This document shows, one piece after another, positions 1-64,000 of a stretch of DNA of 64,000 nucleotides (position 1 is its first letter; each line of letters starts with the position of its first letter). A program made the position numbers and the translations under genes. The stretch is from Minisyncoccota bacterium (GTDB lineage: Bacteria > Patescibacteriota > Minisyncoccia > Phycocordibacterales > UBA9973): contig JBAYHR010000003.1 of the NCBI GenBank assembly GCA_041666045.1, positions 2,208 through 66,207 of the forward strand. Direction: 5' to 3'. The notes under the pieces are model-generated. The model was not told where the DNA came from. It ran no database searches and saw only the letters and a program-made list of their open reading frames with translations.

Positions 1-37
1 TTGGAATAAAAATATAAGTAAAGGAGAGAAAGAAGCT

Positions 38-571
38 ATGAAAAAGGCTTTTAGTGATAAGTTTGATGAAATTGAAAAAAATCCAAAATTAAAAAAAATT
101 GAGGATTTTGAATCAGCAAGTAAAGAAATTATTGCTTTAAGCGAAGAAATAAAGAAATTGAAAAATGAAATTAAAAAATTGCAAGATGATATAGAATTGA
201 TTGTAAAAAATTCAAATAGCAATGATTATCAGGAAACAATAAATATTACTGGACTTAAATTTAAAAAAATTGGAAATATAGAAGGAAAAATAGAGCGATT
301 AAGTGAAGAATTATGGATTGCAATGATGCAAGGTGAAAGAATAAATAAAATAGAATTGAAAACTATAAAGTCCAAATTAGAACAAGAAATAGTAAACTTG
401 GAAAAGGAAATACAAAAATTGGAAAAAGGTGAGATAAATTCTAATTTTGATAAAGAATTTCAAGAAATAAGAAATTTAAAGCAGACAAAGATAAATGAGA
501 AGGAAAAGAAAGAAAAAAAACTAAAAAAAATAGAAGATTATTTAATTATAGGTAGAGAAAAACAAAATTAG
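38..571 (+). CDS. hypothetical coiled-coil protein, K/E-rich
   Basis: 177-aa ORF with SD-like aaggagag upstream. Heptad-like K/E/I/L repeats and no recognisable catalytic motif. Confidence 0.45.
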   Translation: MKKAFSDKFDEIEKNPKLKKIEDFESASKEIIALSEEIKKLKNEIKKLQDDIELIVKNSNSNDYQETINITGLKFKKIGNIEGKIERLSEELWIAMMQGERINKIELKTIKSKLEQEIVNLEKEIQKLEKGEINSNFDKEFQEIRNLKQTKINEKEKKEKKLKKIEDYLIIGREKQN

Positions 572-619
572 ATTTTAAATTTCTAAGTAAGAAATTAACG
601 TTTCTAACGTCTATATATT

Positions 620-1123
620 GTGGAAACTGTAAACACAAATGAGTCTTTTATAAAAGCATATGATGAGTTTTCTGATGCGATATTTAGGCATTGTTTCTTT
701 AAGCTAAGCAATAGGGAACAGGCTAAAGATGCCATGCAAGATATTTTTATGAAGACTTGGGAATATGTATCTAAAAAAGGAGAGATTCGGAATATAAAGG
801 CTTTTCTTTATCATGTAGCAAACAATTTGATTATAGATCAATATAGAAAAAGAAAATATGATTCTTCAATAGAAGAAATGAAAGAGACTGGTTTTGAAAT
901 TGTTTCTAATGATCATAAAAACATTTTTAATTTTTCAGAAGTTAGAAATATTTTAGAAATAATTGAAAAATTAGAACCGATTTATAAAGATGTTTTGATT
1001 TTCAGATATGTTGACGATCTATCACCAAAAGAAATCGCAGAGATTTTAAATGAATCAGAAAATGTGATATCAGTAAGATTAAATAGGGGAATAAAGAAAG
1101 TGCAAGAATTTTTTAATAAATAA
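620..1123 (+). CDS. RNA polymerase sigma factor, ECF (sigma-70 regions 2 and 4)
   Basis: Region 2-like FxxxYxxxxxxxxxxL...LIIDQYRKRK and region 4 HTH SPKEIAEILNESENVISVRLNRGIKKV. Size of 167 aa is typical for ECF sigma factors. GTG start. Confidence 0.8.
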   Translation: METVNTNESFIKAYDEFSDAIFRHCFFKLSNREQAKDAMQDIFMKTWEYVSKKGEIRNIKAFLYHVANNLIIDQYRKRKYDSSIEEMKETGFEIVSNDHKNIFNFSEVRNILEIIEKLEPIYKDVLIFRYVDDLSPKEIAEILNESENVISVRLNRGIKKVQEFFNK

Positions 1124-1127
1124 AATT

Positions 1128-2021
1128 ATGGATAAAATTTTAGAAAAATTAAATACAGTAAATACAGAAGCAAAGAAAATATTTTTAACTAAAGAAGAGA
1201 AATCTTCTGTTAGAAATATTTTAATTTCATATTCGCAAAAATCTCCATTCATAAATGAAAAAGAAGTAAAAGAAATAAGACAATTTAGCGTATTATCAAG
1301 TTATTCATTTTTAAGAAATAGAAGATTGGCAATTTCAGTATTTGTAATCATATTGCTTGTATTAGGTGGTGGTACATCTTATGCGGCAGAAGGATCTTTG
1401 CCAGGAGATATGCTTTATTCAATAAAAGTAAATGTTAATGAAAAAATTGTTGGTTTAAAAGCTTTTACCCCAGAAGCTAAAGCTAAATTTAATACAAAGA
1501 TTATTAAAAAAAGGTTAGAAGAGGCTGATAAATTAGCTTTTAATGGTAAATTAAATGAAGTTAATAAAGAAAAAATTACAAAAGGTTTAGAAAAAGCATC
1601 TAAAGAATTAGATGAAGATTTGTCAAAATTGATTGATAAAAAAGATTTTAAAAATATTTCTGATGTAAATTCTGTTTTAAAAATATCTCTTGATGGGCAT
1701 AAAAAGTCTTTAGAAGAAAAGACAAAACAACACCCTATTTCTAAAGATAATATTGATTTTATATTAAAAAAAATAGATGAAAAATCGGATGAAAATAAAG
1801 AAGTAAAAGAAGACGTTGATTCATTTGAAGAAGAGGATGGATTTTTAAATGAGATAAATTATAAAGATGATCAAAATGAAATAAAAGATTTAGAAAAAAG
1901 CAATCTAGAAATAGAAAAAGAAATTTTAAATATTACAAAGGTTAAAGATAGAAAGTTTATTAAAGAAAAAGTAATAAAAATAAACAAAGAGGATATCAAA
2001 AAACAATTTGAAAATAATTAG
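1128..2021 (+). CDS. putative membrane-anchored anti-sigma factor / DUF5667-like protein
   Basis: Starts 4 nt after the ECF sigma gene. Has a short N-terminal cytoplasmic part, a single TM segment (ISVFVIILLVLGGG) and a K/E-rich extracytoplasmic part. Function inferred from position only. Confidence 0.45.
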   Translation: MDKILEKLNTVNTEAKKIFLTKEEKSSVRNILISYSQKSPFINEKEVKEIRQFSVLSSYSFLRNRRLAISVFVIILLVLGGGTSYAAEGSLPGDMLYSIKVNVNEKIVGLKAFTPEAKAKFNTKIIKKRLEEADKLAFNGKLNEVNKEKITKGLEKASKELDEDLSKLIDKKDFKNISDVNSVLKISLDGHKKSLEEKTKQHPISKDNIDFILKKIDEKSDENKEVKEDVDSFEEEDGFLNEINYKDDQNEIKDLEKSNLEIEKEILNITKVKDRKFIKEKVIKINKEDIKKQFENN

Positions 2022-2048
2022 TTTATAAAAAACAAAAGAGTAATTTAT

Positions 2049-2726
2049 TTAATGCGCTACTGCAAAAGCAATAATTTTCTTTGCTCCAGCTTGTTTTAGA
2101 ATTTTTTTTGCTTCATTTAATGTTGCGCCAGTTGTAGACACATCATCTATTAGTATTATGTTTTTATTTTTTATTTTTTCAGGATTTTTAATAGAAAAAG
2201 AATCAGTAAGATTTTTTAATCTTTCATTGCGATTTTTAATACTAGCTTGGTGTTTTGTATCTTTTTGTTTTATTAAAACATTAGTTTCTAATTTTAAATT
2301 TTTATCTAATTTAATTAATTCATTGCAAATCACTTCAGCTTGATTAAATCCGCGTTCACGTTTTCTTTTTGGCGCTAGTGGGATAGGTATTAATATTGGA
2401 TCTTTAAAATTTTCAAATGTCATTAAATCTGAAAGTTCTTCAATAATTCTATCGTACATAATTGTTGCAAAAATAGTTCCAAGTCTTTTTTTACCTTTAT
2501 ATTTTAAAAACCATATGGATTTTTTTACTAATGGATCATGATAATCAAAAATCGGATATATCCATTTATAATCTATGTATTCTGCTGATGAACAATTAGA
2601 AAGACACTCTAGGCATAAATCCATTCCACTTTTCCCACAAGAAATACAATATACAGGAAAAATTATATCTAATATTGTGTTTAAAAAATTCATTATATAT
2701 GTTATACTTAATATGTATTTTATCAT
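2049..2726 (-). CDS. comFC: ComF family protein (ComFC-like phosphoribosyltransferase-fold competence protein)
   Basis: N-terminal CxxC...CxxC zinc finger (CISCGKS...CLECLSNC). C-terminal PRTase-type motif IILIDDVSTTGATL. Divergent from pilM. Confidence 0.8.
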   Translation of the reverse strand: MIKYILSITYIMNFLNTILDIIFPVYCISCGKSGMDLCLECLSNCSSAEYIDYKWIYPIFDYHDPLVKKSIWFLKYKGKKRLGTIFATIMYDRIIEELSDLMTFENFKDPILIPIPLAPKRKRERGFNQAEVICNELIKLDKNLKLETNVLIKQKDTKHQASIKNRNERLKNLTDSFSIKNPEKIKNKNIILIDDVSTTGATLNEAKKILKQAGAKKIIAFAVAH

Positions 2727-2735
2727 AAATTAAAC

Positions 2736-3863
2736 ATGGACAATCCGTTTAAAAAAATTTTTTCAAGTTCCAATTTGTTTGGAGATGGTTCGGGTGGTAG
2801 TGCTGTAGGAATAGACATCGGTTCTTCTGCTATCAAGATAGTTGAAATAAAAACAAAAGGGGGGAAAGCCATACTTGAAACTTATGGAATTGTATCACTT
2901 GGTTCTTATGCTGATCTTGATAATGGCCGTGTTACCAATCTTACATCTGATAAAGTTATAGAAGCTCTTAAGGAAGTTCTTAAACAATCAGGTGTGACTA
3001 CAACATCTGTTGCTCTTTCAATACCAGTTAAATCAAGTTTAATTTTTACCATTGAATTACCATCTCAAATTAAAGAAAGTGAAATAGCATCAATTATTCC
3101 AACAGAAGCCAGAAAATATATTCCAGTACCAATTACAGAAGTTTCACTTGATTATTTCGTTCTTCCCAAAAAGGAGGCTTCGTTTGAAGAAGCAAATAAT
3201 CCAGACATAAAAGTTACAGACCAAAATAAAACTGAAGTATTGGTTGTTGCCATACAAAATGAAGCTGTTTCAAAATACAGATCACTTGTTTCTGAGTGTT
3301 CTTTAGTGGCAGGATTTTTTGAAATTGAAATTTTCTCTTCTATTCGCGCAAATTTTGAACATGAACTCTCACCAGTTCTTTTAATGGATTTTGGCGCATC
3401 TTCCACGAAGCTTTCTATTGTTGAATTTGGCACTGTAAAAAGTTTTCATATTATCAATCGTGGTGGAGCAGATATAACTGATTCTATTTCTAAATCTTTA
3501 AGTATTCCTTTTTCCAAAGCTGAAGAAATGAAAAGAGAATTTGGACTTTTTGGTGATCCAGCGGAGAAAAGTTTGTCTGATATAATTAAAGTTCATACAG
3601 ACTATATCTTTTCAGAAACTAAAAATGTATTATTAGGGTATGAGAAGAAGTATGGCCGTGCTATTAGCAAGGTAATATTTTCTGGCGGGGGATCTCTCTT
3701 GAAAGGATTGAAAGAAGTAGCTGTTGATAATTTTAAAGCAGAGATAGAAGTTGGGCATCCTTTTTCTAAAGTTGGCGCGCCGGCATTTTTAGAGAAAGTT
3801 CTTTTAGCTACAGGTCCTGAATTTGCAATTGCCATAGGTTTAGCTTTGCGAAAATTACAATAA
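2736..3863 (+). CDS. pilM: type IV pilus assembly protein PilM (actin-like ATPase fold)
   Basis: N-terminal GIDIGSSAIKIVEIK motif and actin/FtsA-like fold signatures. First gene of the pilMNO-pilB cluster. Confidence 0.85.
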   Translation: MDNPFKKIFSSSNLFGDGSGGSAVGIDIGSSAIKIVEIKTKGGKAILETYGIVSLGSYADLDNGRVTNLTSDKVIEALKEVLKQSGVTTTSVALSIPVKSSLIFTIELPSQIKESEIASIIPTEARKYIPVPITEVSLDYFVLPKKEASFEEANNPDIKVTDQNKTEVLVVAIQNEAVSKYRSLVSECSLVAGFFEIEIFSSIRANFEHELSPVLLMDFGASSTKLSIVEFGTVKSFHIINRGGADITDSISKSLSIPFSKAEEMKREFGLFGDPAEKSLSDIIKVHTDYIFSETKNVLLGYEKKYGRAISKVIFSGGGSLLKGLKEVAVDNFKAEIEVGHPFSKVGAPAFLEKVLLATGPEFAIAIGLALRKLQ

Positions 3864-3885
3864 AGTGAGATAATATAATGAAGGT

Positions 3886-4482
3886 ATGGAACAAAATTTT
3901 CAAACATCATTTATACCAAAGAAACCAATGATTGAAGAACGTGTGACTTCTGCGCGTCCAGTTGGGCTTTTGACCGTTGTTTCTATTTTTATTTTTTTCA
4001 CTGTTGTTATCGCTTCTGGAGGACTTTATTTTTACAAAGGAGTTTTAGAAAAAAATATTGTAAAAATGAATAGTGATTTAACTTTAGCTAAAAATCGTTT
4101 TGAACCTGCAAAAATAACTCAGCTTCAAGTTTTAGATAAGCGTTTAAGTGCAGCGGATTCAATACTTTCAAAACATATAGCAGTTTCTCCTATTTTTAAA
4201 GCGCTTCAAGATACCACAATGAAGAATGTTCGTTATACAAAATTTAGTTATGAGTTTAGCACAGACAAAGTTTCAAATGTGATAGTAAAAATGAGTGGTC
4301 AAGCTGTTGGATATCGCTCTATTGCGCTTCAGTCTGATATTTTTGCAAAAAATAAATATTTTATTGATCCAGTTTTTTCCAATCTTTCACTTGATGATAA
4401 AGGCAATGTTCTTTTTGATTTGGAGTTTTCGGTCGACCCAAGTTTTGTAGATTATAAACAAACGCTCTTGAGCGAAAATTAA
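3886..4482 (+). CDS. pilN: PilN-like pilus assembly protein
   Basis: Short cytoplasmic N-terminus, single TM (LLTVVSIFIFFTVVIASGGL) and a periplasmic coiled coil. Position immediately after pilM. Confidence 0.6.
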   Translation: MEQNFQTSFIPKKPMIEERVTSARPVGLLTVVSIFIFFTVVIASGGLYFYKGVLEKNIVKMNSDLTLAKNRFEPAKITQLQVLDKRLSAADSILSKHIAVSPIFKALQDTTMKNVRYTKFSYEFSTDKVSNVIVKMSGQAVGYRSIALQSDIFAKNKYFIDPVFSNLSLDDKGNVLFDLEFSVDPSFVDYKQTLLSEN

Positions 4483-4484
4483 TT

Positions 4485-5096
4485 ATGTTTAGATTCACAG
4501 TACCAGTCATTTTAATAGGAATTGCCATAGGAGGATTTTTTATGTTTACAAATCCGCTTTATAAAAATATTTCTGTGATTAATGCGCAGGTAACATCTTA
4601 TAATGAAGCGCTTACCAATTCTAAAACGCTTGAAGCAGAACGGGATAAATTAACTCAAAAATATAATGCATTTGATCCAGAAAATTTATCAAAACTTGAA
4701 AAACTTTTACCCGACAATGTTGATAATATTCGTTTAATTCTTGAAATAGAAAAAATAGCGTCGCCTTACGGAATGGTTTTAAAAGATGTTAAATATGACA
4801 CTATGTCTAAAGCGAAAATTGATGTAACTGGCGTTAATTTAAAAAATGCAGTTCAAAACAGTGCTACGGCTCAATCATTAAATAAAGATTATGGAACTTG
4901 GGATTTAGAATTTTCTACGCAAGGCACTTATAATAATTTTATTAATTTTATAAAAGACTTAGAAAGCAATCTTAGAATTGTTGATATATCTTCAATTCAG
5001 TTTGATTCAAATGTTAATATAGGAGCGAATGCGAATATTTCTTCTGGAGTATATAAATATGGATTTAAAATTAAAACTTATTGGTTAAAAAATTAA
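4485..5096 (+). CDS. pilO: PilO-like pilus assembly protein
   Basis: N-terminal TM followed by a coiled coil. Position between the pilN-like gene and pilB. Confidence 0.55.
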   Translation: MFRFTVPVILIGIAIGGFFMFTNPLYKNISVINAQVTSYNEALTNSKTLEAERDKLTQKYNAFDPENLSKLEKLLPDNVDNIRLILEIEKIASPYGMVLKDVKYDTMSKAKIDVTGVNLKNAVQNSATAQSLNKDYGTWDLEFSTQGTYNNFINFIKDLESNLRIVDISSIQFDSNVNIGANANISSGVYKYGFKIKTYWLKN

Positions 5097-5097
5097 A

Positions 5098-5532
5098 ATG
5101 GCTTCTATAATAAAAAACATAATAATTTTCATAGTAATTGCGGCAGCTCTAATTCTTGCTTATACTTTTTTCTTTAAAAAATCTCCAGATCAGGCTTCTT
5201 TAGTTTCAACTACTGGCGCAACTGTTTTGCCAACTGCTTCAACTGATCAAAATTCTGAAATAGGAAAAGATTTTCTTTCAGTCCTTTTAAATGTTAAAAA
5301 ACTAAGGTTAGACGATACTATTTTTTCAGATCCAGCATTCAATACCTTGCACGATTCAAGCATTTTACTTATTCCAGATGGGACTGAAGGGAGACCAAAT
5401 CCATTTGCCCCAATAGGATCTGATCTAATCGCTACACCTATAAATTCTTTAAGTACACAAACGCAATCTATAATAGAAAATTTAACAAATCCACAAGGTC
5501 AAACTCCACCTGCAACTGGAATAGTAAATTAA
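5098..5532 (+). CDS. small membrane protein of the pilus operon (PilP-like?)
   Basis: N-terminal TM (IIIFIVIAAALILAYTFFF) and a Pro/Thr-rich C-terminus. Role inferred from operon context only. Confidence 0.35.
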   Translation: MASIIKNIIIFIVIAAALILAYTFFFKKSPDQASLVSTTGATVLPTASTDQNSEIGKDFLSVLLNVKKLRLDDTIFSDPAFNTLHDSSILLIPDGTEGRPNPFAPIGSDLIATPINSLSTQTQSIIENLTNPQGQTPPATGIVN

Positions 5533-5539
5533 ATAAATT

Positions 5540-7288
5540 ATGAGTTTTTTAGAAGAATTAGCAAAAAAGGGGATAATAAACGAGACTCAAATAGGTGAAA
5601 TTAAAAATCGTGCAAAAGAAAAGCATGATGGTAATGTTTATGACGCATTGGCTGAATCTGGGATATCGGAAGATGTAATTTTAGAAATTAAAGGAGAATA
5701 TTTTCAAATACCAACAAAGAAAGTAAATGCAAAAGCTGTATCTTTTGATGTGTTAAAAAATATTCCAGAAGATTCAGCTATTTATTATAATTTTGTTCCA
5801 CTTGATTTAAAAGATGGAGTATTGGAAGTGGGAGTAATAAATCCTGAAAATATTCAAGCAATGGATGCTCTGCAATTTATTTCTGCAAAATTAGGCATTC
5901 CTTTTAAAATTTTCCTTATTTCTAAAAAAGATTATACAGATGTGATGGAAAATTATAAAGGTCTTTCAAGTCAAGTAAGTGAAGCTCTGGATGAATTAAA
6001 TGAAGATGTTGCAGATATAAAAGTTTCAGATGAAGCTCTTAAATTAAGCAAAGATATAAAAGATGTGAAACCTGGAGAAGAAGTAAAAATTATAGAAGAT
6101 GCGCCAGTTATAAAAATTGTTGCTGTTATACTTCGCAATGCCATAGAAGGGAATGCTTCCGACATACATATAGAATTTACAGGAGAGAAAGTAAAAGTTC
6201 GTTATCGTGTGGACGGTTCTTTGCATACCAGTATTGTTTTACCTCCAAATGTTTATAGCGGGGTAGTGGCGCGTATAAAAATTCTTGCAAAATTGCGTTT
6301 AGATGAAAAAAGAAAACCGCAAGACGGATCTTTTAGCGCAAATATTGATGGACGCAAGATAGATTTTCGTGTATCTACGATGCCAGCATATTATGGAGAG
6401 AAAGTTGTAATGCGTATTTTAGATTCTGAAAAAGGAGTAAAACCGTTAGATCAACTTGGTTTGTCAAAAAGAAATCTTGAAATGATTAGAGAATCTATTA
6501 AAAAACCTTATGGATTAATTTTAATTACAGGTCCTACTGGTTCTGGAAAATCTACAACTTTATATTCTATGATGAATGAATTAGATAAAGAAAAAAGCAA
6601 TATTGTGTCATTAGAAGATCCAGTGGAATATCATATGCCAGATATTAATCAATCACAAATGATGCCTGAAATTGGTTATACATTTGCATCAGGACTTCGT
6701 TCAATTCTTCGTCAAGATCCAGATGTAATAATGGTTGGAGAAATTCGTGATAAAGAAACAGCTCAACTTGCTATTCAAGCAGCGCTTACCGGACATCTTG
6801 TTCTTTCAACATTGCACACGAATAATGCTATCGGTGCAGTTCCTCGTCTTGTTGATATGGGAGTTGATCCATATTTAATTGCTCCAACTTTAATTCTTTC
6901 CGTTGCTCAAAGATTATCAAGAATGACTTGCGCTTCTTCTAAAAAACTTATACCAATGGATGAAAGTATAAAAATTCAAATTAAAGATCAAATGAAAGAT
7001 TTGCCAGACGAATTTAAGAAAGAAATTGAAATAAAAAGTGAAATGTATGAAACTGTGCCATCTCCAGAATGTCCTTCTGGCACTAGAGGACGTATTGCTG
7101 TTTATGAAATGTTTAAAATAGATAAAGAAATGCAGAATGTAATTTTGAAGAATCCTGTTGATTCTGAAATTTACAAAGCAGCTCGCAATAATGGCATGCT
7201 TCTAATGAGAGAAGATGCAATGTTGAAAGCTGTTGATGGTATTATTCCTTTTACAGAGGTTTATAATTTTGGCAATGAAAATGAATAA
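5540..7288 (+). CDS. pilB: type IV pilus assembly ATPase PilB (GspE family)
   Basis: Walker A GPTGSGKSTT, Asp box, His box (LSTLHTN) and a tetracysteine-like CxxC region. N-terminal GspII_E-like domain. Confidence 0.9.
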   Translation: MSFLEELAKKGIINETQIGEIKNRAKEKHDGNVYDALAESGISEDVILEIKGEYFQIPTKKVNAKAVSFDVLKNIPEDSAIYYNFVPLDLKDGVLEVGVINPENIQAMDALQFISAKLGIPFKIFLISKKDYTDVMENYKGLSSQVSEALDELNEDVADIKVSDEALKLSKDIKDVKPGEEVKIIEDAPVIKIVAVILRNAIEGNASDIHIEFTGEKVKVRYRVDGSLHTSIVLPPNVYSGVVARIKILAKLRLDEKRKPQDGSFSANIDGRKIDFRVSTMPAYYGEKVVMRILDSEKGVKPLDQLGLSKRNLEMIRESIKKPYGLILITGPTGSGKSTTLYSMMNELDKEKSNIVSLEDPVEYHMPDINQSQMMPEIGYTFASGLRSILRQDPDVIMVGEIRDKETAQLAIQAALTGHLVLSTLHTNNAIGAVPRLVDMGVDPYLIAPTLILSVAQRLSRMTCASSKKLIPMDESIKIQIKDQMKDLPDEFKKEIEIKSEMYETVPSPECPSGTRGRIAVYEMFKIDKEMQNVILKNPVDSEIYKAARNNGMLLMREDAMLKAVDGIIPFTEVYNFGNENE

Positions 7289-7327
7289 TTACCTTTTAAA
7301 ATAGTCCTTGCTGATACTTATGTAAGT

Positions 7328-7336
7328 TGATATAAT
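7328..7336 (+). promoter_or_regulatory. extended -10 element TGATATAAT
   Basis: Recurrent 9-mer upstream of the response-regulator/pilT/pilC block. The same 9-mer occurs at 10158, 11339 and 17403. Confidence 0.45.
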
Positions 7337-7406
7337 TTAAGTTGAAGTTGTTAACAAAATATTTAGTTAAAAGTCGTTTTTTATTATAAAATTAAAATAT
7401 AAATAT

Positions 7407-7790
7407 ATGGAAGAAAAAAATAGAAAAATTTTAATAGTTGATGATGATAGTTTTCTTTTGGATATGTATGCGCTTAAATTCAGTCAGAATAATTTTGAAG
7501 TTCATACGGCTCCAAGTGGTAAAAATGCATTAGAACAATTACAAAGTGGTATTAGCCCAGATGTTATTTTATTAGATATAATTATGCCAGAGATGGATGG
7601 TTTTGAAATGCTTAAGAATATTAATGATAAAAAATTATCACCAAATTCTGTGAAGATAATCCTTTCAAACAAGGGTCAGCAATCTGATATTGATCAAGGA
7701 GTTAGTTTAGGAGTATCAGGATATATAGTGAAAGCAAATTCTACGCCAGCAGAAGTTATAGACCAAGTGATGGGAATTTTAAAAAAATAA
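7407..7790 (+). CDS. single-domain response regulator (CheY/PilH-like receiver)
   Basis: ILIVDDDSFLLDMY ... DVILLDIIMPEMDGFEML ... K near the C-terminus. No output domain. Confidence 0.8.
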   Translation: MEEKNRKILIVDDDSFLLDMYALKFSQNNFEVHTAPSGKNALEQLQSGISPDVILLDIIMPEMDGFEMLKNINDKKLSPNSVKIILSNKGQQSDIDQGVSLGVSGYIVKANSTPAEVIDQVMGILKK

Positions 7791-7817
7791 ATTTATTTTT
7801 AAAAATAAAAAATAATA

Positions 7818-8879
7818 ATGATGGATTATAAAAAAGAGCTTGAAGAACTTATATTAACTGTTATCCATGAAAATGGATCTGATTTGCATTTAGGTGCTTT
7901 GCGTGTGCCTGCTATTCGTGTTTCTGGTGAACTGATTTTTCTTGTTAAGCATCCTGTTTTTACAAAAGAAGATATGGTTGGTGTTTTAGGTGAGGTGTTA
8001 GATAAAAATAAAATAAATATATTTATGAAAAATCAGGAAATTGATTTTTCATATGATTTTCGTGGTGAGGCGCGACTTCGTGGTAATGCTTTTTTCCAAA
8101 AAGGATTAATTAGTATAGCTTTCCGATTGGTTCCAAAAGTAAAACCTTTGTCAGAATTGCATTTACCAGAAATTATTTCTGATTTAGCTAGAAAGAAACA
8201 AGGTTTTTTCTTAGTAGTTGGACCTGTTGGTTCTGGAAAATCTACTACATTATCTTCTATGATTAATTTAATTAATAATGAACAAGCTCGGCATATTATT
8301 ACTATTGAAGATCCGATTGAACATGTATACGTGCCTAAAAAATCTATAATTGATCAACGTGAAGTAAATATTGATACAAGTGATTTTCATACAGCACTCA
8401 AATCTGTTTTTCGTGAAGATGTGAATGTGATAATGATAGGAGAGATGCGCACACCTGAAACAATTTCAACAGCTGTAACTGCGGCAGAAACTGGGCACCT
8501 TGTCCTTTCTACATTACATACTAATAATGCTTCTCAAACGATAGATAGAATTATAGATTCTTTTCCGGGTAGTCAACAAGATCAAATCAGAGTTCAGCTT
8601 GCATCAAGTTTGCTTGGAATATTTTCTCAAAGACTTATACCAAGAATAGCTGGTGGTCTTGTTCCTGCTTATGAACTTCTTTTAAATAATAATGCTGTTT
8701 CTAATTTAATTCGTGAAAAACGTACACATGAAATAGACGTAGTTATAGAAACTGGTTTAGAGTCAGGAATGGTAGATTTAAATCGTTCGCTTTTGGAGCT
8801 TGTTAGAGCTGGTGAAATTTCAATAGAGAGTGCTTATCAATATTCGCTTAATCCAAAAGGACTTGAGCGTTTAATGTAA
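7818..8879 (+). CDS. pilT: twitching motility / pilus retraction ATPase PilT
   Basis: Walker A GPVGSGKSTT, LSTLHTN His box, and a length (353 aa) typical of PilT. Confidence 0.9.
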   Translation: MMDYKKELEELILTVIHENGSDLHLGALRVPAIRVSGELIFLVKHPVFTKEDMVGVLGEVLDKNKINIFMKNQEIDFSYDFRGEARLRGNAFFQKGLISIAFRLVPKVKPLSELHLPEIISDLARKKQGFFLVVGPVGSGKSTTLSSMINLINNEQARHIITIEDPIEHVYVPKKSIIDQREVNIDTSDFHTALKSVFREDVNVIMIGEMRTPETISTAVTAAETGHLVLSTLHTNNASQTIDRIIDSFPGSQQDQIRVQLASSLLGIFSQRLIPRIAGGLVPAYELLLNNNAVSNLIREKRTHEIDVVIETGLESGMVDLNRSLLELVRAGEISIESAYQYSLNPKGLERLM

Positions 8880-8883
8880 AAAG

Positions 8884-8903
8884 ACCACAGGTCTGACCTG
8901 TGG
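8884..8903 (+). other. GC-rich perfect hairpin in the pilT-pilC intercistronic spacer
   Basis: CCACAGGTC T GACCTGTGG: 9-bp perfect stem in an AT-rich context. Confidence 0.6.
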
Positions 8904-8920
8904 AACAAAATAAAAAAATT

Positions 8921-10126
8921 ATGTTATTCAAATATAAAGCTGTAGATGATAAAGGAATAAATAAAGAAGGAGAAATTGATGCTCCTACAAAAGATATGGC
9001 GGTGAGTGGTCTTCAACGTAGGGGACTTATTATTATTTCTATTAAAGATATAAGTGAAAAGAAATCAGTTTTTAAGATTTCTTTTTTTGCAAAAGTTCCA
9101 ATGAAGGATGTGGTTATTTTATCACGTCAGATTTCAACTTTGTTTGAAGCTCAAGTTTCCGCTTTGAAAGCTTTTTCTATGTTAGCGGCTAATGTTGAAA
9201 ATAAACTTTTAGGAAGCAAGCTTACTCAAATTGGTGATGATCTACAAGCTGGCGTGTCTATTTCTGGCGCGCTTTCAAAACATCCCGATGTCTTTTCAGA
9301 TTTTTATGTAAATATGGTTAAGGCTGGAGAAGAAACTGGTAAATTAAATCAAACTTTTGCTCATTTGGCAGATTATTTAGATCGTCAATATGCTCTTACT
9401 TCTAAAACAAGGAATGCTCTTATTTATCCCGCATTTGTTGTTTTTACATTTTTTGTTGTTATGAGTCTTATGTTTGTTGTGGTTATTCCAAAACTTTCTG
9501 CTATTATTCTTGACTCTGGAGAGGCGGTGCCATTTTTTACACAAATAATTATTTGGTTGTCTGATTTTTTTGTTAATTATGGTTTTATTGTTGTAATTTT
9601 CTTTGCGCTTTTGGGAGTATGGCTATGGAGACTCTCATCAACTGAAAAAGGAAAAATATATTTGGATAAAATGCGTTTAACTACTCCTGTTATAGGAACT
9701 CTTTATAAAAAACTCTACCTTTCCAGAATGGCAGATAATATGGATACGATGCTTACTTCAGGAATTCCAATAGTTCGTGCAATAGATATTACTTCTGAAG
9801 TTGTTGGCAGTAGGACATATAAAAGAATTTTAAAAGAGACAGCAGATGGTGTAAAATCAGGTCTTGCTTTTTCTGCAACACTTGAAAAATATTCAGAAAT
9901 GCCACCGATTATGGTGCAAATGGTAAAAGTTGGAGAGGAAACAGGCGCATTAGGTTCTATTTTAAAAACTTTGGCAGATTTTTATAAAAGAGAGACAGAT
10001 GATGCAGTTGATACTCTAGTTGGTCTTATTGAGCCAGTTATGATTGTTGTGCTTGGTTTGGGAGTAGGAATTCTTTTAGTTTCTGTACTAATGCCAATTT
10101 ACAATATGGCTGGAAGTATCAGCTAA
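8921..10126 (+). CDS. pilC: type IV pilus inner-membrane platform protein PilC (GspF family)
   Basis: Two GspF repeats, FKYKA N-terminal motif and polytopic TM segments. The ORF track gives a GTG at 8900 inside a GC hairpin, but the ATG at 8921 is the likelier start. Confidence 0.85.
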   Translation: MLFKYKAVDDKGINKEGEIDAPTKDMAVSGLQRRGLIIISIKDISEKKSVFKISFFAKVPMKDVVILSRQISTLFEAQVSALKAFSMLAANVENKLLGSKLTQIGDDLQAGVSISGALSKHPDVFSDFYVNMVKAGEETGKLNQTFAHLADYLDRQYALTSKTRNALIYPAFVVFTFFVVMSLMFVVVIPKLSAIILDSGEAVPFFTQIIIWLSDFFVNYGFIVVIFFALLGVWLWRLSSTEKGKIYLDKMRLTTPVIGTLYKKLYLSRMADNMDTMLTSGIPIVRAIDITSEVVGSRTYKRILKETADGVKSGLAFSATLEKYSEMPPIMVQMVKVGEETGALGSILKTLADFYKRETDDAVDTLVGLIEPVMIVVLGLGVGILLVSVLMPIYNMAGSIS

Positions 10127-10157
10127 TAAGTGATGGTGGATTTCTTTTTTGTGTTTA

Positions 10158-10166
10158 TGATATAAT
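10158..10166 (+). promoter_or_regulatory. extended -10 element TGATATAAT upstream of pilin gene 1
   Basis: Exact 9-mer about 75 nt upstream of the pilin ATG. Confidence 0.5.
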
Positions 10167-10242
10167 GTTTACATTAAAATAAAGTCGAAATCAGCTTAGG
10201 CTGAATTATTATAAGTTTTAATTATTAGTAAAAATATAAATT

Positions 10243-10713
10243 ATGAAGAATTTTAAGAAAGGTTTCACATTAATTGAATTGTTGGTGGTAGTTGCTATCA
10301 TCGGTATTCTAGCATCAGTTGTTTTAGCATCATTAAACTCAGCTCGTTCAAAAGGAGCTGATGCAGCAGTAAAAGCAAATATGGGAGGCATGAGGGCACA
10401 AGCTGAGCTTTATTATGACGATAATTCTAGTCGTTATAATGTTGATGGGACAACAGCTCTAGCGTCAACAGGTGCAACTGGGGCTGTTTGTGGCGTTACT
10501 ACTGGTATGTATAGTGATCCTAATATAACTCAAGCTATAGCACAAATAGCAACACAAATGGCAGGTACCTCTACAATGACTTGTACTACAGATGCTACTG
10601 GTCAATTATGGGCAGTATCTGTAACCGTACTTAAAGGTGCAGCAACTTCTTGGTGTGTAGACAATTCAGGTTGGTCAAAAGCTGGAACAGCAGCTGCTGG
10701 TGTTTGTGCTTAA
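10243..10713 (+). CDS. type IV major pilin (prepilin with class III signal peptide)
   Basis: MKNFKKG|FTLIELLVVVAIIGILASV prepilin peptidase site with Glu+5. Cys pairs in the C-terminal half. Own promoter and terminator. Confidence 0.85.
   Translation: MKNFKKGFTLIELLVVVAIIGILASVVLASLNSARSKGADAAVKANMGGMRAQAELYYDDNSSRYNVDGTTALASTGATGAVCGVTTGMYSDPNITQAIAQIATQMAGTSTMTCTTDATGQLWAVSVTVLKGAATSWCVDNSGWSKAGTAAAGVCA
10261..10323 (+). repeat. 63-nt segment shared (1 mismatch) between the two pilin genes, copy 1
   Basis: GGTTTCACATTAATTGAATTGTTGGTGGTAGTTGCTATCATCGGTATTCTAGCATCAGTTGTT. The second copy is at 10830-10892. Confidence 0.9.
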
Positions 10714-10735
10714 TAGTTAAAATTTAAATTTTAAA

Positions 10736-10766
10736 CAAAAACCACTTGAAAGTGGTTTTTGTTTTT
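10736..10766 (+). terminator. rho-independent terminator after pilin gene 1
   Basis: AAAAACCACTTGAAAGTGGTTTTTGTTTTT: GC stem followed by a T-run. Confidence 0.8.
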
Positions 10767-10808
10767 AGTATGTTATAATTAATTTAATTATTAAATAATA
10801 AGTTTATT

Positions 10809-11264
10809 ATGAAATTAAACAAAAATAGAGGTTTTACATTAATTGAATTGTTGGTGGTAGTTGCTATCATCGGTATTCTAGCATCAGTTGTTATGGCGTC
10901 ACTTAGTACCGCTAATAAAAAAAGTAAAGATGCTTCTGTTAAAGAAAGTATGAAGTCTATGATGTTGCAAGCAGAAATTCTTCGTGGGAGTGGTTCTACT
11001 TATCCAGTTGATATGTGTGTTTCATCTTTGGATTTTGAAAGACTTATAAAATCTATTAATAAACAGGTTCCAAGCGCTAATGCTGTGATTTGTAATTCTA
11101 GTACAACAGCTTGGGCAGCTGATGTTAAATTAAATGATGGAACTGTTTTTTGTGTAGACAGTGTTAGTTTTGTTGGTATTACACAACTTAGAAAAGGTTC
11201 AGCTATAGCTTGTAATCAGTCACAAGGGCAATATCCGCCAATACAACTACCTAACGAGATTTAA
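10809..11264 (+). CDS. type IV major pilin paralog
   Basis: MKLNKNRG|FTLIELLVVVAIIGILASV. The N-terminal coding segment is nucleotide-identical to the upstream pilin and the C-terminus is unrelated. Own promoter and terminator. Confidence 0.85.
   Translation: MKLNKNRGFTLIELLVVVAIIGILASVVMASLSTANKKSKDASVKESMKSMMLQAEILRGSGSTYPVDMCVSSLDFERLIKSINKQVPSANAVICNSSTTAWAADVKLNDGTVFCVDSVSFVGITQLRKGSAIACNQSQGQYPPIQLPNEI
10830..10892 (+). repeat. 63-nt segment shared between the two pilin genes, copy 2
   Basis: Identical to 10261-10323 except for one C/T difference. Confidence 0.9.
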
Positions 11265-11296
11265 TTAAGTTTATTTTGTTGTTTAAAATTTTTAGT

Positions 11297-11330
11297 AAAA
11301 ACCACTCTAATTAGAGTGGTTTTTGTTTTG
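11297..11330 (+). terminator. rho-independent terminator after pilin gene 2
   Basis: AAAAACCACTCTAATTAGAGTGGTTTTTGTTTTG. The stem is near-identical to the pilin-1 terminator. Confidence 0.8.
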
Positions 11331-11338
11331 CTTTCTTG

Positions 11339-11347
11339 TGATATAAT
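11339..11347 (+). promoter_or_regulatory. extended -10 element TGATATAAT upstream of pilD
   Basis: Exact 9-mer 29 nt upstream of the pilD ATG, immediately after the pilin-2 terminator. Confidence 0.5.
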
Positions 11348-11375
11348 TAGATAGCTTATTAATTAACCAATTTTT

Positions 11376-12167
11376 ATGACATCAATTTTTGCAATTATTT
11401 TTTTTGTGTTTGGTATTGTTATAGGTAGTTTTTTGAATGTTGTTATTTTTAGATATAATGTTCAAAGATCTTTTGGTGGCAGAAGCGGATGTATGACTTG
11501 TCAGAATAAACTTCACTGGTATGAACTTATTCCTTTATTTAGTTTTATTGCAATAAAAGGAAGATGTTTAAATTGTAAAACAAAAATATCAGTTCAATAT
11601 CCTTTAGTGGAATTGATAACAGGTATAATTTTTATGGGATTGTTTCTAAAATTCCAAGATATTTTTTATATGAATACTCTTGTATTTGCTGTAACTATGG
11701 CATTTTATGCCACAATGTTTTCTTTACTTATTGTTATAGCAGTATATGATTTGAGACATAAAATTATTCCAGATACGCTTGTTTTGGTTTTAGGAATTCT
11801 TGCTTTTTTAGGAATGTTTTTATTTTCTAGTTTTGGTTTTAATCCACATATTCCTTCTGTCTTAGAATTTTTAACGGGAATAATAGTAGCTCTCCCTTTT
11901 GCAATTATTTGGCTTGTATCAAAAGGAACTTGGATGGGGCTTGGAGACGCAAAACTAATGCTTGGGCTTGGTTGGCTTCTTGGACTTTCTCGTGTGCTTT
12001 CTGGTATGGTGGTTGCATTTTGGTCAGGTGCGATAATAGGACTTTTTCTTCTTGTTTTTTCAAAAAAGCACGGGATGAAAAGTGAAATTCCTTTTGCTCC
12101 ATTTTTGGTTTTAGGCGCAATTATAGCTTTTCTTTTTGAATTACATCTTTTCCCAGTTGGTTTTTAG
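11376..12167 (+). CDS. pilD: prepilin peptidase PilD (A24 family)
   Basis: N-terminal CxxC...CxxC zinc motif (CMTCQNK...CLNCKTK), polytopic membrane domain, and conserved Asp-containing motifs (AVYDLRHKIIPD, GLGDAKLM). Confidence 0.85.
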   Translation: MTSIFAIIFFVFGIVIGSFLNVVIFRYNVQRSFGGRSGCMTCQNKLHWYELIPLFSFIAIKGRCLNCKTKISVQYPLVELITGIIFMGLFLKFQDIFYMNTLVFAVTMAFYATMFSLLIVIAVYDLRHKIIPDTLVLVLGILAFLGMFLFSSFGFNPHIPSVLEFLTGIIVALPFAIIWLVSKGTWMGLGDAKLMLGLGWLLGLSRVLSGMVVAFWSGAIIGLFLLVFSKKHGMKSEIPFAPFLVLGAIIAFLFELHLFPVGF

Positions 12168-12168
12168 T

Positions 12169-12203
12169 ACATAACACATAACACATAACACATAACACGT
12201 AAC
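12169..12203 (+). repeat. heptanucleotide tandem repeat (ACATAAC)x5 abutting the minor-pilin start codon
   Basis: ACATAAC repeated four times exactly, plus ACGTAAC. The tract fills the whole pilD-to-minor-pilin intergenic space and ends at the ATG at 12204. Confidence 0.9.
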
Positions 12204-12911
12204 ATGAGATACAAAATAAAAAATTTAATAAATGCTATGCGCTGTGTGTTACGTGTTGCGCGCAATAAGGGTATGACTTATGTTGAGCTAATTGTTGTTT
12301 TGAGTATTTTTGCTATTATGTCTTCCATTGTTCTTTTTAATTATGGCAAGTTTCAAGCAAAAGTTGATATAAATAATTTAGCGAATGATATTGCTTTGAA
12401 AATAGTTCAAGCTCAAAAAGACGCTATGTCTGGAAAATTACCAACGCAAACTCCTTTTGTTTCTCCTTGGAAACCATCTTATGGAGTTTATTTTGATCCA
12501 ACAGTTCATTATAAATTTATTTATTTTACTGATTTATATAATTCTAAATATTATAATAGTTCTTCTTGTACTCCGCCTATTACCATAGAAAGTGGAGATT
12601 GTTTAGACGAAATAAACATAACAAAAGGGAATTATATATCTGAATTGAAAGTTTATCGCAATGATAATACGACAGAGATTTTAGCAACTAATTTATCTAT
12701 AACTTTTACAAGACCAAATTCTGGAGCATTTTTTGAATCTAATGGTTTACCGCTAGAAGATGTTTCTTATATTCAAATAACTATTACTTCTCCGCAATCT
12801 GTAAGCGCTAGAATTAAATTATATTCTTCAGGTAGAGTTGAAATATTACCAGGTCTAACACAGTCGTCCCTAAATGAAAGTGTTCCTATTGATAATACGC
12901 AAGTAAGTTAA
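12204..12911 (+). CDS. minor pilin / pseudopilin-like protein
   Basis: Prepilin-type leader ending KG|MTYVELIVVLSIFAIM with Glu+5. The start may be an internal Met. Confidence 0.7.
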   Translation: MRYKIKNLINAMRCVLRVARNKGMTYVELIVVLSIFAIMSSIVLFNYGKFQAKVDINNLANDIALKIVQAQKDAMSGKLPTQTPFVSPWKPSYGVYFDPTVHYKFIYFTDLYNSKYYNSSSCTPPITIESGDCLDEINITKGNYISELKVYRNDNTTEILATNLSITFTRPNSGAFFESNGLPLEDVSYIQITITSPQSVSARIKLYSSGRVEILPGLTQSSLNESVPIDNTQVS

Positions 12912-12912
12912 T

Positions 12913-13503
12913 ATGAAAAATAAATTTTTAAAAACAAAAAAAGGATTTACTATAATTGAAACAATGATAGCTGTTTCTCTTTTTTTAGTGATTGTTATGA
13001 TAGGTATGGGAGCGCTTTTAAACGCAAATTTAGTTCATAGAAAATCTCAAGATATGCGTTCCATAATTGATAATTTGAGTTTTATTATGGAAGAGATGTC
13101 TAGAAATTTAAGAACTGGATACAATTATCATTGTATTGATGATGGTTTTGTTACCAAAGTAGATTTAAATAGTTGCACTTCAGACGGAAAAGGAATATCT
13201 TTTAAATCCAGCTCGGGTGCTCAATGGGTTTATGCAATATTTCAAGATGGAAATATTAGTAGTATTAAAAAATCTGTTGATGGTGGAGCAACTTTTACAA
13301 CACTTACTTCTTCTGAAGTGATGATAGACACAAGTTCCAGTTTTTATGTGACTGGAGCAGAGCTTGGTGATGGCAAGCAACCGTTTGTTTTAATAAGATT
13401 GGTTGGGAAAATAACTTATAAAAATATTGATACGCCTTTTTCTTTACAAACATCAGTATCACAAAGATTAATAGATACAGGAGTTTCCTCAAATCCAAAT
13501 TAA
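12913..13503 (+). CDS. minor pilin / pseudopilin-like protein
   Basis: KKG|FTIIETMIAVSLFLVIVMIG prepilin motif. Confidence 0.75.
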   Translation: MKNKFLKTKKGFTIIETMIAVSLFLVIVMIGMGALLNANLVHRKSQDMRSIIDNLSFIMEEMSRNLRTGYNYHCIDDGFVTKVDLNSCTSDGKGISFKSSSGAQWVYAIFQDGNISSIKKSVDGGATFTTLTSSEVMIDTSSSFYVTGAELGDGKQPFVLIRLVGKITYKNIDTPFSLQTSVSQRLIDTGVSSNPN

Positions 13504-13543
13504 GATCAAATAATAATTCCACCAGTTAATTAATTATAAAAAT

Positions 13544-14062
13544 ATGATTAAATTATTAACACAAAAAAATAAAGGATTTACTTTAGTTGAAACATTGGTT
13601 GCTATCTCTATTTTTACTGTGTCAGTTTTAGCCTTAATGGTTATTTTAGGTCAAGGAATTTCTGATACAGGTTATGCAAAAAAGAAAATGACTGCCACTT
13701 ATTTGGCGCAAGAAGGTATTGAATATATGAGAAATATGCGAGATACATTTTCTATTTCTGGTTTGGGTTGGGATGAGTTTAAAAATAAATTAACACTTGC
13801 TTCATGTGATATTGGATGTTATTTTGACGCTGAAGTTCCCGATGAAGTTATTTCTTGTGAAAATGGTTCTTGTCATCATTTATTATATGATTCAGGAAAG
13901 TATAATTATTATTTTGGTGTTGATTCTGGATTTGTGCGTTCGGTAAGAGTTGATGGTGTCAATGAAGATGAAATAAAAATAACCTCCACTGTTTCTTGGG
14001 GTCAAGAATCTGGCGCATATTCCATTGTTTTTTCAGAAAGTTTATTTAATTGGATACAATAA
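13544..14062 (+). CDS. minor pilin / pseudopilin-like protein (PilV/GspJ-like)
   Basis: NKG|FTLVETLVAISIFTV prepilin motif. Confidence 0.75.
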   Translation: MIKLLTQKNKGFTLVETLVAISIFTVSVLALMVILGQGISDTGYAKKKMTATYLAQEGIEYMRNMRDTFSISGLGWDEFKNKLTLASCDIGCYFDAEVPDEVISCENGSCHHLLYDSGKYNYYFGVDSGFVRSVRVDGVNEDEIKITSTVSWGQESGAYSIVFSESLFNWIQ

Positions 14063-14520
14063 TGAAAATAAAAAAAATACAAAAAAATAAAGCTTTCGTA
14101 ATACTTTTCGCTGTTATGCTTTCAAGTATTATTTTAGCGATAACATTGGGAGTTTCAAATATTTCACTTAAAGAAATTAATTTCAGTACGTCAGCTAAAA
14201 ATGCCAATGATGCTTTTTTTGCAGCTGATACGGGTATTGAATGCGCGCTTTTTTATGATAAAACAGGTCCTAATAATGCTTTTACAAGTGGATTAGAAAT
14301 ACCAATGAATTGTGCTGGATCAAATATAACTTTAACTCCTAATAATACACCTCCTACTTTTTGGAGTTTTGATATTGTTGGATTAGGAAGTAATGGCAAA
14401 TCTTGCGCAAAAGTAACAGTGGATAAAGATACTATTCCAAATACTACGATTATTTCAAAAGGTTACAATAATTGTATTTTAAATAATAAAGTTGAGCGTG
14501 AACTTGAAGTAACTTATTAA
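14050..14520 (+). CDS. PilX-like pilus-associated protein
   Basis: N-terminal hydrophobic segment without a canonical Glu+5. Last gene of the minor-pilin block. Confidence 0.4.
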   Translation: MDTIMKIKKIQKNKAFVILFAVMLSSIILAITLGVSNISLKEINFSTSAKNANDAFFAADTGIECALFYDKTGPNNAFTSGLEIPMNCAGSNITLTPNNTPPTFWSFDIVGLGSNGKSCAKVTVDKDTIPNTTIISKGYNNCILNNKVERELEVTY

Positions 14521-16671
<2,151 letters not shown>

Positions 16672-16717
16672 TAGCTTGCGTCCATCTATCTGAGAGCTTA
16701 TAATTAAAATCCACTTG

Positions 16718-16784
16718 TCCCGTTAGAAAATCATCGGGGTAGTGGTTTGTCGGTAAAGATTATAAATTAAATTTTCTAATGGGA
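16718..16784 (+). repeat. intergenic copy of the CCCGTTAGAAA inverted-repeat element, with the right arm ending in the ATG of the downstream gene
   Basis: Left arm TCCCGTTAGAAAATC. Right arm ATTTTCTAATGGGA, one mismatch. Separated by about 38 nt. Confidence 0.7.
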
Positions 16785-17311
16785 TGAAAGATAAATTAAA
16801 AATTTTAACAGTTTTTGTTGGGTGTTTTTTGTTTAGATTGATACCCTTACGAGCACCTAACGTTGAACCTATTATGGCTTCAATAATGCCTTTAGGGCGT
16901 AAATATGGAGCTTTAATGGCATTTCTATTTGGCTTTCTAAGTATGTTTTTATATGATGCTGTGACGCATTTTGGATCTTGGACTTGGGAAGGAGCTATTA
17001 CTTATGGAGTTATAGGAGCTGTCTCCACTTTCTATTTTAATAAGTTTAAAGCATCTGCTTTTAACTTTGCAGTATTTGCATTTTTTGCAACAATTTCTTT
17101 TGATTTAATAACAGGAGTTTTATTTGCTCCGATGTTTGGGCAAACTATTTTAAACGCTTTAATTTTACAAATTCCTTTTACAGCGCTTCATTTGGCAGGG
17201 AATATAGGTTTTTCTTTAACTTTGAGTCCTTTGATAAACAAATGGCTTGTGTCAGAAAAATTTTTTGCACTTAAAAAATCAGCAGTAATTTCTGATTTAG
17301 TTAAAATATAG
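16784..17311 (+). CDS. polytopic membrane protein (possible ECF-transporter S-component-like)
   Basis: About five TM helices and no soluble domain. Family assignment is tentative. Confidence 0.45.
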   Translation: MKDKLKILTVFVGCFLFRLIPLRAPNVEPIMASIMPLGRKYGALMAFLFGFLSMFLYDAVTHFGSWTWEGAITYGVIGAVSTFYFNKFKASAFNFAVFAFFATISFDLITGVLFAPMFGQTILNALILQIPFTALHLAGNIGFSLTLSPLINKWLVSEKFFALKKSAVISDLVKI

Positions 17312-17318
17312 CTTGCGG
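17286..17318 (+). repeat. 33-bp direct repeat, copy 1 (3' end of the membrane-protein gene)
   Basis: TAATTTCTGATTTAGTTAAAATATAGCTTGCGG. Confidence 0.85.
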
Positions 17319-17383
17319 TATCTTGGTGTTAAGTACTCAAAGGCACCCCTTTTCATAAGGGCATTTAGTACATTTTGGTAAAT

Positions 17384-17411
17384 TTGCTTTTTTATATAGA
17401 TATGATATAAT
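17384..17411 (+). promoter_or_regulatory. sigma70-like promoter of the GC-rich cassette gene
   Basis: TTGCTT, 16-nt spacer, TGATATAAT. Confidence 0.55.
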
Positions 17412-17463
17412 GCGTTTAGCTAGAAAAGTTCTAGTTCTTTTAAATAATTTAAAAATAAATAAG

Positions 17464-18366
17464 ATGATGACGACAAAATTGATCACGTCGAAAGATCCGA
17501 AAGGATTGCATGCTGTAAGCTTATTTGAATCTGCTTACAACAAACTTGGTCTGACTGATGAACAGGCACAAATGCTTAATGAAAAAGGTGGTGAATTCAA
17601 AGAGAAAATACAAAAAATTATCCGCGAATTGACTGTTAAAAACCAGTATGCCAATGAAGTAATAAATTCAAACTACACCTATCCAAAGGAATACAAAGGT
17701 CCTAAATTAATCATTGAACAAGTAAAAACCATTGCTGAATTATTTGGACTTGATCCGAAAGAAGCACTGGAATTTATAAAAACTTTACCTGCAATACCTG
17801 ATGGCACAGAGGGATGGTTGGCTGTTCCAAAAGTATCAGCTGTAGCTAAGAAACATTTCCCTGCAATTACAGATCCAGCCATGCAGTATTGTGAAGCAGT
17901 AAAAATGGTACATGCAAAATTAGCTAAAAGCCGTAGATTTACAAACTATCGTGATGGAGAAATTGTTCCAAATAAACTTCGCCAAAGTGCTCGCACTTTG
18001 GATTTTTTAGAACAATTTATCGAAGCAAAACAACCGGGTGATATTATAATCATTGCCGTTCAATATGGAATGAGACATCGCGGTGAATCTGTTCGCAGGG
18101 CAAGAGAAATATTTTCCTTTAATGAATTTGGCTTAGGTGCATTTGCAATCGGTTGTATGGCTTTGGTTCATCCTGAACGTTATGTAAGATGGGAAGAATT
18201 AGACACAGACTGCGCTGGTGATGAATTTTCTCCGGGCGGTGATGGGGTCTTCTCGAAGGCTCCGGTCTTCTGCTTCGACGACGGCGAGCTGCGGTTTTTC
18301 ACGCACGATGTTTCGGTTGCTAGCGTCGGCTATGGTTCGGCTTCCGGTTTTGTTCCGCAGGGTTGA
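17464..18366 (+). CDS. hypothetical protein on a GC-rich cassette
   Basis: Own extended -10 promoter and own terminator. The last ~135 nt is about 60% GC, against a genome of about 30%. No recognisable domain. The ORF-track start at 17410 overlaps the -10 box, so the ATGATG at 17464 is preferred. Confidence 0.5.
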   Translation: MMTTKLITSKDPKGLHAVSLFESAYNKLGLTDEQAQMLNEKGGEFKEKIQKIIRELTVKNQYANEVINSNYTYPKEYKGPKLIIEQVKTIAELFGLDPKEALEFIKTLPAIPDGTEGWLAVPKVSAVAKKHFPAITDPAMQYCEAVKMVHAKLAKSRRFTNYRDGEIVPNKLRQSARTLDFLEQFIEAKQPGDIIIIAVQYGMRHRGESVRRAREIFSFNEFGLGAFAIGCMALVHPERYVRWEELDTDCAGDEFSPGGDGVFSKAPVFCFDDGELRFFTHDVSVASVGYGSASGFVPQG

Positions 18367-18435
18367 TTTTCTCATCTTGAATTCTTTAATCTTTTGAATT
18401 CTTTATTTTGATTCTTGAATTCGAAAATTTTTTTA

Positions 18436-18476
18436 AAGGGGTTATCCACAATTGGATAACCCTCTTTTTATTTTCA
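18436..18476 (+). terminator. terminator of the GC-rich cassette gene
   Basis: AGGGGTTATCCACAATTGGATAACCCCT followed by CTTTTTATTTT. Confidence 0.75.
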
Positions 18477-18518
18477 TATTTGGTTTTTGCAAGAACCGTT
18501 CTTGCGAGACTTCATCAA

Positions 18519-18551
18519 TAATTTCTGATTTAGTTAAAATATAGCTCGCGG
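18519..18551 (+). repeat. 33-bp direct repeat, copy 2 (abuts the 3' end of tRNA-Ser)
   Basis: TAATTTCTGATTTAGTTAAAATATAGCTCGCGG, 1 mismatch to copy 1. The last 3 nt overlap the tRNA discriminator and acceptor end. Confidence 0.85.
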
Positions 18552-18635
18552 AGGGTGGGAGATTCGAACTCCCGATGCCCTTACAGGCATACAGACTTTC
18601 CAGGTCTGCGCACTAGACCGCTATGCGAACCCTCC
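18549..18635 (-). tRNA. tRNA-Ser (anticodon GGA)
   Basis: Hand-folded as an 87-nt class II tRNA. It has a 7-bp acceptor stem GGAGGGT/ACCCTCC, anticodon loop CUGGAAA, a long variable arm, T-loop GTTCGAATC, discriminator G, and no encoded CCA. Confidence 0.8.
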
Positions 18636-18695
18636 ATATCCTTTAATCTACATTATTTTATAGAAAAAGAAAATGTGGTAATATATAAGTTATAT

Positions 18696-19148
18696 ATGAA
18701 AAAAATAATAACAAGATGTAGAGAAAAAACAACAGCTTATTTAAGTCACAGACCAAAGTTTTATGCGTTAATGGTTGGCATAGGTATCGTTTTATTTTGG
18801 AGAGGAGTATGGCATAGTACTGATTTTGTCCATACTTATTTTAATGTTTATCAAAACAATTTAACTGTTAGCGGATCTTTTTCACCTTGGTGGGACGGAC
18901 CTCTTTCTTTAGTAGTTGGTATTATTATTTTATATTTTACTGGTGCTTTTATTTCTAGTTTTATAGGAAATGAATTAATTCTTTTGGGTCTTCGTGGAGA
19001 AAAGAAACTTAGTCAAAAGACGGAAGGTGAAGTTAGGACTGAAATAGATTCTATTTTAGATATTAAGAATAATCTTAGCGATATAAATGAAAAGATTAGA
19101 GAACTAGAAGAGAAGTTAAAAAACAAAGAAGTTAATAAAAAGAGTTAG
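18696..19148 (+). CDS. membrane protein with C-terminal coiled coil
   Basis: The ORF-track N-terminus (18555-18695) overlaps the tRNA and is discarded. The Met at 18696 is followed by two TM helices and a K/E coiled coil. Confidence 0.5.
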   Translation: MKKIITRCREKTTAYLSHRPKFYALMVGIGIVLFWRGVWHSTDFVHTYFNVYQNNLTVSGSFSPWWDGPLSLVVGIIILYFTGAFISSFIGNELILLGLRGEKKLSQKTEGEVRTEIDSILDIKNNLSDINEKIRELEEKLKNKEVNKKS

Positions 19149-19149
19149 G

Positions 19150-20331
19150 TTGTTGAAAATGAAATTTAATCTTAAAAAATTATTAAAAAGATATAAATCT
19201 GGCAACAAAGTTTTATTAGTTAAAAGTGGTGAAGAATATTTCTCTGTTTTAAAAAAAATAATAATAGAAGCTAAAAATGAAATTCATTTTCAAACGTATA
19301 TTTTAAGTGATGATTCTACCGGCAGGATGATAGTAGATGAATTAATCGATGCAAAGAAAAGAGGTGTAGAAGTTTATCTATTGATTGATTCTTATGGTTC
19401 TCGTAATTTATCTAAAAATTTTACAAAACAAATAATTGATTCCGGAATTCACTTTAGATATTTTGCCCCAGTTATAACCTCTAAAGGTTTTTGTTTAGGC
19501 AGAAGACTTCATCAGAAAATTGTTGTTATTGATTCTAAAATTGCTTTAATAGGTGGAATAAATATAGCAGATAGATATATGGGGACAGAGGATAAAAAAC
19601 CTTGGCTTGATTTTGCTTTGCTTATTAAAGGGAAGATATGCGAGGATGTTTCAAATATTTGCGATAGTTTTTGGGAGAGAAAATTCCTAAATAAAAAAAG
19701 AAAAAATAACATTAAGCAATTAACTGATAAAGTTTATCCATTATTAAGAATTAGACAAAATGATTGGATGAGAGAAAAGAATCAAATTTCTAGAAGTTAT
19801 AAAAATGCATTTAAGAATGCAGAAAAATATATAACTATTGTTGGCGCGTATTTTTTACCTAGCAGGAAGTTAAGATATTTAATTAAAAAAGCAGTAGATA
19901 GGGGAGTAAAAGTAAAAATTATTTTATCAAAAAAATCTGATGAGAGGGTTTTTCAATTAGCAATGGATTATTTATACAGATGGATGCATAGAAACAATAT
20001 TGAAATTTATGAATATCATCCTAGTGTGGTTCACGGTAAAGCTACAGTTGTAGATGATACTTGGCTTACAATAGGATCACACGATTTAAATTTTTTAAGT
20101 ACATATGGTCTTATTGAAATGAATATTGATGTTTTAGATGTTTCTTTGGCTGAAGAATTTAATTCTTATTTAGAAAATATAATACAAAAAGATTGTATAA
20201 AAATAACAACAGAACATTTAGAAAAAAAATGGATATTTGAAAAATTTTTAAGTTGGTTTACTTATGTTTTAGTTAGAATTTCAGAATTGTTTTTGATTTT
20301 TTTAAGTAGAAATGATAAAAATAATGAGTAA
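19150..20331 (+). CDS. cls: cardiolipin synthase / phospholipase D family protein
   Basis: Two HKD motifs: HQKIVVIDSKIALIGGINIADRY and VHGKATVVDDTWLTIGSHDLN. The likely ATG start is at 19159. Confidence 0.8.
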   Translation: MLKMKFNLKKLLKRYKSGNKVLLVKSGEEYFSVLKKIIIEAKNEIHFQTYILSDDSTGRMIVDELIDAKKRGVEVYLLIDSYGSRNLSKNFTKQIIDSGIHFRYFAPVITSKGFCLGRRLHQKIVVIDSKIALIGGINIADRYMGTEDKKPWLDFALLIKGKICEDVSNICDSFWERKFLNKKRKNNIKQLTDKVYPLLRIRQNDWMREKNQISRSYKNAFKNAEKYITIVGAYFLPSRKLRYLIKKAVDRGVKVKIILSKKSDERVFQLAMDYLYRWMHRNNIEIYEYHPSVVHGKATVVDDTWLTIGSHDLNFLSTYGLIEMNIDVLDVSLAEEFNSYLENIIQKDCIKITTEHLEKKWIFEKFLSWFTYVLVRISELFLIFLSRNDKNNE

Positions 20332-20381
20332 TTTTTGTTATATATGGGACAAAAATAAAAAAATAAGGTAATATTAAATTT

Positions 20382-21302
20382 ATGATATTTTCAGCGTTAT
20401 TAATAATATTAGGGTTAGTACTTTTTGAAACCATTTCATCAGTAGACAATGCGATAATTAATGCAGAAGTGCTCTCTACGATGAGTAAAAGAGCTAGAAG
20501 GTGGTTTCTTACTTGGGGGATGTTTATCGCTGTTTTTGTTGTTCGTGGTCTTTTGCCATTCGTAATAATTTGGGCTTTTAATACGTCTCTTAGTGCTGGA
20601 CAAGTTTTTTCTGCTGCATGGTCTAGCGATCCATTGGTTCAAGAATCAATTCATAAATCTGCTCCTATTTTGCTTGTGGCTGGCGGAGTATTTTTGTTGT
20701 TTTTATTTTTACATTGGCTTTTTCTTGAAGATAAAATGATTGGTTTACCAAAAGCTGAAAAATTCTTTATGGCGAAAGGAGTTTGGTTTTATGCAGTTGT
20801 TTCTATATTGCTTGCTATTATTGCGTGGTTTGCTTTAAAACAAAGTAATTTAATGGGATTTGGGGCAGTGGTGGGTTCTTCTTTATTTTTTATCACTCAT
20901 GGATTCAAACAGAACGCAGAAGAACAAGAAAAGAAATTGCTTGGTAGCGCTCAATCTGATTTAAGCAAGCTTTTCTTTTTGGAAATTATTGATACTACAT
21001 TTTCTATAGACGGAGTTCTTGGAGCTTTCGCTTTCACTCTTTCAGTGCCCTTGATACTTATCGGTAATGGAATTGGCGCATTTGTTGTGAGAGAGCTTAC
21101 ACTACGAAATATTGAGAGAATTAAAAAATATGTTTATTTGAAAAATGGAGCGATGTATTCTATATTAGTTCTTGGTATTATTATGATATTGCACAGTTTT
21201 GGTTTTAAGATTCCAGAATACGTTTCACCAGTTTCAACATTCATAATAATTGGTTACTTTTTCTGGAAATCAAAAATACATATAAGATTAAATAAAATTT
21301 GA
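20382..21302 (+). CDS. TerC/DUF475-family integral membrane protein
   Basis: N-terminal SVDNAIINA motif and about seven TM helices. Confidence 0.5.
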   Translation: MIFSALLIILGLVLFETISSVDNAIINAEVLSTMSKRARRWFLTWGMFIAVFVVRGLLPFVIIWAFNTSLSAGQVFSAAWSSDPLVQESIHKSAPILLVAGGVFLLFLFLHWLFLEDKMIGLPKAEKFFMAKGVWFYAVVSILLAIIAWFALKQSNLMGFGAVVGSSLFFITHGFKQNAEEQEKKLLGSAQSDLSKLFFLEIIDTTFSIDGVLGAFAFTLSVPLILIGNGIGAFVVRELTLRNIERIKKYVYLKNGAMYSILVLGIIMILHSFGFKIPEYVSPVSTFIIIGYFFWKSKIHIRLNKI

Positions 21303-21367
21303 TTTTTATAAGTTTTTAGTGTAATATTTTACTGAGATATTGTAATTTATTAATTAATTAAAAAAAT

Positions 21368-21784
21368 ATGGAGAATATGGAATCACAAAAGAATTTTTTA
21401 GAAATTGCGAGAGCTAATTTTCAAAAATGGAATGAAGCTTTGAAAACAAAAGACGCAAGTAAGGTTGCCGAGTTGTATTCAAAAGACTCCTCTTTTTTGC
21501 CAACTCTAAACGGGGAATTTAAGGCAGGACAAGAAGAAGCTGAAGGATACTTTGAGCATTTTCTACTTAAGAATCCTTCTGGAAAAGTTGTTGAAGAAAA
21601 AGTACAACCACTTGGTGATTCTTACGTTCATTCTGGTTTGTATGATTTTGAAGTTGGGCCAGCTGATAAACGTGAAATCGTTGAAGCTCGTTTTACTTAT
21701 GTTTGGCAGGATATAAACAAAAATGGGCAGTGGAAAATTATCCACCATCATTCATCAGTAAAACCAGTAATTCATCAAAATTAA
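21368..21784 (+). CDS. NTF2-like / SnoaL-like domain protein
   Basis: About 138 aa with an NTF2-like pattern (DASKVAELYSKDSSFLP...G...VHSGLYDFE...WKIIHHHSS). Confidence 0.45.
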   Translation: MENMESQKNFLEIARANFQKWNEALKTKDASKVAELYSKDSSFLPTLNGEFKAGQEEAEGYFEHFLLKNPSGKVVEEKVQPLGDSYVHSGLYDFEVGPADKREIVEARFTYVWQDINKNGQWKIIHHHSSVKPVIHQN

Positions 21785-21796
21785 ATAATTTTTTTT

Positions 21797-21832
21797 AAAA
21801 ACCTTCTTAAATTAAAGAAGGTTTTTTATTTT
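21797..21832 (+). terminator. rho-independent terminator
   Basis: AAAAACCTTCTTAAATTAAAGAAGGTTTTTTATTTT. Confidence 0.75.
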
Positions 21833-21833
21833 A

Positions 21834-23375
21834 ATGTATAATATAAATATGAAATTAACCAAAACCGATTATTTAATATATCGAGATTGCGCCAAAAATG
21901 CATGGCTGAAAGTGCATAAGCCAGATGTATATTTTTCAAAGCCATTATCAGCTTTTGATCAGACGATAATAGATACAGGTAATGAAGTTGATATTTTAGC
22001 TCGGGATTTGTTTCCTGGAGGTGTTTTGGTTGACGATCGTGATGATAGAGTTAAGACAATGAAATTAGTTAAAGATAAAACACCTGTCATATATCAGCCA
22101 GTTTTTGAAACAGATTTATATAAAATGGTTTGTGATATTTTAGTCTGGAATAATGATTCTAAAGTTTATGATTTATATGAAGTAAAAGCATCAAATAGTG
22201 GAGACCCCAAAGGAAAGGGTACTTCCTACGGGGCAGGAAATAAAAAAGCAAAAGATGAACTTTATGCATATGACATAGCATTTCAATATTTAGTTATGGA
22301 AGAATTAGGGATTCCTTTAGGTAAATTATTTCTCGTGAGATTCAATAATCAATATGTGAGGGGAGTAGAATTAGATTTGAATCAGCTTTTTATAAAAGAA
22401 GATTTTACGGAAAATATTAAAGGAGTTATCGATACAGTTGCTGGAGAAATGAAAATCACACAAGAATTTCTTTCTCAAGAAGAAGAACCATTTGGTGATT
22501 GTAAATGTATTGCCCGTGGAAGAAGTTCTCACTGCACTACTTTTGCTCATTCAAATCCTCATGTGCCAGAATATAGTGTGCATGATATTTCTAGAATTGG
22601 TATGTCTAAAAAGAAATTGGCAGATTTAGTAGATAGTAATATTTTTCATATTCATGAAGTACCAGATGATTTTCCTTTGAGTGAGAAACAGAGAAATCAA
22701 GTTGATGCTACGAAGTTTGATAAAATATTTGTAAATAAAAAAGAAATAAGTGATTTTCTTGAAAAAATTTCTTTTCCAATTTCATTTTTAGATTATGAAA
22801 CTTTTGCGGCTGGTGTTCCTAGGTTTGTTGGATTTAGCCCTTTTAATCAAATAACATTTCAATTTTCATTACATATTTCTGAAGATAAAAATACAGAACC
22901 AAAACATAAAGAATTTATTTTTACAGAAAACAAAAATCCAGACGAAGAATTCATTTTAGCTTTGAAAGAAAAATTACCCAATAAGGGTTCTATTATTGTT
23001 TGGAATAAAAGTTTTGAAATTGGAAGAAATAAAGATTTAGCAAATAGAAATCCAGAACATAAAGCATTTTTAGAAGAACTTAATTCTAGGGTTATTGACC
23101 TTATGGATGTTTTTTCAGATCAACATTATATTCATCCAAAATTTAAAGGGAAAACCTCTATAAAATATATTTTGCCTGTGCTTGCGCCAGAATTATCTTA
23201 TAAAGCGCTTGATATACAAGAGGGGGCAACTGCTTCAGATACATGGAATAAGATTGTACGCGGTGATTATTCTAAAGAAGAAGCACTTAAACAAATAGAA
23301 TATTTAAAAACATATTGCAAACTTGATACTTATGCAATGTATGCAATTTGGAAACATTTAATTGAAATAGATTAA
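21834..23375 (+). CDS. DUF2779-like protein (PD-(D/E)xK nuclease superfamily, Cys cluster)
   Basis: N-terminus LTKTDYLIYRDCAKNAWL resembles DUF2779 / RecB-like nucleases. Cys cluster CKC...HC. Family assignment is made from memory. Confidence 0.45.
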   Translation: MYNINMKLTKTDYLIYRDCAKNAWLKVHKPDVYFSKPLSAFDQTIIDTGNEVDILARDLFPGGVLVDDRDDRVKTMKLVKDKTPVIYQPVFETDLYKMVCDILVWNNDSKVYDLYEVKASNSGDPKGKGTSYGAGNKKAKDELYAYDIAFQYLVMEELGIPLGKLFLVRFNNQYVRGVELDLNQLFIKEDFTENIKGVIDTVAGEMKITQEFLSQEEEPFGDCKCIARGRSSHCTTFAHSNPHVPEYSVHDISRIGMSKKKLADLVDSNIFHIHEVPDDFPLSEKQRNQVDATKFDKIFVNKKEISDFLEKISFPISFLDYETFAAGVPRFVGFSPFNQITFQFSLHISEDKNTEPKHKEFIFTENKNPDEEFILALKEKLPNKGSIIVWNKSFEIGRNKDLANRNPEHKAFLEELNSRVIDLMDVFSDQHYIHPKFKGKTSIKYILPVLAPELSYKALDIQEGATASDTWNKIVRGDYSKEEALKQIEYLKTYCKLDTYAMYAIWKHLIEID

Positions 23376-23472
23376 AATCTAGGGCCGTTGTCTAGCCAAC
23401 CTAGGTAAAATGCTAATATTAAAAATATTGCGATTAATATAATTAAAAATATGTAAGGTTTTTTCATATTAT

Positions 23473-24621
23473 TTATCGAATTTGTGCACCAAAAGTTTTT
23501 TGAGTTGCTTCTTCTATTTTTTTATGAAGTTCGTCGATTTCAGAGGAAACTAAAGTTTTATCTAAAGATCGATAAGTAATTCTGAAAGCATAACTTATTT
23601 TTTCTACTCCAAATTTTTCAGTGTTTTCATATTTATCTAAAAGTTTTACTTCCTCCACTAAATCAGGAGCATTTTCTCTAACTAAATCAAAATAATCATT
23701 TGGAACAAAAGTATTTGGAACAATAAAAGAGATATCACGCACGATAGGTGGATATTTACTAACTTCTTCGAATTTATTTCCAAGTTTTAATTGTTTGATT
23801 ACACGTTCATCTTCAGACCAGAGTAAACGAATATCTGGTAAATCCATACTGATGATAGCTAGACGTTCAAGTCCAAAACCGAAAGCCCAATTGCTCCATT
23901 CATTTGGATCAAGTCCAAGATTTTTTATAATTGTATCTGTCATAATTCCACAACCGAGAACTTCAATCCATCTTCCAGCAATTTCAACTTCCATTTCAAG
24001 TGATGGGTCAGTATATGGGAAAGTGTCTTTATTGAATCTATATTTTATTTCAGGCCCAAAGACAGCTTTGGCAATATCAGCTAAAACATTTTGTAAATCT
24101 TCTATGCCTATAACTCTTTTGCTTTTTGGAATTAAGAAACCGCCATCCATTTGATGGAAAACATTCATATGATTGCGATCAATTTCATCTTTTCTATATA
24201 CTTTACCAAAAGAGAAAAAGCCGACTGCTTCACCACGCGATATTTTTTCTTTTACTTCTGGCTGTGATAAATAGTAATACCACATTATAGTTGTGTGTGG
24301 GCGTAAAATATTTGTATCATCAATAAAATAAGTATCAGAGTGTGAACGAGCAGGATGATTAGGAGCGAAATTATAAAGATCGAAAGTTACACTTGTAGGT
24401 ACTATTTCTGGACTTTTAATAATATCAAAATTTTTGAAATCAGGTTGAGCTAAAATTCTTTCTACTATTTCATTAATAGGGGAAGATGGAGTACGGGACA
24501 AGTCTGGCATAGACATATATCGTTTCATTTGGAGAGATTCAGTATCGTTCCTGGCTTCTAATTTTTGAAGTAATTCTTTTTCTTCTGGCAATTTAATATC
24601 GTATTCTTTGTTAGTAATCAT
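23473..24621 (-). CDS. pheS: phenylalanine--tRNA ligase, PheS-type catalytic core fused to a C-terminal FDX-ACB anticodon-binding domain (monomeric/mitochondrial-type architecture)
   Basis: Class II motifs (FPYTDPSLEMEV, FGFGLERLAI). The C-terminal ~95 aa carry YPPIVRDISFIVP ... ISYAFRITYRS, typical of the PheT B8 / FARS2 C-terminal domain. Confidence 0.85.
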   Translation of the reverse strand: MITNKEYDIKLPEEKELLQKLEARNDTESLQMKRYMSMPDLSRTPSSPINEIVERILAQPDFKNFDIIKSPEIVPTSVTFDLYNFAPNHPARSHSDTYFIDDTNILRPHTTIMWYYYLSQPEVKEKISRGEAVGFFSFGKVYRKDEIDRNHMNVFHQMDGGFLIPKSKRVIGIEDLQNVLADIAKAVFGPEIKYRFNKDTFPYTDPSLEMEVEIAGRWIEVLGCGIMTDTIIKNLGLDPNEWSNWAFGFGLERLAIISMDLPDIRLLWSEDERVIKQLKLGNKFEEVSKYPPIVRDISFIVPNTFVPNDYFDLVRENAPDLVEEVKLLDKYENTEKFGVEKISYAFRITYRSLDKTLVSSEIDELHKKIEEATQKTFGAQIR

Positions 24622-24706
24622 TCTCTAAATATAATGAAAAATAGCTTAAAAGTAAAGGGGAAAAGACTAGTATTTAATACGAATTTTTGTTATTATATAA
24701 AAATAA

Positions 24707-26779
24707 ATGGCTAAAGAAAAAGAAGACAAAAAGGTACATCATTATAACGCAGAAGACATTTCAGTTCTTGAAGGTCTTGAACCAGTACGACGTCGTCCTG
24801 GTATGTATATAGGAACCACTGGTCCTGAAGGATTACATCATTTGATATGGGAAATTTTTGATAACTCTCGCGATGAAGCGATGGGAGGTTTTTGTAATGA
24901 TATTGAAGTTGTTGTGCTTCCTGGAAATCGTATTCGTGTAGCAGACAACGGCCGTGGTATTCCGGTTGATATTCATAAAAAAACAAAAGTGTCAGCTCTT
25001 GAAACTGTTATGACGACTTTGCATGCTGGAGGAAAATTCGGAGGTGAAGGATATAAAGTTTCTGGAGGTTTGCACGGAGTGGGTGCATCTGTTGTGAATG
25101 CTCTTTCTATTTATACAAAAGCAGAAGTGCATCGTGATGGAGGGAAGTATATGCAAGAATATGTGCAAGGAAAGAAAAAAGCTGCAGTTAAAAAAATAGG
25201 TTCATCAAAACTTAATGGATCTATTATTACGTTTCAGCCTGACGTAGAAATTTTTAAAGATATTAAATTTGATTGGAATACTATTGTTAGTCATATTCGT
25301 CAGCAAGCATATTTAGTGAAAGGTTTGAAAATTTTAATAATTGATGCGCGAGAATGGGACAATACAAAAGGACTTGATGATTCTGATGTTTTTTATTTTC
25401 GAGATCTTGGATTGGAACTTCCATCCACTTCTTTTTATTTCGAAGGTGGTTTAACTTCTCTTATTAAGTATTACAACAAATTTCAAAAACCAATTCAAAG
25501 TAATATTTTTTATGTTGAAAAAGAACTCGATAGTGTTGGAGTTGAAATCGCTCTTCAATATGTTGACGATATAGTAGATCGTATCATTCCTTTCGCTAAC
25601 AATATTTACACAGCAGAAGGAGGTACACATGTGACTGGTTTTAAAACTGCGCTTACAAGAACTTTAAATACATATTGCAAGAAGAATGAAATGATGAAAG
25701 AGTCTGAAGGTGGCTTCACCGGAGACGACGTTCTTGAAGGATTAACCGTTGTTATTTCTGTAAAACTTCGTGAAATTCAATTCGAAGGTCAGACTAAAGC
25801 AAAACTCGGAAGTATGGAAGCTCAAGGAGCGGTAGGAACTGTGTTTAGTGAAGCATTTGCTGCATTCTTAGAGGAAAACCCAGATGAGGCAAAAGTTATC
25901 ATTAATAAGTCAATTTTGGCCTTAAAGGCTCGTAAAGCTGCTAAAGCTGCGAAAGATTCAGTATTAAGAAAGGGTGCATTAGAAGGAATGACTCTTCCTG
26001 GAAAGTTGGCAGATTGTCAAAGTAAGAGTGCAGAAGAATCAGAATTGTTCTTGGTGGAGGGAGATTCCGCAGGAGGTTCAGCTAAACAAGGACGTGATAG
26101 ACGTATTCAAGCTATCCTTCCTCTTCGTGGAAAAATTTTGAATGTTGAACGTGCTCGTATTGATAAAATGCTTGCTTCAAAAGAAATAAGATCACTCGTG
26201 ATAGCTATGGGTACTTCAATAGGAGATACTTTTGATCTTGAAAAGATGCGTTATCATAAAATAATTATTGCGACAGATGCCGATGTTGACGGAGCGCACA
26301 TTCGTACACTTCTTCTTACTTTGTTTTATAGATATTTTAGACAAATTGTTGAAGCGGGATATATTTATATTGCTCAACCTCCACTTTATAAAATAAAGAA
26401 AGGTAAAGAAGTAAACTATGCTTATTCAGATGAAGAGAAAATAAAAATTATTGGAAAAGGTGTAGATGTGAGTGAGATAGAAAATTTGGAAGATCAAGTT
26501 GGTGGGGAAGAAGCCGAAGGTCCTGAGCTTGTCGAAGGAAAGGAGAGTAAAACTAAATCAACCAAAGTACATATTCAAAGATATAAAGGTCTCGGAGAAA
26601 TGAATCCAGAAGAACTTTGGGAGACAACAATGGATCCAGAACATCGTATCATTAAAAAAGTTGATATATCAGATGCAGAAGAAGCAAATAAAGTTTTTGA
26701 TATTCTCATGGGCTCCGAAGTTCCTCCACGTAAATCTTTTATTCAATCAAATGCAAAATTAGCAGATATTGATATTTAA
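24707..26779 (+). CDS. gyrB: DNA gyrase subunit B (type IIA topoisomerase B subunit)
   Basis: GHKL ATPase motifs (ILVEGLHH-like, GLHGVGASVVNALS), TOPRIM (LVEGDSAGGSAKQGRDR, PLRGKILNVE) and the C-terminal tail. GyrB versus ParE cannot be resolved here. Confidence 0.85.
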   Translation: MAKEKEDKKVHHYNAEDISVLEGLEPVRRRPGMYIGTTGPEGLHHLIWEIFDNSRDEAMGGFCNDIEVVVLPGNRIRVADNGRGIPVDIHKKTKVSALETVMTTLHAGGKFGGEGYKVSGGLHGVGASVVNALSIYTKAEVHRDGGKYMQEYVQGKKKAAVKKIGSSKLNGSIITFQPDVEIFKDIKFDWNTIVSHIRQQAYLVKGLKILIIDAREWDNTKGLDDSDVFYFRDLGLELPSTSFYFEGGLTSLIKYYNKFQKPIQSNIFYVEKELDSVGVEIALQYVDDIVDRIIPFANNIYTAEGGTHVTGFKTALTRTLNTYCKKNEMMKESEGGFTGDDVLEGLTVVISVKLREIQFEGQTKAKLGSMEAQGAVGTVFSEAFAAFLEENPDEAKVIINKSILALKARKAAKAAKDSVLRKGALEGMTLPGKLADCQSKSAEESELFLVEGDSAGGSAKQGRDRRIQAILPLRGKILNVERARIDKMLASKEIRSLVIAMGTSIGDTFDLEKMRYHKIIIATDADVDGAHIRTLLLTLFYRYFRQIVEAGYIYIAQPPLYKIKKGKEVNYAYSDEEKIKIIGKGVDVSEIENLEDQVGGEEAEGPELVEGKESKTKSTKVHIQRYKGLGEMNPEELWETTMDPEHRIIKKVDISDAEEANKVFDILMGSEVPPRKSFIQSNAKLADIDI

Positions 26780-26783
26780 ATTA

Positions 26784-26816
26784 AAAAATCCGCATTGTAT
26801 TTGCGGATTTTTTTTA
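26784..26816 (+). terminator. rho-independent terminator after gyrB
   Basis: AAAAATCCGCATTGTATTTGCGGATTTTTTTT. Confidence 0.8.
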
Positions 26817-26957
26817 GGTTACCAGTTTTCAATGTCATCTGTAAATTCATTGTATTCCTTTTCATGTAAAGGTATCATTACTGGTCTTGTACTAAAGTTT
26901 GTAACTATTTTTTTGCAATATTCACAAAAAAAGATTCTATTGTACCAAGGAAATCTA

Positions 26958-26994
26958 TTATTTTTTATTTTCTACTAGGTCTTTAATTTTTGCG
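26958..26994 (+). repeat. 37-bp direct repeat, copy 1 (orphan duplicate of the thrS 3' end)
   Basis: TTATTTTTTATTTTCTACTAGGTCTTTAATTTTTGCG, reverse-complement coding AKIKDLVENKK*. Confidence 0.85.
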
Positions 26995-27006
26995 TTTGAT
27001 TTATGA

Positions 27007-27027
27007 GTTAACCTATGTTAACCTATA
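27007..27027 (+). promoter_or_regulatory. tandem GTTAACCTAT repeats (putative operator) immediately upstream of the HTH gene
   Basis: Two exact 10-mers separated by 1 nt, each containing the palindrome GTTAAC. They end 3 nt before the ATG at 27031. Confidence 0.45.
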
Positions 27028-27030
27028 TAT

Positions 27031-27315
27031 ATGCCTAAAAATAAAGATATTTTAGAAAAAAGAGATAAAAATTATTATTCTGCACCAGAGATAGCCAAAC
27101 TCCTTGGTGTTTCTAGGGTGGCAATTTTTAAGAAAATTAAATCTGGTCAAATACATGCAGAAAAAATTGGTAGAAACTACATTATTCCAAAAGAAGAATA
27201 TGCTGCTATTTTAGGTCTTGTTATACCAGAACGTAGAAAAAGGGATATAGAAAATGCGGTTGAAAGAGTTGTAAAAAAATATGGTCCTGCGCTTCGCAAG
27301 CTTGGGGAAGAATAA
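27031..27315 (+). CDS. excisionase-family HTH (HTH_17) DNA-binding protein; putative antitoxin/Xis of the islet
   Basis: SAPEIAKLLGVSRVAIFKKIKSGQIHAEKIGRNYIIPKEEY matches the excisionase-type HTH. Followed 3 nt later by a Doc toxin gene. Confidence 0.7.
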   Translation: MPKNKDILEKRDKNYYSAPEIAKLLGVSRVAIFKKIKSGQIHAEKIGRNYIIPKEEYAAILGLVIPERRKRDIENAVERVVKKYGPALRKLGEE

Positions 27316-27318
27316 TAT

Positions 27319-27762
27319 ATGGCACGTCAAGTAATAAAACGTATTAATTTGGCAGATGTGGAATATGTTGCTTTTAAGCTTGCTCAAAAATTTATGGAAT
27401 GGAATGAACCTATTCCAGATTTTAAAACACGTTTTCCTTATAAATTAGAAAGTTGTATTGAAACACCATTCCAGACTTTTGAAAGAAAAAGTTTATATAA
27501 AGGTTTAGTAGAAAAATCATCAATACTTTTTTATTTGATGGTAAAAAATCATCCATTTCAAAATGGGAATAAAAGGATTGCAATTACAACATTGATTTTC
27601 TTTTTAATACAAAATAGTAAGTGGCTTTCTGTATCGGATCAAAGTATTTATGAATTCGCGCGTGAAGTTGCAGAAAGTAAACCTGAAAATAGAGATGAAC
27701 AAATGCTTTCTATTCGTTCTTTTATTGAAAATAATATTGAAGATTATGATCCAAGTAAATAA
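27319..27762 (+). CDS. doc: Doc-family toxin (Fic/Doc fold)
   Basis: HPFQNGNKR matches the Doc-specific variant of the Fic motif, HxFx(D/N)GNKR. Confidence 0.75.
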   Translation: MARQVIKRINLADVEYVAFKLAQKFMEWNEPIPDFKTRFPYKLESCIETPFQTFERKSLYKGLVEKSSILFYLMVKNHPFQNGNKRIAITTLIFFLIQNSKWLSVSDQSIYEFAREVAESKPENRDEQMLSIRSFIENNIEDYDPSK

Positions 27763-27764
27763 TC

Positions 27765-28385
27765 TTAAAAAAGTTTAGTTTGTTCAACAGGAGAATTTTC
27801 TTTTTCTTTGTTTTCTATTTCTTTTAAAAATTTTGGGATTTTTGCGAAATCTTTTTGAAGAGTTTCGCGCATTCCGCCGTTATATAGCGCAGCGGCTGGA
27901 TGATAAAGTGGAAGAAAATATTTTGTTTCTATTTTGTTGAATTTTTTAATTAAAAGTTTTCCATGGATTGCGGAAATTTTTTCAAGAGGAAAAAAGTCAT
28001 TCATTGAGTGACGTCCGAGGAAAACTATTAACTTTGGCTTTATAAAATTAAGTTCTTCTAAAAGCCAATCTCGGCAGGCGTCTTTTTCTTCTGGAAGTGG
28101 ATCGCGATTGTTGGGCGGACGATATTTTACAATATTAGTTATATAAATTTCTTCACGTTTTAACTTTATGCTTTCTAACATTTCAGCTAGGAATTTTCCT
28201 GCAGCGCCAACGAAAGGCACTCCTTGTTCATCTTCACTTTTTCCTGGTGCTTCGCCAATAAAGACGATTTCTGATTCAGGATTTCCGTTTCCTGGGACAG
28301 GTTGAGTCGCTGTCTTTTTTAATTCACACTTGCATTCTAAAAACCACTTTTTGTGAATTTTCTTTAATTCTTCATTTTTATCCAT
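27765..28385 (-). CDS. uracil-DNA glycosylase, family 4
   Basis: Motif A GEAPG and motif B HPAAAL, with N-terminal Cys residues. Typical size of 206 aa. Confidence 0.8.
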   Translation of the reverse strand: MDKNEELKKIHKKWFLECKCELKKTATQPVPGNGNPESEIVFIGEAPGKSEDEQGVPFVGAAGKFLAEMLESIKLKREEIYITNIVKYRPPNNRDPLPEEKDACRDWLLEELNFIKPKLIVFLGRHSMNDFFPLEKISAIHGKLLIKKFNKIETKYFLPLYHPAAALYNGGMRETLQKDFAKIPKFLKEIENKEKENSPVEQTKLF

Positions 28386-28441
28386 AATTAGAATTATTTT
28401 TCTCCTTTTAGAATTATTTTCTTTTCAAATCCGCCTTTTTC

Positions 28442-28696
28442 TTATAGTTTTTTACTTTTAACTTCTTCCACATTAGCGAATTCCGACAATTTTTTAATCG
28501 CTTCGATAACTTCTAAAATATCTGCTAATTCTTCAACATTTTTTAATTCAAGAAATTCTTTTGTTTCTTCGTCAAGTTTTTTAAATAATTCTTCTTTATA
28601 TTCTTCTGGGTTTGCAATCCTCTTTTCATAAGAAATACCTCTAGAATCTAAATGTTCTGGTATTTTATCTCTTACCAATTTATTATAACTTTCCAT
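28442..28696 (-). CDS. MazG-like nucleotide pyrophosphohydrolase (all-alpha NTP-PPase)
   Basis: KLVRDKIPE N-terminus and acidic EExxE helices (EELADILEVIEAI). 84 aa. Confidence 0.5.
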   Translation of the reverse strand: MESYNKLVRDKIPEHLDSRGISYEKRIANPEEYKEELFKKLDEETKEFLELKNVEELADILEVIEAIKKLSEFANVEEVKSKKL

Positions 28697-28700
28697 AGTT

Positions 28701-28737
28701 TTATTTTTTATTTTCTACTAGGTCTTTAATTTTTGCG
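28701..28737 (+). repeat. 37-bp direct repeat, copy 2 (authentic 3' end of thrS)
   Basis: Identical 37-mer forming the last 11 codons plus stop of thrS. Confidence 0.85.
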
Positions 28738-30494
28738 AGGAAATCGGAAGATGTAATGTTTTCTAATTTTTCACCTTCACGTCCTTCTACTGTTAGAGTT
28801 TTTGTTTCTTTTTCTTTATCACCAATAACTACAAGATATGGAATCTTTTGCATTTTTGCGCCACGGATTTTTTTACCTAAAGATTCATTTGTATCATCAA
28901 GTTCTACTCGCACTCCATTTTCTTTAAGAGTTTTGAAAACTTCATTAGCAAAATCTAAATGTTTGTCTGTAGAAATTGGTAATATTTTCACTTGAACAGG
29001 GGAAAGCCACAAAGGAAATGCTCCTGCGAAGTGTTCTATAAGCACACCCATGAATCTTTCAAGTGAGCCTGAAATAGCACGATGGATTACCACAGGGCGT
29101 TCTTTTTCATTCTTTTCATTTGCAAAGGATAAATCAAAACGTTCTGGTAAGTTGAAATCACATTGTATTGTAGCAAGTTGCCATTCTCGGCCGATTGAAT
29201 CTTTAAACATAAAGTCTAATTTTGGGCCATAAAAAGCTGCTTCATCTTTCGCTTCACGATAAGGAAGTTTTTCACTTTCACAAACATCTCTCAATGCTTT
29301 TTCTGCTGTGTCCCAAACTTCATCAGATCCTAGATATTTTGTTTTATCATCTCCGCGTAAAGAAAGACGAACCCAGTAATTGTTCATCATTCCGATAACT
29401 CCGTAAAATTCTTTTATGATATTTATGATAGTTTTTATTTCATCACCAATTTGATCTTTTCTGCAGAAAAGATGTCCGTCGTCTTGAGTGATAGCTCGTA
29501 CGCGGGTGAGTCCACCTAATTGTCCAGATTTTTCATCTCTATAAACTGTAGCTGGTTCGAAATATCGGACAGGCATATCACGATAAGAATATTGATCATC
29601 AATAAAGATTTGCATATGGTGAGGGCAGTTCATTGGTTTTAAGAAAAACTTCTCTTCTTTTCCTTGAACACGGAAAAGTTCATCACCAAATTTTGCAGCA
29701 TGTCCTGAAGTTTCGTAAAGTTTTTCTTTTGCTATATGAGGAGTCCATACTCTGGAGTATCCTTTGTCTTTATGTAAATCCCAAAGAAAATCTTCAATAG
29801 CTTTTCGAATAATCATTCCTTTTGGTTTTATAAGTGGCAAACCAGCTCCAACTAAATCAGAAATAGTGAAAAGTCCTAATTCGCGTCCTAATTTTTTATG
29901 GTCTCTTTTTTTAGCTTCTTCTCTTTGATTTATAAAAGCCTCGAGTTCTTCTTTATTTTCAAATGCAAGTCCGTAAATACGAGTAAGCATTTTGTTTTTT
30001 TCATCTCCGCGCCAGTATGCTCCCGCCACGCGATCTAATTTGAAACAATCAGGTGAGATTTCTTTTGAAGGATTTTCCATATGTCCTCCACGGCAAAGAT
30101 CTGTAAATTTACCACAAGTATAAAGAGTTATTTTTTCATTTTTTAATCCATCTATCAATTCTGTTTTGTATTCATTACCAGAAAAATATTTTTTTGCTTC
30201 ATCAAAAGTTTTTTCTTCTACAGAAAATTCTTTCCAAGTTTTTAATATTTCTCGCATCTTCTTTTCTATCTTTGGAAGATCTTTATCAGAAATAGGGGAT
30301 TTGAAATCAAAGTCATAATAAAATCCGTCATCTATTGGTGGCCCTAAAGTCACTTTTGTTTCAGGATATATTTCCAAAACAGCTGCTGCTAAAAGGTGAG
30401 CTAAAGAATGTCTTAAATTGTGTAATTTATCGTTTGTTTCCATAAGTCTTATAATATCATATTTTTTTATTTTTTCTACTAATTTATTTTGCAT
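28701..30494 (-). CDS. thrS: threonine--tRNA ligase
   Basis: N2 editing domain (RHSLAHLL), class II core (RDHKKLGRELGLF, HRAISGSLERFMGVLIEH) and a C-terminal anticodon-binding domain. Confidence 0.9.
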   Translation of the reverse strand: MQNKLVEKIKKYDIIRLMETNDKLHNLRHSLAHLLAAAVLEIYPETKVTLGPPIDDGFYYDFDFKSPISDKDLPKIEKKMREILKTWKEFSVEEKTFDEAKKYFSGNEYKTELIDGLKNEKITLYTCGKFTDLCRGGHMENPSKEISPDCFKLDRVAGAYWRGDEKNKMLTRIYGLAFENKEELEAFINQREEAKKRDHKKLGRELGLFTISDLVGAGLPLIKPKGMIIRKAIEDFLWDLHKDKGYSRVWTPHIAKEKLYETSGHAAKFGDELFRVQGKEEKFFLKPMNCPHHMQIFIDDQYSYRDMPVRYFEPATVYRDEKSGQLGGLTRVRAITQDDGHLFCRKDQIGDEIKTIINIIKEFYGVIGMMNNYWVRLSLRGDDKTKYLGSDEVWDTAEKALRDVCESEKLPYREAKDEAAFYGPKLDFMFKDSIGREWQLATIQCDFNLPERFDLSFANEKNEKERPVVIHRAISGSLERFMGVLIEHFAGAFPLWLSPVQVKILPISTDKHLDFANEVFKTLKENGVRVELDDTNESLGKKIRGAKMQKIPYLVVIGDKEKETKTLTVEGREGEKLENITSSDFLAKIKDLVENKK

Positions 30495-30526
30495 TTTATA
30501 TTTAATATGTTAGTATAGATTACATT

Positions 30527-30754
30527 ATGGTAGTAAGAATGAGACATACAAAATCGCATACAGCCAACAGGCGTTCACATCATGCTCTAAAAAGCACGAG
30601 TTTTGCAAAGTGTGAGAATTGCAAGGAATTAAAGAGACGTCACACAGTTTGCCAATCTTGTGGATTTTACCGTGGTATGAAGGTTATTGATTTGATAAAA
30701 AAGACAGAAAAGAAGCAAAAGAAAGCAAAGGCTAAAAAAGTAGAAGCAAAATAA
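30527..30754 (+). CDS. rpmF: 50S ribosomal protein L32 with K-rich C-terminal tail
   Basis: N-terminal RRSHHAL motif and zinc ribbon CENC...CQSCG. Confidence 0.8.
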   Translation: MVVRMRHTKSHTANRRSHHALKSTSFAKCENCKELKRRHTVCQSCGFYRGMKVIDLIKKTEKKQKKAKAKKVEAK

Positions 30755-30768
30755 AAATAAGTTAATTT

Positions 30769-31689
30769 TTGTTTTTTAAAATTATGGCAAATAGGCACCT
30801 TTCCAGATCAATAGTGCTCCAGACGCTTTTTGAGTGGGATTTTAACGGCGCAAAAGAAACTAATATTAAAGAAATAGTAAATCGTGATCTAAACGAATTT
30901 GCTCCAGGATTAGAAGATGATGTATTCGTTTTTTCATTAGTTGAACAGATATTTAAAAAGAGAAAAGTTATTGATGAAATAATAGAAAAAGCTGCGCCAG
31001 ATTGGCCTATTGATAAAATTTCTGTCGTTGATAGAAATATTTTAAGAATCGGTTTAACTGAGCTTCTTTTTGGCGATAGAAACCAAGTTCCTCCCAAAGT
31101 TGCTATTAATGAAGCGATAGAATTGGCAAAAACTTTCGGTGGAGAAAATTCTAGTAAATTTGTGAATGGAGTGCTCGGCGCAGTTTACAAAGAAATAGGG
31201 GAACCAGGGAAAGATGAAATAAGTAAAAAGAAAAAGAAAGATGACGAGCCAGTAGATATTACGAAACTACCAGTAGAAAAATTAGGAGGGGCTTTGATTT
31301 ATGCAAAAAAAGATAACAATGTTTTGTTTGCATTAGTTCATGATGTTTTTGGTTATTGGACATTATCAAAAGGGCACATAGAAGAAGGTGAGAATGAAGA
31401 AGATGGTACAAAAAGAGAAATAAAAGAAGAGATCAATCTTGATATAGAAATAAAAGAAAAGCTCGGAGAGAATGAATATGTTGCTAGTCATCCAGAAAAA
31501 GGTAAGACTTTAAAGAAAGTAATATATTTCTTAGCAGAAAGTCCTTATCGAGAGCTTGTGCTTGAGAGTTCAGGTGGCCTTGATGGGGCAAGATGGTTCC
31601 AGCTTTCTGAAATTCCAGAGCTTCGTATTTATAACGACATTATTCCATTAATTGAAAAAGCAATTGATATTATTAGTAAAAAAAAGTAA
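30769..31689 (+). CDS. nusB: NusB antitermination factor fused to a C-terminal Nudix hydrolase domain
   Basis: NusB fold in residues 1-140 (RSIVLQTLFEWDF..., ILRIGLTELLF). Nudix box GHIEEGENEEDGTKREIKEEINL at residues 200-225. Confidence 0.75.
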   Translation: MFFKIMANRHLSRSIVLQTLFEWDFNGAKETNIKEIVNRDLNEFAPGLEDDVFVFSLVEQIFKKRKVIDEIIEKAAPDWPIDKISVVDRNILRIGLTELLFGDRNQVPPKVAINEAIELAKTFGGENSSKFVNGVLGAVYKEIGEPGKDEISKKKKKDDEPVDITKLPVEKLGGALIYAKKDNNVLFALVHDVFGYWTLSKGHIEEGENEEDGTKREIKEEINLDIEIKEKLGENEYVASHPEKGKTLKKVIYFLAESPYRELVLESSGGLDGARWFQLSEIPELRIYNDIIPLIEKAIDIISKKK

Positions 31690-31740
31690 CTAGGGCCCTA
31701 GGCTTTAGGCTTTAGCAAAAATGCTAGCGCCTAGTGCCTA

Positions 31741-32451
31741 ATGCCTATAATCAAAATGATTAACTTTTCAGATTTTGAGAAAAAAACTAAGGTAGTTTTT
31801 AAAGATAAAGGTTTACTCAAACAAGCTTTTATACATCGTTCTTATATTAATGAAAATCCAAATGTTGGGCTTTCGCACAATGAACGATTGGAATTTTTAG
31901 GCGATGCAGTGCTTGAGCTTATCGTTACAGATTTTCTTTATAAAAAATATCCTTCTTATACAGAAGGAGAATTGACTGCTATTCGTTCAGCTCTTGTGAA
32001 TGCGATAATTATTTCTGAAATTGCTTTAAAAATAGGAATGAACGATTTCTTGCTTTTATCAAAAGGTGAGACAAAAGATGTTGGTAAAGCGCGTCAATAT
32101 ATATTGGCTAATACTTATGAAGCATATGTTGGTGCAGTTTATTTAGATCAAGGGTATGATGTCGCAAATAGATTTATTTCAGAATCTCTTTTGCATCATA
32201 CAGATGAAATAGTTTCAAAGAAACTTTGGCGTGATGCAAAAAGTTTGGTTCAAGAAAAAGCTCAAGAATTCGTAGGGGTGACTCCTTCTTATAAAGTTAT
32301 AAGTGAATCAGGTCCTGATCATGACAAGCATTTTACTGTAGGTATTTTGTTCGGAGGAGAATTAATAACAGAAGGAAAAGGGAAATCTAAACAAGAAGCT
32401 GAGCAAAAAGCCGCCGAATCTGCATTAAAAATCAAAAATTGGTTGGATTGA
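31741..32451 (+). CDS. rnc: ribonuclease III
   Basis: Signature NERLEFLGDAVLEL and a C-terminal dsRBD. Confidence 0.9.
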   Translation: MPIIKMINFSDFEKKTKVVFKDKGLLKQAFIHRSYINENPNVGLSHNERLEFLGDAVLELIVTDFLYKKYPSYTEGELTAIRSALVNAIIISEIALKIGMNDFLLLSKGETKDVGKARQYILANTYEAYVGAVYLDQGYDVANRFISESLLHHTDEIVSKKLWRDAKSLVQEKAQEFVGVTPSYKVISESGPDHDKHFTVGILFGGELITEGKGKSKQEAEQKAAESALKIKNWLD

Positions 32452-32478
32452 ACCCGGAAGTAGATTTTGAGATAGATT

Positions 32479-34194
32479 ATGAAAAGTGAAACAAAAAAAT
32501 GTCAAAACTGTAAAAATGACTTCATAATAGAGCCTGAAGATTTTAATTTTTATGAAAAAATAAAAGTCCCTCCACCAACTTTTTGTCCACATTGTCGTTT
32601 TGTAAGAAGAATGGCTTATCGTAATGAAAGAACTTTATTTAAACGTTTTTGTGATTTATGTAAAAGAAATATTATATCAATATATCCCTCAAGTGTAGTT
32701 TTTCCAGTATATTGCAAAGAATGCTGGTATTTGGATAAGTGGGAAGCGACAGAATATGGTAGGGATTATGATTTTTCTAGGCCATTTTTTGAACAGTTAA
32801 AGGAATTATTTTTTTCTGTTCCTCATCTTGCAATTTGGCAGAGAAATGTAATAAATTCTGAATTTTCAAATATGATAGGTGAGTGCAAGAATGTTTATCT
32901 TTCTTCATCAGTTGTTCTTGGTAGTGAAAATGTTTTTTATTCAAAAATAGTTGATAAATCCAGTAATATTTTTGATAGTTATGGGATAAAAGATTCAGAT
33001 AAACTATATGAAAATCTTGAATGTGAAAAAAATTATAATTCACAACATTTAATTCTTTCTAATAATTGCTTAGATTCTTATTTTCTTATTGATTGTAGAA
33101 ATTGTAGTAATTGTATTTTATCCAATAATTTGCGTAATAAACAATATTTTATACGTAATAAAAAATATTCCAAGGAAGATTATTTTAAAGAGTTGGGAAA
33201 TTTAAATTTAGGAAGTAGAAAATCACGTGAAATTTTAATAAAAGAATTTGAAAAAATAAAAAAGAATGCTATCTATCGTTTTGCTAATATTAACAAATCA
33301 ATTAGTTCAACTGGAAACAATTTATTGAATGTTAAAAATTGTATAAATTGTTTTGATGTTTACAATACTGAAAATTCAAAAAATTGTTATCGTGTTATTT
33401 CCAATAAAGACAGTATGGATGTTGATTTTGGAGGAGTGGCAGAATTGCTTTATGAATATAGTACTGGTGCATTAAATGACTACAATGTTAGATTTTCATA
33501 TTCAGCTATGGAGTCAGTGCAAAATGCCGAATATACGGAATCTTGTATTTCTTCATCTAATATTTTTGGATGTAACAGTTTAAAGAAAAAGGAATATGTA
33601 ATTTTTAATAAAATTTATTCTAAAGAAGGATTTTACGAGCTTCGCGAGAAAATAATTGAGCATATGAATTCTATGCCATTTATTGGTAATAATGGCAGGG
33701 TATATAGATATGGAGAATTTTTTCCTGTAGAATTTTCTCATTTTTCATATAACGAAAGTTGTGCTCAAGATTTTTTTCCACTTACAAAAAATGAAATTCT
33801 AGAGAAGGGATATATTTGGCATGAGCCAGAAGAAAAAAATAATATCTACACTATTTCTGCTGAACTTATCCCGGACGATATAAAAGAAGTTGAAAATAAA
33901 ATTTTAAATGAGGCCTTACAATGTTTACATAACAGGGAATGCAATCATCAATGTACGAAAGCATTTCGTTTAACACAAGATGAGTTTTCTTTTTACAAAG
34001 AACACAATATTCCAATTCCAAATAAATGTTACAATTGTAGATATTATGGAAGATTTCAAAAGATTTTACCTCTCAAACTCTGGTATCGAAAGTGTATGAA
34101 AGAAGGATGTAATAATGAATTTGAAACAAGTTATGATCCAGAAAGACCTGAAATCGTGTATTGTGAGCGTTGTTATCAGCAAGAGGTATATTAG
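32479..34194 (+). CDS. cysteine-rich repeat protein: terminal double zinc-ribbon modules flanking ~12-residue Asn/Ser/Cys-rich repeats
   Basis: N- and C-terminal modules are related to each other. The N-terminal one reads CQNCKNDFIIEPEDFNFYEKIKVPPPTFCPHCR and the C-terminal one CNHQCTKAFRLTQDEFSFYKEHNIPIPNKCYNCR. The central region has a periodic pattern [S/C]xN[VIL][FY]xS... Confidence 0.6.
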   Translation: MKSETKKCQNCKNDFIIEPEDFNFYEKIKVPPPTFCPHCRFVRRMAYRNERTLFKRFCDLCKRNIISIYPSSVVFPVYCKECWYLDKWEATEYGRDYDFSRPFFEQLKELFFSVPHLAIWQRNVINSEFSNMIGECKNVYLSSSVVLGSENVFYSKIVDKSSNIFDSYGIKDSDKLYENLECEKNYNSQHLILSNNCLDSYFLIDCRNCSNCILSNNLRNKQYFIRNKKYSKEDYFKELGNLNLGSRKSREILIKEFEKIKKNAIYRFANINKSISSTGNNLLNVKNCINCFDVYNTENSKNCYRVISNKDSMDVDFGGVAELLYEYSTGALNDYNVRFSYSAMESVQNAEYTESCISSSNIFGCNSLKKKEYVIFNKIYSKEGFYELREKIIEHMNSMPFIGNNGRVYRYGEFFPVEFSHFSYNESCAQDFFPLTKNEILEKGYIWHEPEEKNNIYTISAELIPDDIKEVENKILNEALQCLHNRECNHQCTKAFRLTQDEFSFYKEHNIPIPNKCYNCRYYGRFQKILPLKLWYRKCMKEGCNNEFETSYDPERPEIVYCERCYQQEVY

Positions 34195-34210
34195 TGATAT
34201 AATCAAAGTT

Positions 34211-36310
34211 ATGCGACTTAAGAATCTAGAAATAAACGGTTTTAAATCTTTTTCTAAAAAAACAACTTTGGAGTTTTTGAGCCCGATAGTTTCAGTTGTT
34301 GGTCCAAATGGTTCTGGAAAATCAAATGTCGTAGAAGCTATTCGTTTTGTGCTTGGAGAACAATCAATGAAATCAATGCGTGGAAAGCTAGGGCTAGATT
34401 TGATATTCAAGGGATCTAAATTTTTACCAAAAGGCTCAAGAGCATCAGTTACAATTTATTTTAATAATTCTGATAAAGTTTTTAAACTTTCAAATGAAGT
34501 TGGTGAGAATGTTGATTTGAATTACGATACTGTTTCTATCTCCAGAGAAGTATATTCTGATGGTGTTAATAAATATATTTTAAACGGTAGTGAAGTAAGA
34601 TTGAAAGATATAAACAATCTTTTAGCTTCTGTTAATATTGGTTCTTCTGGTCACCATATCATTTCTCAGGGTGAAGCAGATAGAATTTTGAATGCGTCAG
34701 GAAAAGACAGAAGAGAAATGATAGAAGATGCCTTAGGTTTAAAAATTTATCAATATAAAATAAAAGAATCTGAAAGAAAACTTGAACGTACCAGTAATAA
34801 TATGAAAGAAGTTTCTTTGCTTCGCAGAGAAAACGCTCCACACCTTAATTTTTTAAGAAAACAAGTTGAAAAATTCGAAAAAGCAAAAGAGATGAAGATA
34901 GATCTTCTTTCTTTGTATAGAGAATATTTAAAGAGAGAAGAAATTTATCTTGATAGTGAAAAAAATGTAATAAATTCTGATAAAAAAGATTTAGAAGAAA
35001 AACTTTCAGTTATAGAGCATAGTTTTTTGGAATTAGGGAGTAAGCCAGAAGAAAAGGAAAACAATGCTTATGGAGAAATGCGAGAGGAAGAAAGAAAAAT
35101 ATCAGAGCTAAGAACTCTTAAAGATGAATTTTCTAGAAAATTAGGACGTACACAAGCAATGCTTGAATTAAAAGAAAATAGAGTAAAAATGGCAGGTAAA
35201 TGTCCAGTTTGCGGTAGTATTGTTGCGAAAAAAGAAGAAGATGAAAAAGAATTTGCTGAATTAAAAGATACAGAAAATAAAATCAAATCTGACATAGCTG
35301 ATCTTATAGAAAAAGAGAAAGAATCACAGGCAAAAATAGAGTCATTCAAGATTGTTATAGACGTGGATAAAGATAAAAAAAGATCAGGAGATGTAAAAAG
35401 GCTTGAGTTAACAATGGATAAAAATAAAATTTTATCAGAACTTAATTTGGTAAAGATTAAAGAAGATCAACTTTCTCATATAGAAAATGATTTTTTGAAT
35501 GAAATAAAAGAAGGTGGGGCATTAATAGGACAAGATATATTATCCTATAAAAATTTTCAAACTGAGATGGTTGATAGAAGCCTTCAAGAAGAAGTAAGAA
35601 GAAAAATTGAAAGAATAAAAATAAAATTAGAAGATGCTGGAATGGGTGGAGGAGTTGAAGTGATAAAAGAATTTGAAGAAGTAACAGAACGTGATAAGTT
35701 TTTGGAAAAAGAAATGGAAGATCTCTCAAAGAGCATAGAGTCATTACAGAAATTAATGGCAGATTTAAAAGAAAAGATAGATATAGAATTTAAAGAAGGT
35801 ATTAAAAAAATAAATGTTGAATTTCAAGAACTATTTTCTCTTATGTTCGGCGGGGGAACAGCAAATCTTTTAATTACAACTGAAGATAAAAGAAAGAAAG
35901 ATAAAGACGATGATTTTGCTGGAGACGTTGAGGAAAATGAAGAAGAAAAAATTGAACAGGGAATAGAAATAAATGTATCTTTACCTCATAAAAAAGTTAA
36001 AGAACTTCATGCTTTGTCAGGAGGGGAAAGATCTCTTACTTCTATCGCATTATTGTTTGCAATGTCACAGGTGAATCCTCCACCATTTTTAGTGCTTGAT
36101 GAAACTGATGCCGCTCTTGATGAAGCAAATTCTCGTAAATATGGAGATATGTTAGAGAAGCTTTCAAAGCATTCACAGCTTATAGTTGTGACTCATAATC
36201 GTGAGACAATGAGTCGCGCTGGGGTACTTTATGGAGTGACAATAGGCGCTGATGGGGCATCTAAGTTATTATCTGTCAAGTTTGAAGAGGCTACAGCTAT
36301 TGCAAAATAA
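34211..36310 (+). CDS. smc: SMC/Rad50-family ATPase, short form with central CxxC zinc-hook-like motif
   Basis: Walker A GPNGSGKSNVVEAIRFVLGE. C-terminal signature LSGGERSLTSIALLFA plus Walker B FLVLDETDAALD. Long coiled coil with central GKCPVCGS. The ORF-track start at 34115 is probably too far upstream. Confidence 0.8.
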   Translation: MRLKNLEINGFKSFSKKTTLEFLSPIVSVVGPNGSGKSNVVEAIRFVLGEQSMKSMRGKLGLDLIFKGSKFLPKGSRASVTIYFNNSDKVFKLSNEVGENVDLNYDTVSISREVYSDGVNKYILNGSEVRLKDINNLLASVNIGSSGHHIISQGEADRILNASGKDRREMIEDALGLKIYQYKIKESERKLERTSNNMKEVSLLRRENAPHLNFLRKQVEKFEKAKEMKIDLLSLYREYLKREEIYLDSEKNVINSDKKDLEEKLSVIEHSFLELGSKPEEKENNAYGEMREEERKISELRTLKDEFSRKLGRTQAMLELKENRVKMAGKCPVCGSIVAKKEEDEKEFAELKDTENKIKSDIADLIEKEKESQAKIESFKIVIDVDKDKKRSGDVKRLELTMDKNKILSELNLVKIKEDQLSHIENDFLNEIKEGGALIGQDILSYKNFQTEMVDRSLQEEVRRKIERIKIKLEDAGMGGGVEVIKEFEEVTERDKFLEKEMEDLSKSIESLQKLMADLKEKIDIEFKEGIKKINVEFQELFSLMFGGGTANLLITTEDKRKKDKDDDFAGDVEENEEEKIEQGIEINVSLPHKKVKELHALSGGERSLTSIALLFAMSQVNPPPFLVLDETDAALDEANSRKYGDMLEKLSKHSQLIVVTHNRETMSRAGVLYGVTIGADGASKLLSVKFEEATAIAK

Positions 36311-36324
36311 GGGTTTTATAACTA

Positions 36325-36352
36325 TTGACTTTATACTATATATGGTATATAA
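36325..36352 (+). promoter_or_regulatory. near-consensus sigma70 promoter
   Basis: TTGACT, 16-nt spacer, TATAAT. Lies about 50 nt upstream of the 58-aa ORF. Confidence 0.6.
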
Positions 36353-36401
36353 TACATAAGGAGTATAGTTTTAGTTAAAAATTTAATAAAAACCAATAAT
36401 T

Positions 36402-36578
36402 ATGGAAAATTCAAATTTCAATTTACCTGTTTCTATTCAAAATGGACAAGAAGAAGTAAAAACAATTTCTTTTGGTGGAAGAATTATTTTTGGGATGTCA
36501 ATGTTCTTTTGCTTGTTATTAGGAACACTTGCCTATCTTGACAGATGGGTACCATTCTTAAATCATTTATTGAAATAA
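36402..36578 (+). CDS. small (58 aa) membrane peptide
   Basis: Preceded by a near-consensus sigma70 promoter. Has one hydrophobic helix. Not on the ORF track because it is shorter than 60 aa. Confidence 0.3.
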   Translation: MENSNFNLPVSIQNGQEEVKTISFGGRIIFGMSMFFCLLLGTLAYLDRWVPFLNHLLK

Positions 36579-36629
36579 AAAATTTTAATTAAAAAAACGT
36601 TGAGTATTTACTTGGCGTTTTTTTATTTT

Positions 36630-38501
36630 TTAAAAATCTATTTTTTCTTCTTTGGCTTTTGTTACTGTTTCTGGCTTAAAAACTTTATTTAGATTTACTA
36701 TATTTTTCTTTATACTCATTGTTCCATTTTTATTTAATTTAATTTCAAGTAACATTCCTTCCATTGTATTTTCACTAAAATATTGATCAAAAATAAAATT
36801 ACCCAGAGAATAAGCTATAAAGCCATCTTTGTAAATTTCAGTATCTTGCATTACATGCGGGTGAGTGCCTATTATTATTTTTGCTCCATTGTCTATTGCT
36901 TTGTGCGCCAAGTATTCTTGTCTGTCATTGTGTTTTGTTTGATACTCTTCACCGAAGTGAAATGTCACTATTAAATGATCAACTTGTTTGGAAGCATTTT
37001 TTATAATTTCTTCAAAACGTGGATTGTTCGTCAAAAGAAGTCCTGATTTATTTTCACTTGCTTGCATGTTTGGTCCAACATCAGAGAATCCCAAGTATCC
37101 TATTTTTATTTCATACTTTTCTATGATTACTGGCTGTTCTGCTTCTAATGTATTTATTCCGCCTCCAGTATAAAGAATTTCATTTTCTTTTAATCTCAGT
37201 AATGTGTCTGTGTATGCATCACGACCCCAATCTCCGACATGATTGTTCGCTACTGAAACAATACTTAACCCTGCGCCTTTCAATGCAGGTATTACAGAAG
37301 GATCCATTCTGAATGAATATAAATTTTTTCTGTCACTGCCTTTGTTTGAGGCTGGTCCTTCTAAGTTTGCAAAAGTAACATCAGCATCTTTTAATATATC
37401 TAAGTTTTCAAATAAAGAAGAGTAGTCCCCATTAAAATTTTTGTTTACTGAATTTTTAACTCCACGGTCTAGCATTATATCTCCGCCAAAGACTAGGTTT
37501 ATAAAATTGGGATCTATGTCCTCTAATATTCCTCCTTTTTGTTTAACCCAAGCTAAGCTTGCGTCACTTTCCAATCCATAATATACATTTTTTGTTAAAT
37601 AATTATAAATACTATTTGTGTCTTTATATCTGTCAGCGCTTCTTAAGATCACTATACCTATATTTCTATTGTTTTTGTTTTCAAGAGGAATAGAAAATAT
37701 AGATAATGATGTTTGTTTTGATTCATCTATATATCCTCTTTTTCCGCCCATATAACCTTCAAATCTTAAGAACTGGCTATTGTTAAACCAAACATGTTTT
37801 TTATTATCAAAACTTCTTTTTGTTGTGATTGATAAAAGATCAGGTTTGTTTAATTTTAAGTATTTAGAAAATTTAAAAAGATCAGATACTGTTGATTGAT
37901 TATGTTCTGAGAGTCCGCTTGGATCTTTAAAAGAAGTTGAAAAAAGTCCTAAGTCTTTTGCTTTTTCATTCATTTTTTCTATAAAAATATCTCTTCCAGA
38001 ATATTCAGCTATTGCTTCAGCCGCGTCATTGCTTGATTCAAGTAAAAGAGGATATATCAAATCTCCAACTTTTATTTTTTCATTTACACGAAAGTTTCCA
38101 TTCTCTCCGTATGTAGAGAGAGATCTATTTGATATTTTAGTTATTTCTTCTTGATTTTGATTTTCTTCTGAAACTGTGGCTGTCATAAGTTTTGAGACTG
38201 AAGCAATAGGAAATCTTTTATTTGAATTTTTTTGTAAAATAATTTCTCCAGTATCTAAGTCGCCGATGAAATAAGCTTCGGCATTTACTTTTAATTGTTT
38301 TTTTGGATCTTTTATAAAATAAAATTCTTTTGGTGTATTGTCTTCCAGTATTTCATTTTTATTTTGAATTATGTTTATATTTTGGGATATTTTTTTATAA
38401 TTAATATTATTGGTAATTGTAAAAATAAAAAAAATACCAATTGAAATTGAAAAAATTGTCCAAAAAATATATTTTAATTTTGTTTTTAAATCTGGATTCA
38501 T
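36630..38501 (-). CDS. fusion: D-alanyl-D-alanine carboxypeptidase (peptidase S11) + CapA/PGA-family metallophosphatase
   Basis: N-terminal TM. SxxK active site in PIASVSKLMTA. C-terminal CapA motifs (ANLEGP, VANNHVGDWG). Confidence 0.7.
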   Translation of the reverse strand: MNPDLKTKLKYIFWTIFSISIGIFFIFTITNNINYKKISQNINIIQNKNEILEDNTPKEFYFIKDPKKQLKVNAEAYFIGDLDTGEIILQKNSNKRFPIASVSKLMTATVSEENQNQEEITKISNRSLSTYGENGNFRVNEKIKVGDLIYPLLLESSNDAAEAIAEYSGRDIFIEKMNEKAKDLGLFSTSFKDPSGLSEHNQSTVSDLFKFSKYLKLNKPDLLSITTKRSFDNKKHVWFNNSQFLRFEGYMGGKRGYIDESKQTSLSIFSIPLENKNNRNIGIVILRSADRYKDTNSIYNYLTKNVYYGLESDASLAWVKQKGGILEDIDPNFINLVFGGDIMLDRGVKNSVNKNFNGDYSSLFENLDILKDADVTFANLEGPASNKGSDRKNLYSFRMDPSVIPALKGAGLSIVSVANNHVGDWGRDAYTDTLLRLKENEILYTGGGINTLEAEQPVIIEKYEIKIGYLGFSDVGPNMQASENKSGLLLTNNPRFEEIIKNASKQVDHLIVTFHFGEEYQTKHNDRQEYLAHKAIDNGAKIIIGTHPHVMQDTEIYKDGFIAYSLGNFIFDQYFSENTMEGMLLEIKLNKNGTMSIKKNIVNLNKVFKPETVTKAKEEKIDF

Positions 38502-40444
38502 ACCAATGCGTAATCTATTGTTTTTCTTTCTAGGTCAACACTTTTTACTTTTATTTTTATACGTCCGCCTAGACGATATTTTTTGTGTTTCTTTTTACCA
38601 ACGAGTTCTATTTTCTTTTCATTAAAAATATAAAAATCATCTTTCAAATCTCGGACTTTTATCAAGCCTTCACATTTTGTTTCTATTTCTTCAACATAGA
38701 TACCCCATTCTGTGATACCACTGATTACTCCTTCAAAACTTTTACCAATACGAGAAGACATATATTCTACTTGTTTGTATTTTATAGAAGACCGTTCTGC
38801 GTCAGACGCGCGTTTTTCTTGTTCGGAAGATTTTCTAGAAATTTGTTCATACATACTCCATTTTTCATTTGTAATTTTTTTGCCAGAGAGAAAATCTGTT
38901 AAAAGTCTATGAACTATTATATCTGGGTATCTTCTGATTGGGGAAGTGAAATGAGTGTAATATTCAAAAGCTAATCCATAGTGACCAATATTTTTTGTAG
39001 AATAAATTGCTTTTGCCATAGAGCGGATAACTGCGCGATGAATTGTATCTTTTGCATTATCTTTGGTGTCTTCTAAGTCTTTTAATATTTTGTTTATTTC
39101 GCTTGAAGGTATAACTTTATTTTTTAAGGATACTTTGTGGCCCAAACTTCGTAAAAAGAATGCTAAATCTGCCATTTTTTCTTCACTTGGGATATCATGT
39201 ACACGATATACAAATACACCTTCTTTTTTAATGCCCTTGGATATTTTCTCTGCGACTTTTTTGTTTGCTAAAAGCATAAATTCTTCAATCAATCTATTTG
39301 AATCTCCACGTTCTTTTTTAATTACTTTTATCGGAACTCCTTTTTCATTTAAAACAAATTTTACTTCCACTTGATCAAGCGATATAGCGCCATTTTCAAA
39401 TCTTTCTTTTGTTAGTTTTTTTGCTAAATTATTCAAAATAAAAAGTTCTTTATGAAATTTTGAATTTGTGTTTTTTATTGTTTCACCAGCTTCTTCGTAA
39501 GTGAATCTTTTGTGTGAGTGGATAACAGTGCGACCAAACCATTCACTTTTTATTTTTGCATTTTTATCAATAGTAAAAACTGCACTCATTGTGAGTCTGT
39601 CTTTATTTGGAACTAGGGAACATAAATCATTTGAAAGAATTTCTGGAAGCATTGGTATTGTGCGGTCAACTAAATATACAGATGTTCCACGTTCTTTTGC
39701 TTCATTATCAAGATCACTTCCACTTTTTACATAATATGAAACGTCAGCAATATGTATTCCTATTTCGTATTCATCTTTCGATAATTCTTTAAATGATATA
39801 GCATCATCGAAATCTTTTGCATCAGAAGGGTCTATCGTGAAGGTGAGTGTCTTTTTAAAATCTCGTCTTCCAGCATAATCTTTTTCTTTAATACCTTCTT
39901 GTTTTATTTTTTGCGCTTCATTAATAGTTTTTTGATTTAAGTTTGAATCAAAACCTTTTTCCATAGCAATTGCATGCATTTCTGTATCATTGTCGCCGGG
40001 TTTACCTAAAATTTTTTCAACTTTTCCTTCAGGTGCTTTTTTGGAATCTTCCCAAGAAAATATTTTAACAAAAATCTTATCTCCAACTTTTGCCCCATTT
40101 AACATATTTTCAGGTATTAAAATATCCGTATACATTCTTGTATCATCTGGTTTGAGAAAAAATATTCCATTTTCTTCTTCTAAAACTCCAGCAAAACCAT
40201 TTTTTGCGCGCGAGATTATTTTTGATATTTCTCCAGTAATACGATCGTGCATTTTAGGATGAATTAATACTGCAACAGTATCTCCGTGTAATGCTGTATT
40301 TAAATGTTTAGAATCAATTTCTATGTCTTCGTCTTTTCCTTCTATTTTTACATAGCCAGTTCCTTTTGAAGAGATAGAAATGACACCTTCTAATTTATTA
40401 GTTATTTTGTGTGTTTTTTTGCTCATTAGTTTTAAATATAACAT
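38498..40444 (-). CDS. rnr: ribonuclease R (RNB family 3'-5' exoribonuclease)
   Basis: Cold-shock/OB N-terminus. RNB catalytic motifs (IDPSDAKDFDDAIS, RRYPDIIVHR). C-terminal S1 domain. Confidence 0.85.
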   Translation of the reverse strand: MLYLKLMSKKTHKITNKLEGVISISSKGTGYVKIEGKDEDIEIDSKHLNTALHGDTVAVLIHPKMHDRITGEISKIISRAKNGFAGVLEEENGIFFLKPDDTRMYTDILIPENMLNGAKVGDKIFVKIFSWEDSKKAPEGKVEKILGKPGDNDTEMHAIAMEKGFDSNLNQKTINEAQKIKQEGIKEKDYAGRRDFKKTLTFTIDPSDAKDFDDAISFKELSKDEYEIGIHIADVSYYVKSGSDLDNEAKERGTSVYLVDRTIPMLPEILSNDLCSLVPNKDRLTMSAVFTIDKNAKIKSEWFGRTVIHSHKRFTYEEAGETIKNTNSKFHKELFILNNLAKKLTKERFENGAISLDQVEVKFVLNEKGVPIKVIKKERGDSNRLIEEFMLLANKKVAEKISKGIKKEGVFVYRVHDIPSEEKMADLAFFLRSLGHKVSLKNKVIPSSEINKILKDLEDTKDNAKDTIHRAVIRSMAKAIYSTKNIGHYGLAFEYYTHFTSPIRRYPDIIVHRLLTDFLSGKKITNEKWSMYEQISRKSSEQEKRASDAERSSIKYKQVEYMSSRIGKSFEGVISGITEWGIYVEEIETKCEGLIKVRDLKDDFYIFNEKKIELVGKKKHKKYRLGGRIKIKVKSVDLERKTIDYALV

Positions 40445-40525
40445 ATAACTTGCCCCGTAGTGAATCGCTAGAGGCAGTTCTACTATGGGGTTTGCCTTTT
40501 TTATAAATTATGATAGACTGTTTTC

Positions 40526-40834
40526 ATGTTAAAAATAAGATTACAGAGAATAGGTAGAAAAAATGATCCAGCGTTTCGTGCTGTTTTGACTGATTCAAAA
40601 AATAGTACAAAAAGCGGAAGATTTTTAGAAATAGTTGGTACTTATAATCCAAAAGCTGGGGAGACAAATTTTAAAACTGATAGAATAAAATATTGGGTTT
40701 CAAAAGGCGCTCAACTTTCTGATACTATGCACAATTTCTTAGTGCATCAAAAAGTTATAGAAGGGAAGAAGAAAAATGTATTGCCTAAGAAAAAGCCAAC
40801 TTTGAAAAGAAAGGAATTGAAAGCTAAGAAATAA
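40526..40834 (+). CDS. rpsP: 30S ribosomal protein S16 with K-rich tail
   Basis: MLKIRLQRIGRKNDPAFRAV... canonical S16 N-terminus. Confidence 0.9.
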   Translation: MLKIRLQRIGRKNDPAFRAVLTDSKNSTKSGRFLEIVGTYNPKAGETNFKTDRIKYWVSKGAQLSDTMHNFLVHQKVIEGKKKNVLPKKKPTLKRKELKAKK

Positions 40835-40908
40835 AAAGATATAATATACTGTAAGCAGTTGCTTTGGTCGGAACACTGCAATGATTAAAAATATTTATTC
40901 TGAACATT

Positions 40909-41244
40909 ATGCAAGACGCTGATAAAGAATTTCTAGAATATGTAGTAAAAGCTCTTGTTGACAATCCGAACGATGTAAAACTCGATCGTACTGTTGATGA
41001 AATGGGAGTGCTAATCAGTCTTACTGTAAATCCTGCCGATATGGGTAAAATCATCGGAAGAATGGGAAATACTGCAAAGGCTATCAGAACACTTCTAAGA
41101 GTTATTGGAATGAAGAATAATGCTCGCGTTAATCTAAAGATTAACGAACCAGAAGGAAGCACAAGACCTGAAAGAACAGAAAGTTCTTCTATGAGTTCAA
41201 CAAAAACTGTTGACCAAGCTATGGAAGATTTAAAAGGAATATAG
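40909..41244 (+). CDS. KH-domain RNA-binding protein (YlqC/UPF0109 family)
   Basis: KIIGRMGNTAKAIRTLL GxxG-type KH motif. Conserved position after rpsP. Confidence 0.8.
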   Translation: MQDADKEFLEYVVKALVDNPNDVKLDRTVDEMGVLISLTVNPADMGKIIGRMGNTAKAIRTLLRVIGMKNNARVNLKINEPEGSTRPERTESSSMSSTKTVDQAMEDLKGI

Positions 41245-41262
41245 TTTTTTAAAAAAAGAGCG

Positions 41263-41335
41263 AATACAAAAGTTTTCTGGCAAGCAAAAAGAATCCAGTG
41301 CTTGCAGGCAAAAATTTTTGTATTCGCTCTTTTTG
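41263..41335 (+). terminator. long nested hairpin downstream of the KH-protein gene (terminator or structured RNA)
   Basis: Outer stem AGAGCGAATACAAAA / TTTTGTATTCGCTCT encloses a second imperfect stem (CTGGCAAGC...GCTTGCAGG), followed by TTTTTG. Confidence 0.5.
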
Positions 41336-41401
41336 TTTGACAAATTGTACAATAAAAATTAAGATAAAAGAAAAAAGTATGAACATTAAAAATTAAAAAA
41401 T

Positions 41402-42148
41402 ATGATATTAGATCTAATTTTAAAGGGTAATTTTTATGAATTAAAAATTCATAGAAAATTCTTTCAAAATGAATCAATTCCACTTGAACTTTTTCAAGAA
41501 GAAAATCAACTGACAAAAAAATATTCTTATTTGGGAATTTTTCAAATAAAAGGTAATACTTTTGGTTTTGATGGTTGTTTTGTAAAACAAAAAGGTTCTA
41601 ATGATGAATATGTAATTTACAAATTTGATTTTCCAAAATCAGAAGATGATTATTATTTGGGAATGAGAAAAATGATGCTTACTATGTATTTATCTACTTA
41701 CTATGTTGTAGAACAAATGCATTATGCAAAAGAATTTTTCAATGACACAATTTGGGACGACCAAGCATTTTCTTTTGTCATTTTTGATGGTAATAGTGGT
41801 TTTACTGGTGGTTATGCTATTGGTGGTCAAATTTATTCTTGGATTAAAAGAAAGTTGCTTGCTCTTAATGAAGAAGACTTAATAAATTTAAATAAATATG
41901 TTGAGTTTGAGGTAAATAGAATAAGTAATTATTTTTTTAAAAAAGATGCTAAGTATAGTCAAATAACCATTACTCAAAACTCCATATTTATTCAGGTAAA
42001 TATGCAAGGTAGGTGGATTTCATGGACTAATTCAAGAGATATTTTTAAAAAAGAAGAATTTAGTTCTCACAACATTGACTTTCATAGTGATCAAGAATTA
42101 TGTTTTGTTGCTATTGTTGCTATAAATACGTGGCTAAGAGAACATTAA
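41402..42148 (+). CDS. hypothetical protein (no recognisable domain)
   Basis: 248-aa ORF with its own terminator. Sits where rimM is expected. Confidence 0.5.
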   Translation: MILDLILKGNFYELKIHRKFFQNESIPLELFQEENQLTKKYSYLGIFQIKGNTFGFDGCFVKQKGSNDEYVIYKFDFPKSEDDYYLGMRKMMLTMYLSTYYVVEQMHYAKEFFNDTIWDDQAFSFVIFDGNSGFTGGYAIGGQIYSWIKRKLLALNEEDLINLNKYVEFEVNRISNYFFKKDAKYSQITITQNSIFIQVNMQGRWISWTNSRDIFKKEEFSSHNIDFHSDQELCFVAIVAINTWLREH

Positions 42149-42154
42149 TAAACT

Positions 42155-42183
42155 AAAGGGCTTCAAATGAAGCCCTTTTTTGT
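42155..42183 (+). terminator. rho-independent terminator
   Basis: AAAGGGCTTCAAATGAAGCCCTTTTTTG. Confidence 0.8.
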
Positions 42184-42252
42184 TTGACAAAATATGTGAT
42201 AAGTAGTAATCTAATTATAAATAGAGTTCTAAACAATTAAATATATAAAAAT

Positions 42253-42924
42253 ATGAAAACATTTGAATGGGTTGCTGTCATTGATAGCACTTCTAAATTC
42301 GGGAAGTTAATGAAAAGATTTTTCAAAAATAAAAATCTAAATGAAAAGATAAGATTATTTAATAAAGCAAAATTATTAAATATGTTTTTTGCCACAAAAC
42401 GTATTGCTATTTATTCAATTTGGGATAATTTTTATAATCTTAGTGGTCATACTTGTTATCGTAATGATGCTTTTTATATGGCATTTCATTGTGGTTTGCA
42501 TACACTTAATAAATATAGTTCTGGATTAATAAAGAATGGGATGTTGGGATACTTTGAAAAAGTAACTCATGATGGATTGCCACTTTTTCAACTTCTTCAG
42601 GATGAAGGATTTGTTGAAGCTGATGATCTTAAATCTGTATTAGAATCAAAAAATGGAAGATATTATTTTTTATCTCCAAAAGCTGTTTTCAAAATTGCTG
42701 AAGCTTGTAAGATGTCTAAAAAAGAAGTAGAGTGGATTGCTTTCAAGATTTGTTTTTCTTTGGTGAATTATGATTCATCACATCCATCTAGTGAGTTTGA
42801 TCTTGATTGTTCACCATCAAGAAATCATGAATTTGTGATGGAAATTGCAAACAAATATCTTTCTGTAAAGATGAAAACATTTTTAGTAGATTATCTTGAT
42901 ATAAAGATTCCAACAGAAGCATAA
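42253..42924 (+). CDS. hypothetical protein (no recognisable domain)
   Basis: 223-aa ORF with its own terminator. Between the KH gene and trmD. Confidence 0.5.
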   Translation: MKTFEWVAVIDSTSKFGKLMKRFFKNKNLNEKIRLFNKAKLLNMFFATKRIAIYSIWDNFYNLSGHTCYRNDAFYMAFHCGLHTLNKYSSGLIKNGMLGYFEKVTHDGLPLFQLLQDEGFVEADDLKSVLESKNGRYYFLSPKAVFKIAEACKMSKKEVEWIAFKICFSLVNYDSSHPSSEFDLDCSPSRNHEFVMEIANKYLSVKMKTFLVDYLDIKIPTEA

Positions 42925-42945
42925 ATGTTCAATAAGAAATTTTAC

Positions 42946-42978
42946 AAAAGTCCTCAAAATTGAGGACTTTTTATTTTT
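42946..42978 (+). terminator. rho-independent terminator
   Basis: AAAAGTCCTCAAAATTGAGGACTTTTTATTTTT. Confidence 0.8.
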
Positions 42979-43002
42979 AAATTTTTAGTCTATAGTGTTT
43001 TT

Positions 43003-43743
43003 ATGCGTTTTCATATAATTACAATTTTTCCGGAGATTTTTGACTCATATTTAACTGAGTCTATTATTGGGCGGGCTATAAAAAATAAGCATATTTCTGT
43101 TAAGTTTTATAATCCTAGAGATTATGTAAAATCTCAGAATAAGGCGAATTATAAGCCTGTAGATGATAGACCATATGGTGGAGGACCTGGAATGATAATG
43201 CGAGCTGAGCCAATTCTTAAAGCAGTAGAAAAAGCAATTTTGGTAGCTAGTAAAGTTTCCTCGGGTCCTCAGTTTGGAGCCAGACCAGCTCGGAAACTTT
43301 CTAGCCACCAAAATAAAATTTTAATTATTAATTTTGTACCAAGTGCAGAAAAATTTACTACAACTTTTGCAAAAAAAGTTTCAAAAAAATATACAGATAT
43401 TATTTTAATTTGTGGAAGGTATGAAGGTATTGATGCACGAGTAGATAAAATCCTTCGACAAGCTCAGGACAAGTTTTTAAAATTTAAAAAAATTTCAATA
43501 GGGGATTATGTATTAACTGGAGGAGAACTTCCAACGATGATTTTAGTAGATTGTATTTCTCGCCAGATTCCTGGGGTTTTAGGTAAGTATGAATCTCTGG
43601 AAGAAGAAAGAGTTTCTTCTAGTGAATTTTATACTCGCCCAGAAAAATTAGTTTATAAAGGAAAAAAATATAATGTGCCAAAAGTTTTACTTTCAGGGAA
43701 TCATCAATTGATTGAACAATGGAAAAAGTCTAGTAAAAAATAA
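43003..43743 (+). CDS. trmD: tRNA (guanine37-N1)-methyltransferase TrmD
   Basis: SPOUT knot motifs (RPYGGGPGMIMRAEPI, GRYEGIDARV, GDYVLTGGELP). Carries a ~19-aa in-frame insertion. Confidence 0.9.
   Translation: MRFHIITIFPEIFDSYLTESIIGRAIKNKHISVKFYNPRDYVKSQNKANYKPVDDRPYGGGPGMIMRAEPILKAVEKAILVASKVSSGPQFGARPARKLSSHQNKILIINFVPSAEKFTTTFAKKVSKKYTDIILICGRYEGIDARVDKILRQAQDKFLKFKKISIGDYVLTGGELPTMILVDCISRQIPGVLGKYESLEEERVSSSEFYTRPEKLVYKGKKYNVPKVLLSGNHQLIEQWKKSSKK
43247..43304 (+). repeat. in-frame palindromic element in trmD (arms CTAGTAAAGTTTCC/GGAAACTTTCTAG, GC-rich core)
   Basis: Core TCGGGTCCTCAGTTTGGAGCCAGACCAGCTC. Translated as SKVSSGPQFGARPARKLSS, inserted after the conserved GGGPGMIMRAEPI block. 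Confidence 0.75.
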
Positions 43744-43744
43744 A

Positions 43745-43777
43745 AAATCTTGAGGTTTATCTCAAGATTTTTTTAAG
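43745..43777. terminator. bidirectional terminator between trmD and the convergent ORF
   Basis: AAAATCTTGAGGTTTATCTCAAGATTTTTTT. Confidence 0.7.
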
Positions 43778-44093
43778 TTGTTGCGAATTTGTATTCTTTT
43801 TCTTTATCATAATAAAATACGTCATGCATTTTATTACTAATAATTTTTCTTATTTTTCTTTTTAATTTAAAAGAAAAAAATTGAATTTTAATATAAATTT
43901 CAATATCTCTACCTTTAATTTCTGATTTTCCTGATATTGCTTTTTTGTTTATGATAAAATTAAATTTTCCTAATTTATTTTCTTCTAAATTTAAAATTAA
44001 ATTTTTATGTTCCAATGCTGTTTCTTTTAAAAGCAAACCAAGTCTTTCAGAAATTTGTTTTTCTGAAAGAAAATGTGTGTATAATATTTTCAT
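43773..44093 (-). CDS. hypothetical protein
   Basis: 106-aa ORF convergent with trmD. No recognisable motif. Confidence 0.35.
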   Translation of the reverse strand: MKILYTHFLSEKQISERLGLLLKETALEHKNLILNLEENKLGKFNFIINKKAISGKSEIKGRDIEIYIKIQFFSFKLKRKIRKIISNKMHDVFYYDKEKEYKFATT

Positions 44094-44346
44094 ATTGTAA
44101 TGTTTTTTATGTTAAGGAATTAGTTTCTTAAAAGTATAGCACATTACTTACTAGTAATTTAATTAATATCCCCAACACATATTTGACTTTTTTAATTTAA
44201 TGATTATACTTACTTTGATTGATAGATTGAGTTTTGACTGCATTCTTTATATATTATAAGGTTTTTAACTTAATCATAATTCTAAATAAATTTTAAAGAA
44301 GCTTAAAAAGCGTTTTCCTTTTTGTTTTTTTTAGAGAAAACTATCT

Positions 44347-47300
44347 ATGCAAACACAAACCAAGCGTCCAAAGAAGTATTTTTCAAGGTATAAGAAGCCA
44401 TTAATAGAATTTCCTAATTTGATAGAAGCGCAAGTAAAATCTTTTAAATGGTTAGTAGAAACTGGCATAGGGGAAGTGTTTAAAGAATTTTCCCCAATCT
44501 CTGATTATTCCGGTAAAAAATTTCAACTTGATTTTACATCTTTCTCTCTTGGTGAACCTAAGTTTGATGAAGGTAATGCAAAAATAAACAAGCTCTCCTA
44601 CGAAGGTCTTTTAAAAGCTCGTGTGAAATTAACAAATAAAATTTTAGGAACTGTTAAAGAACAGGAGATTTTTATATCTGAGATGCCTTTGATGACATCA
44701 CACGGAACTTTTATAATAAATGGTGTTGAGCGTGTTATTGTCCCTCAGCTTGCCAGATCTTTCGGTGTATTTTTTACAGAATCTGAAAGTAAAGGTAAGA
44801 GATATTTTGGCGCAAAAGTTATTCCTGCTCGTGGAGTTTGGATTGAAATAGAATCTGAATCTGATGGAGGAATTTATATAAGAATAGATAAAAAGAGAAA
44901 GTTTCCAGCAACTGCATTACTTCGTGCGATGGGTTTTCACTCTGATGAAATGATATTAAAAGCATTTGGAAAAAATGCTACTTACGAAGAAGCTATGAAA
45001 GCTTGTTTAGCCAAAGATCCAGCTAAGACTGTGAACGATGCGTATATTGAAATATATAAACGTTTAAGAGACGGAGATATGGCGACAGCTGATAATGCTA
45101 AAGAATTTTTCGATGCATTATTTACTTCAGAAAGATATGACCTTTCTCCAGTTGGAAGATTTCGTTTTAATAAAAGATTTGAAAAGCCAATGGATGAGGT
45201 GGAATTATTAAGAAGAACTATTTCAAAAGAAGATTTAATTACTGTATTTAGTAATATTATAGATTTAAATAATGATCCACAAGCTAAAGCAGACGATATA
45301 GATCACTTGGGTCAAAGACGTGTGCGTTTCGTTGGAGAAATGCTTCAACAAAAAATTCGTACAGGTATGATGCAAATTAAGAGAAATATTCAAGACAGAA
45401 TGTCTACTATTGATGTTGATACTGCAATGCCTATACAAATAATAAATCAGCGTCCACTACAAGCTCGTATTAAAGAATTTTTCACAACAAACCAACTTTC
45501 ACAATTTATGGCACAGGAAAATGTGCTTTATGAGATGGAACATTTGCGTACTTTGTCAGCGCTTGGACCCGGAGGTCTCACACGTGAAAGAGCAGGACTA
45601 GAAGTTCGTGACGTGCATCCTTCTCACTATGGAAGAGTTTGTCCTATACACACACCAGAAGGTCCAAACATTGGACTTATTTTACATATTTCTACTTATG
45701 CAAAAATAAATGATTTTGGAATTATTGAAACTCCTTATATAAAAGTAAAAAATGGAAAGATTACAGGAGAAGTTGTTTATTTAAACGCTCTTGAAGAAGA
45801 AAAATACAATATTGCGCATGCTGGAATTCCTTACGATGAAGATGGAAAAATAACAGAAGATAAAGTTGAAGCTAGAGTAAAAACTGTACCAGGTATGATT
45901 TCAAAAAATGAAGTTGATTTTATTGATGTTGCTACAAATCAAGCTTTTTCTATTGCAACATCTTTAATTCCATTTCTAGAACACAATGATGCAAACCGTG
46001 CACTCATGGGATCAAACATGCAGAAGCAAGCAGTTCCATGTGTATTGCCTGAAGCGCCACTCGTTGCAACAGGTGTTGAAGAATTAGCATCACGTGATTC
46101 AGGTAGATTGGTAATAGCTATAGAAGAAGGAGTAGTTTCTTATTTAGATGCTAAAAAAATAATAGTAAAAGGAAAATCTGAAAAAACATATCCACTTGTT
46201 AATTTTTTAAGAAACAATAATTTCTCCGCATTTCATCAGAGACCAGCAGTAAACATAGGGGATAAGGTTAAAAAAGGTGATGTGTTAGCAGACACTTCAA
46301 GTACAGTAAGCGGACAGATTTCAATCGGACAAAATATTTTTGTTGCGTTTTTATCATGGAGTGGATCAAACTATGAAGACGCTATAATAGTTTCTGAAAG
46401 ATTAGTTAAAAATAGCAAATTTACTTCTATTTACGTAGAAGAATTTATTTGTACAGTTCGTGATACAAAACTTGGACCTGAAATAACAACTCGTGATATT
46501 CCAAACATTGGTGAACTTAAACTTAAAGATCTAGATGAAGATGGAATAGTTCGTGTTGGAGCAGAAGTTCGCGAGAATGATATTTTGGTTGGTAAAATTA
46601 CTCCAAAAGGTGAGAGTGAATTAACTCCTGAAGAAAGATTGCTTCGTTCCATCTTTGCTGAAAAAGCTCGTGATGTAAAAGATACATCATTGCGCATGGA
46701 ACATGGAAAACGTGGACGTATTATTGGTGTGAAAATTTTCTCACGTGATTTAGGACATTCTCTTGAAGCAGGAATTATTAAAAAAATAGTAATAGAAGTT
46801 GCTCAAATAAGAAATATTTCTGTTGGAGACAAGCTTTCTGGACGACACGGAAACAAAGGTGTTATATCAACAATTCTTCCAGAAGAAGATATGCCATATA
46901 TGGCAGATGGTACACCAGTAGATATTATTCTTTCACCACTCGGTGTTCCTTCTCGTATGAACTTGGGACAGATTTTAGAAATACACCTTGGTATGGCTGC
47001 AAATAGTTTAGGATATCAAGCTATCGTTCCTCCATTTTTAGGAGCAAAACATGAAGAAATAAGTGAAGAATTAAAGAAAGCAGGTCTTCCAGAAAATGGC
47101 AAGATGAAACTTTTTGACGGACGAACAGGAGAGAGTTTTAATCAAGATGTAGCTGTTGGTTATATGTATATGTTGAAACTTCACCACATGGTTGAAGATA
47201 AAATACATATGCGTTCAATAGGTCCTTACTCTTTGATTACTCAACAGCCACTTGGAGGAAAGGCTCAAGGTGGAGGACAAAGATTCGGAGAAATGGAAGT

Positions 47301-47520
47301 GTGGGCGCTTGAAGGTTATGGCGCATCTTATACGCTTCGTGAAATGTTAACTATTAAGTCTGATGATATTATGGGTCGATCTGCAACTTTTGATTCTATT
47401 ATAAAAAATGAAGTTATTAAATCACCAAATTCTCCAGCTTCATTTAATGTGATGTTAAATTATTTAAGAGGACTTGCGCTTGATGTAAGTTTGAATAAAT
47501 CTTCTTCAGATAAAGAGTAA
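44347..47520 (+). CDS. rpoB: DNA-directed RNA polymerase subunit beta
   Basis: Canonical RpoB blocks throughout, for example GPGGLTRERAGLEVRDVHPSHYGRVCPI. Confidence 0.95.
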   Translation: MQTQTKRPKKYFSRYKKPLIEFPNLIEAQVKSFKWLVETGIGEVFKEFSPISDYSGKKFQLDFTSFSLGEPKFDEGNAKINKLSYEGLLKARVKLTNKILGTVKEQEIFISEMPLMTSHGTFIINGVERVIVPQLARSFGVFFTESESKGKRYFGAKVIPARGVWIEIESESDGGIYIRIDKKRKFPATALLRAMGFHSDEMILKAFGKNATYEEAMKACLAKDPAKTVNDAYIEIYKRLRDGDMATADNAKEFFDALFTSERYDLSPVGRFRFNKRFEKPMDEVELLRRTISKEDLITVFSNIIDLNNDPQAKADDIDHLGQRRVRFVGEMLQQKIRTGMMQIKRNIQDRMSTIDVDTAMPIQIINQRPLQARIKEFFTTNQLSQFMAQENVLYEMEHLRTLSALGPGGLTRERAGLEVRDVHPSHYGRVCPIHTPEGPNIGLILHISTYAKINDFGIIETPYIKVKNGKITGEVVYLNALEEEKYNIAHAGIPYDEDGKITEDKVEARVKTVPGMISKNEVDFIDVATNQAFSIATSLIPFLEHNDANRALMGSNMQKQAVPCVLPEAPLVATGVEELASRDSGRLVIAIEEGVVSYLDAKKIIVKGKSEKTYPLVNFLRNNNFSAFHQRPAVNIGDKVKKGDVLADTSSTVSGQISIGQNIFVAFLSWSGSNYEDAIIVSERLVKNSKFTSIYVEEFICTVRDTKLGPEITTRDIPNIGELKLKDLDEDGIVRVGAEVRENDILVGKITPKGESELTPEERLLRSIFAEKARDVKDTSLRMEHGKRGRIIGVKIFSRDLGHSLEAGIIKKIVIEVAQIRNISVGDKLSGRHGNKGVISTILPEEDMPYMADGTPVDIILSPLGVPSRMNLGQILEIHLGMAANSLGYQAIVPPFLGAKHEEISEELKKAGLPENGKMKLFDGRTGESFNQDVAVGYMYMLKLHHMVEDKIHMRSIGPYSLITQQPLGGKAQGGGQRFGEMEVWALEGYGASYTLREMLTIKSDDIMGRSATFDSIIKNEVIKSPNSPASFNVMLNYLRGLALDVSLNKSSSDKE

Positions 47521-47552
47521 AAATATTAAGAATAAAAAATAAATTAAAATAT

Positions 47553-50500
47553 ATGAAAACTTTAAATACAACTGAATTTGATAACATTACATTAAGACTT
47601 GCTTCACCTGAGCAAATTAAAGAATGGTCTTATGGGGAAGTTACTAAGCCTGAAACGATAAATTATCGTACAGGCAGATCTGAACGTGGCGGTCTCTTTG
47701 ACGAAAAGATATTCGGTCCAGAAAAAGATTACGAATGTTATTGTGGAAAATATCGCAGGATTCGTTATAAAGATATTATTTGTGAAAAATGCGGAGTTGA
47801 GGTTACTCGTTCTGCTGTAAGACGTGAGAGAATGGGGCATATTGAACTTTCTACACCAGTTTCTCATATTTGGTTTTTGCGTGGGGTGCCATCTAGAATG
47901 AGTATTCTTCTTAATATTTCTGTTTCTGATCTTGAAAAGGTAATTTATTTTGCTGGATATATAATTACTGAAGTTTTTGAAAAAGAAAAAGAAATAATTA
48001 TTCAAAATTTGGATAAAGAATATAAAGTTAAATTAAAAAATTCTGCAGATGATGACACTCGTGAAAAATTAAAAACATTACTTTCTATTACGAAAAAAGA
48101 GATTGGGGAAATTTATGAAGGAAAAGTTTTAAATGAAATTTCATTTCACCATTATTCCTTAAAATATGGTACATGCTTTGAAGCAAATATTGGCGCTGAA
48201 GCTATTTATTCTATTTTTAAGAATTTAGATTTAAATAAACTTAAAATTCTTACCGAGACGATGATTGAAAAATCTAGTGTTGCAGAAAAAGAAAAATTAC
48301 AAAAAAGACTTTCTCTTATTAGGGCTATGACATATGCCGGTATTCGTCCAGAATGGATGTTTCTTACTATTATTCCAGTTATTCCACCAGTTCTTCGTCC
48401 AATGGTTGCGCTTGATGGAGGACGTCATGCTACAAGCGATTTAAATGATCTTTACAGACGCGTGATAAACAGAAATAATCGTTTGAAGAAATTGAAAGAA
48501 ATAAATGCTCCAGATGTAATTTTAAGAAATGAAAAAAGAATCATTCAAGAAGCAGTAGATGCTTTAATTGATAACTCTATAGCAAAACAAAATGATTCTG
48601 CTGCTATGAGTCAATCTCAAAAGCGTCCATTGAAATCATTGTCTGACAATTTGAAATCGAAGCAAGGTCTTTTCCGTCAAAACTTGCTTGGTAAGCGTGT
48701 AGATTATTCTGGACGTTCCGTTATTGTTGTTGGTCCTCAGCTTAAATTAAATCAGTGTGGTTTGCCAAAACATATGGCTCTTGAGCTTTTCAAACCTTTC
48801 GTAATTTCAAAAATCTTACAAGCAGAATTAGCATTCAATATTCGTGGAGCTAATAAATTAATAGAAGAGAGAACACCAGAAGTTTGGGCAATGCTTGAAG
48901 AAGTGATACAAGGTAAATATGTTCTTTTAAACCGCGCTCCAACTTTGCACCGTTTGGGTATTCAAGCTTTCAATCCTATTCTTATTGAGGGTAATGCTGT
49001 TCAAGTGCATCCCCTTGTTTGTCAGGCTTTTAATGCGGACTTCGATGGAGACCAGATGGCTGTTTATCTTCCTCTTTCAGAAGAAGCGCAAAATGAAGCA
49101 AAAGAATTAATGGCTGCAAATAAGAACTTACTTAAACCTCAAAATGGAGATCCAATAGTTCATCCAAGTAAGGATATGGTTTTAGGTTCTTATTGGATGA
49201 CAAAATCTGTTGATGGAGAACCTGGAGAAGGAAAGTATTTTTCAAGTCCAAATGTGGCTATTACTGCATATAAATTTGGGGTTGTTTCTCTTAGAGCAAA
49301 AATTAAAGTAATGGCTACTGATACTATTAAGTATAAAAAATTTAATGGTGAAATTTTTGAAACATCTGTTGGAAAACTTTTATTCAATAGTATTTTGCCA
49401 AAAGATTTTGCTTATGTTACAGAGGAAATGACTCAAAAGAGATTGTCTTCGCTTGTTGATGAACTTATTATGTTTTATGGTGTTGATAAGACTCCACCAA
49501 TATTGGATAAAATTAAAGAATTTGGTTTTAAATATTCAACAGTTTCTGGTACGACTTGGGGATTAGACAATGTTAAAGTTCCAGTAGAAAAACCAAAAAT
49601 AATAGCTGACAGTAAAAAACTTGAAGATGAAGTTATTTCTCAATGGAGCGATGGTCTTTTGTCTTTAGATGAAAGATATCAAAAGATTATTGAAATCTGG
49701 ACTCAAGCTAAAAAGAATTTAGAAAAAGTTTTACCGAATACTCTTGATAAAAATGGTTCAACTTATGATTTGTTTACTTCTGGAGCTCGTGGAACTATGA
49801 CAAGTTTAGTTCAGATGACAGGTATGAAAGGACTTATCCAAAACAATCAAGGAAAGACATTGGAATTTCCTATTATTCCTTGTTATCACGAAGGACTTTC
49901 TCCAATTCAATATTTCGTTACTACTCACGGTGCTCGTAAGGGTGCTTCAGACACAGCTTTAAATACCGCTAAAGCTGGATATCTAACTCGTAGATTAGTT
50001 GATGTTGCGCAAGATGTTGTAATAACAGAAGAAGATTGTGGTACAAAAGAAGGTAAAATAGTAAAACGAGAAAATATTTCTGGAATTGAAATTCCACTTT
50101 CAAAAAATATTCGTGGACGTGTTTTAGCAACTGATCTTAAAGATAAAAATGGAAATGTGGCTTATAAAAAAGGATTTTTAATTACTAAAGAAGAAGCATA
50201 TAATATTGAAGGAGCAGGATTTACTGAAGTATTCGTTCGTTCTCCTTTAACTTGTCGCACTACTCATGGTATTTGTCAGATGTGTTACGGATTGGATTTG
50301 GGAAGAAATCATTTAGTTGATTTGGGAGAAGCTGTAGGCATAATCGCAGCGCAAGCTATCGGTGAACCAGGCACACAGCTTACACTTCGTACATTTCATG
50401 CTGGAGGAGTCGCAGGTACTGACATCACTACAGGTCTTCCACGTATTGAAGAAATTTTTGAAAGAAGAATTCCAAAGAATCCGGCAGTTGTTTCTCAAAC

Positions 50501-51164
50501 AGATGGAGAAGTTATTGAAATTAAAGATAAAGATGGAAAAGAAAAAATCATAAAAGTTCTTTCAGATTCAAAAGTTGATGGAAAACCAAATGAAATAGAA
50601 TATGTTGCGCCATTCAGAAGAATACCTTTAATTAAAGTTGGCAGTAAAATTAAGAAAGGAGAACTTCTAACAGACGGATCTGCTGATATTGCCGAAATAT
50701 TCAAATATGGAAATAAAGAATTGGTGGAAGAATATATAATTAGAGAAATAAATAAAGTTTACGAATTACAAAGCGCGTCTATTGCAAGAAAGCATACAGA
50801 GATAATTGTCCGTCAAATGTTCTCACGCAGGAAAATAAAAGATACTGGTGAAACTAATTTCTCTATCGGTGATATTGTTGAAAATTCTGCGCTTATTGAA
50901 GAAAATGAAAGAGTTGCTAAAAATGATGGAAAACAAGCTAAAGCTGAAATAATAGCGCTTGGTATTACGGAAGTATCTCTACGCACTAAGAGTTGGTTGT
51001 CTGCCGCTTCATTCCAAAATACAAATAGAGTTCTTATTGAAAATGCCATTAAAGGCGGAGTAGATTATCTAAGAGGATTAAAAGAAAATGTTATTATTGG
51101 ACGCTTAATTCCAGCAGGAACTGGATTTAAGAAGAATGCAGTTTCATCTGCAAAAGAAGAATAA
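47553..51164 (+). CDS. rpoC: DNA-directed RNA polymerase subunit beta'
   Basis: Zn finger CxxC...CxxC. Catalytic NADFDGDQMAV. Trigger loop and bridge helix regions present. Confidence 0.95.
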   Translation: MKTLNTTEFDNITLRLASPEQIKEWSYGEVTKPETINYRTGRSERGGLFDEKIFGPEKDYECYCGKYRRIRYKDIICEKCGVEVTRSAVRRERMGHIELSTPVSHIWFLRGVPSRMSILLNISVSDLEKVIYFAGYIITEVFEKEKEIIIQNLDKEYKVKLKNSADDDTREKLKTLLSITKKEIGEIYEGKVLNEISFHHYSLKYGTCFEANIGAEAIYSIFKNLDLNKLKILTETMIEKSSVAEKEKLQKRLSLIRAMTYAGIRPEWMFLTIIPVIPPVLRPMVALDGGRHATSDLNDLYRRVINRNNRLKKLKEINAPDVILRNEKRIIQEAVDALIDNSIAKQNDSAAMSQSQKRPLKSLSDNLKSKQGLFRQNLLGKRVDYSGRSVIVVGPQLKLNQCGLPKHMALELFKPFVISKILQAELAFNIRGANKLIEERTPEVWAMLEEVIQGKYVLLNRAPTLHRLGIQAFNPILIEGNAVQVHPLVCQAFNADFDGDQMAVYLPLSEEAQNEAKELMAANKNLLKPQNGDPIVHPSKDMVLGSYWMTKSVDGEPGEGKYFSSPNVAITAYKFGVVSLRAKIKVMATDTIKYKKFNGEIFETSVGKLLFNSILPKDFAYVTEEMTQKRLSSLVDELIMFYGVDKTPPILDKIKEFGFKYSTVSGTTWGLDNVKVPVEKPKIIADSKKLEDEVISQWSDGLLSLDERYQKIIEIWTQAKKNLEKVLPNTLDKNGSTYDLFTSGARGTMTSLVQMTGMKGLIQNNQGKTLEFPIIPCYHEGLSPIQYFVTTHGARKGASDTALNTAKAGYLTRRLVDVAQDVVITEEDCGTKEGKIVKRENISGIEIPLSKNIRGRVLATDLKDKNGNVAYKKGFLITKEEAYNIEGAGFTEVFVRSPLTCRTTHGICQMCYGLDLGRNHLVDLGEAVGIIAAQAIGEPGTQLTLRTFHAGGVAGTDITTGLPRIEEIFERRIPKNPAVVSQTDGEVIEIKDKDGKEKIIKVLSDSKVDGKPNEIEYVAPFRRIPLIKVGSKIKKGELLTDGSADIAEIFKYGNKELVEEYIIREINKVYELQSASIARKHTEIIVRQMFSRRKIKDTGETNFSIGDIVENSALIEENERVAKNDGKQAKAEIIALGITEVSLRTKSWLSAASFQNTNRVLIENAIKGGVDYLRGLKENVIIGRLIPAGTGFKKNAVSSAKEE

Positions 51165-51177
51165 TTTTTAATTATTT

Positions 51178-52935
51178 ATGAACTCTCCAGTACAACAAAT
51201 TAAGGAGAGGCTTTCGATAGAAGATGTAGTCTCTTCATATATAAAATTAGATCGTGTTGGCTCAAATTTAAAAGCCAAATGTCCTTTTCACAATGAGAAA
51301 ACACCATCCTTTTTTATTTCTCCTGACCGGGGAGGCTATTATTGTTTTGGTTGCGGAGCAAAAGGAGATATTTTTACTTTTGTTGAAGAATTTGAAGGAC
51401 TTGATTTTAAAGGCACGCTTAAACTTTTAGCAGACAAAGCTGGAATTAAACTTGATGATTATAATTTTAAAGATGAAAGTGAAAAAGAAAAATTATACAG
51501 AGCGATGGAAGAAGCAACGAAGTTTTTTGAAAATAATTTAGTTGGGAATAAAGATGTATTAAATTATTTAAAATTACGTGGTTTAGAAGATAAAACGATA
51601 AAAAATTTCAGAATTGGTTTTGCAAATAATGATTGGCGTTTACTTTTTAATTATTTAAAATCAAAAAACTTTAGTGATAAAGAAATAGAACTTGCTGGGC
51701 TTGCTAAAAAACCTGATGACAAAAGCAAAGCCATGTATGATAGATTTAGGGGTAGAATAATGTTTCCAATTTCGGATTCAAGTGGGAGAGTGATAGCTTT
51801 TTCTGGAAGGATTTTTATTGACGACGGAAAGTCAGCAAAATATCTAAACAGTCCTGAAACTCCAATTTTTAGTAAGTCCGCAGTGTTATATGGTTTAGAT
51901 AAAGCAAAAGAATCAATTCGCAAGAATAATTTTTCTATTTTAGTTGAAGGACAATTTGATTTAATATTGTCTCATCAAGCAGGATTTAGGAATACAGTTG
52001 CCACTTCTGGCACAGCTCTTTCAGATTCTACTTTATCTAAAGAAAAAGTTGTTTCTAATTTAGGCTTGATTCGTCGTCTTTCAGGCAATATTGTACTCGC
52101 TTTTGATGCAGATAAAGCGGGATTTAGTGCGGTTAATCGTGCTAGTAAAATCGCTTTATCTTTTGGAATGGATGTGAAAGTGGCTTCTATGGATGATGGT
52201 GTTGATCCAGCTGATTTGATTTCTAAAGGTGGTAATGATAAATGGAAAGAAGCCATTAAAAATTCAAAACATATAATAGAATTTCTTTTAGATAAAGTTT
52301 TAAAAAATTACGGAAATGATATGCGTAAGGCCGGGAGAGAAATAAAAGAAAAAATATTACCTTATGTGAATGCTTTGGATAGTTCAATTGAAAAAATGCA
52401 TTTTATAAAAAAAATAAGTGATGCGTCTCAAATACCAGAACAAGCTTTAAAAGATGATTTGAAAAAAGTTGAAGAAGAATTAAAATATGAAATAAGAGAA
52501 ATAAAAGATATAAAAGAAGTTGAAAAAAATATTTTTAAAAAAGACAATATATTACACAGATTATTAGGAATAATACTTTGGCAAGAGACATTAGTAGAAA
52601 AAATAGTTGATTTTGAAAGTATTTTAAAAGAAATTGCAGATACTTTAAATAGTACATCAGAAAAAGTATTAGAAAAAACGAAAGATAATAGAGAAGACTT
52701 GATTTTTGAAGCAGAAGTTTTTTATGGCAAAGATGCTGATTTAAAAAAGGATGTTAGAGAATTACTTAATAATTTTAAAGAAGAATATTTAAAAGAAGAA
52801 TTATTTTGTAAAATGAAAGAATTGCATATATCTGAGATAGAGAAAGATAAGTTAAAATCAATTGAAATTTTAAAAGAAATAAATATTATAAATAATAAAA
52901 TACAAAATATTAAAAATGGTCGTTTAAATAAATAA
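51178..52935 (+). CDS. dnaG: DNA primase
   Basis: Zn ribbon CPFHNEKTPSF...CFGCGAKGD. TOPRIM (EGQFDLI, DADKAGF). Confidence 0.9.
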   Translation: MNSPVQQIKERLSIEDVVSSYIKLDRVGSNLKAKCPFHNEKTPSFFISPDRGGYYCFGCGAKGDIFTFVEEFEGLDFKGTLKLLADKAGIKLDDYNFKDESEKEKLYRAMEEATKFFENNLVGNKDVLNYLKLRGLEDKTIKNFRIGFANNDWRLLFNYLKSKNFSDKEIELAGLAKKPDDKSKAMYDRFRGRIMFPISDSSGRVIAFSGRIFIDDGKSAKYLNSPETPIFSKSAVLYGLDKAKESIRKNNFSILVEGQFDLILSHQAGFRNTVATSGTALSDSTLSKEKVVSNLGLIRRLSGNIVLAFDADKAGFSAVNRASKIALSFGMDVKVASMDDGVDPADLISKGGNDKWKEAIKNSKHIIEFLLDKVLKNYGNDMRKAGREIKEKILPYVNALDSSIEKMHFIKKISDASQIPEQALKDDLKKVEEELKYEIREIKDIKEVEKNIFKKDNILHRLLGIILWQETLVEKIVDFESILKEIADTLNSTSEKVLEKTKDNREDLIFEAEVFYGKDADLKKDVRELLNNFKEEYLKEELFCKMKELHISEIEKDKLKSIEILKEINIINNKIQNIKNGRLNK

Positions 52936-52948
52936 AATTAATTTATGA

Positions 52949-53069
52949 ATCCCGTTAGAAATCAAAAAGTTAAGTAATTTTTCACGGGATAAATAATTAT
53001 GGAGTATATAAAAGTCATTATTAATAAATTAACTACGGAGATCTAAAGATTTCCTATTTCTAACGGGAT
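52949..53069 (+). repeat. intergenic copy of the CCCGTTAGAAAT inverted-repeat element, with the right arm overlapping the rpoD start codon
   Basis: Perfect 14-bp arms ATCCCGTTAGAAAT / ATTTCTAACGGGAT, 93 nt apart. A partial extra right-arm copy (TCACGGGAT) lies inside. Confidence 0.75.
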
Positions 53070-54279
53070 GAAAAAAATAAAAGTAAAAAAAGTAAATAAG
53101 AAACCAAAAACAAAAGCTAAAAAAATTGTTAAAAAAGCTAAAAAAAGTATTAAGAAAGTAAAAAAAGTTTTATCAAAGAAAGATAATAATAAAAAATTAA
53201 CCGCAGCAGAAAAAAAAGTTAAAGAATTTACACATTTAGCAGATGAGCTTATAGAAAAGGGACGTAAAAGAGGATTTATCATCTATGATGAAATATTAAA
53301 AACTTTTCCTGATATTGAAAATAATATTTTATTTTTAGATGAACTTTATGAGAAATTTAGTGTTGTTGGTGTTGATGTTTTAGAAGGAGGTAATTTGCTT
53401 AATCTTGATAATGATATTAATGATAAGGATTTAAATAAATCAACTATTCATGATTCCATACAAATGTATCTTAAAGAAATCGGTCAATATCCGCTTATTC
53501 ATGCCAGTGACGAAAAAGATTTAGCAAAACGTATAGAAAATGGAGATGAAGAAGCAAAAAATTTACTTGCTCGCGCAAACTTACGTTTAGTTGTTTCAAT
53601 TGCAAAAAAATATGTTGGCAGAAGCGCCAATCTAAGTCTGCTTGATTTAATTCAAGAAGGGAATTTGGGTTTATTTAAGGCTGTTGAAAAGTTTGATTGG
53701 ACAAAAGGATATAAATTTTCCACTTATGCCACTTGGTGGATTCGTCAGTCTATAACTCGCGCATTAGCTGATCAATCTAGAACTATTCGTATTCCAGTGC
53801 ATATGGTTGAAACTATTTCAAAATATAAACAAGTGCACAGAAGACTTAGTCAGGATTTAGGCAGAGAGCCATTAGCAGAAGAAATTGCAACTGAAATGGG
53901 AATACCAGTTGAAAAAATTCATGTTATAGAAAATATAAGTCAGGAAACAATTTCACTTGAACAACCTATTGGAGATGATGACGATAAATCAACATTAGAG
54001 AATTTTATTCCAGATGATAAAATTTTGCGTCCAGATCAAGATTCTTCTCGCAGGATTCTTTCTGATCAAATTCGTGAAGTTTTAAATGAACTTAATCCAA
54101 AAGAAAGAAAAATTCTTGAAATGCGTTATGGCTTGATTGATGGTATACAGCATACATTAGAGAGAGTAGGGGAAGAATTTGGAGTTACTCGTGAGCGTAT
54201 TCGTCAGATTGAAGCAAAGGTGCACGAAAAACTTCGTCATCATGAAAAAATCGCTCGCTTAAAAAATTATTTTGATTAA
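53068..54279 (+). CDS. rpoD: RNA polymerase sigma factor RpoD-like (sigma-70 family, group 1/2) with K-rich N-terminus
   Basis: Region 2 ([24 protein letters not shown]). Region 3. Region 4 ([26 protein letters not shown]). Position after dnaG. Confidence 0.9.
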
Positions 54280-54363
54280 ATAAAAAGATTGTGAATTAGA
54301 CTACGAATTTGTTATAATTTACTTATAAATTTTTTATGTATGAACAAAATTTAACCACAAATC

Positions 54364-54382
54364 GAGAGAGAGAGAGAGAGAG
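54364..54382 (+). repeat. (GA)9 dinucleotide microsatellite upstream of the large surface-protein gene
   Basis: GAGAGAGAGAGAGAGAGAG lies 24 nt upstream of the TTG at 54406. Confidence 0.9.
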
Positions 54383-54405
54383 TAGCTTCAGCTCTAAAAA
54401 TATTT

Positions 54406-57400
54406 TTGGGTTGTTTTTTTATAATAATTTTTATTTTTGGATTGGTTGTTTTAACAAAAGTAAACGCTGATGCCGATCAAATATATTTGCATTATGCAGA
54501 TAATACAGCTGGAGCAAAAATTTTAGATATTTATCAAAAAAAAGCTAATGCTGGTACCAATTCTGATAAATGGTTCCGTTGGGAGTTTTTTCAATATACT
54601 AGTGACGCTTGGGATTTACAACAAAACTCGGTTGGTCATGTTTCTACCTTAGATCTACAAACAACTAGAGATGACTTTACTTATGTGAATGGTTCTGGCG
54701 ATGCAGGAACTTGGACTGATGTTACTGTTGGTAATATTGTGGCTAAACGAAGAATCTCTTCAACAAACTATGAACCATACAGTGCTTATGCCACCTATAC
54801 AGCTACTGATAACTATAATGATGTCTATTTAGGTGTTCATATGGTTGGTACTGTAGGTGGTGTGATAAGGGTAAAAATTAATGGTGTTGTTTCGACAAAT
54901 AATTTAGTTGGGTTAAATACCACTATGGGGTTAAATACAAATGGGGAATTCGACGAGGGACATTATTTAACAGACAATGTTAATCCTCGATGGATTCATA
55001 TTGCTACAAATATTAACACTGGTGATGTAATTACAATTGAAGTAAAAGGTAGTACTGACGCACACAATAGACATGACATCACTGGATTGAAATTATATAA
55101 GGATGCAAATCCAGGTGATGCCAATTGGGTCTATTTAAAATCTCATGATGTAATGGATAATCCAAGTGAACAATATGTGGCGATCAGTGGTAATATCCCC
55201 GGTCAAGCTGTTGGATATAAATTTGGAATTGCTCATGGACACGAATATAACGCGGCCATTACCATTAATTTAGATGGCACTGCTTATGTTTTAGATTCTG
55301 ATTTGTCATACAACCAAGTTATTATTGGAAATACTTTAGACATTACTGGCATTTCCACTTGTTATGGAGATACAAAAACTACTGATGATTTTGGTACTTT
55401 AACTCGAGCTATGGTATTTGAGGGGAATACTTTAATTGAATCGTGGGCATTAGCTTTTACTACCGATTTTCAAGTTGCAAATGTTTATACTACAATGTGG
55501 CCAGCCGATTATAGCACCGATAAATTATTTCGCTATGTAAAATTTAGTGATAATTTCGTTGTTGACCTTCCGAATGATGGGGTTGTTTTTCCAATGCAAG
55601 TTGGCCCAAGTGTTGCTAGTGGACGAATGGAATATTTTGGTGGAACAGCAAACTTAAAAGTTACCATACAAACTACCGCCCCATTGCAAGAAGAATGGAT
55701 TACAAATAATGGGCAAAAAAGTTATTTTCGTGGTTCTACAAATCACTATGTTGGTTCGTTCCATAATGGTGATTCTTTTAGCAGTACTGCTACTATCACT
55801 TTAAATTACGAAACTCCAACTGATGTAGATTGGTCTGGTAAAACTTTATATATTGCAAAAAATAAAACGATAAGTACGAATGATGATTTTGTTCCTTTTG
55901 ATGGTAAGGGTTTAGTAACAAAGTTTATGGCAGGTAGTAATCTAGGACTGACCTTTAATAATTTTGCACCAACAAAAACATATTTTACAAGTCAAGATGA
56001 TGACAGTATTGGAATTGAGGAACGAAGTTCTGACCACTCTCCAGCGAAAGAGGATTGGGCAGGAATTTCGGTGAGTGGTGTGGCTAGTGCTACTCATAAT
56101 ATATTTTCTTATGGTACAACAGGTTTAACTTTAATTGGTAATGCTAATGCATATAATAATAGTTTTAATCAAAACACCACAGGTATTAATGCCTCATCAG
56201 GTTCAACAGTAAGAAATAATGCGTTGGTAAATATTACAACTTATACAACTGGTGCAGGGGATTTTGATTACAATTATTTTTCAGGAAATACAGAAACTCA
56301 TGGTAAATCAGGTGATCCTTTATTTATTAATGCTACTAATGCGAATTTTTCACTACAATCAACCTCTCTTGCAATTAACTCAGGAACCAACGTTTCTCTC
56401 ACTAGTGATTATTTAGGAAACCCAATAGTAGGACTTCCAGATATAGGAGCATACGAATTCCAAGCTCCAACAGTACCAACTTCACTTTCTCAATACAAAT
56501 CAGATGGAACAACAGCAATAATTTCTGGAACTTTCACGAATGAAAATAGTGTTGTTTTGAAATTCAATATGTCTTCATCAGAATATAATTCATCTGATTC
56601 ACTAACTCCACAAGTCGAGATTCAAGAATTAGGTACTGCATTTACGAACATTGTTACTAACTCCGGAGATGCGGTTGCTTACTCAGGTTCGGGAGTAACA
56701 GGAACAGTTTTGGTTACTGGCTTAACGAGTGGCAAAACATATCATTGGCAAGCAAGAATAAGTAATTCGGCTGGACAAAGTTCCTGGGTTGCCATGGGAG
56801 GTAGTCCAGATTTTCAAGTTGATACAACAATTCCAGTAATTACCTTACTTGGGGAAAGTTCAATTACTTTAACAAATGAACAATCATACACAGATGCAGG
56901 AGCTACAGCGATAGACAACATTGATGGAGACATTACTTCTTCCATTATCACAGTTAATCCAGTAGACGTAACTGTACCAGGAACATATACTATAACTTAC
57001 AATGTTACAGATGCTACTTTAAACGTAGCCACAGAAGTAACAAGAACAGTACGAGTGGAAATTTCATCAAGTACTGGTAGTAGCGGTTATCTTTCAGGTT
57101 CCTATCTCCTAGGTTATTTACCAAAAGCAATATCAACTATAACTTCAAAAATAGAATCAACAACTTTAATAACAACTTCAACAATTTCTGAAATACAAAA
57201 AGTAACAAAAGATTTAAAGTTTGGAATGACAAACAAAGATGTAAAAACACTGCAACTATTTTTAATTAAGCAAAATAAAGGGTCAAACGCAAAAGCTTTA
57301 GCAAAATATAATGGAACTAATTATTTTGGAAAGTTAACAAGATCTGCTTTAGCAGAATGGCAGAAAGCAAATAAAGTAATTCCTTCATATGGATACTTTG

Positions 57401-57441
57401 GAAAAATAACCAGAGCGAAGATTAAATTGTTGAATTTGTAA
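54406..57441 (+). CDS. large secreted surface protein: signal peptide, parallel beta-helix repeats, Ig-like/FN3-like modules, C-terminal PG_binding_1 domain
   Basis: Hydrophobic N-terminus with VNA|DA. Beta-helix-type repeats (NIFSYGTTGLTLIGNANAYNNSF..., DIGAYEF). The Ig-like module resembles DUF5011 (PVITLLGESSITLTNEQSYTDAGATAIDNIDGDIT). C-terminal peptidoglycan-binding-like repeat (LQLFLIK...GKLTRSALAEWQKAN). TTG start. Confidence 0.7.
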   Translation: MGCFFIIIFIFGLVVLTKVNADADQIYLHYADNTAGAKILDIYQKKANAGTNSDKWFRWEFFQYTSDAWDLQQNSVGHVSTLDLQTTRDDFTYVNGSGDAGTWTDVTVGNIVAKRRISSTNYEPYSAYATYTATDNYNDVYLGVHMVGTVGGVIRVKINGVVSTNNLVGLNTTMGLNTNGEFDEGHYLTDNVNPRWIHIATNINTGDVITIEVKGSTDAHNRHDITGLKLYKDANPGDANWVYLKSHDVMDNPSEQYVAISGNIPGQAVGYKFGIAHGHEYNAAITINLDGTAYVLDSDLSYNQVIIGNTLDITGISTCYGDTKTTDDFGTLTRAMVFEGNTLIESWALAFTTDFQVANVYTTMWPADYSTDKLFRYVKFSDNFVVDLPNDGVVFPMQVGPSVASGRMEYFGGTANLKVTIQTTAPLQEEWITNNGQKSYFRGSTNHYVGSFHNGDSFSSTATITLNYETPTDVDWSGKTLYIAKNKTISTNDDFVPFDGKGLVTKFMAGSNLGLTFNNFAPTKTYFTSQDDDSIGIEERSSDHSPAKEDWAGISVSGVASATHNIFSYGTTGLTLIGNANAYNNSFNQNTTGINASSGSTVRNNALVNITTYTTGAGDFDYNYFSGNTETHGKSGDPLFINATNANFSLQSTSLAINSGTNVSLTSDYLGNPIVGLPDIGAYEFQAPTVPTSLSQYKSDGTTAIISGTFTNENSVVLKFNMSSSEYNSSDSLTPQVEIQELGTAFTNIVTNSGDAVAYSGSGVTGTVLVTGLTSGKTYHWQARISNSAGQSSWVAMGGSPDFQVDTTIPVITLLGESSITLTNEQSYTDAGATAIDNIDGDITSSIITVNPVDVTVPGTYTITYNVTDATLNVATEVTRTVRVEISSSTGSSGYLSGSYLLGYLPKAISTITSKIESTTLITTSTISEIQKVTKDLKFGMTNKDVKTLQLFLIKQNKGSNAKALAKYNGTNYFGKLTRSALAEWQKANKVIPSYGYFGKITRAKIKLLNL

Positions 57442-57456
57442 ATAAAAACATAAACT

Positions 57457-57492
57457 AAAAATCCTCCGACGTTACGTCGGAGGATTTTTAGT
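57457..57492. terminator. bidirectional terminator between the surface protein gene and the dsbA-like gene
   Basis: AAAAATCCTCCGACGTTACGTCGGAGGATTTTTAG: 11-bp GC stem with A/T runs on both sides. Confidence 0.85.
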
Positions 57493-57500
57493 TTTAATTA

Positions 57501-58187
57501 TTATAATATTTTATCAATTTTTTGAATTATGTTTTCAATTGGTTCTGCTCCGTCGATAGTATCAACAATTTTTCCATTTTTTAGGATGAAGCTTTTTGGA
57601 GTTCCATTTACACCAGCTTTATTTCCACTATCCATATCAGCTTGTACTTTTCCTTTTGTTTTTTCATTTGTAAGACAGTCATTAAATGAAATAAGATCAA
57701 GCCCAATATCTTTTGCAATTTTTGGAAGTTCTGTTACATCAAGTCTATTATTTGATGTTGTTCTTACATAAAGTTCATCAGTATATTTCCAAAAAGTATC
57801 ATTTCCACCTTGCTCTGATGCGCATTCCATTGCTACAGATTCATTGAAAGCTTTTGGATGAAGTTGCACAATTGGATAATGTCTATATACCCAAGCAACT
57901 TTTCCATCATATTTGGTAATAACTTGATACATTGTAGTGTGGAATATTTTACAGAAAGGACATTCGCTATCTGAATATTCAACTATCACAATTTTAGCAT
58001 CTGGATTTCCTAAAATATGATCATTTATTGAAACGGGTTCTATTTTTATATTTTTTATGTTAGCTTTATTATCTAGTGAGTTGGGGGCAACAGCAGTACT
58101 GCCTTTTAATAAAATAGCCCCAGCTATTATCAATCCAGCTATAATTATAGCCCCAGCTATTTGTTTTTGATTGTTATTTTTTTCCAT
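57501..58187 (-). CDS. DsbA-family thiol:disulfide oxidoreductase, membrane-anchored
   Basis: N-terminal TM. CPFC active site in SDSECPFCKIF. Thioredoxin fold. Confidence 0.75.
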   Translation of the reverse strand: MEKNNNQKQIAGAIIIAGLIIAGAILLKGSTAVAPNSLDNKANIKNIKIEPVSINDHILGNPDAKIVIVEYSDSECPFCKIFHTTMYQVITKYDGKVAWVYRHYPIVQLHPKAFNESVAMECASEQGGNDTFWKYTDELYVRTTSNNRLDVTELPKIAKDIGLDLISFNDCLTNEKTKGKVQADMDSGNKAGVNGTPKSFILKNGKIVDTIDGAEPIENIIQKIDKIL

Positions 58188-58257
58188 AAATTTTTAAATT
58201 TAATATTAATATTTTATTATAGCATATTTATTTTTTATGTTATACTTTTAATAAATT

Positions 58258-59553
58258 ATGAATATAATTTCAGGAATAGTATTTGTTTTAACCTTTTTAT
58301 CTGTATATGTGCAGGTTTTTTTTCTTATTACCTTTTTAGAAAGAAAAAAAAATATCCTTATTAGGACTGGTTCAATAGAGCTAGATGAATATCCTGGGGT
58401 TACAATAATTGTCCCTTGTTATAATGAAGAGAAAACAATAACTATTACAATTAATTCGTTGTTAAATTTAGATTATCCAAAAGACAAACTGCAATTATTT
58501 ATTGTTGATGATGGAAGTAAAGACAATACTTGGCAAGTGATTCAAGAATTTACAAAATATGAAAATATAAAAGTTTTTCATAAAAAAAATGGAGGAAAGT
58601 ACACTGCTCTTAATTTAGGACTTGAAAAAGTTGAAACTCCTTTTCTTGGTTGTCTTGATTCAGATTCTTTTGTTGATTCTCAAGCATTAAAAAGAATTAT
58701 GACTTATTTTTATGATAAAGACACAATGGCAGTAGCGCCCTCTATTATAGTGGATAAACCAAAGAATATTTTACAAGGAGCGCAAAAAGCAGAATATGAT
58801 ATGGCTGTTTATAATAAAAAAATGTTGGCTTTCTTGGGAGGGATACATGTTACTCCAGGACCTTTTTCAATTTTTAGAAAAAAAGTTTTTGAAGATTTAG
58901 GTCCTTATAGACATGCTCATAATACTGAAGATCAAGAAATAGCGCTTCGTATGCAAGAGCATCATTATAAAATTGAACATTGTCCTGATGCTTATGTTTA
59001 TACTATTGCTCCAAATACTGTTAAAAAATTATATCGTCAAAGATTAAGGTGGATTTATGGTTTTATAAGAAATGCGATAGATTATAGAAGACTTCTTTTT
59101 AGAAAAAAATATGGGACAATAGCTTTTTTTACATTACCTTCTGGAATAATATCAGTTTTATCTGTTATTTTTTTATTTATAATGTTGTCTTATAATTTGA
59201 TTAATTTTATTGTTCGTAAAGTAATACAAATTAATGTAGTTGGTATAAGTAATAGTTTTTCAGGTTCTAGTTTTGATCTATTTTTTTTTGATACAAAAAC
59301 AATAGTATTTATTTCAATTATTTTGTATACTTCAATTATAATATCTCTTCTTTTAGGAAGAAGTATATTAGAAGGGAAACCGCGTGTTTCTTTTGATATG
59401 TTTTATTTTATGATTATTTATAGTGTAATTGCGCCATTTTGGATTCTAAAGGCACTTTTTAATGCTGTAAGATCCAAAGAATCAAGCTGGACTCTTGAAA
59501 TAGATAAAAGAGATGCTAGAATGGTTAAACAAAAAAATGCAACAACAATTTGA
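58258..59553 (+). CDS. processive family-2 glycosyltransferase (PgaC/IcaA/BcsA-like)
   Basis: DXD-type motifs (IVPCYNEE, FIVDDGSKDNT, LDSDSF). QRLRW (QxxRW) motif. TM helices at the N- and C-termini. Confidence 0.8.
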   Translation: MNIISGIVFVLTFLSVYVQVFFLITFLERKKNILIRTGSIELDEYPGVTIIVPCYNEEKTITITINSLLNLDYPKDKLQLFIVDDGSKDNTWQVIQEFTKYENIKVFHKKNGGKYTALNLGLEKVETPFLGCLDSDSFVDSQALKRIMTYFYDKDTMAVAPSIIVDKPKNILQGAQKAEYDMAVYNKKMLAFLGGIHVTPGPFSIFRKKVFEDLGPYRHAHNTEDQEIALRMQEHHYKIEHCPDAYVYTIAPNTVKKLYRQRLRWIYGFIRNAIDYRRLLFRKKYGTIAFFTLPSGIISVLSVIFLFIMLSYNLINFIVRKVIQINVVGISNSFSGSSFDLFFFDTKTIVFISIILYTSIIISLLLGRSILEGKPRVSFDMFYFMIIYSVIAPFWILKALFNAVRSKESSWTLEIDKRDARMVKQKNATTI

Positions 59554-60226
59554 TTTTAAAAGATATATAATAGTTTTTTTTATAACTCTTGGCCTGTTTT
59601 TGACAGCTGTATATTTGAGTAATTATTTTAGTGATAAAAAATTAAATCAATTAAAATCCATTCAAGATAAAATTTCTATTGATATATTATCTTCAGAAAC
59701 TCAATTTTCTCTTCTTTCGGAGCTTTCATGTAAGAATGTTTCAGATTCTGTTTTATCAGGTGAGTTGAGTGAATTGGGACAGAAAATAGAATGGGGTCAG
59801 AATAATATTGGTACAACAGAAGAATTATTATATTTGAAAAAATATTATTCTCTGCTTCAAATAAAAGACTATATTTTAATGAAAAAAATTTCTAGTAGGT
59901 GCGGAAAGAAATCTGCATTTATTTTATATTTTTATACAACAGCGCAAAATTGCAGTGAATGTGAAAAAGAAAGTATTGTGCTTACAACACTTCGTGATAA
60001 ATATCCAGAATTACGGGTTTATTCTTTTGATTACAGCACTGATCTTTCTGCTCTAAAAGCTATGTTAGATATATATAAAATACAAGATACAAAACTTCCT
60101 GCTCTTGTGATTGACGATAATCTTTTAACTGGATTTCACTCAATGGATGAATTAGAGTCTATGGTTAAAGAATCTTTTAAACTTCAAGATATAAAAACAA
60201 TAGACGAGAAAAAGACTGTTAAATAA
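59513..60226 (+). CDS. membrane-anchored thioredoxin-like protein (CxxC)
   Basis: N-terminal TM. CSEC motif followed by a thioredoxin-like beta-alpha pattern (LPALVIDDNLLTGF). Overlaps the GT2 gene by 41 nt. Confidence 0.4.
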   Translation: MLEWLNKKMQQQFDFKRYIIVFFITLGLFLTAVYLSNYFSDKKLNQLKSIQDKISIDILSSETQFSLLSELSCKNVSDSVLSGELSELGQKIEWGQNNIGTTEELLYLKKYYSLLQIKDYILMKKISSRCGKKSAFILYFYTTAQNCSECEKESIVLTTLRDKYPELRVYSFDYSTDLSALKAMLDIYKIQDTKLPALVIDDNLLTGFHSMDELESMVKESFKLQDIKTIDEKKTVK

Positions 60227-60323
60227 GGATCTTTTTTCTATTGATTTTTAATAATATATAGTATATAATAGTTTTTGGTATTTTAAATTTGTTCTTTTAT
60301 ATAAACTTAAAAACTATTAAAAA

Positions 60324-60872
60324 ATGGGGAAAAATTCTATTGCTATCTCAGCTCAACTGAAACAGTACGGTTTTACTGGTAGTCATTTTAGTGATTTTAT
60401 TTCAAACAATAATGAAATTTTTGAAATAAGAAATTGTATATCTATGGAAATTCCTGATGGTGAATTTGGTGAAAAGGAATTTTTAGAAAGATTACAAAAT
60501 AAGGGTTTAAAGAAGTTTGTTTTTTGTGATGATTTTAAAAAATATTTGAAATCTTGCAAAACAAGGCTTTTATCAAGGAAAATTTTAATAACGTCCTGTT
60601 GTTTAAAGAAACAATTGGATGATAGTAAAATTTTACCAAAAGATAATCATTTTAATCATTCAGATATATTATGGATCATTAGTCATTTAATTACAGAGAC
60701 AGAAGAACTAAACATAAAAAATATGTATCCTAATATTTTTTATGTTAAACAAGGATTTAGTTTTTTTGTAATTATCGTTTATTTTACTAAAGAAAATAAT
60801 CTTTGTATAGGTAAATTTTCTTTAGGTGAACATAAGCCATATAAGAAAGATTCATATTTATTTCTAAACTGA
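60324..60872 (+). CDS. hypothetical protein
   Basis: 182-aa ORF followed by a strong terminator. No recognisable motif. Confidence 0.4.
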   Translation: MGKNSIAISAQLKQYGFTGSHFSDFISNNNEIFEIRNCISMEIPDGEFGEKEFLERLQNKGLKKFVFCDDFKKYLKSCKTRLLSRKILITSCCLKKQLDDSKILPKDNHFNHSDILWIISHLITETEELNIKNMYPNIFYVKQGFSFFVIIVYFTKENNLCIGKFSLGEHKPYKKDSYLFLN

Positions 60873-60888
60873 TTATATTTAATTTTTT

Positions 60889-60923
60889 AAAAACCTAGAA
60901 CTTGAAGTTCTAGGTTTTTTTCT
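60889..60923 (+). terminator. rho-independent terminator
   Basis: AAAAACCTAGAACTTGAAGTTCTAGGTTTTTTTC. Confidence 0.8.
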
Positions 60924-61060
60924 TGTAAATAAAGGATTATATATATAAATAAATAACTTATCCACAGTTATTTTGTTATATTATTAGTATAAGAGTAAAA
61001 TATAAGGTAGGTCTAATAATCTTAAAAATAATTTGTTTTAAAAATTAAGAATAATCTAGT

Positions 61061-62269
61061 ATGAAAAAATTTAAAAAATATTTAGTTTTTGCTTCTGTTT
61101 TTGCATTTATATTTAGTTTATCAGGTTCAGTTATACATGCTGCAGGTCCAGCAATAGTAGATCTTGGGTCAGCAGGTGATTTTGTTATTTTAGCAAAAAC
61201 AGGAATTTCAACAACTGGAACTACTTCAGTCGTTGGAGATATTGGAGTTAGTCCAGCCGAGGCAACTTATATCACTGGATTTGATTTAATTCTTCCTGCA
61301 ACGAGTGCATTTTCTACGTCTGCTTTAGTGACTGGAAAAGTATATGCCCCTAGTTATGCAGTTCCAACTCCAACTAAAATGACTACAGCTGTAAGTGATA
61401 TGGAAACTGCTTATACTGATGGTATGGGTAAAACAAATCCAACTGCAACTGAATTGGGTGCTGGAAATATTGGTGGAATGACACTTGCTCCAGGATTATA
61501 TAAATGGAGTACTGGTGTGACAATACCAACAGACGTTACTCTTTCAGGTGGATCTAATGATGTTTGGATTTTTCAAATAGCACAAAATCTTGATATTAGT
61601 TCAGGTAAAAAAATTATTCTTAGTGGAGGAAATGCTAGTAATGTTTTCTGGATTGTAGCTGGACAAACAACTATCGGTACAACTGCAGTATTTAATGGAA
61701 ATATATTAGATCAAACAGCAATTGTGTTAAATACTGGCGCAACATTAAACGGTAGAGCTTTAGCTCAGACGGCAGTTATATTAGATGCAAATACTGTTAC
61801 AGTTTCTTCTGGTGGGGTACAAGGATGTGCTAAAGATTTGCATATTTGTTCTGATGGAACTACAGTTTCACGTTCAGGATCTGATTGTGCTTTTGATGCT
61901 TGTCCTGTAGTTGAGACTTCAAATAATTCTTCTTCAAATAATAATTCAGAAAATTCTAATTCATCAGCAAATACAAATAATGCTAGTGCTTCTAATACTT
62001 TATCTAATCCATCTCTTTTTGGACAAACAATTAGTGCAATTGCCGGTAGTTTAAGAAAGGGTAGTATGGGAAATTTTGTAAAAACTTTACAACAATTTTT
62101 AATGTCACAAGATATACAGAATCAAGCTCTTAAAAGATATGGAGCTGATGGACAATTTGGTCCTGTTACTAAATCTGCTTTAGTAAAATGGCAATTAGCT
62201 CACAATTTAACTGGTGATGGAATTCTTGGTCCAAAAACAAAAGCTAAGATAAAAGATCTTGGTTTGTAA
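61061..62269 (+). CDS. secreted DUF3494 (ice-binding-like fold) protein with C-terminal PG_binding_1 domain
   Basis: Signal peptide. DUF3494 start LGSAGDFVILAKTGISTTG...VGDIGVSPA. C-terminal peptidoglycan-binding-like repeat (FVKTLQQFL...GQFGPVTKSALVKWQ). Confidence 0.7.
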   Translation: MKKFKKYLVFASVFAFIFSLSGSVIHAAGPAIVDLGSAGDFVILAKTGISTTGTTSVVGDIGVSPAEATYITGFDLILPATSAFSTSALVTGKVYAPSYAVPTPTKMTTAVSDMETAYTDGMGKTNPTATELGAGNIGGMTLAPGLYKWSTGVTIPTDVTLSGGSNDVWIFQIAQNLDISSGKKIILSGGNASNVFWIVAGQTTIGTTAVFNGNILDQTAIVLNTGATLNGRALAQTAVILDANTVTVSSGGVQGCAKDLHICSDGTTVSRSGSDCAFDACPVVETSNNSSSNNNSENSNSSANTNNASASNTLSNPSLFGQTISAIAGSLRKGSMGNFVKTLQQFLMSQDIQNQALKRYGADGQFGPVTKSALVKWQLAHNLTGDGILGPKTKAKIKDLGL

Positions 62270-62342
62270 ATTATTATTAGTTAATTATTAATTTAATCCC
62301 AGTAGTAGAGCAAAGCTCACTACGGGACAAGTAAAAAAATAT

Positions 62343-63965
62343 ATGAAAATATTTAAGTTTAATAAGATTTTAATTATTGTTTTAGTTTTTGGGTTTACCC
62401 TTGGTTTAGTTGGATTAGTGGCAGTTAAAGCTGCGACTACAATAGATCTAGGCACAGCAGGTGATTTCTCAGTTTTAGCTGGTTCAGGTATTACTGATAC
62501 TGCTCCTTCTAATATTATTAGTGGAGATGTTGGATTAAGTCCAACAACTGGTGCAGCTATTGGGATACCCTCAACAGAGGTAAACGGAGTTATATATTCT
62601 GTTGATGGAGCTGGTACAGGTGATATAATGGATGCTAGTCGTTTAACTACAGCTAAGGGTGATTTAGTTACTGCTTATAATGCTGCTGCTACTGCGGGTT
62701 CAGCTACTACTATTACTGCCAGTTCAACTGACTCTTTTGGTTCTGGCACCATAACTAATGGCAACTCTTTGACACCAGGTGTATATAATTCTGGTTCTAC
62801 AATTGGTATTACGGGAACATTAGTACTTGATGGTGGTGGTGATGCAAACGCAGTTTTTATCTTTCAGGCTGGATCTTCACTTACTACAGCAACAGATAGT
62901 GTTGTTAGTCTTATAAATGGTACTCAGGCTTGTAATGTTTTTTGGCAAGTTGGTAGTGATGCAACACTTGGAACAAATTCTGAATTTTATGGAACCATAA
63001 TGGCTATCTCTTCAATTACAGATGATGGTGATTCAACAATTGAGGGAAGATTATTAGCTGATGCTAATGATAATACCACTGGTGCAGTTACATTAAACAA
63101 TACAACAATTACTGAATCTGTATGTGCTGTTGTTCCTGCTTCAGGAAGAACTCGTTTTATTGCGCAACTTCCACCTCCACTTATCAATGTTACAAAAATA
63201 CCAAATCCATTAGCTTTACCTTTAGGACCAGGATCTGTTACTTATAATTACATAGCAACAAATATAGGTGAAATTGCAATGAGTGATGTATGGGTTAGAG
63301 ATGATAAGTGTAGCTCTGTACAATTTATTTCTGGTGATGATAATAATAATTCTTTGCTTGATATAAATGAAGGATGGAAATATAGCTGTACTAAAACAGT
63401 TTCTGAAACTGAAACAAATACAGTTACTGCTCATGGTGCAACAACTAATGGTGAAGTATGGGATACTGCAAATGCAACTGTTGTTGTTGGTATACCAGTA
63501 ATTCCACCATTAATTCATTTAGTAAAAAAACCAAACATATCTTTACTTCCAGCTGGTGGTGGAGCCGTTACATATAACTATACAGTAACTAATCCTGGTA
63601 CAGTTCCATTAAACAATGTTAGTATCACTGATAATAAATGTACTGGTTTACCAGGTCGTGTTTTATCACATCCAGGAGATTTAAATAAAAATAATCTACT
63701 TGAAAGTAATGAAACATGGAGTTTCACTTGCCAAACTAATATTATACAAACAACAACAAATATCGGTACAGCTGAAGGTCATGCTAATGGTTTAACCGCG
63801 ATAGATTTCTCACCTGCTACTGTTGTTGTGGCACCAGTAGTTCCAAAACTTCCTAAAACAGGCTTTGGTTCTGAGAATAATATTTCTTGGAATATTATAA
63901 TACCAGCAGGTATTATGGGAATTTTAATTTCTTTTTATCTTGCTCGAAAAAAACAAACAAATTAA
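62343..63965 (+). CDS. surface protein: signal peptide, DUF3494 domain, two DUF11-type repeats, LPKTG sortase anchor
   Basis: LGTAGDFSVLAGSGITDTA...GDVGLSPT. Two ~95-aa repeats (VTYNY[IT]ATN[IP]G...). C-terminal LPKTG, a hydrophobic segment and an ARKKQTN tail. Confidence 0.7.
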   Translation: MKIFKFNKILIIVLVFGFTLGLVGLVAVKAATTIDLGTAGDFSVLAGSGITDTAPSNIISGDVGLSPTTGAAIGIPSTEVNGVIYSVDGAGTGDIMDASRLTTAKGDLVTAYNAAATAGSATTITASSTDSFGSGTITNGNSLTPGVYNSGSTIGITGTLVLDGGGDANAVFIFQAGSSLTTATDSVVSLINGTQACNVFWQVGSDATLGTNSEFYGTIMAISSITDDGDSTIEGRLLADANDNTTGAVTLNNTTITESVCAVVPASGRTRFIAQLPPPLINVTKIPNPLALPLGPGSVTYNYIATNIGEIAMSDVWVRDDKCSSVQFISGDDNNNSLLDINEGWKYSCTKTVSETETNTVTAHGATTNGEVWDTANATVVVGIPVIPPLIHLVKKPNISLLPAGGGAVTYNYTVTNPGTVPLNNVSITDNKCTGLPGRVLSHPGDLNKNNLLESNETWSFTCQTNIIQTTTNIGTAEGHANGLTAIDFSPATVVVAPVVPKLPKTGFGSENNISWNIIIPAGIMGILISFYLARKKQTN

Positions 63966-64000
63966 TTTAGTTGTTTAAAATAACTAGTAAATAATAACCA

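Follow-up and report, generated by a model that had tools for sequence, protein, structure and literature searches.

A (GA)9.5 tract as a likely slipped-strand frame switch in the 5′ coding region of a surface-protein gene from a Minisyncoccota bacterium

In the window, the whole stretch of 64,000 nucleotides of Minisyncoccota DNA analyzed here, a surface-protein gene is annotated on the forward strand at 54406 to 57441 with a TTG start and a length of 1011 aa, and a perfect GA dinucleotide tract is located shortly before this start. The locus raises the question whether the tract sets the reading frame of the gene or is a relic in an untranslated leader. An earlier note had placed the tract upstream of the gene as a candidate for phase variation. 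Comparison of the locus with its relatives suggests that the tract is likely a slipped-strand-mispairing frame switch in the 5′ coding region of a gene for a secreted, probably wall-associated surface protein.

The pure tract GAGAGAGAGAGAGAGAGAG spans positions 54364 to 54382 of the forward strand (19 nt, 9.5 units, (GA)9+G), and encodes alternating Glu and Arg residues in every frame; no other dinucleotide repeat in the 64 kb window exceeds five units. When a 13-nt GA pattern was searched with a tolerance of one mismatch, 0.06 matches were expected from shuffled sequences, and the only match in the window was this tract; it is not a chance feature. Its 9.5 perfect units exceed the approximately six dinucleotide units that are long enough for slippage.

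Two overlapping ATG codons precede the tract on the same strand. The ATG at 54336 to 54338, homologous to an in-frame ATG at 4001 of the related locus L017, is proposed as the true start and is one frame apart from the 1011-codon ORF at the present tract length. As the earlier note had described, its frame passes through the repeat without a stop; it ends at TGA 54468 to 54470, which yields a 44-codon ORF (54336 to 54470) as the OFF product. The second ATG (54340 to 54354), which shares its frame with the long ORF, was likewise read correctly as MNKI followed by a stop before the repeat, namely TAA at 54352 to 54354. The start at this codon, ATGAACAAAATTT, is the same as the one used in locus L012, which has TTG as its fifth codon. 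With the present number of units ATG 54340 is in frame, yet is blocked, so that the OFF state depends on both the tract length and the TAA at codon 5. Reassignment or read-through of TAA 54352 was ruled out because the genes of the window read normally under table 11. The third frame is closed by TAG 54383 to 54385 directly 3′ of the tract on the forward strand, which in silico ends the ORF of ATG 54336 at −1 or +2 units; a TAA occupies the equivalent position in L017, L007 and L012. With one GA unit added in silico an ORF of 1035 aa was obtained and with two units removed one of 1033 aa, both starting with MYEQNLTTNRER, which bears out the predicted fusion of ATG 54336 to the long ORF at these tract lengths. 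The remaining lengths between −3 and +3 units gave peptides of 15 to 46 aa. The repeat unit, not a multiple of 3 nt, thus lies between start and body and toggles the frame.

The long frame is open from 54355, and its first canonical start is TTG 54406. Of the previous statements that the ORF has no in-frame ATG and that the ORF track uses this TTG, the second holds, but 11 in-frame ATGs are present, the first at codon 146 (nt 54841), deep in the conserved mature domain. An ATG is found within seven codons of the first possible start in 44 of the 48 window ORFs of at least 150 aa, among which non-ATG starts are almost absent. A sigma-70-like promoter (54289 to 54318, forward strand; −35 TTGTGA, 18-nt spacer, extended −10 TGTTATAAT; 10/12 matches, TG present) is located close to ATG 54336. 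In further genes of the window such an element precedes the ATG by 11 to 29 nt, a norm into which ATG 54336 falls, while TTG 54406 is located 87 nt downstream. The tract, which begins at 54364, is neither between −35 and −10 nor directly upstream of the promoter, so its position is not that of a promoter-spacer switch. Shine-Dalgarno motifs are absent before genes in the window of this genome. A second −10-like element, TATAAA, was observed at 54324 to 54329, 6 nt before ATG 54336, from which a leaderless-type start may be possible. Between rpoD and the surface-protein gene no intrinsic terminator was predicted.

Downstream of the tract lies the rest of the signal-peptide region in the long frame (54382 to 54468, forward strand), consisting of V-ASALK with a basic residue, the hydrophobic core GCFFIIIFIFGLVVL and TKVNA; cleavage before DADQ (54469) is predicted from alignment with homologues. 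An x[KR][IV]F block precedes the core in the window, L007, L013, L012, L011 and P0002, and its conservation upstream of TTG 54406 shows this stretch to be read as protein in the long frame. A lipoprotein signal at LGC was rejected because, as read from the sequence, no hydrophobic core precedes it. The protein begins with a family-specific all-beta region of approximately 650 aa, followed by a choice-of-anchor-Q segment (aa 646 to 686), an Ig-like DUF5011/Bact_surface_Ig-like domain (PF16403, aa 812 to 884; 66.5 bits, above the Pfam gathering cut-off of 27; E = 2e-18) and a peptidoglycan-binding-like C-terminus (aa 943 to 1004) with a weak PG_binding_1 match below the cut-off. The AlphaFold model (pLDDT 71) gave weak CBM35-like and mutarotase-like beta-sandwich matches. 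From the signal-peptide-like N-terminus, the Ig-like domain, the weak PG_binding_1 match and the choice-of-anchor-Q segment we infer that the protein is secreted and surface exposed, and probably wall associated.

The protein family is rare, and 16 distinct loci were compared. Pure 5′-end repeats were present in 7 of them, five with GA (6.5 to 11.5 units), one with (AAGA)6.5 and one with G9. Three of the seven are in frame and ON (L017, (GA)11.5; L018, (GA)6.5; L011, G9), three miss the frame by one unit and are OFF (the window locus, (GA)9.5; L007, (GA)7.5, ON at +1 or −1 unit; L013, (AAGA)6.5, ON at −1 unit), and L012 carries (GA)7.5 in an orphaned leader remnant. The closest parallel is provided by L017, the locus of homologue P0030 (48% identity). 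Its start ATGTATGAT reads MYDKNTQISTAET-RERERER-VNSP with the (GA)11.5 tract in frame; it begins ATG-TAT-GAT (MYDKN, ATG 4001), and the tract is followed by MYDKNTQISTAETRERERERVNSP, a hydrophobic core and the mature domain. The start and the RE-repeat N-terminus are those predicted for the ON form of the window locus, and both loci share the architecture ATGTATGA, MY[DE]xN, RERERER-V and hydrophobic core, which in L017 is in frame. The equivalent second ATG of L017 (4005) is open through the tract. A flank AATC/ATCC...GTA is common to the GA tracts of the window, L017, L007, L012 and L018 (in the last GAATC, with AATC shared), and in L013 the ATG abuts the point where the long frame opens.

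In a census of 160.6 kb comprising the window and the 16 loci, all G-containing repeats (7/7) were found at the 5′ end of family genes; the other repeats were five A9/T9 runs and one heptamer array, the latter at 12169 of the window. Among repeat-free homologues with a signal peptide, the start was ATG in 9/9 and the N-terminal region contained Lys or Arg in 8/9. Since relatives share the start, the repeat and the N-terminus, some of them in frame, the tract appears to lie within the real 5′ coding region of the gene and not upstream of it. The earlier placement upstream therefore stands relative to the annotated TTG but not relative to the coding region indicated by the relatives. The in-frame loci L017, L018 and L011 and the starts of the homologues also support the proposal of a true N-terminus at ATG 54336, joined to the body across the tract. 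The one-unit-off L007 and L013, together with the in-frame relatives, lend support to an OFF state that could be switched. A comparison of tract length in relatives had been suggested as a check; unit numbers differ and in-frame and out-of-frame alleles are both present, as a difference between diverged orthologues only (42 to 61% identity).

Within the clone itself, the window and three assemblies (ERZ27249449, SRR6484324 and SRR18595301) were identical over 4.4 to 9 kb and all carried 9.5 units. These four represent one clone at the consensus level, so that the lack of length polymorphism among them is compatible with low-frequency variants. Two Logan contigs cross the tract unbroken, which indicates that any minority length is not abundant. 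Both NCBI MAG proteins have the 1011-aa form, and exact ON proteins of 1033, 1035 or 1037 aa were absent from a collection of 15 billion proteins. Scans of metagenome and genome contigs with the exact flanks and a tract of variable length gave no match, and thus no close strain with another tract length was recovered. Contig look-ups for P0001 and P0028 found no contig, and that for P0029 returned three contigs that do not differ from the window. P0034 and P0174 differ in length by 4 aa, which was ruled out as tract variation because it reflects a different choice of start codon.

These results have to be weighed against constitutive expression from TTG 54406 or TTG 54442, with the GA tract as an evolutionary relic in an untranslated 5′ leader, without a present role. 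These codons are indeed chosen in public annotations of the identical protein (TTG 54406 in IMG and NCBI, TTG 54442 in Logan and ENA), the tract has the same length in every one of the four assemblies, and in a genome independent of Shine-Dalgarno motifs the AT-rich context might permit some initiation. A start at 54442, however, eliminates the hydrophobic core entirely, and the product from 54406, which retains the core and the VNA cleavage site, is without the basic N-terminal region seen in 8 of the 9 repeat-free signal-peptide homologues. Moreover, a non-ATG start would be a rarity in the window, the promoter adjoins ATG 54336 and not the TTG, and conservation at the protein level extends upstream of the TTG. 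Point mutation would also have eroded a relic, yet this tract and those of five other GA or AAGA loci are perfect. We consider this explanation unlikely, and the annotated TTG start appears to be a fallback of the gene callers.

Pseudogenization would mean that the original start ATG 54340 gained the TAA at codon 5 and that the tract drifted from the frame of ATG 54336, with no reversible switching. It fits the fact that ATG 54340 is now in frame, homologous to the start of L012 and blocked by TAA. The family moreover includes the orphaned leader remnant of L012 and a member, L019, frameshifted without any repeat, which demonstrates that plain decay also occurs. Nevertheless, the body is uninterrupted over 1011 codons in a genome of 31 to 34% GC and keeps all of the approximately 130 family-invariant positions, the tract is perfectly pure, a change of a single unit restores the ORF, and the same one-unit-off state is found in two other intact genes (L007 and L013); decay of this kind is thus very improbable. 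Slightly less probable still is recoding, in which a +1 shift of the ribosome or slippage of RNA polymerase on the purine tract would join ATG 54336 to the long frame in a fraction of events and so give constant low-level expression. The window locus, L007 and L013 indeed share an offset (ATG in frame 0, body in frame +1) that a +1 shift would correct, but with only two possible offsets, agreement among three loci carries no statistical weight. L017, L018 and L011 need no shift, so that the out-of-frame layout is not conserved as it would be in a prfB-like +1 frameshift with a defined shift site. No slippery site with a stop or stimulator is evident, and the leader has neither significant RNA structure (z = +0.64) nor an Rfam match up to E = 1.

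Under the favored explanation, a frame switch by slippage, transcription would start from the promoter at 54289 to 54318 and translation from ATG 54336 behind a short leader without Shine-Dalgarno motif, the usual arrangement in this genome. The ribosome would read, in this order, MYEQNLTTN, (Arg-Glu)n from the tract, V-ASALK, the hydrophobic core and the site of cleavage at VNA. With 9.5 units it would leave the tract in the wrong frame and stop at TGA 54468, so that the gene would be OFF or show at most weak expression from TTG 54406. As the TTG product keeps the core and the cleavage site, the OFF frame may still allow some expression. If replication added one GA unit or removed two, a pre-protein of 1035 or 1033 aa, the ON form, would result. 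Tract length would be expected to vary within populations, and switching may be selected by host contact or by evasion of phages or predators.

Most CPR/Patescibacteria are uncultivated episymbionts, whose contact with the host is presumably mediated by their surface proteins. What is known of surface variation in this group is largely limited to diversity-generating retroelements, and full-text searches found no paper linking repeat-based phase variation with CPR/Patescibacteria. On balance, though with little confidence to spare, we favor the view that this would be the first repeat-based contingency locus on record for the Candidate Phyla Radiation, ancient and family-wide. If so, a rare Paceibacterota family has retained a hypermutable purine repeat in the N-terminal leader over more than 50% protein divergence while the motif was exchanged between lineages (GA, AAGA, polyG), and the overlapping ATGs in different frames (ATGTATGA) would render two of three tract lengths ON in some members. 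Ultra-small episymbionts would then stochastically switch a probably glycan-binding, wall-anchored protein for host attachment or for phage or predator evasion, which would bring classical pathogen-style bet-hedging to CPR/Patescibacteria. Tract length in metagenomic reads would provide a simple in situ marker of ON and OFF subpopulations. For annotation, gene callers that start such genes at an internal TTG or GTG (window, L013) would truncate the signal peptide.

Among known systems, Haemophilus influenzae hif and Mycoplasma mycoides Vmm carry (TA)n repeats between −35 and −10 and are switched transcriptionally. What they have in common with the window locus is a surface-protein gene with a dinucleotide repeat near its promoter, whereas the tract here follows the −10 at a distance of 46 nt and, in the ON homologues, belongs to the translated sequence. 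The contingency loci of Haemophilus and Neisseria (lic1 CAAT, opa CTCTT) and the polyG tracts of Campylobacter are repeats whose slippage shifts the frame. As in these, a repeat that is not a multiple of 3 follows just after the start codon of a gene for a surface structure, and L013 (tetranucleotide) and L011 (polyG) match their subtypes; these organisms have many such loci per genome, in contrast to one in 64 kb here plus the heptamer array at 12169. Campylobacter contingency loci also figure in PMC3025981. In Helicobacter pylori, oipA (hopH), sabA and babA have CT repeats in the signal-peptide region, and strains with On and Off alleles occur (PMC10564699). The window locus resembles oipA in its dinucleotide repeat (CT is GA on the opposite strand) in the signal-peptide-encoding 5′ part of an outer-surface protein gene, in the setting of the frame by the repeat number, and in ON and OFF alleles that differ in unit number, here among family members. 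The oipA variation is documented within the species and within hosts, whereas the variation in this family is between diverged orthologues only (42 to 61% identity); the tract here is part of a long charged extension that precedes the hydrophobic core, the family members differ in motif (GA, AAGA, G), and the bearer is an uncultivated CPR/Paceibacterota bacterium. The mechanism is a classical one, closest to the CT repeats of H. pylori oipA, and the host lineage is new for it.

The surface-protein gene follows rpoD (53068-54279, sigma-70 regions 1.1 to 4), downstream of which a promoter-like site (TTGTGA, 18 nt, TGTTATAAT; 54289-54318) is located, and 3′ of this site two starts overlap at ATG 54336 and ATG 54340. 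The second encodes MNKI before a TAA at 54352 and shares the frame of the gene body at the present tract length. A perfect GAGAG...GAG tract of 19 nt (9.5 units) extends from 54364 to 54382 and is adjoined by a TAG at 54383, and the long frame is open from 54355 to its end at 57441, with TTG 54406 as the first canonical start. No other dinucleotide repeat in the window exceeds 5 units, and the tract is far beyond chance; a 13-nt GA pattern, one mismatch allowed, was expected to match 0.06 times, and every match found falls at the tract. When the tract was edited in silico, addition of one unit or removal of two units joined ATG 54336 to an ORF of 1035 or 1033 aa, and the remaining lengths gave peptides of 15-46 aa only. 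The fusion arithmetic of the earlier note was thus reproduced, and its coordinates and sequence description were borne out on re-reading of the window. Its statement that the long ORF has no in-frame ATG was too strict, since 11 are present, but the earliest lies only at codon 146.

The GC content of the window is about 31%, and an identical protein has been deposited as 'MAG: DUF5011 domain-containing protein [Candidatus Paceibacterota bacterium]', a group now placed at NCBI under the phylum Minisyncoccota (CPR/Patescibacteria). The protein has a signal-peptide-like N-terminus, a choice-of-anchor-Q segment, a Bact_surface_Ig-like (DUF5011) domain (E = 2e-18) and a weak, sub-threshold peptidoglycan-binding-like C-terminus. 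Its all-beta region of ~650 aa has no Pfam or PDB sequence match, and modelling of the N-terminal region with AlphaFold (pLDDT 71) gave no more than weak beta-sandwich matches, of CBM35-like and galactose-mutarotase-like type. Based on the domain features and these weak model matches, we infer a surface protein that is secreted and probably wall-associated and may bind glycans.

The family is rare, its N-terminal domain occurring in about 15 of 1.84 billion cluster representatives, and DNA from 16 distinct family loci was compared. Protein P0030, encoded at locus L017 of a Paceibacterota MAG, is 48% identical to the window protein. The 5′ end of L017 reads tATGTATGAT... with (GA)11.5 in frame, and its product MYDKNTQISTAET-RERERER-VNSP... 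continues into a hydrophobic core and the mature domain; the ON form of the window gene, with the upstream ATG in frame with the body, is predicted as MYEQNLTTN-RERERER-VASALK.... The overlapping double start ATGTATGA is common to both loci, the equivalent of the second ATG being open in L017, and one third of the tract-length classes are ON in the window versus two thirds each in L017 and L007. Also in frame are L018 (P0034), with (GA)6.5 behind GAATC (MLKESRERELIED...), and L011, with G9. Out of frame are L007, with (GA)7.5, which would be ON at +1 unit (ATG 2763/2802) or -1 unit (ATG 2786), and L013 (P0006), with (AAGA)6.5 directly after its ATG, which would be ON at -1 unit and whose annotated start is a GTG within the hydrophobic core.

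At L012 an orphan leader (460-985) comprises the promoter TTGACA-17-TACAAT and ATGAACAAAATTT..AATC(GA)7.5 TAA (MNKILARIERERE), and in another frame runs on into a signal-peptide-like remnant (RERVNGTRRVFVFLTFPLKL), followed by an intrinsic terminator, a gene for a 111-aa membrane protein and the family gene, which has an ordinary start of its own. Such a leader suggests that 5′ cassettes were rearranged or duplicated in the past. ATG 54340 is homologous to the L012 start (13/13 nt identical), with TAA at codon 5 in the window versus TTG in L012. In a census of 160.6 kb (window plus 16 loci), all seven G-containing repeats fell at 5′ ends of family genes, and the remaining repeats were five A9/T9 runs and one heptamer array. 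Tracts of differing length and motif thus occupy one position, in both in-frame and out-of-frame alleles. Together with intact downstream ORFs, such pure, variable repeats in both frame states are the pattern by which a contingency locus is typically recognised in sequence comparisons, and at the sequence level the family comparison supports the proposal of the earlier note that the gene is switchable.

Genes of the window almost never possess a Shine-Dalgarno motif and have an ATG start shortly 3′ of TGTTATAAT-type promoters. An ATG lies no more than 7 codons from the earliest possible start in 44 of the 48 window ORFs of at least 150 aa, the surface-protein gene being among the four exceptions, and the promoter distance is 17 nt to ATG 54336 versus 87 nt to TTG 54406. 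The repeat-free homologues with a signal peptide all start with ATG (9/9), and eight of the nine carry a Lys/Arg-containing N-terminal region ahead of the hydrophobic core; the product from TTG 54406 lacks this region, and that from TTG 54442 (the Logan/ENA gene call) lacks the core. As an x-[KR]-[IV]-F block 5′ of the core is common to several loci (window ALKIF, P0002 MPKIF, L013 SRQIF, L007 SSRIF, L012 TRRVF, L011 FKRIF), the segment from the GA tract to TTG 54406 is coding in the long frame. Constitutive initiation at TTG 54406 with the tract as a relic is possible, but the start-codon usage, the promoter position, the purity of the tract and the conserved residues 5′ of the TTG agree poorly with it.

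Plain pseudogenisation, with which the TAA at codon 5 of the ATG 54340 frame and a non-repeat frameshift in L019 agree, does not fit the intact body of 1011 codons, in which all family-invariant residues are kept. The common offset of the three OFF loci suggests recoding, by +1 frameshifting or transcriptional slippage, as a further possibility; such recoding is not needed in the three ON loci, and neither an RNA motif nor an RNA structure supports it.

Three further assemblies containing the gene (ENA ERZ27249449, Logan SRR6484324 and SRR18595301) belong to the same clone; they have zero mismatches to the window over 4.4-9 kb, a stretch that includes the tract, and the consensus of 9.5 units is all they show. 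The ON-length protein was absent from a collection of 15 billion proteins, and flank-anchored DNA scans allowing any tract length returned no further loci. For these reasons OFF is the majority state at every sampling of this clone. Two independent Logan contigs, L002 and L003, begin at the same base (window 54192, in the part of rpoD encoding conserved region 4), which probably reflects a de Bruijn graph branch from co-occurring relatives and not the GA tract.

Several additional features were observed. In L015 (2820-2840) and L016 (2985-3003), both repeat-free members, the ATG lies 6-7 nt after an extended -10 (TGGTATAAT and TGGTATTAT), a short gap that suggests that mRNAs of these organisms are leaderless or nearly so. 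In L007, the 5′ extension that runs open from the GA tract to the hydrophobic core contains perfect palindromes (2645-2675, 2893-2926 and ~3014-3048; e.g. GTGCGGTTTTTTCAC-TCGA-GTGAAAAAACCGCAC); their TTCACTCGAGTGAA core is also the terminator of the upstream gene, and L017 has a small hairpin (4105-4123) in the same relative place. The palindromes look like insertions of small palindromic repeat elements that keep the frame open. Family member P0031 (L019, 1400-1620) has its signal peptide (FFSTFSFVLPAKKAKAADNPVYLQH) in one frame and its mature domain in another. The junction is repeat-free, a (TA)5.5 run lies about 60 nt upstream, and the frame change reflects either decay of this copy or a fault of assembly. 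The L014 homologue P0005 (780-2819) has no signal peptide, starts with MSTTFLHYADD behind the ribosome-binding site AAGGAG and carries the same N-terminal domain in a different setting, a contig of 48% GC with many small genes that is possibly phage-like. Another anomalous start in the window is that of a TTG-initiated 230-codon ORF (40824-41516, minus strand), in which the first 154 codons contain no ATG and which overlaps 41402-42148 (plus strand) at the start of the latter. Within the type IV pilin gene block (10243-14062; N_methyl motifs), a prepilin-peptidase gene (11376-12167) is separated from a minor-pilin-like gene (12204-12911) by a 36-nt spacer that consists entirely of a heptamer array (12169-12204; ACATAAC x4 + ACGTAAC). 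Through an effect on spacing or translational coupling, this array could serve as a second switch of the repeat type.

A promoter-spacer switch is ruled out at the surface-protein gene, the GA tract being located 3′ of the -10 element. The putative mechanism would be a classical translational repeat switch, and switching of the window gene is predicted from its sequence. Full-text literature searches found no paper tying repeat-based phase variation to CPR/Patescibacteria, so that a known switch type would here occur in a lineage without a report in the literature searched. The closest described case is oipA of H. pylori, in which the On/Off status is determined by CT dinucleotide repeats within the region coding for the signal peptide (PMC10564699); the CT repeat of oipA is equivalent to GA.
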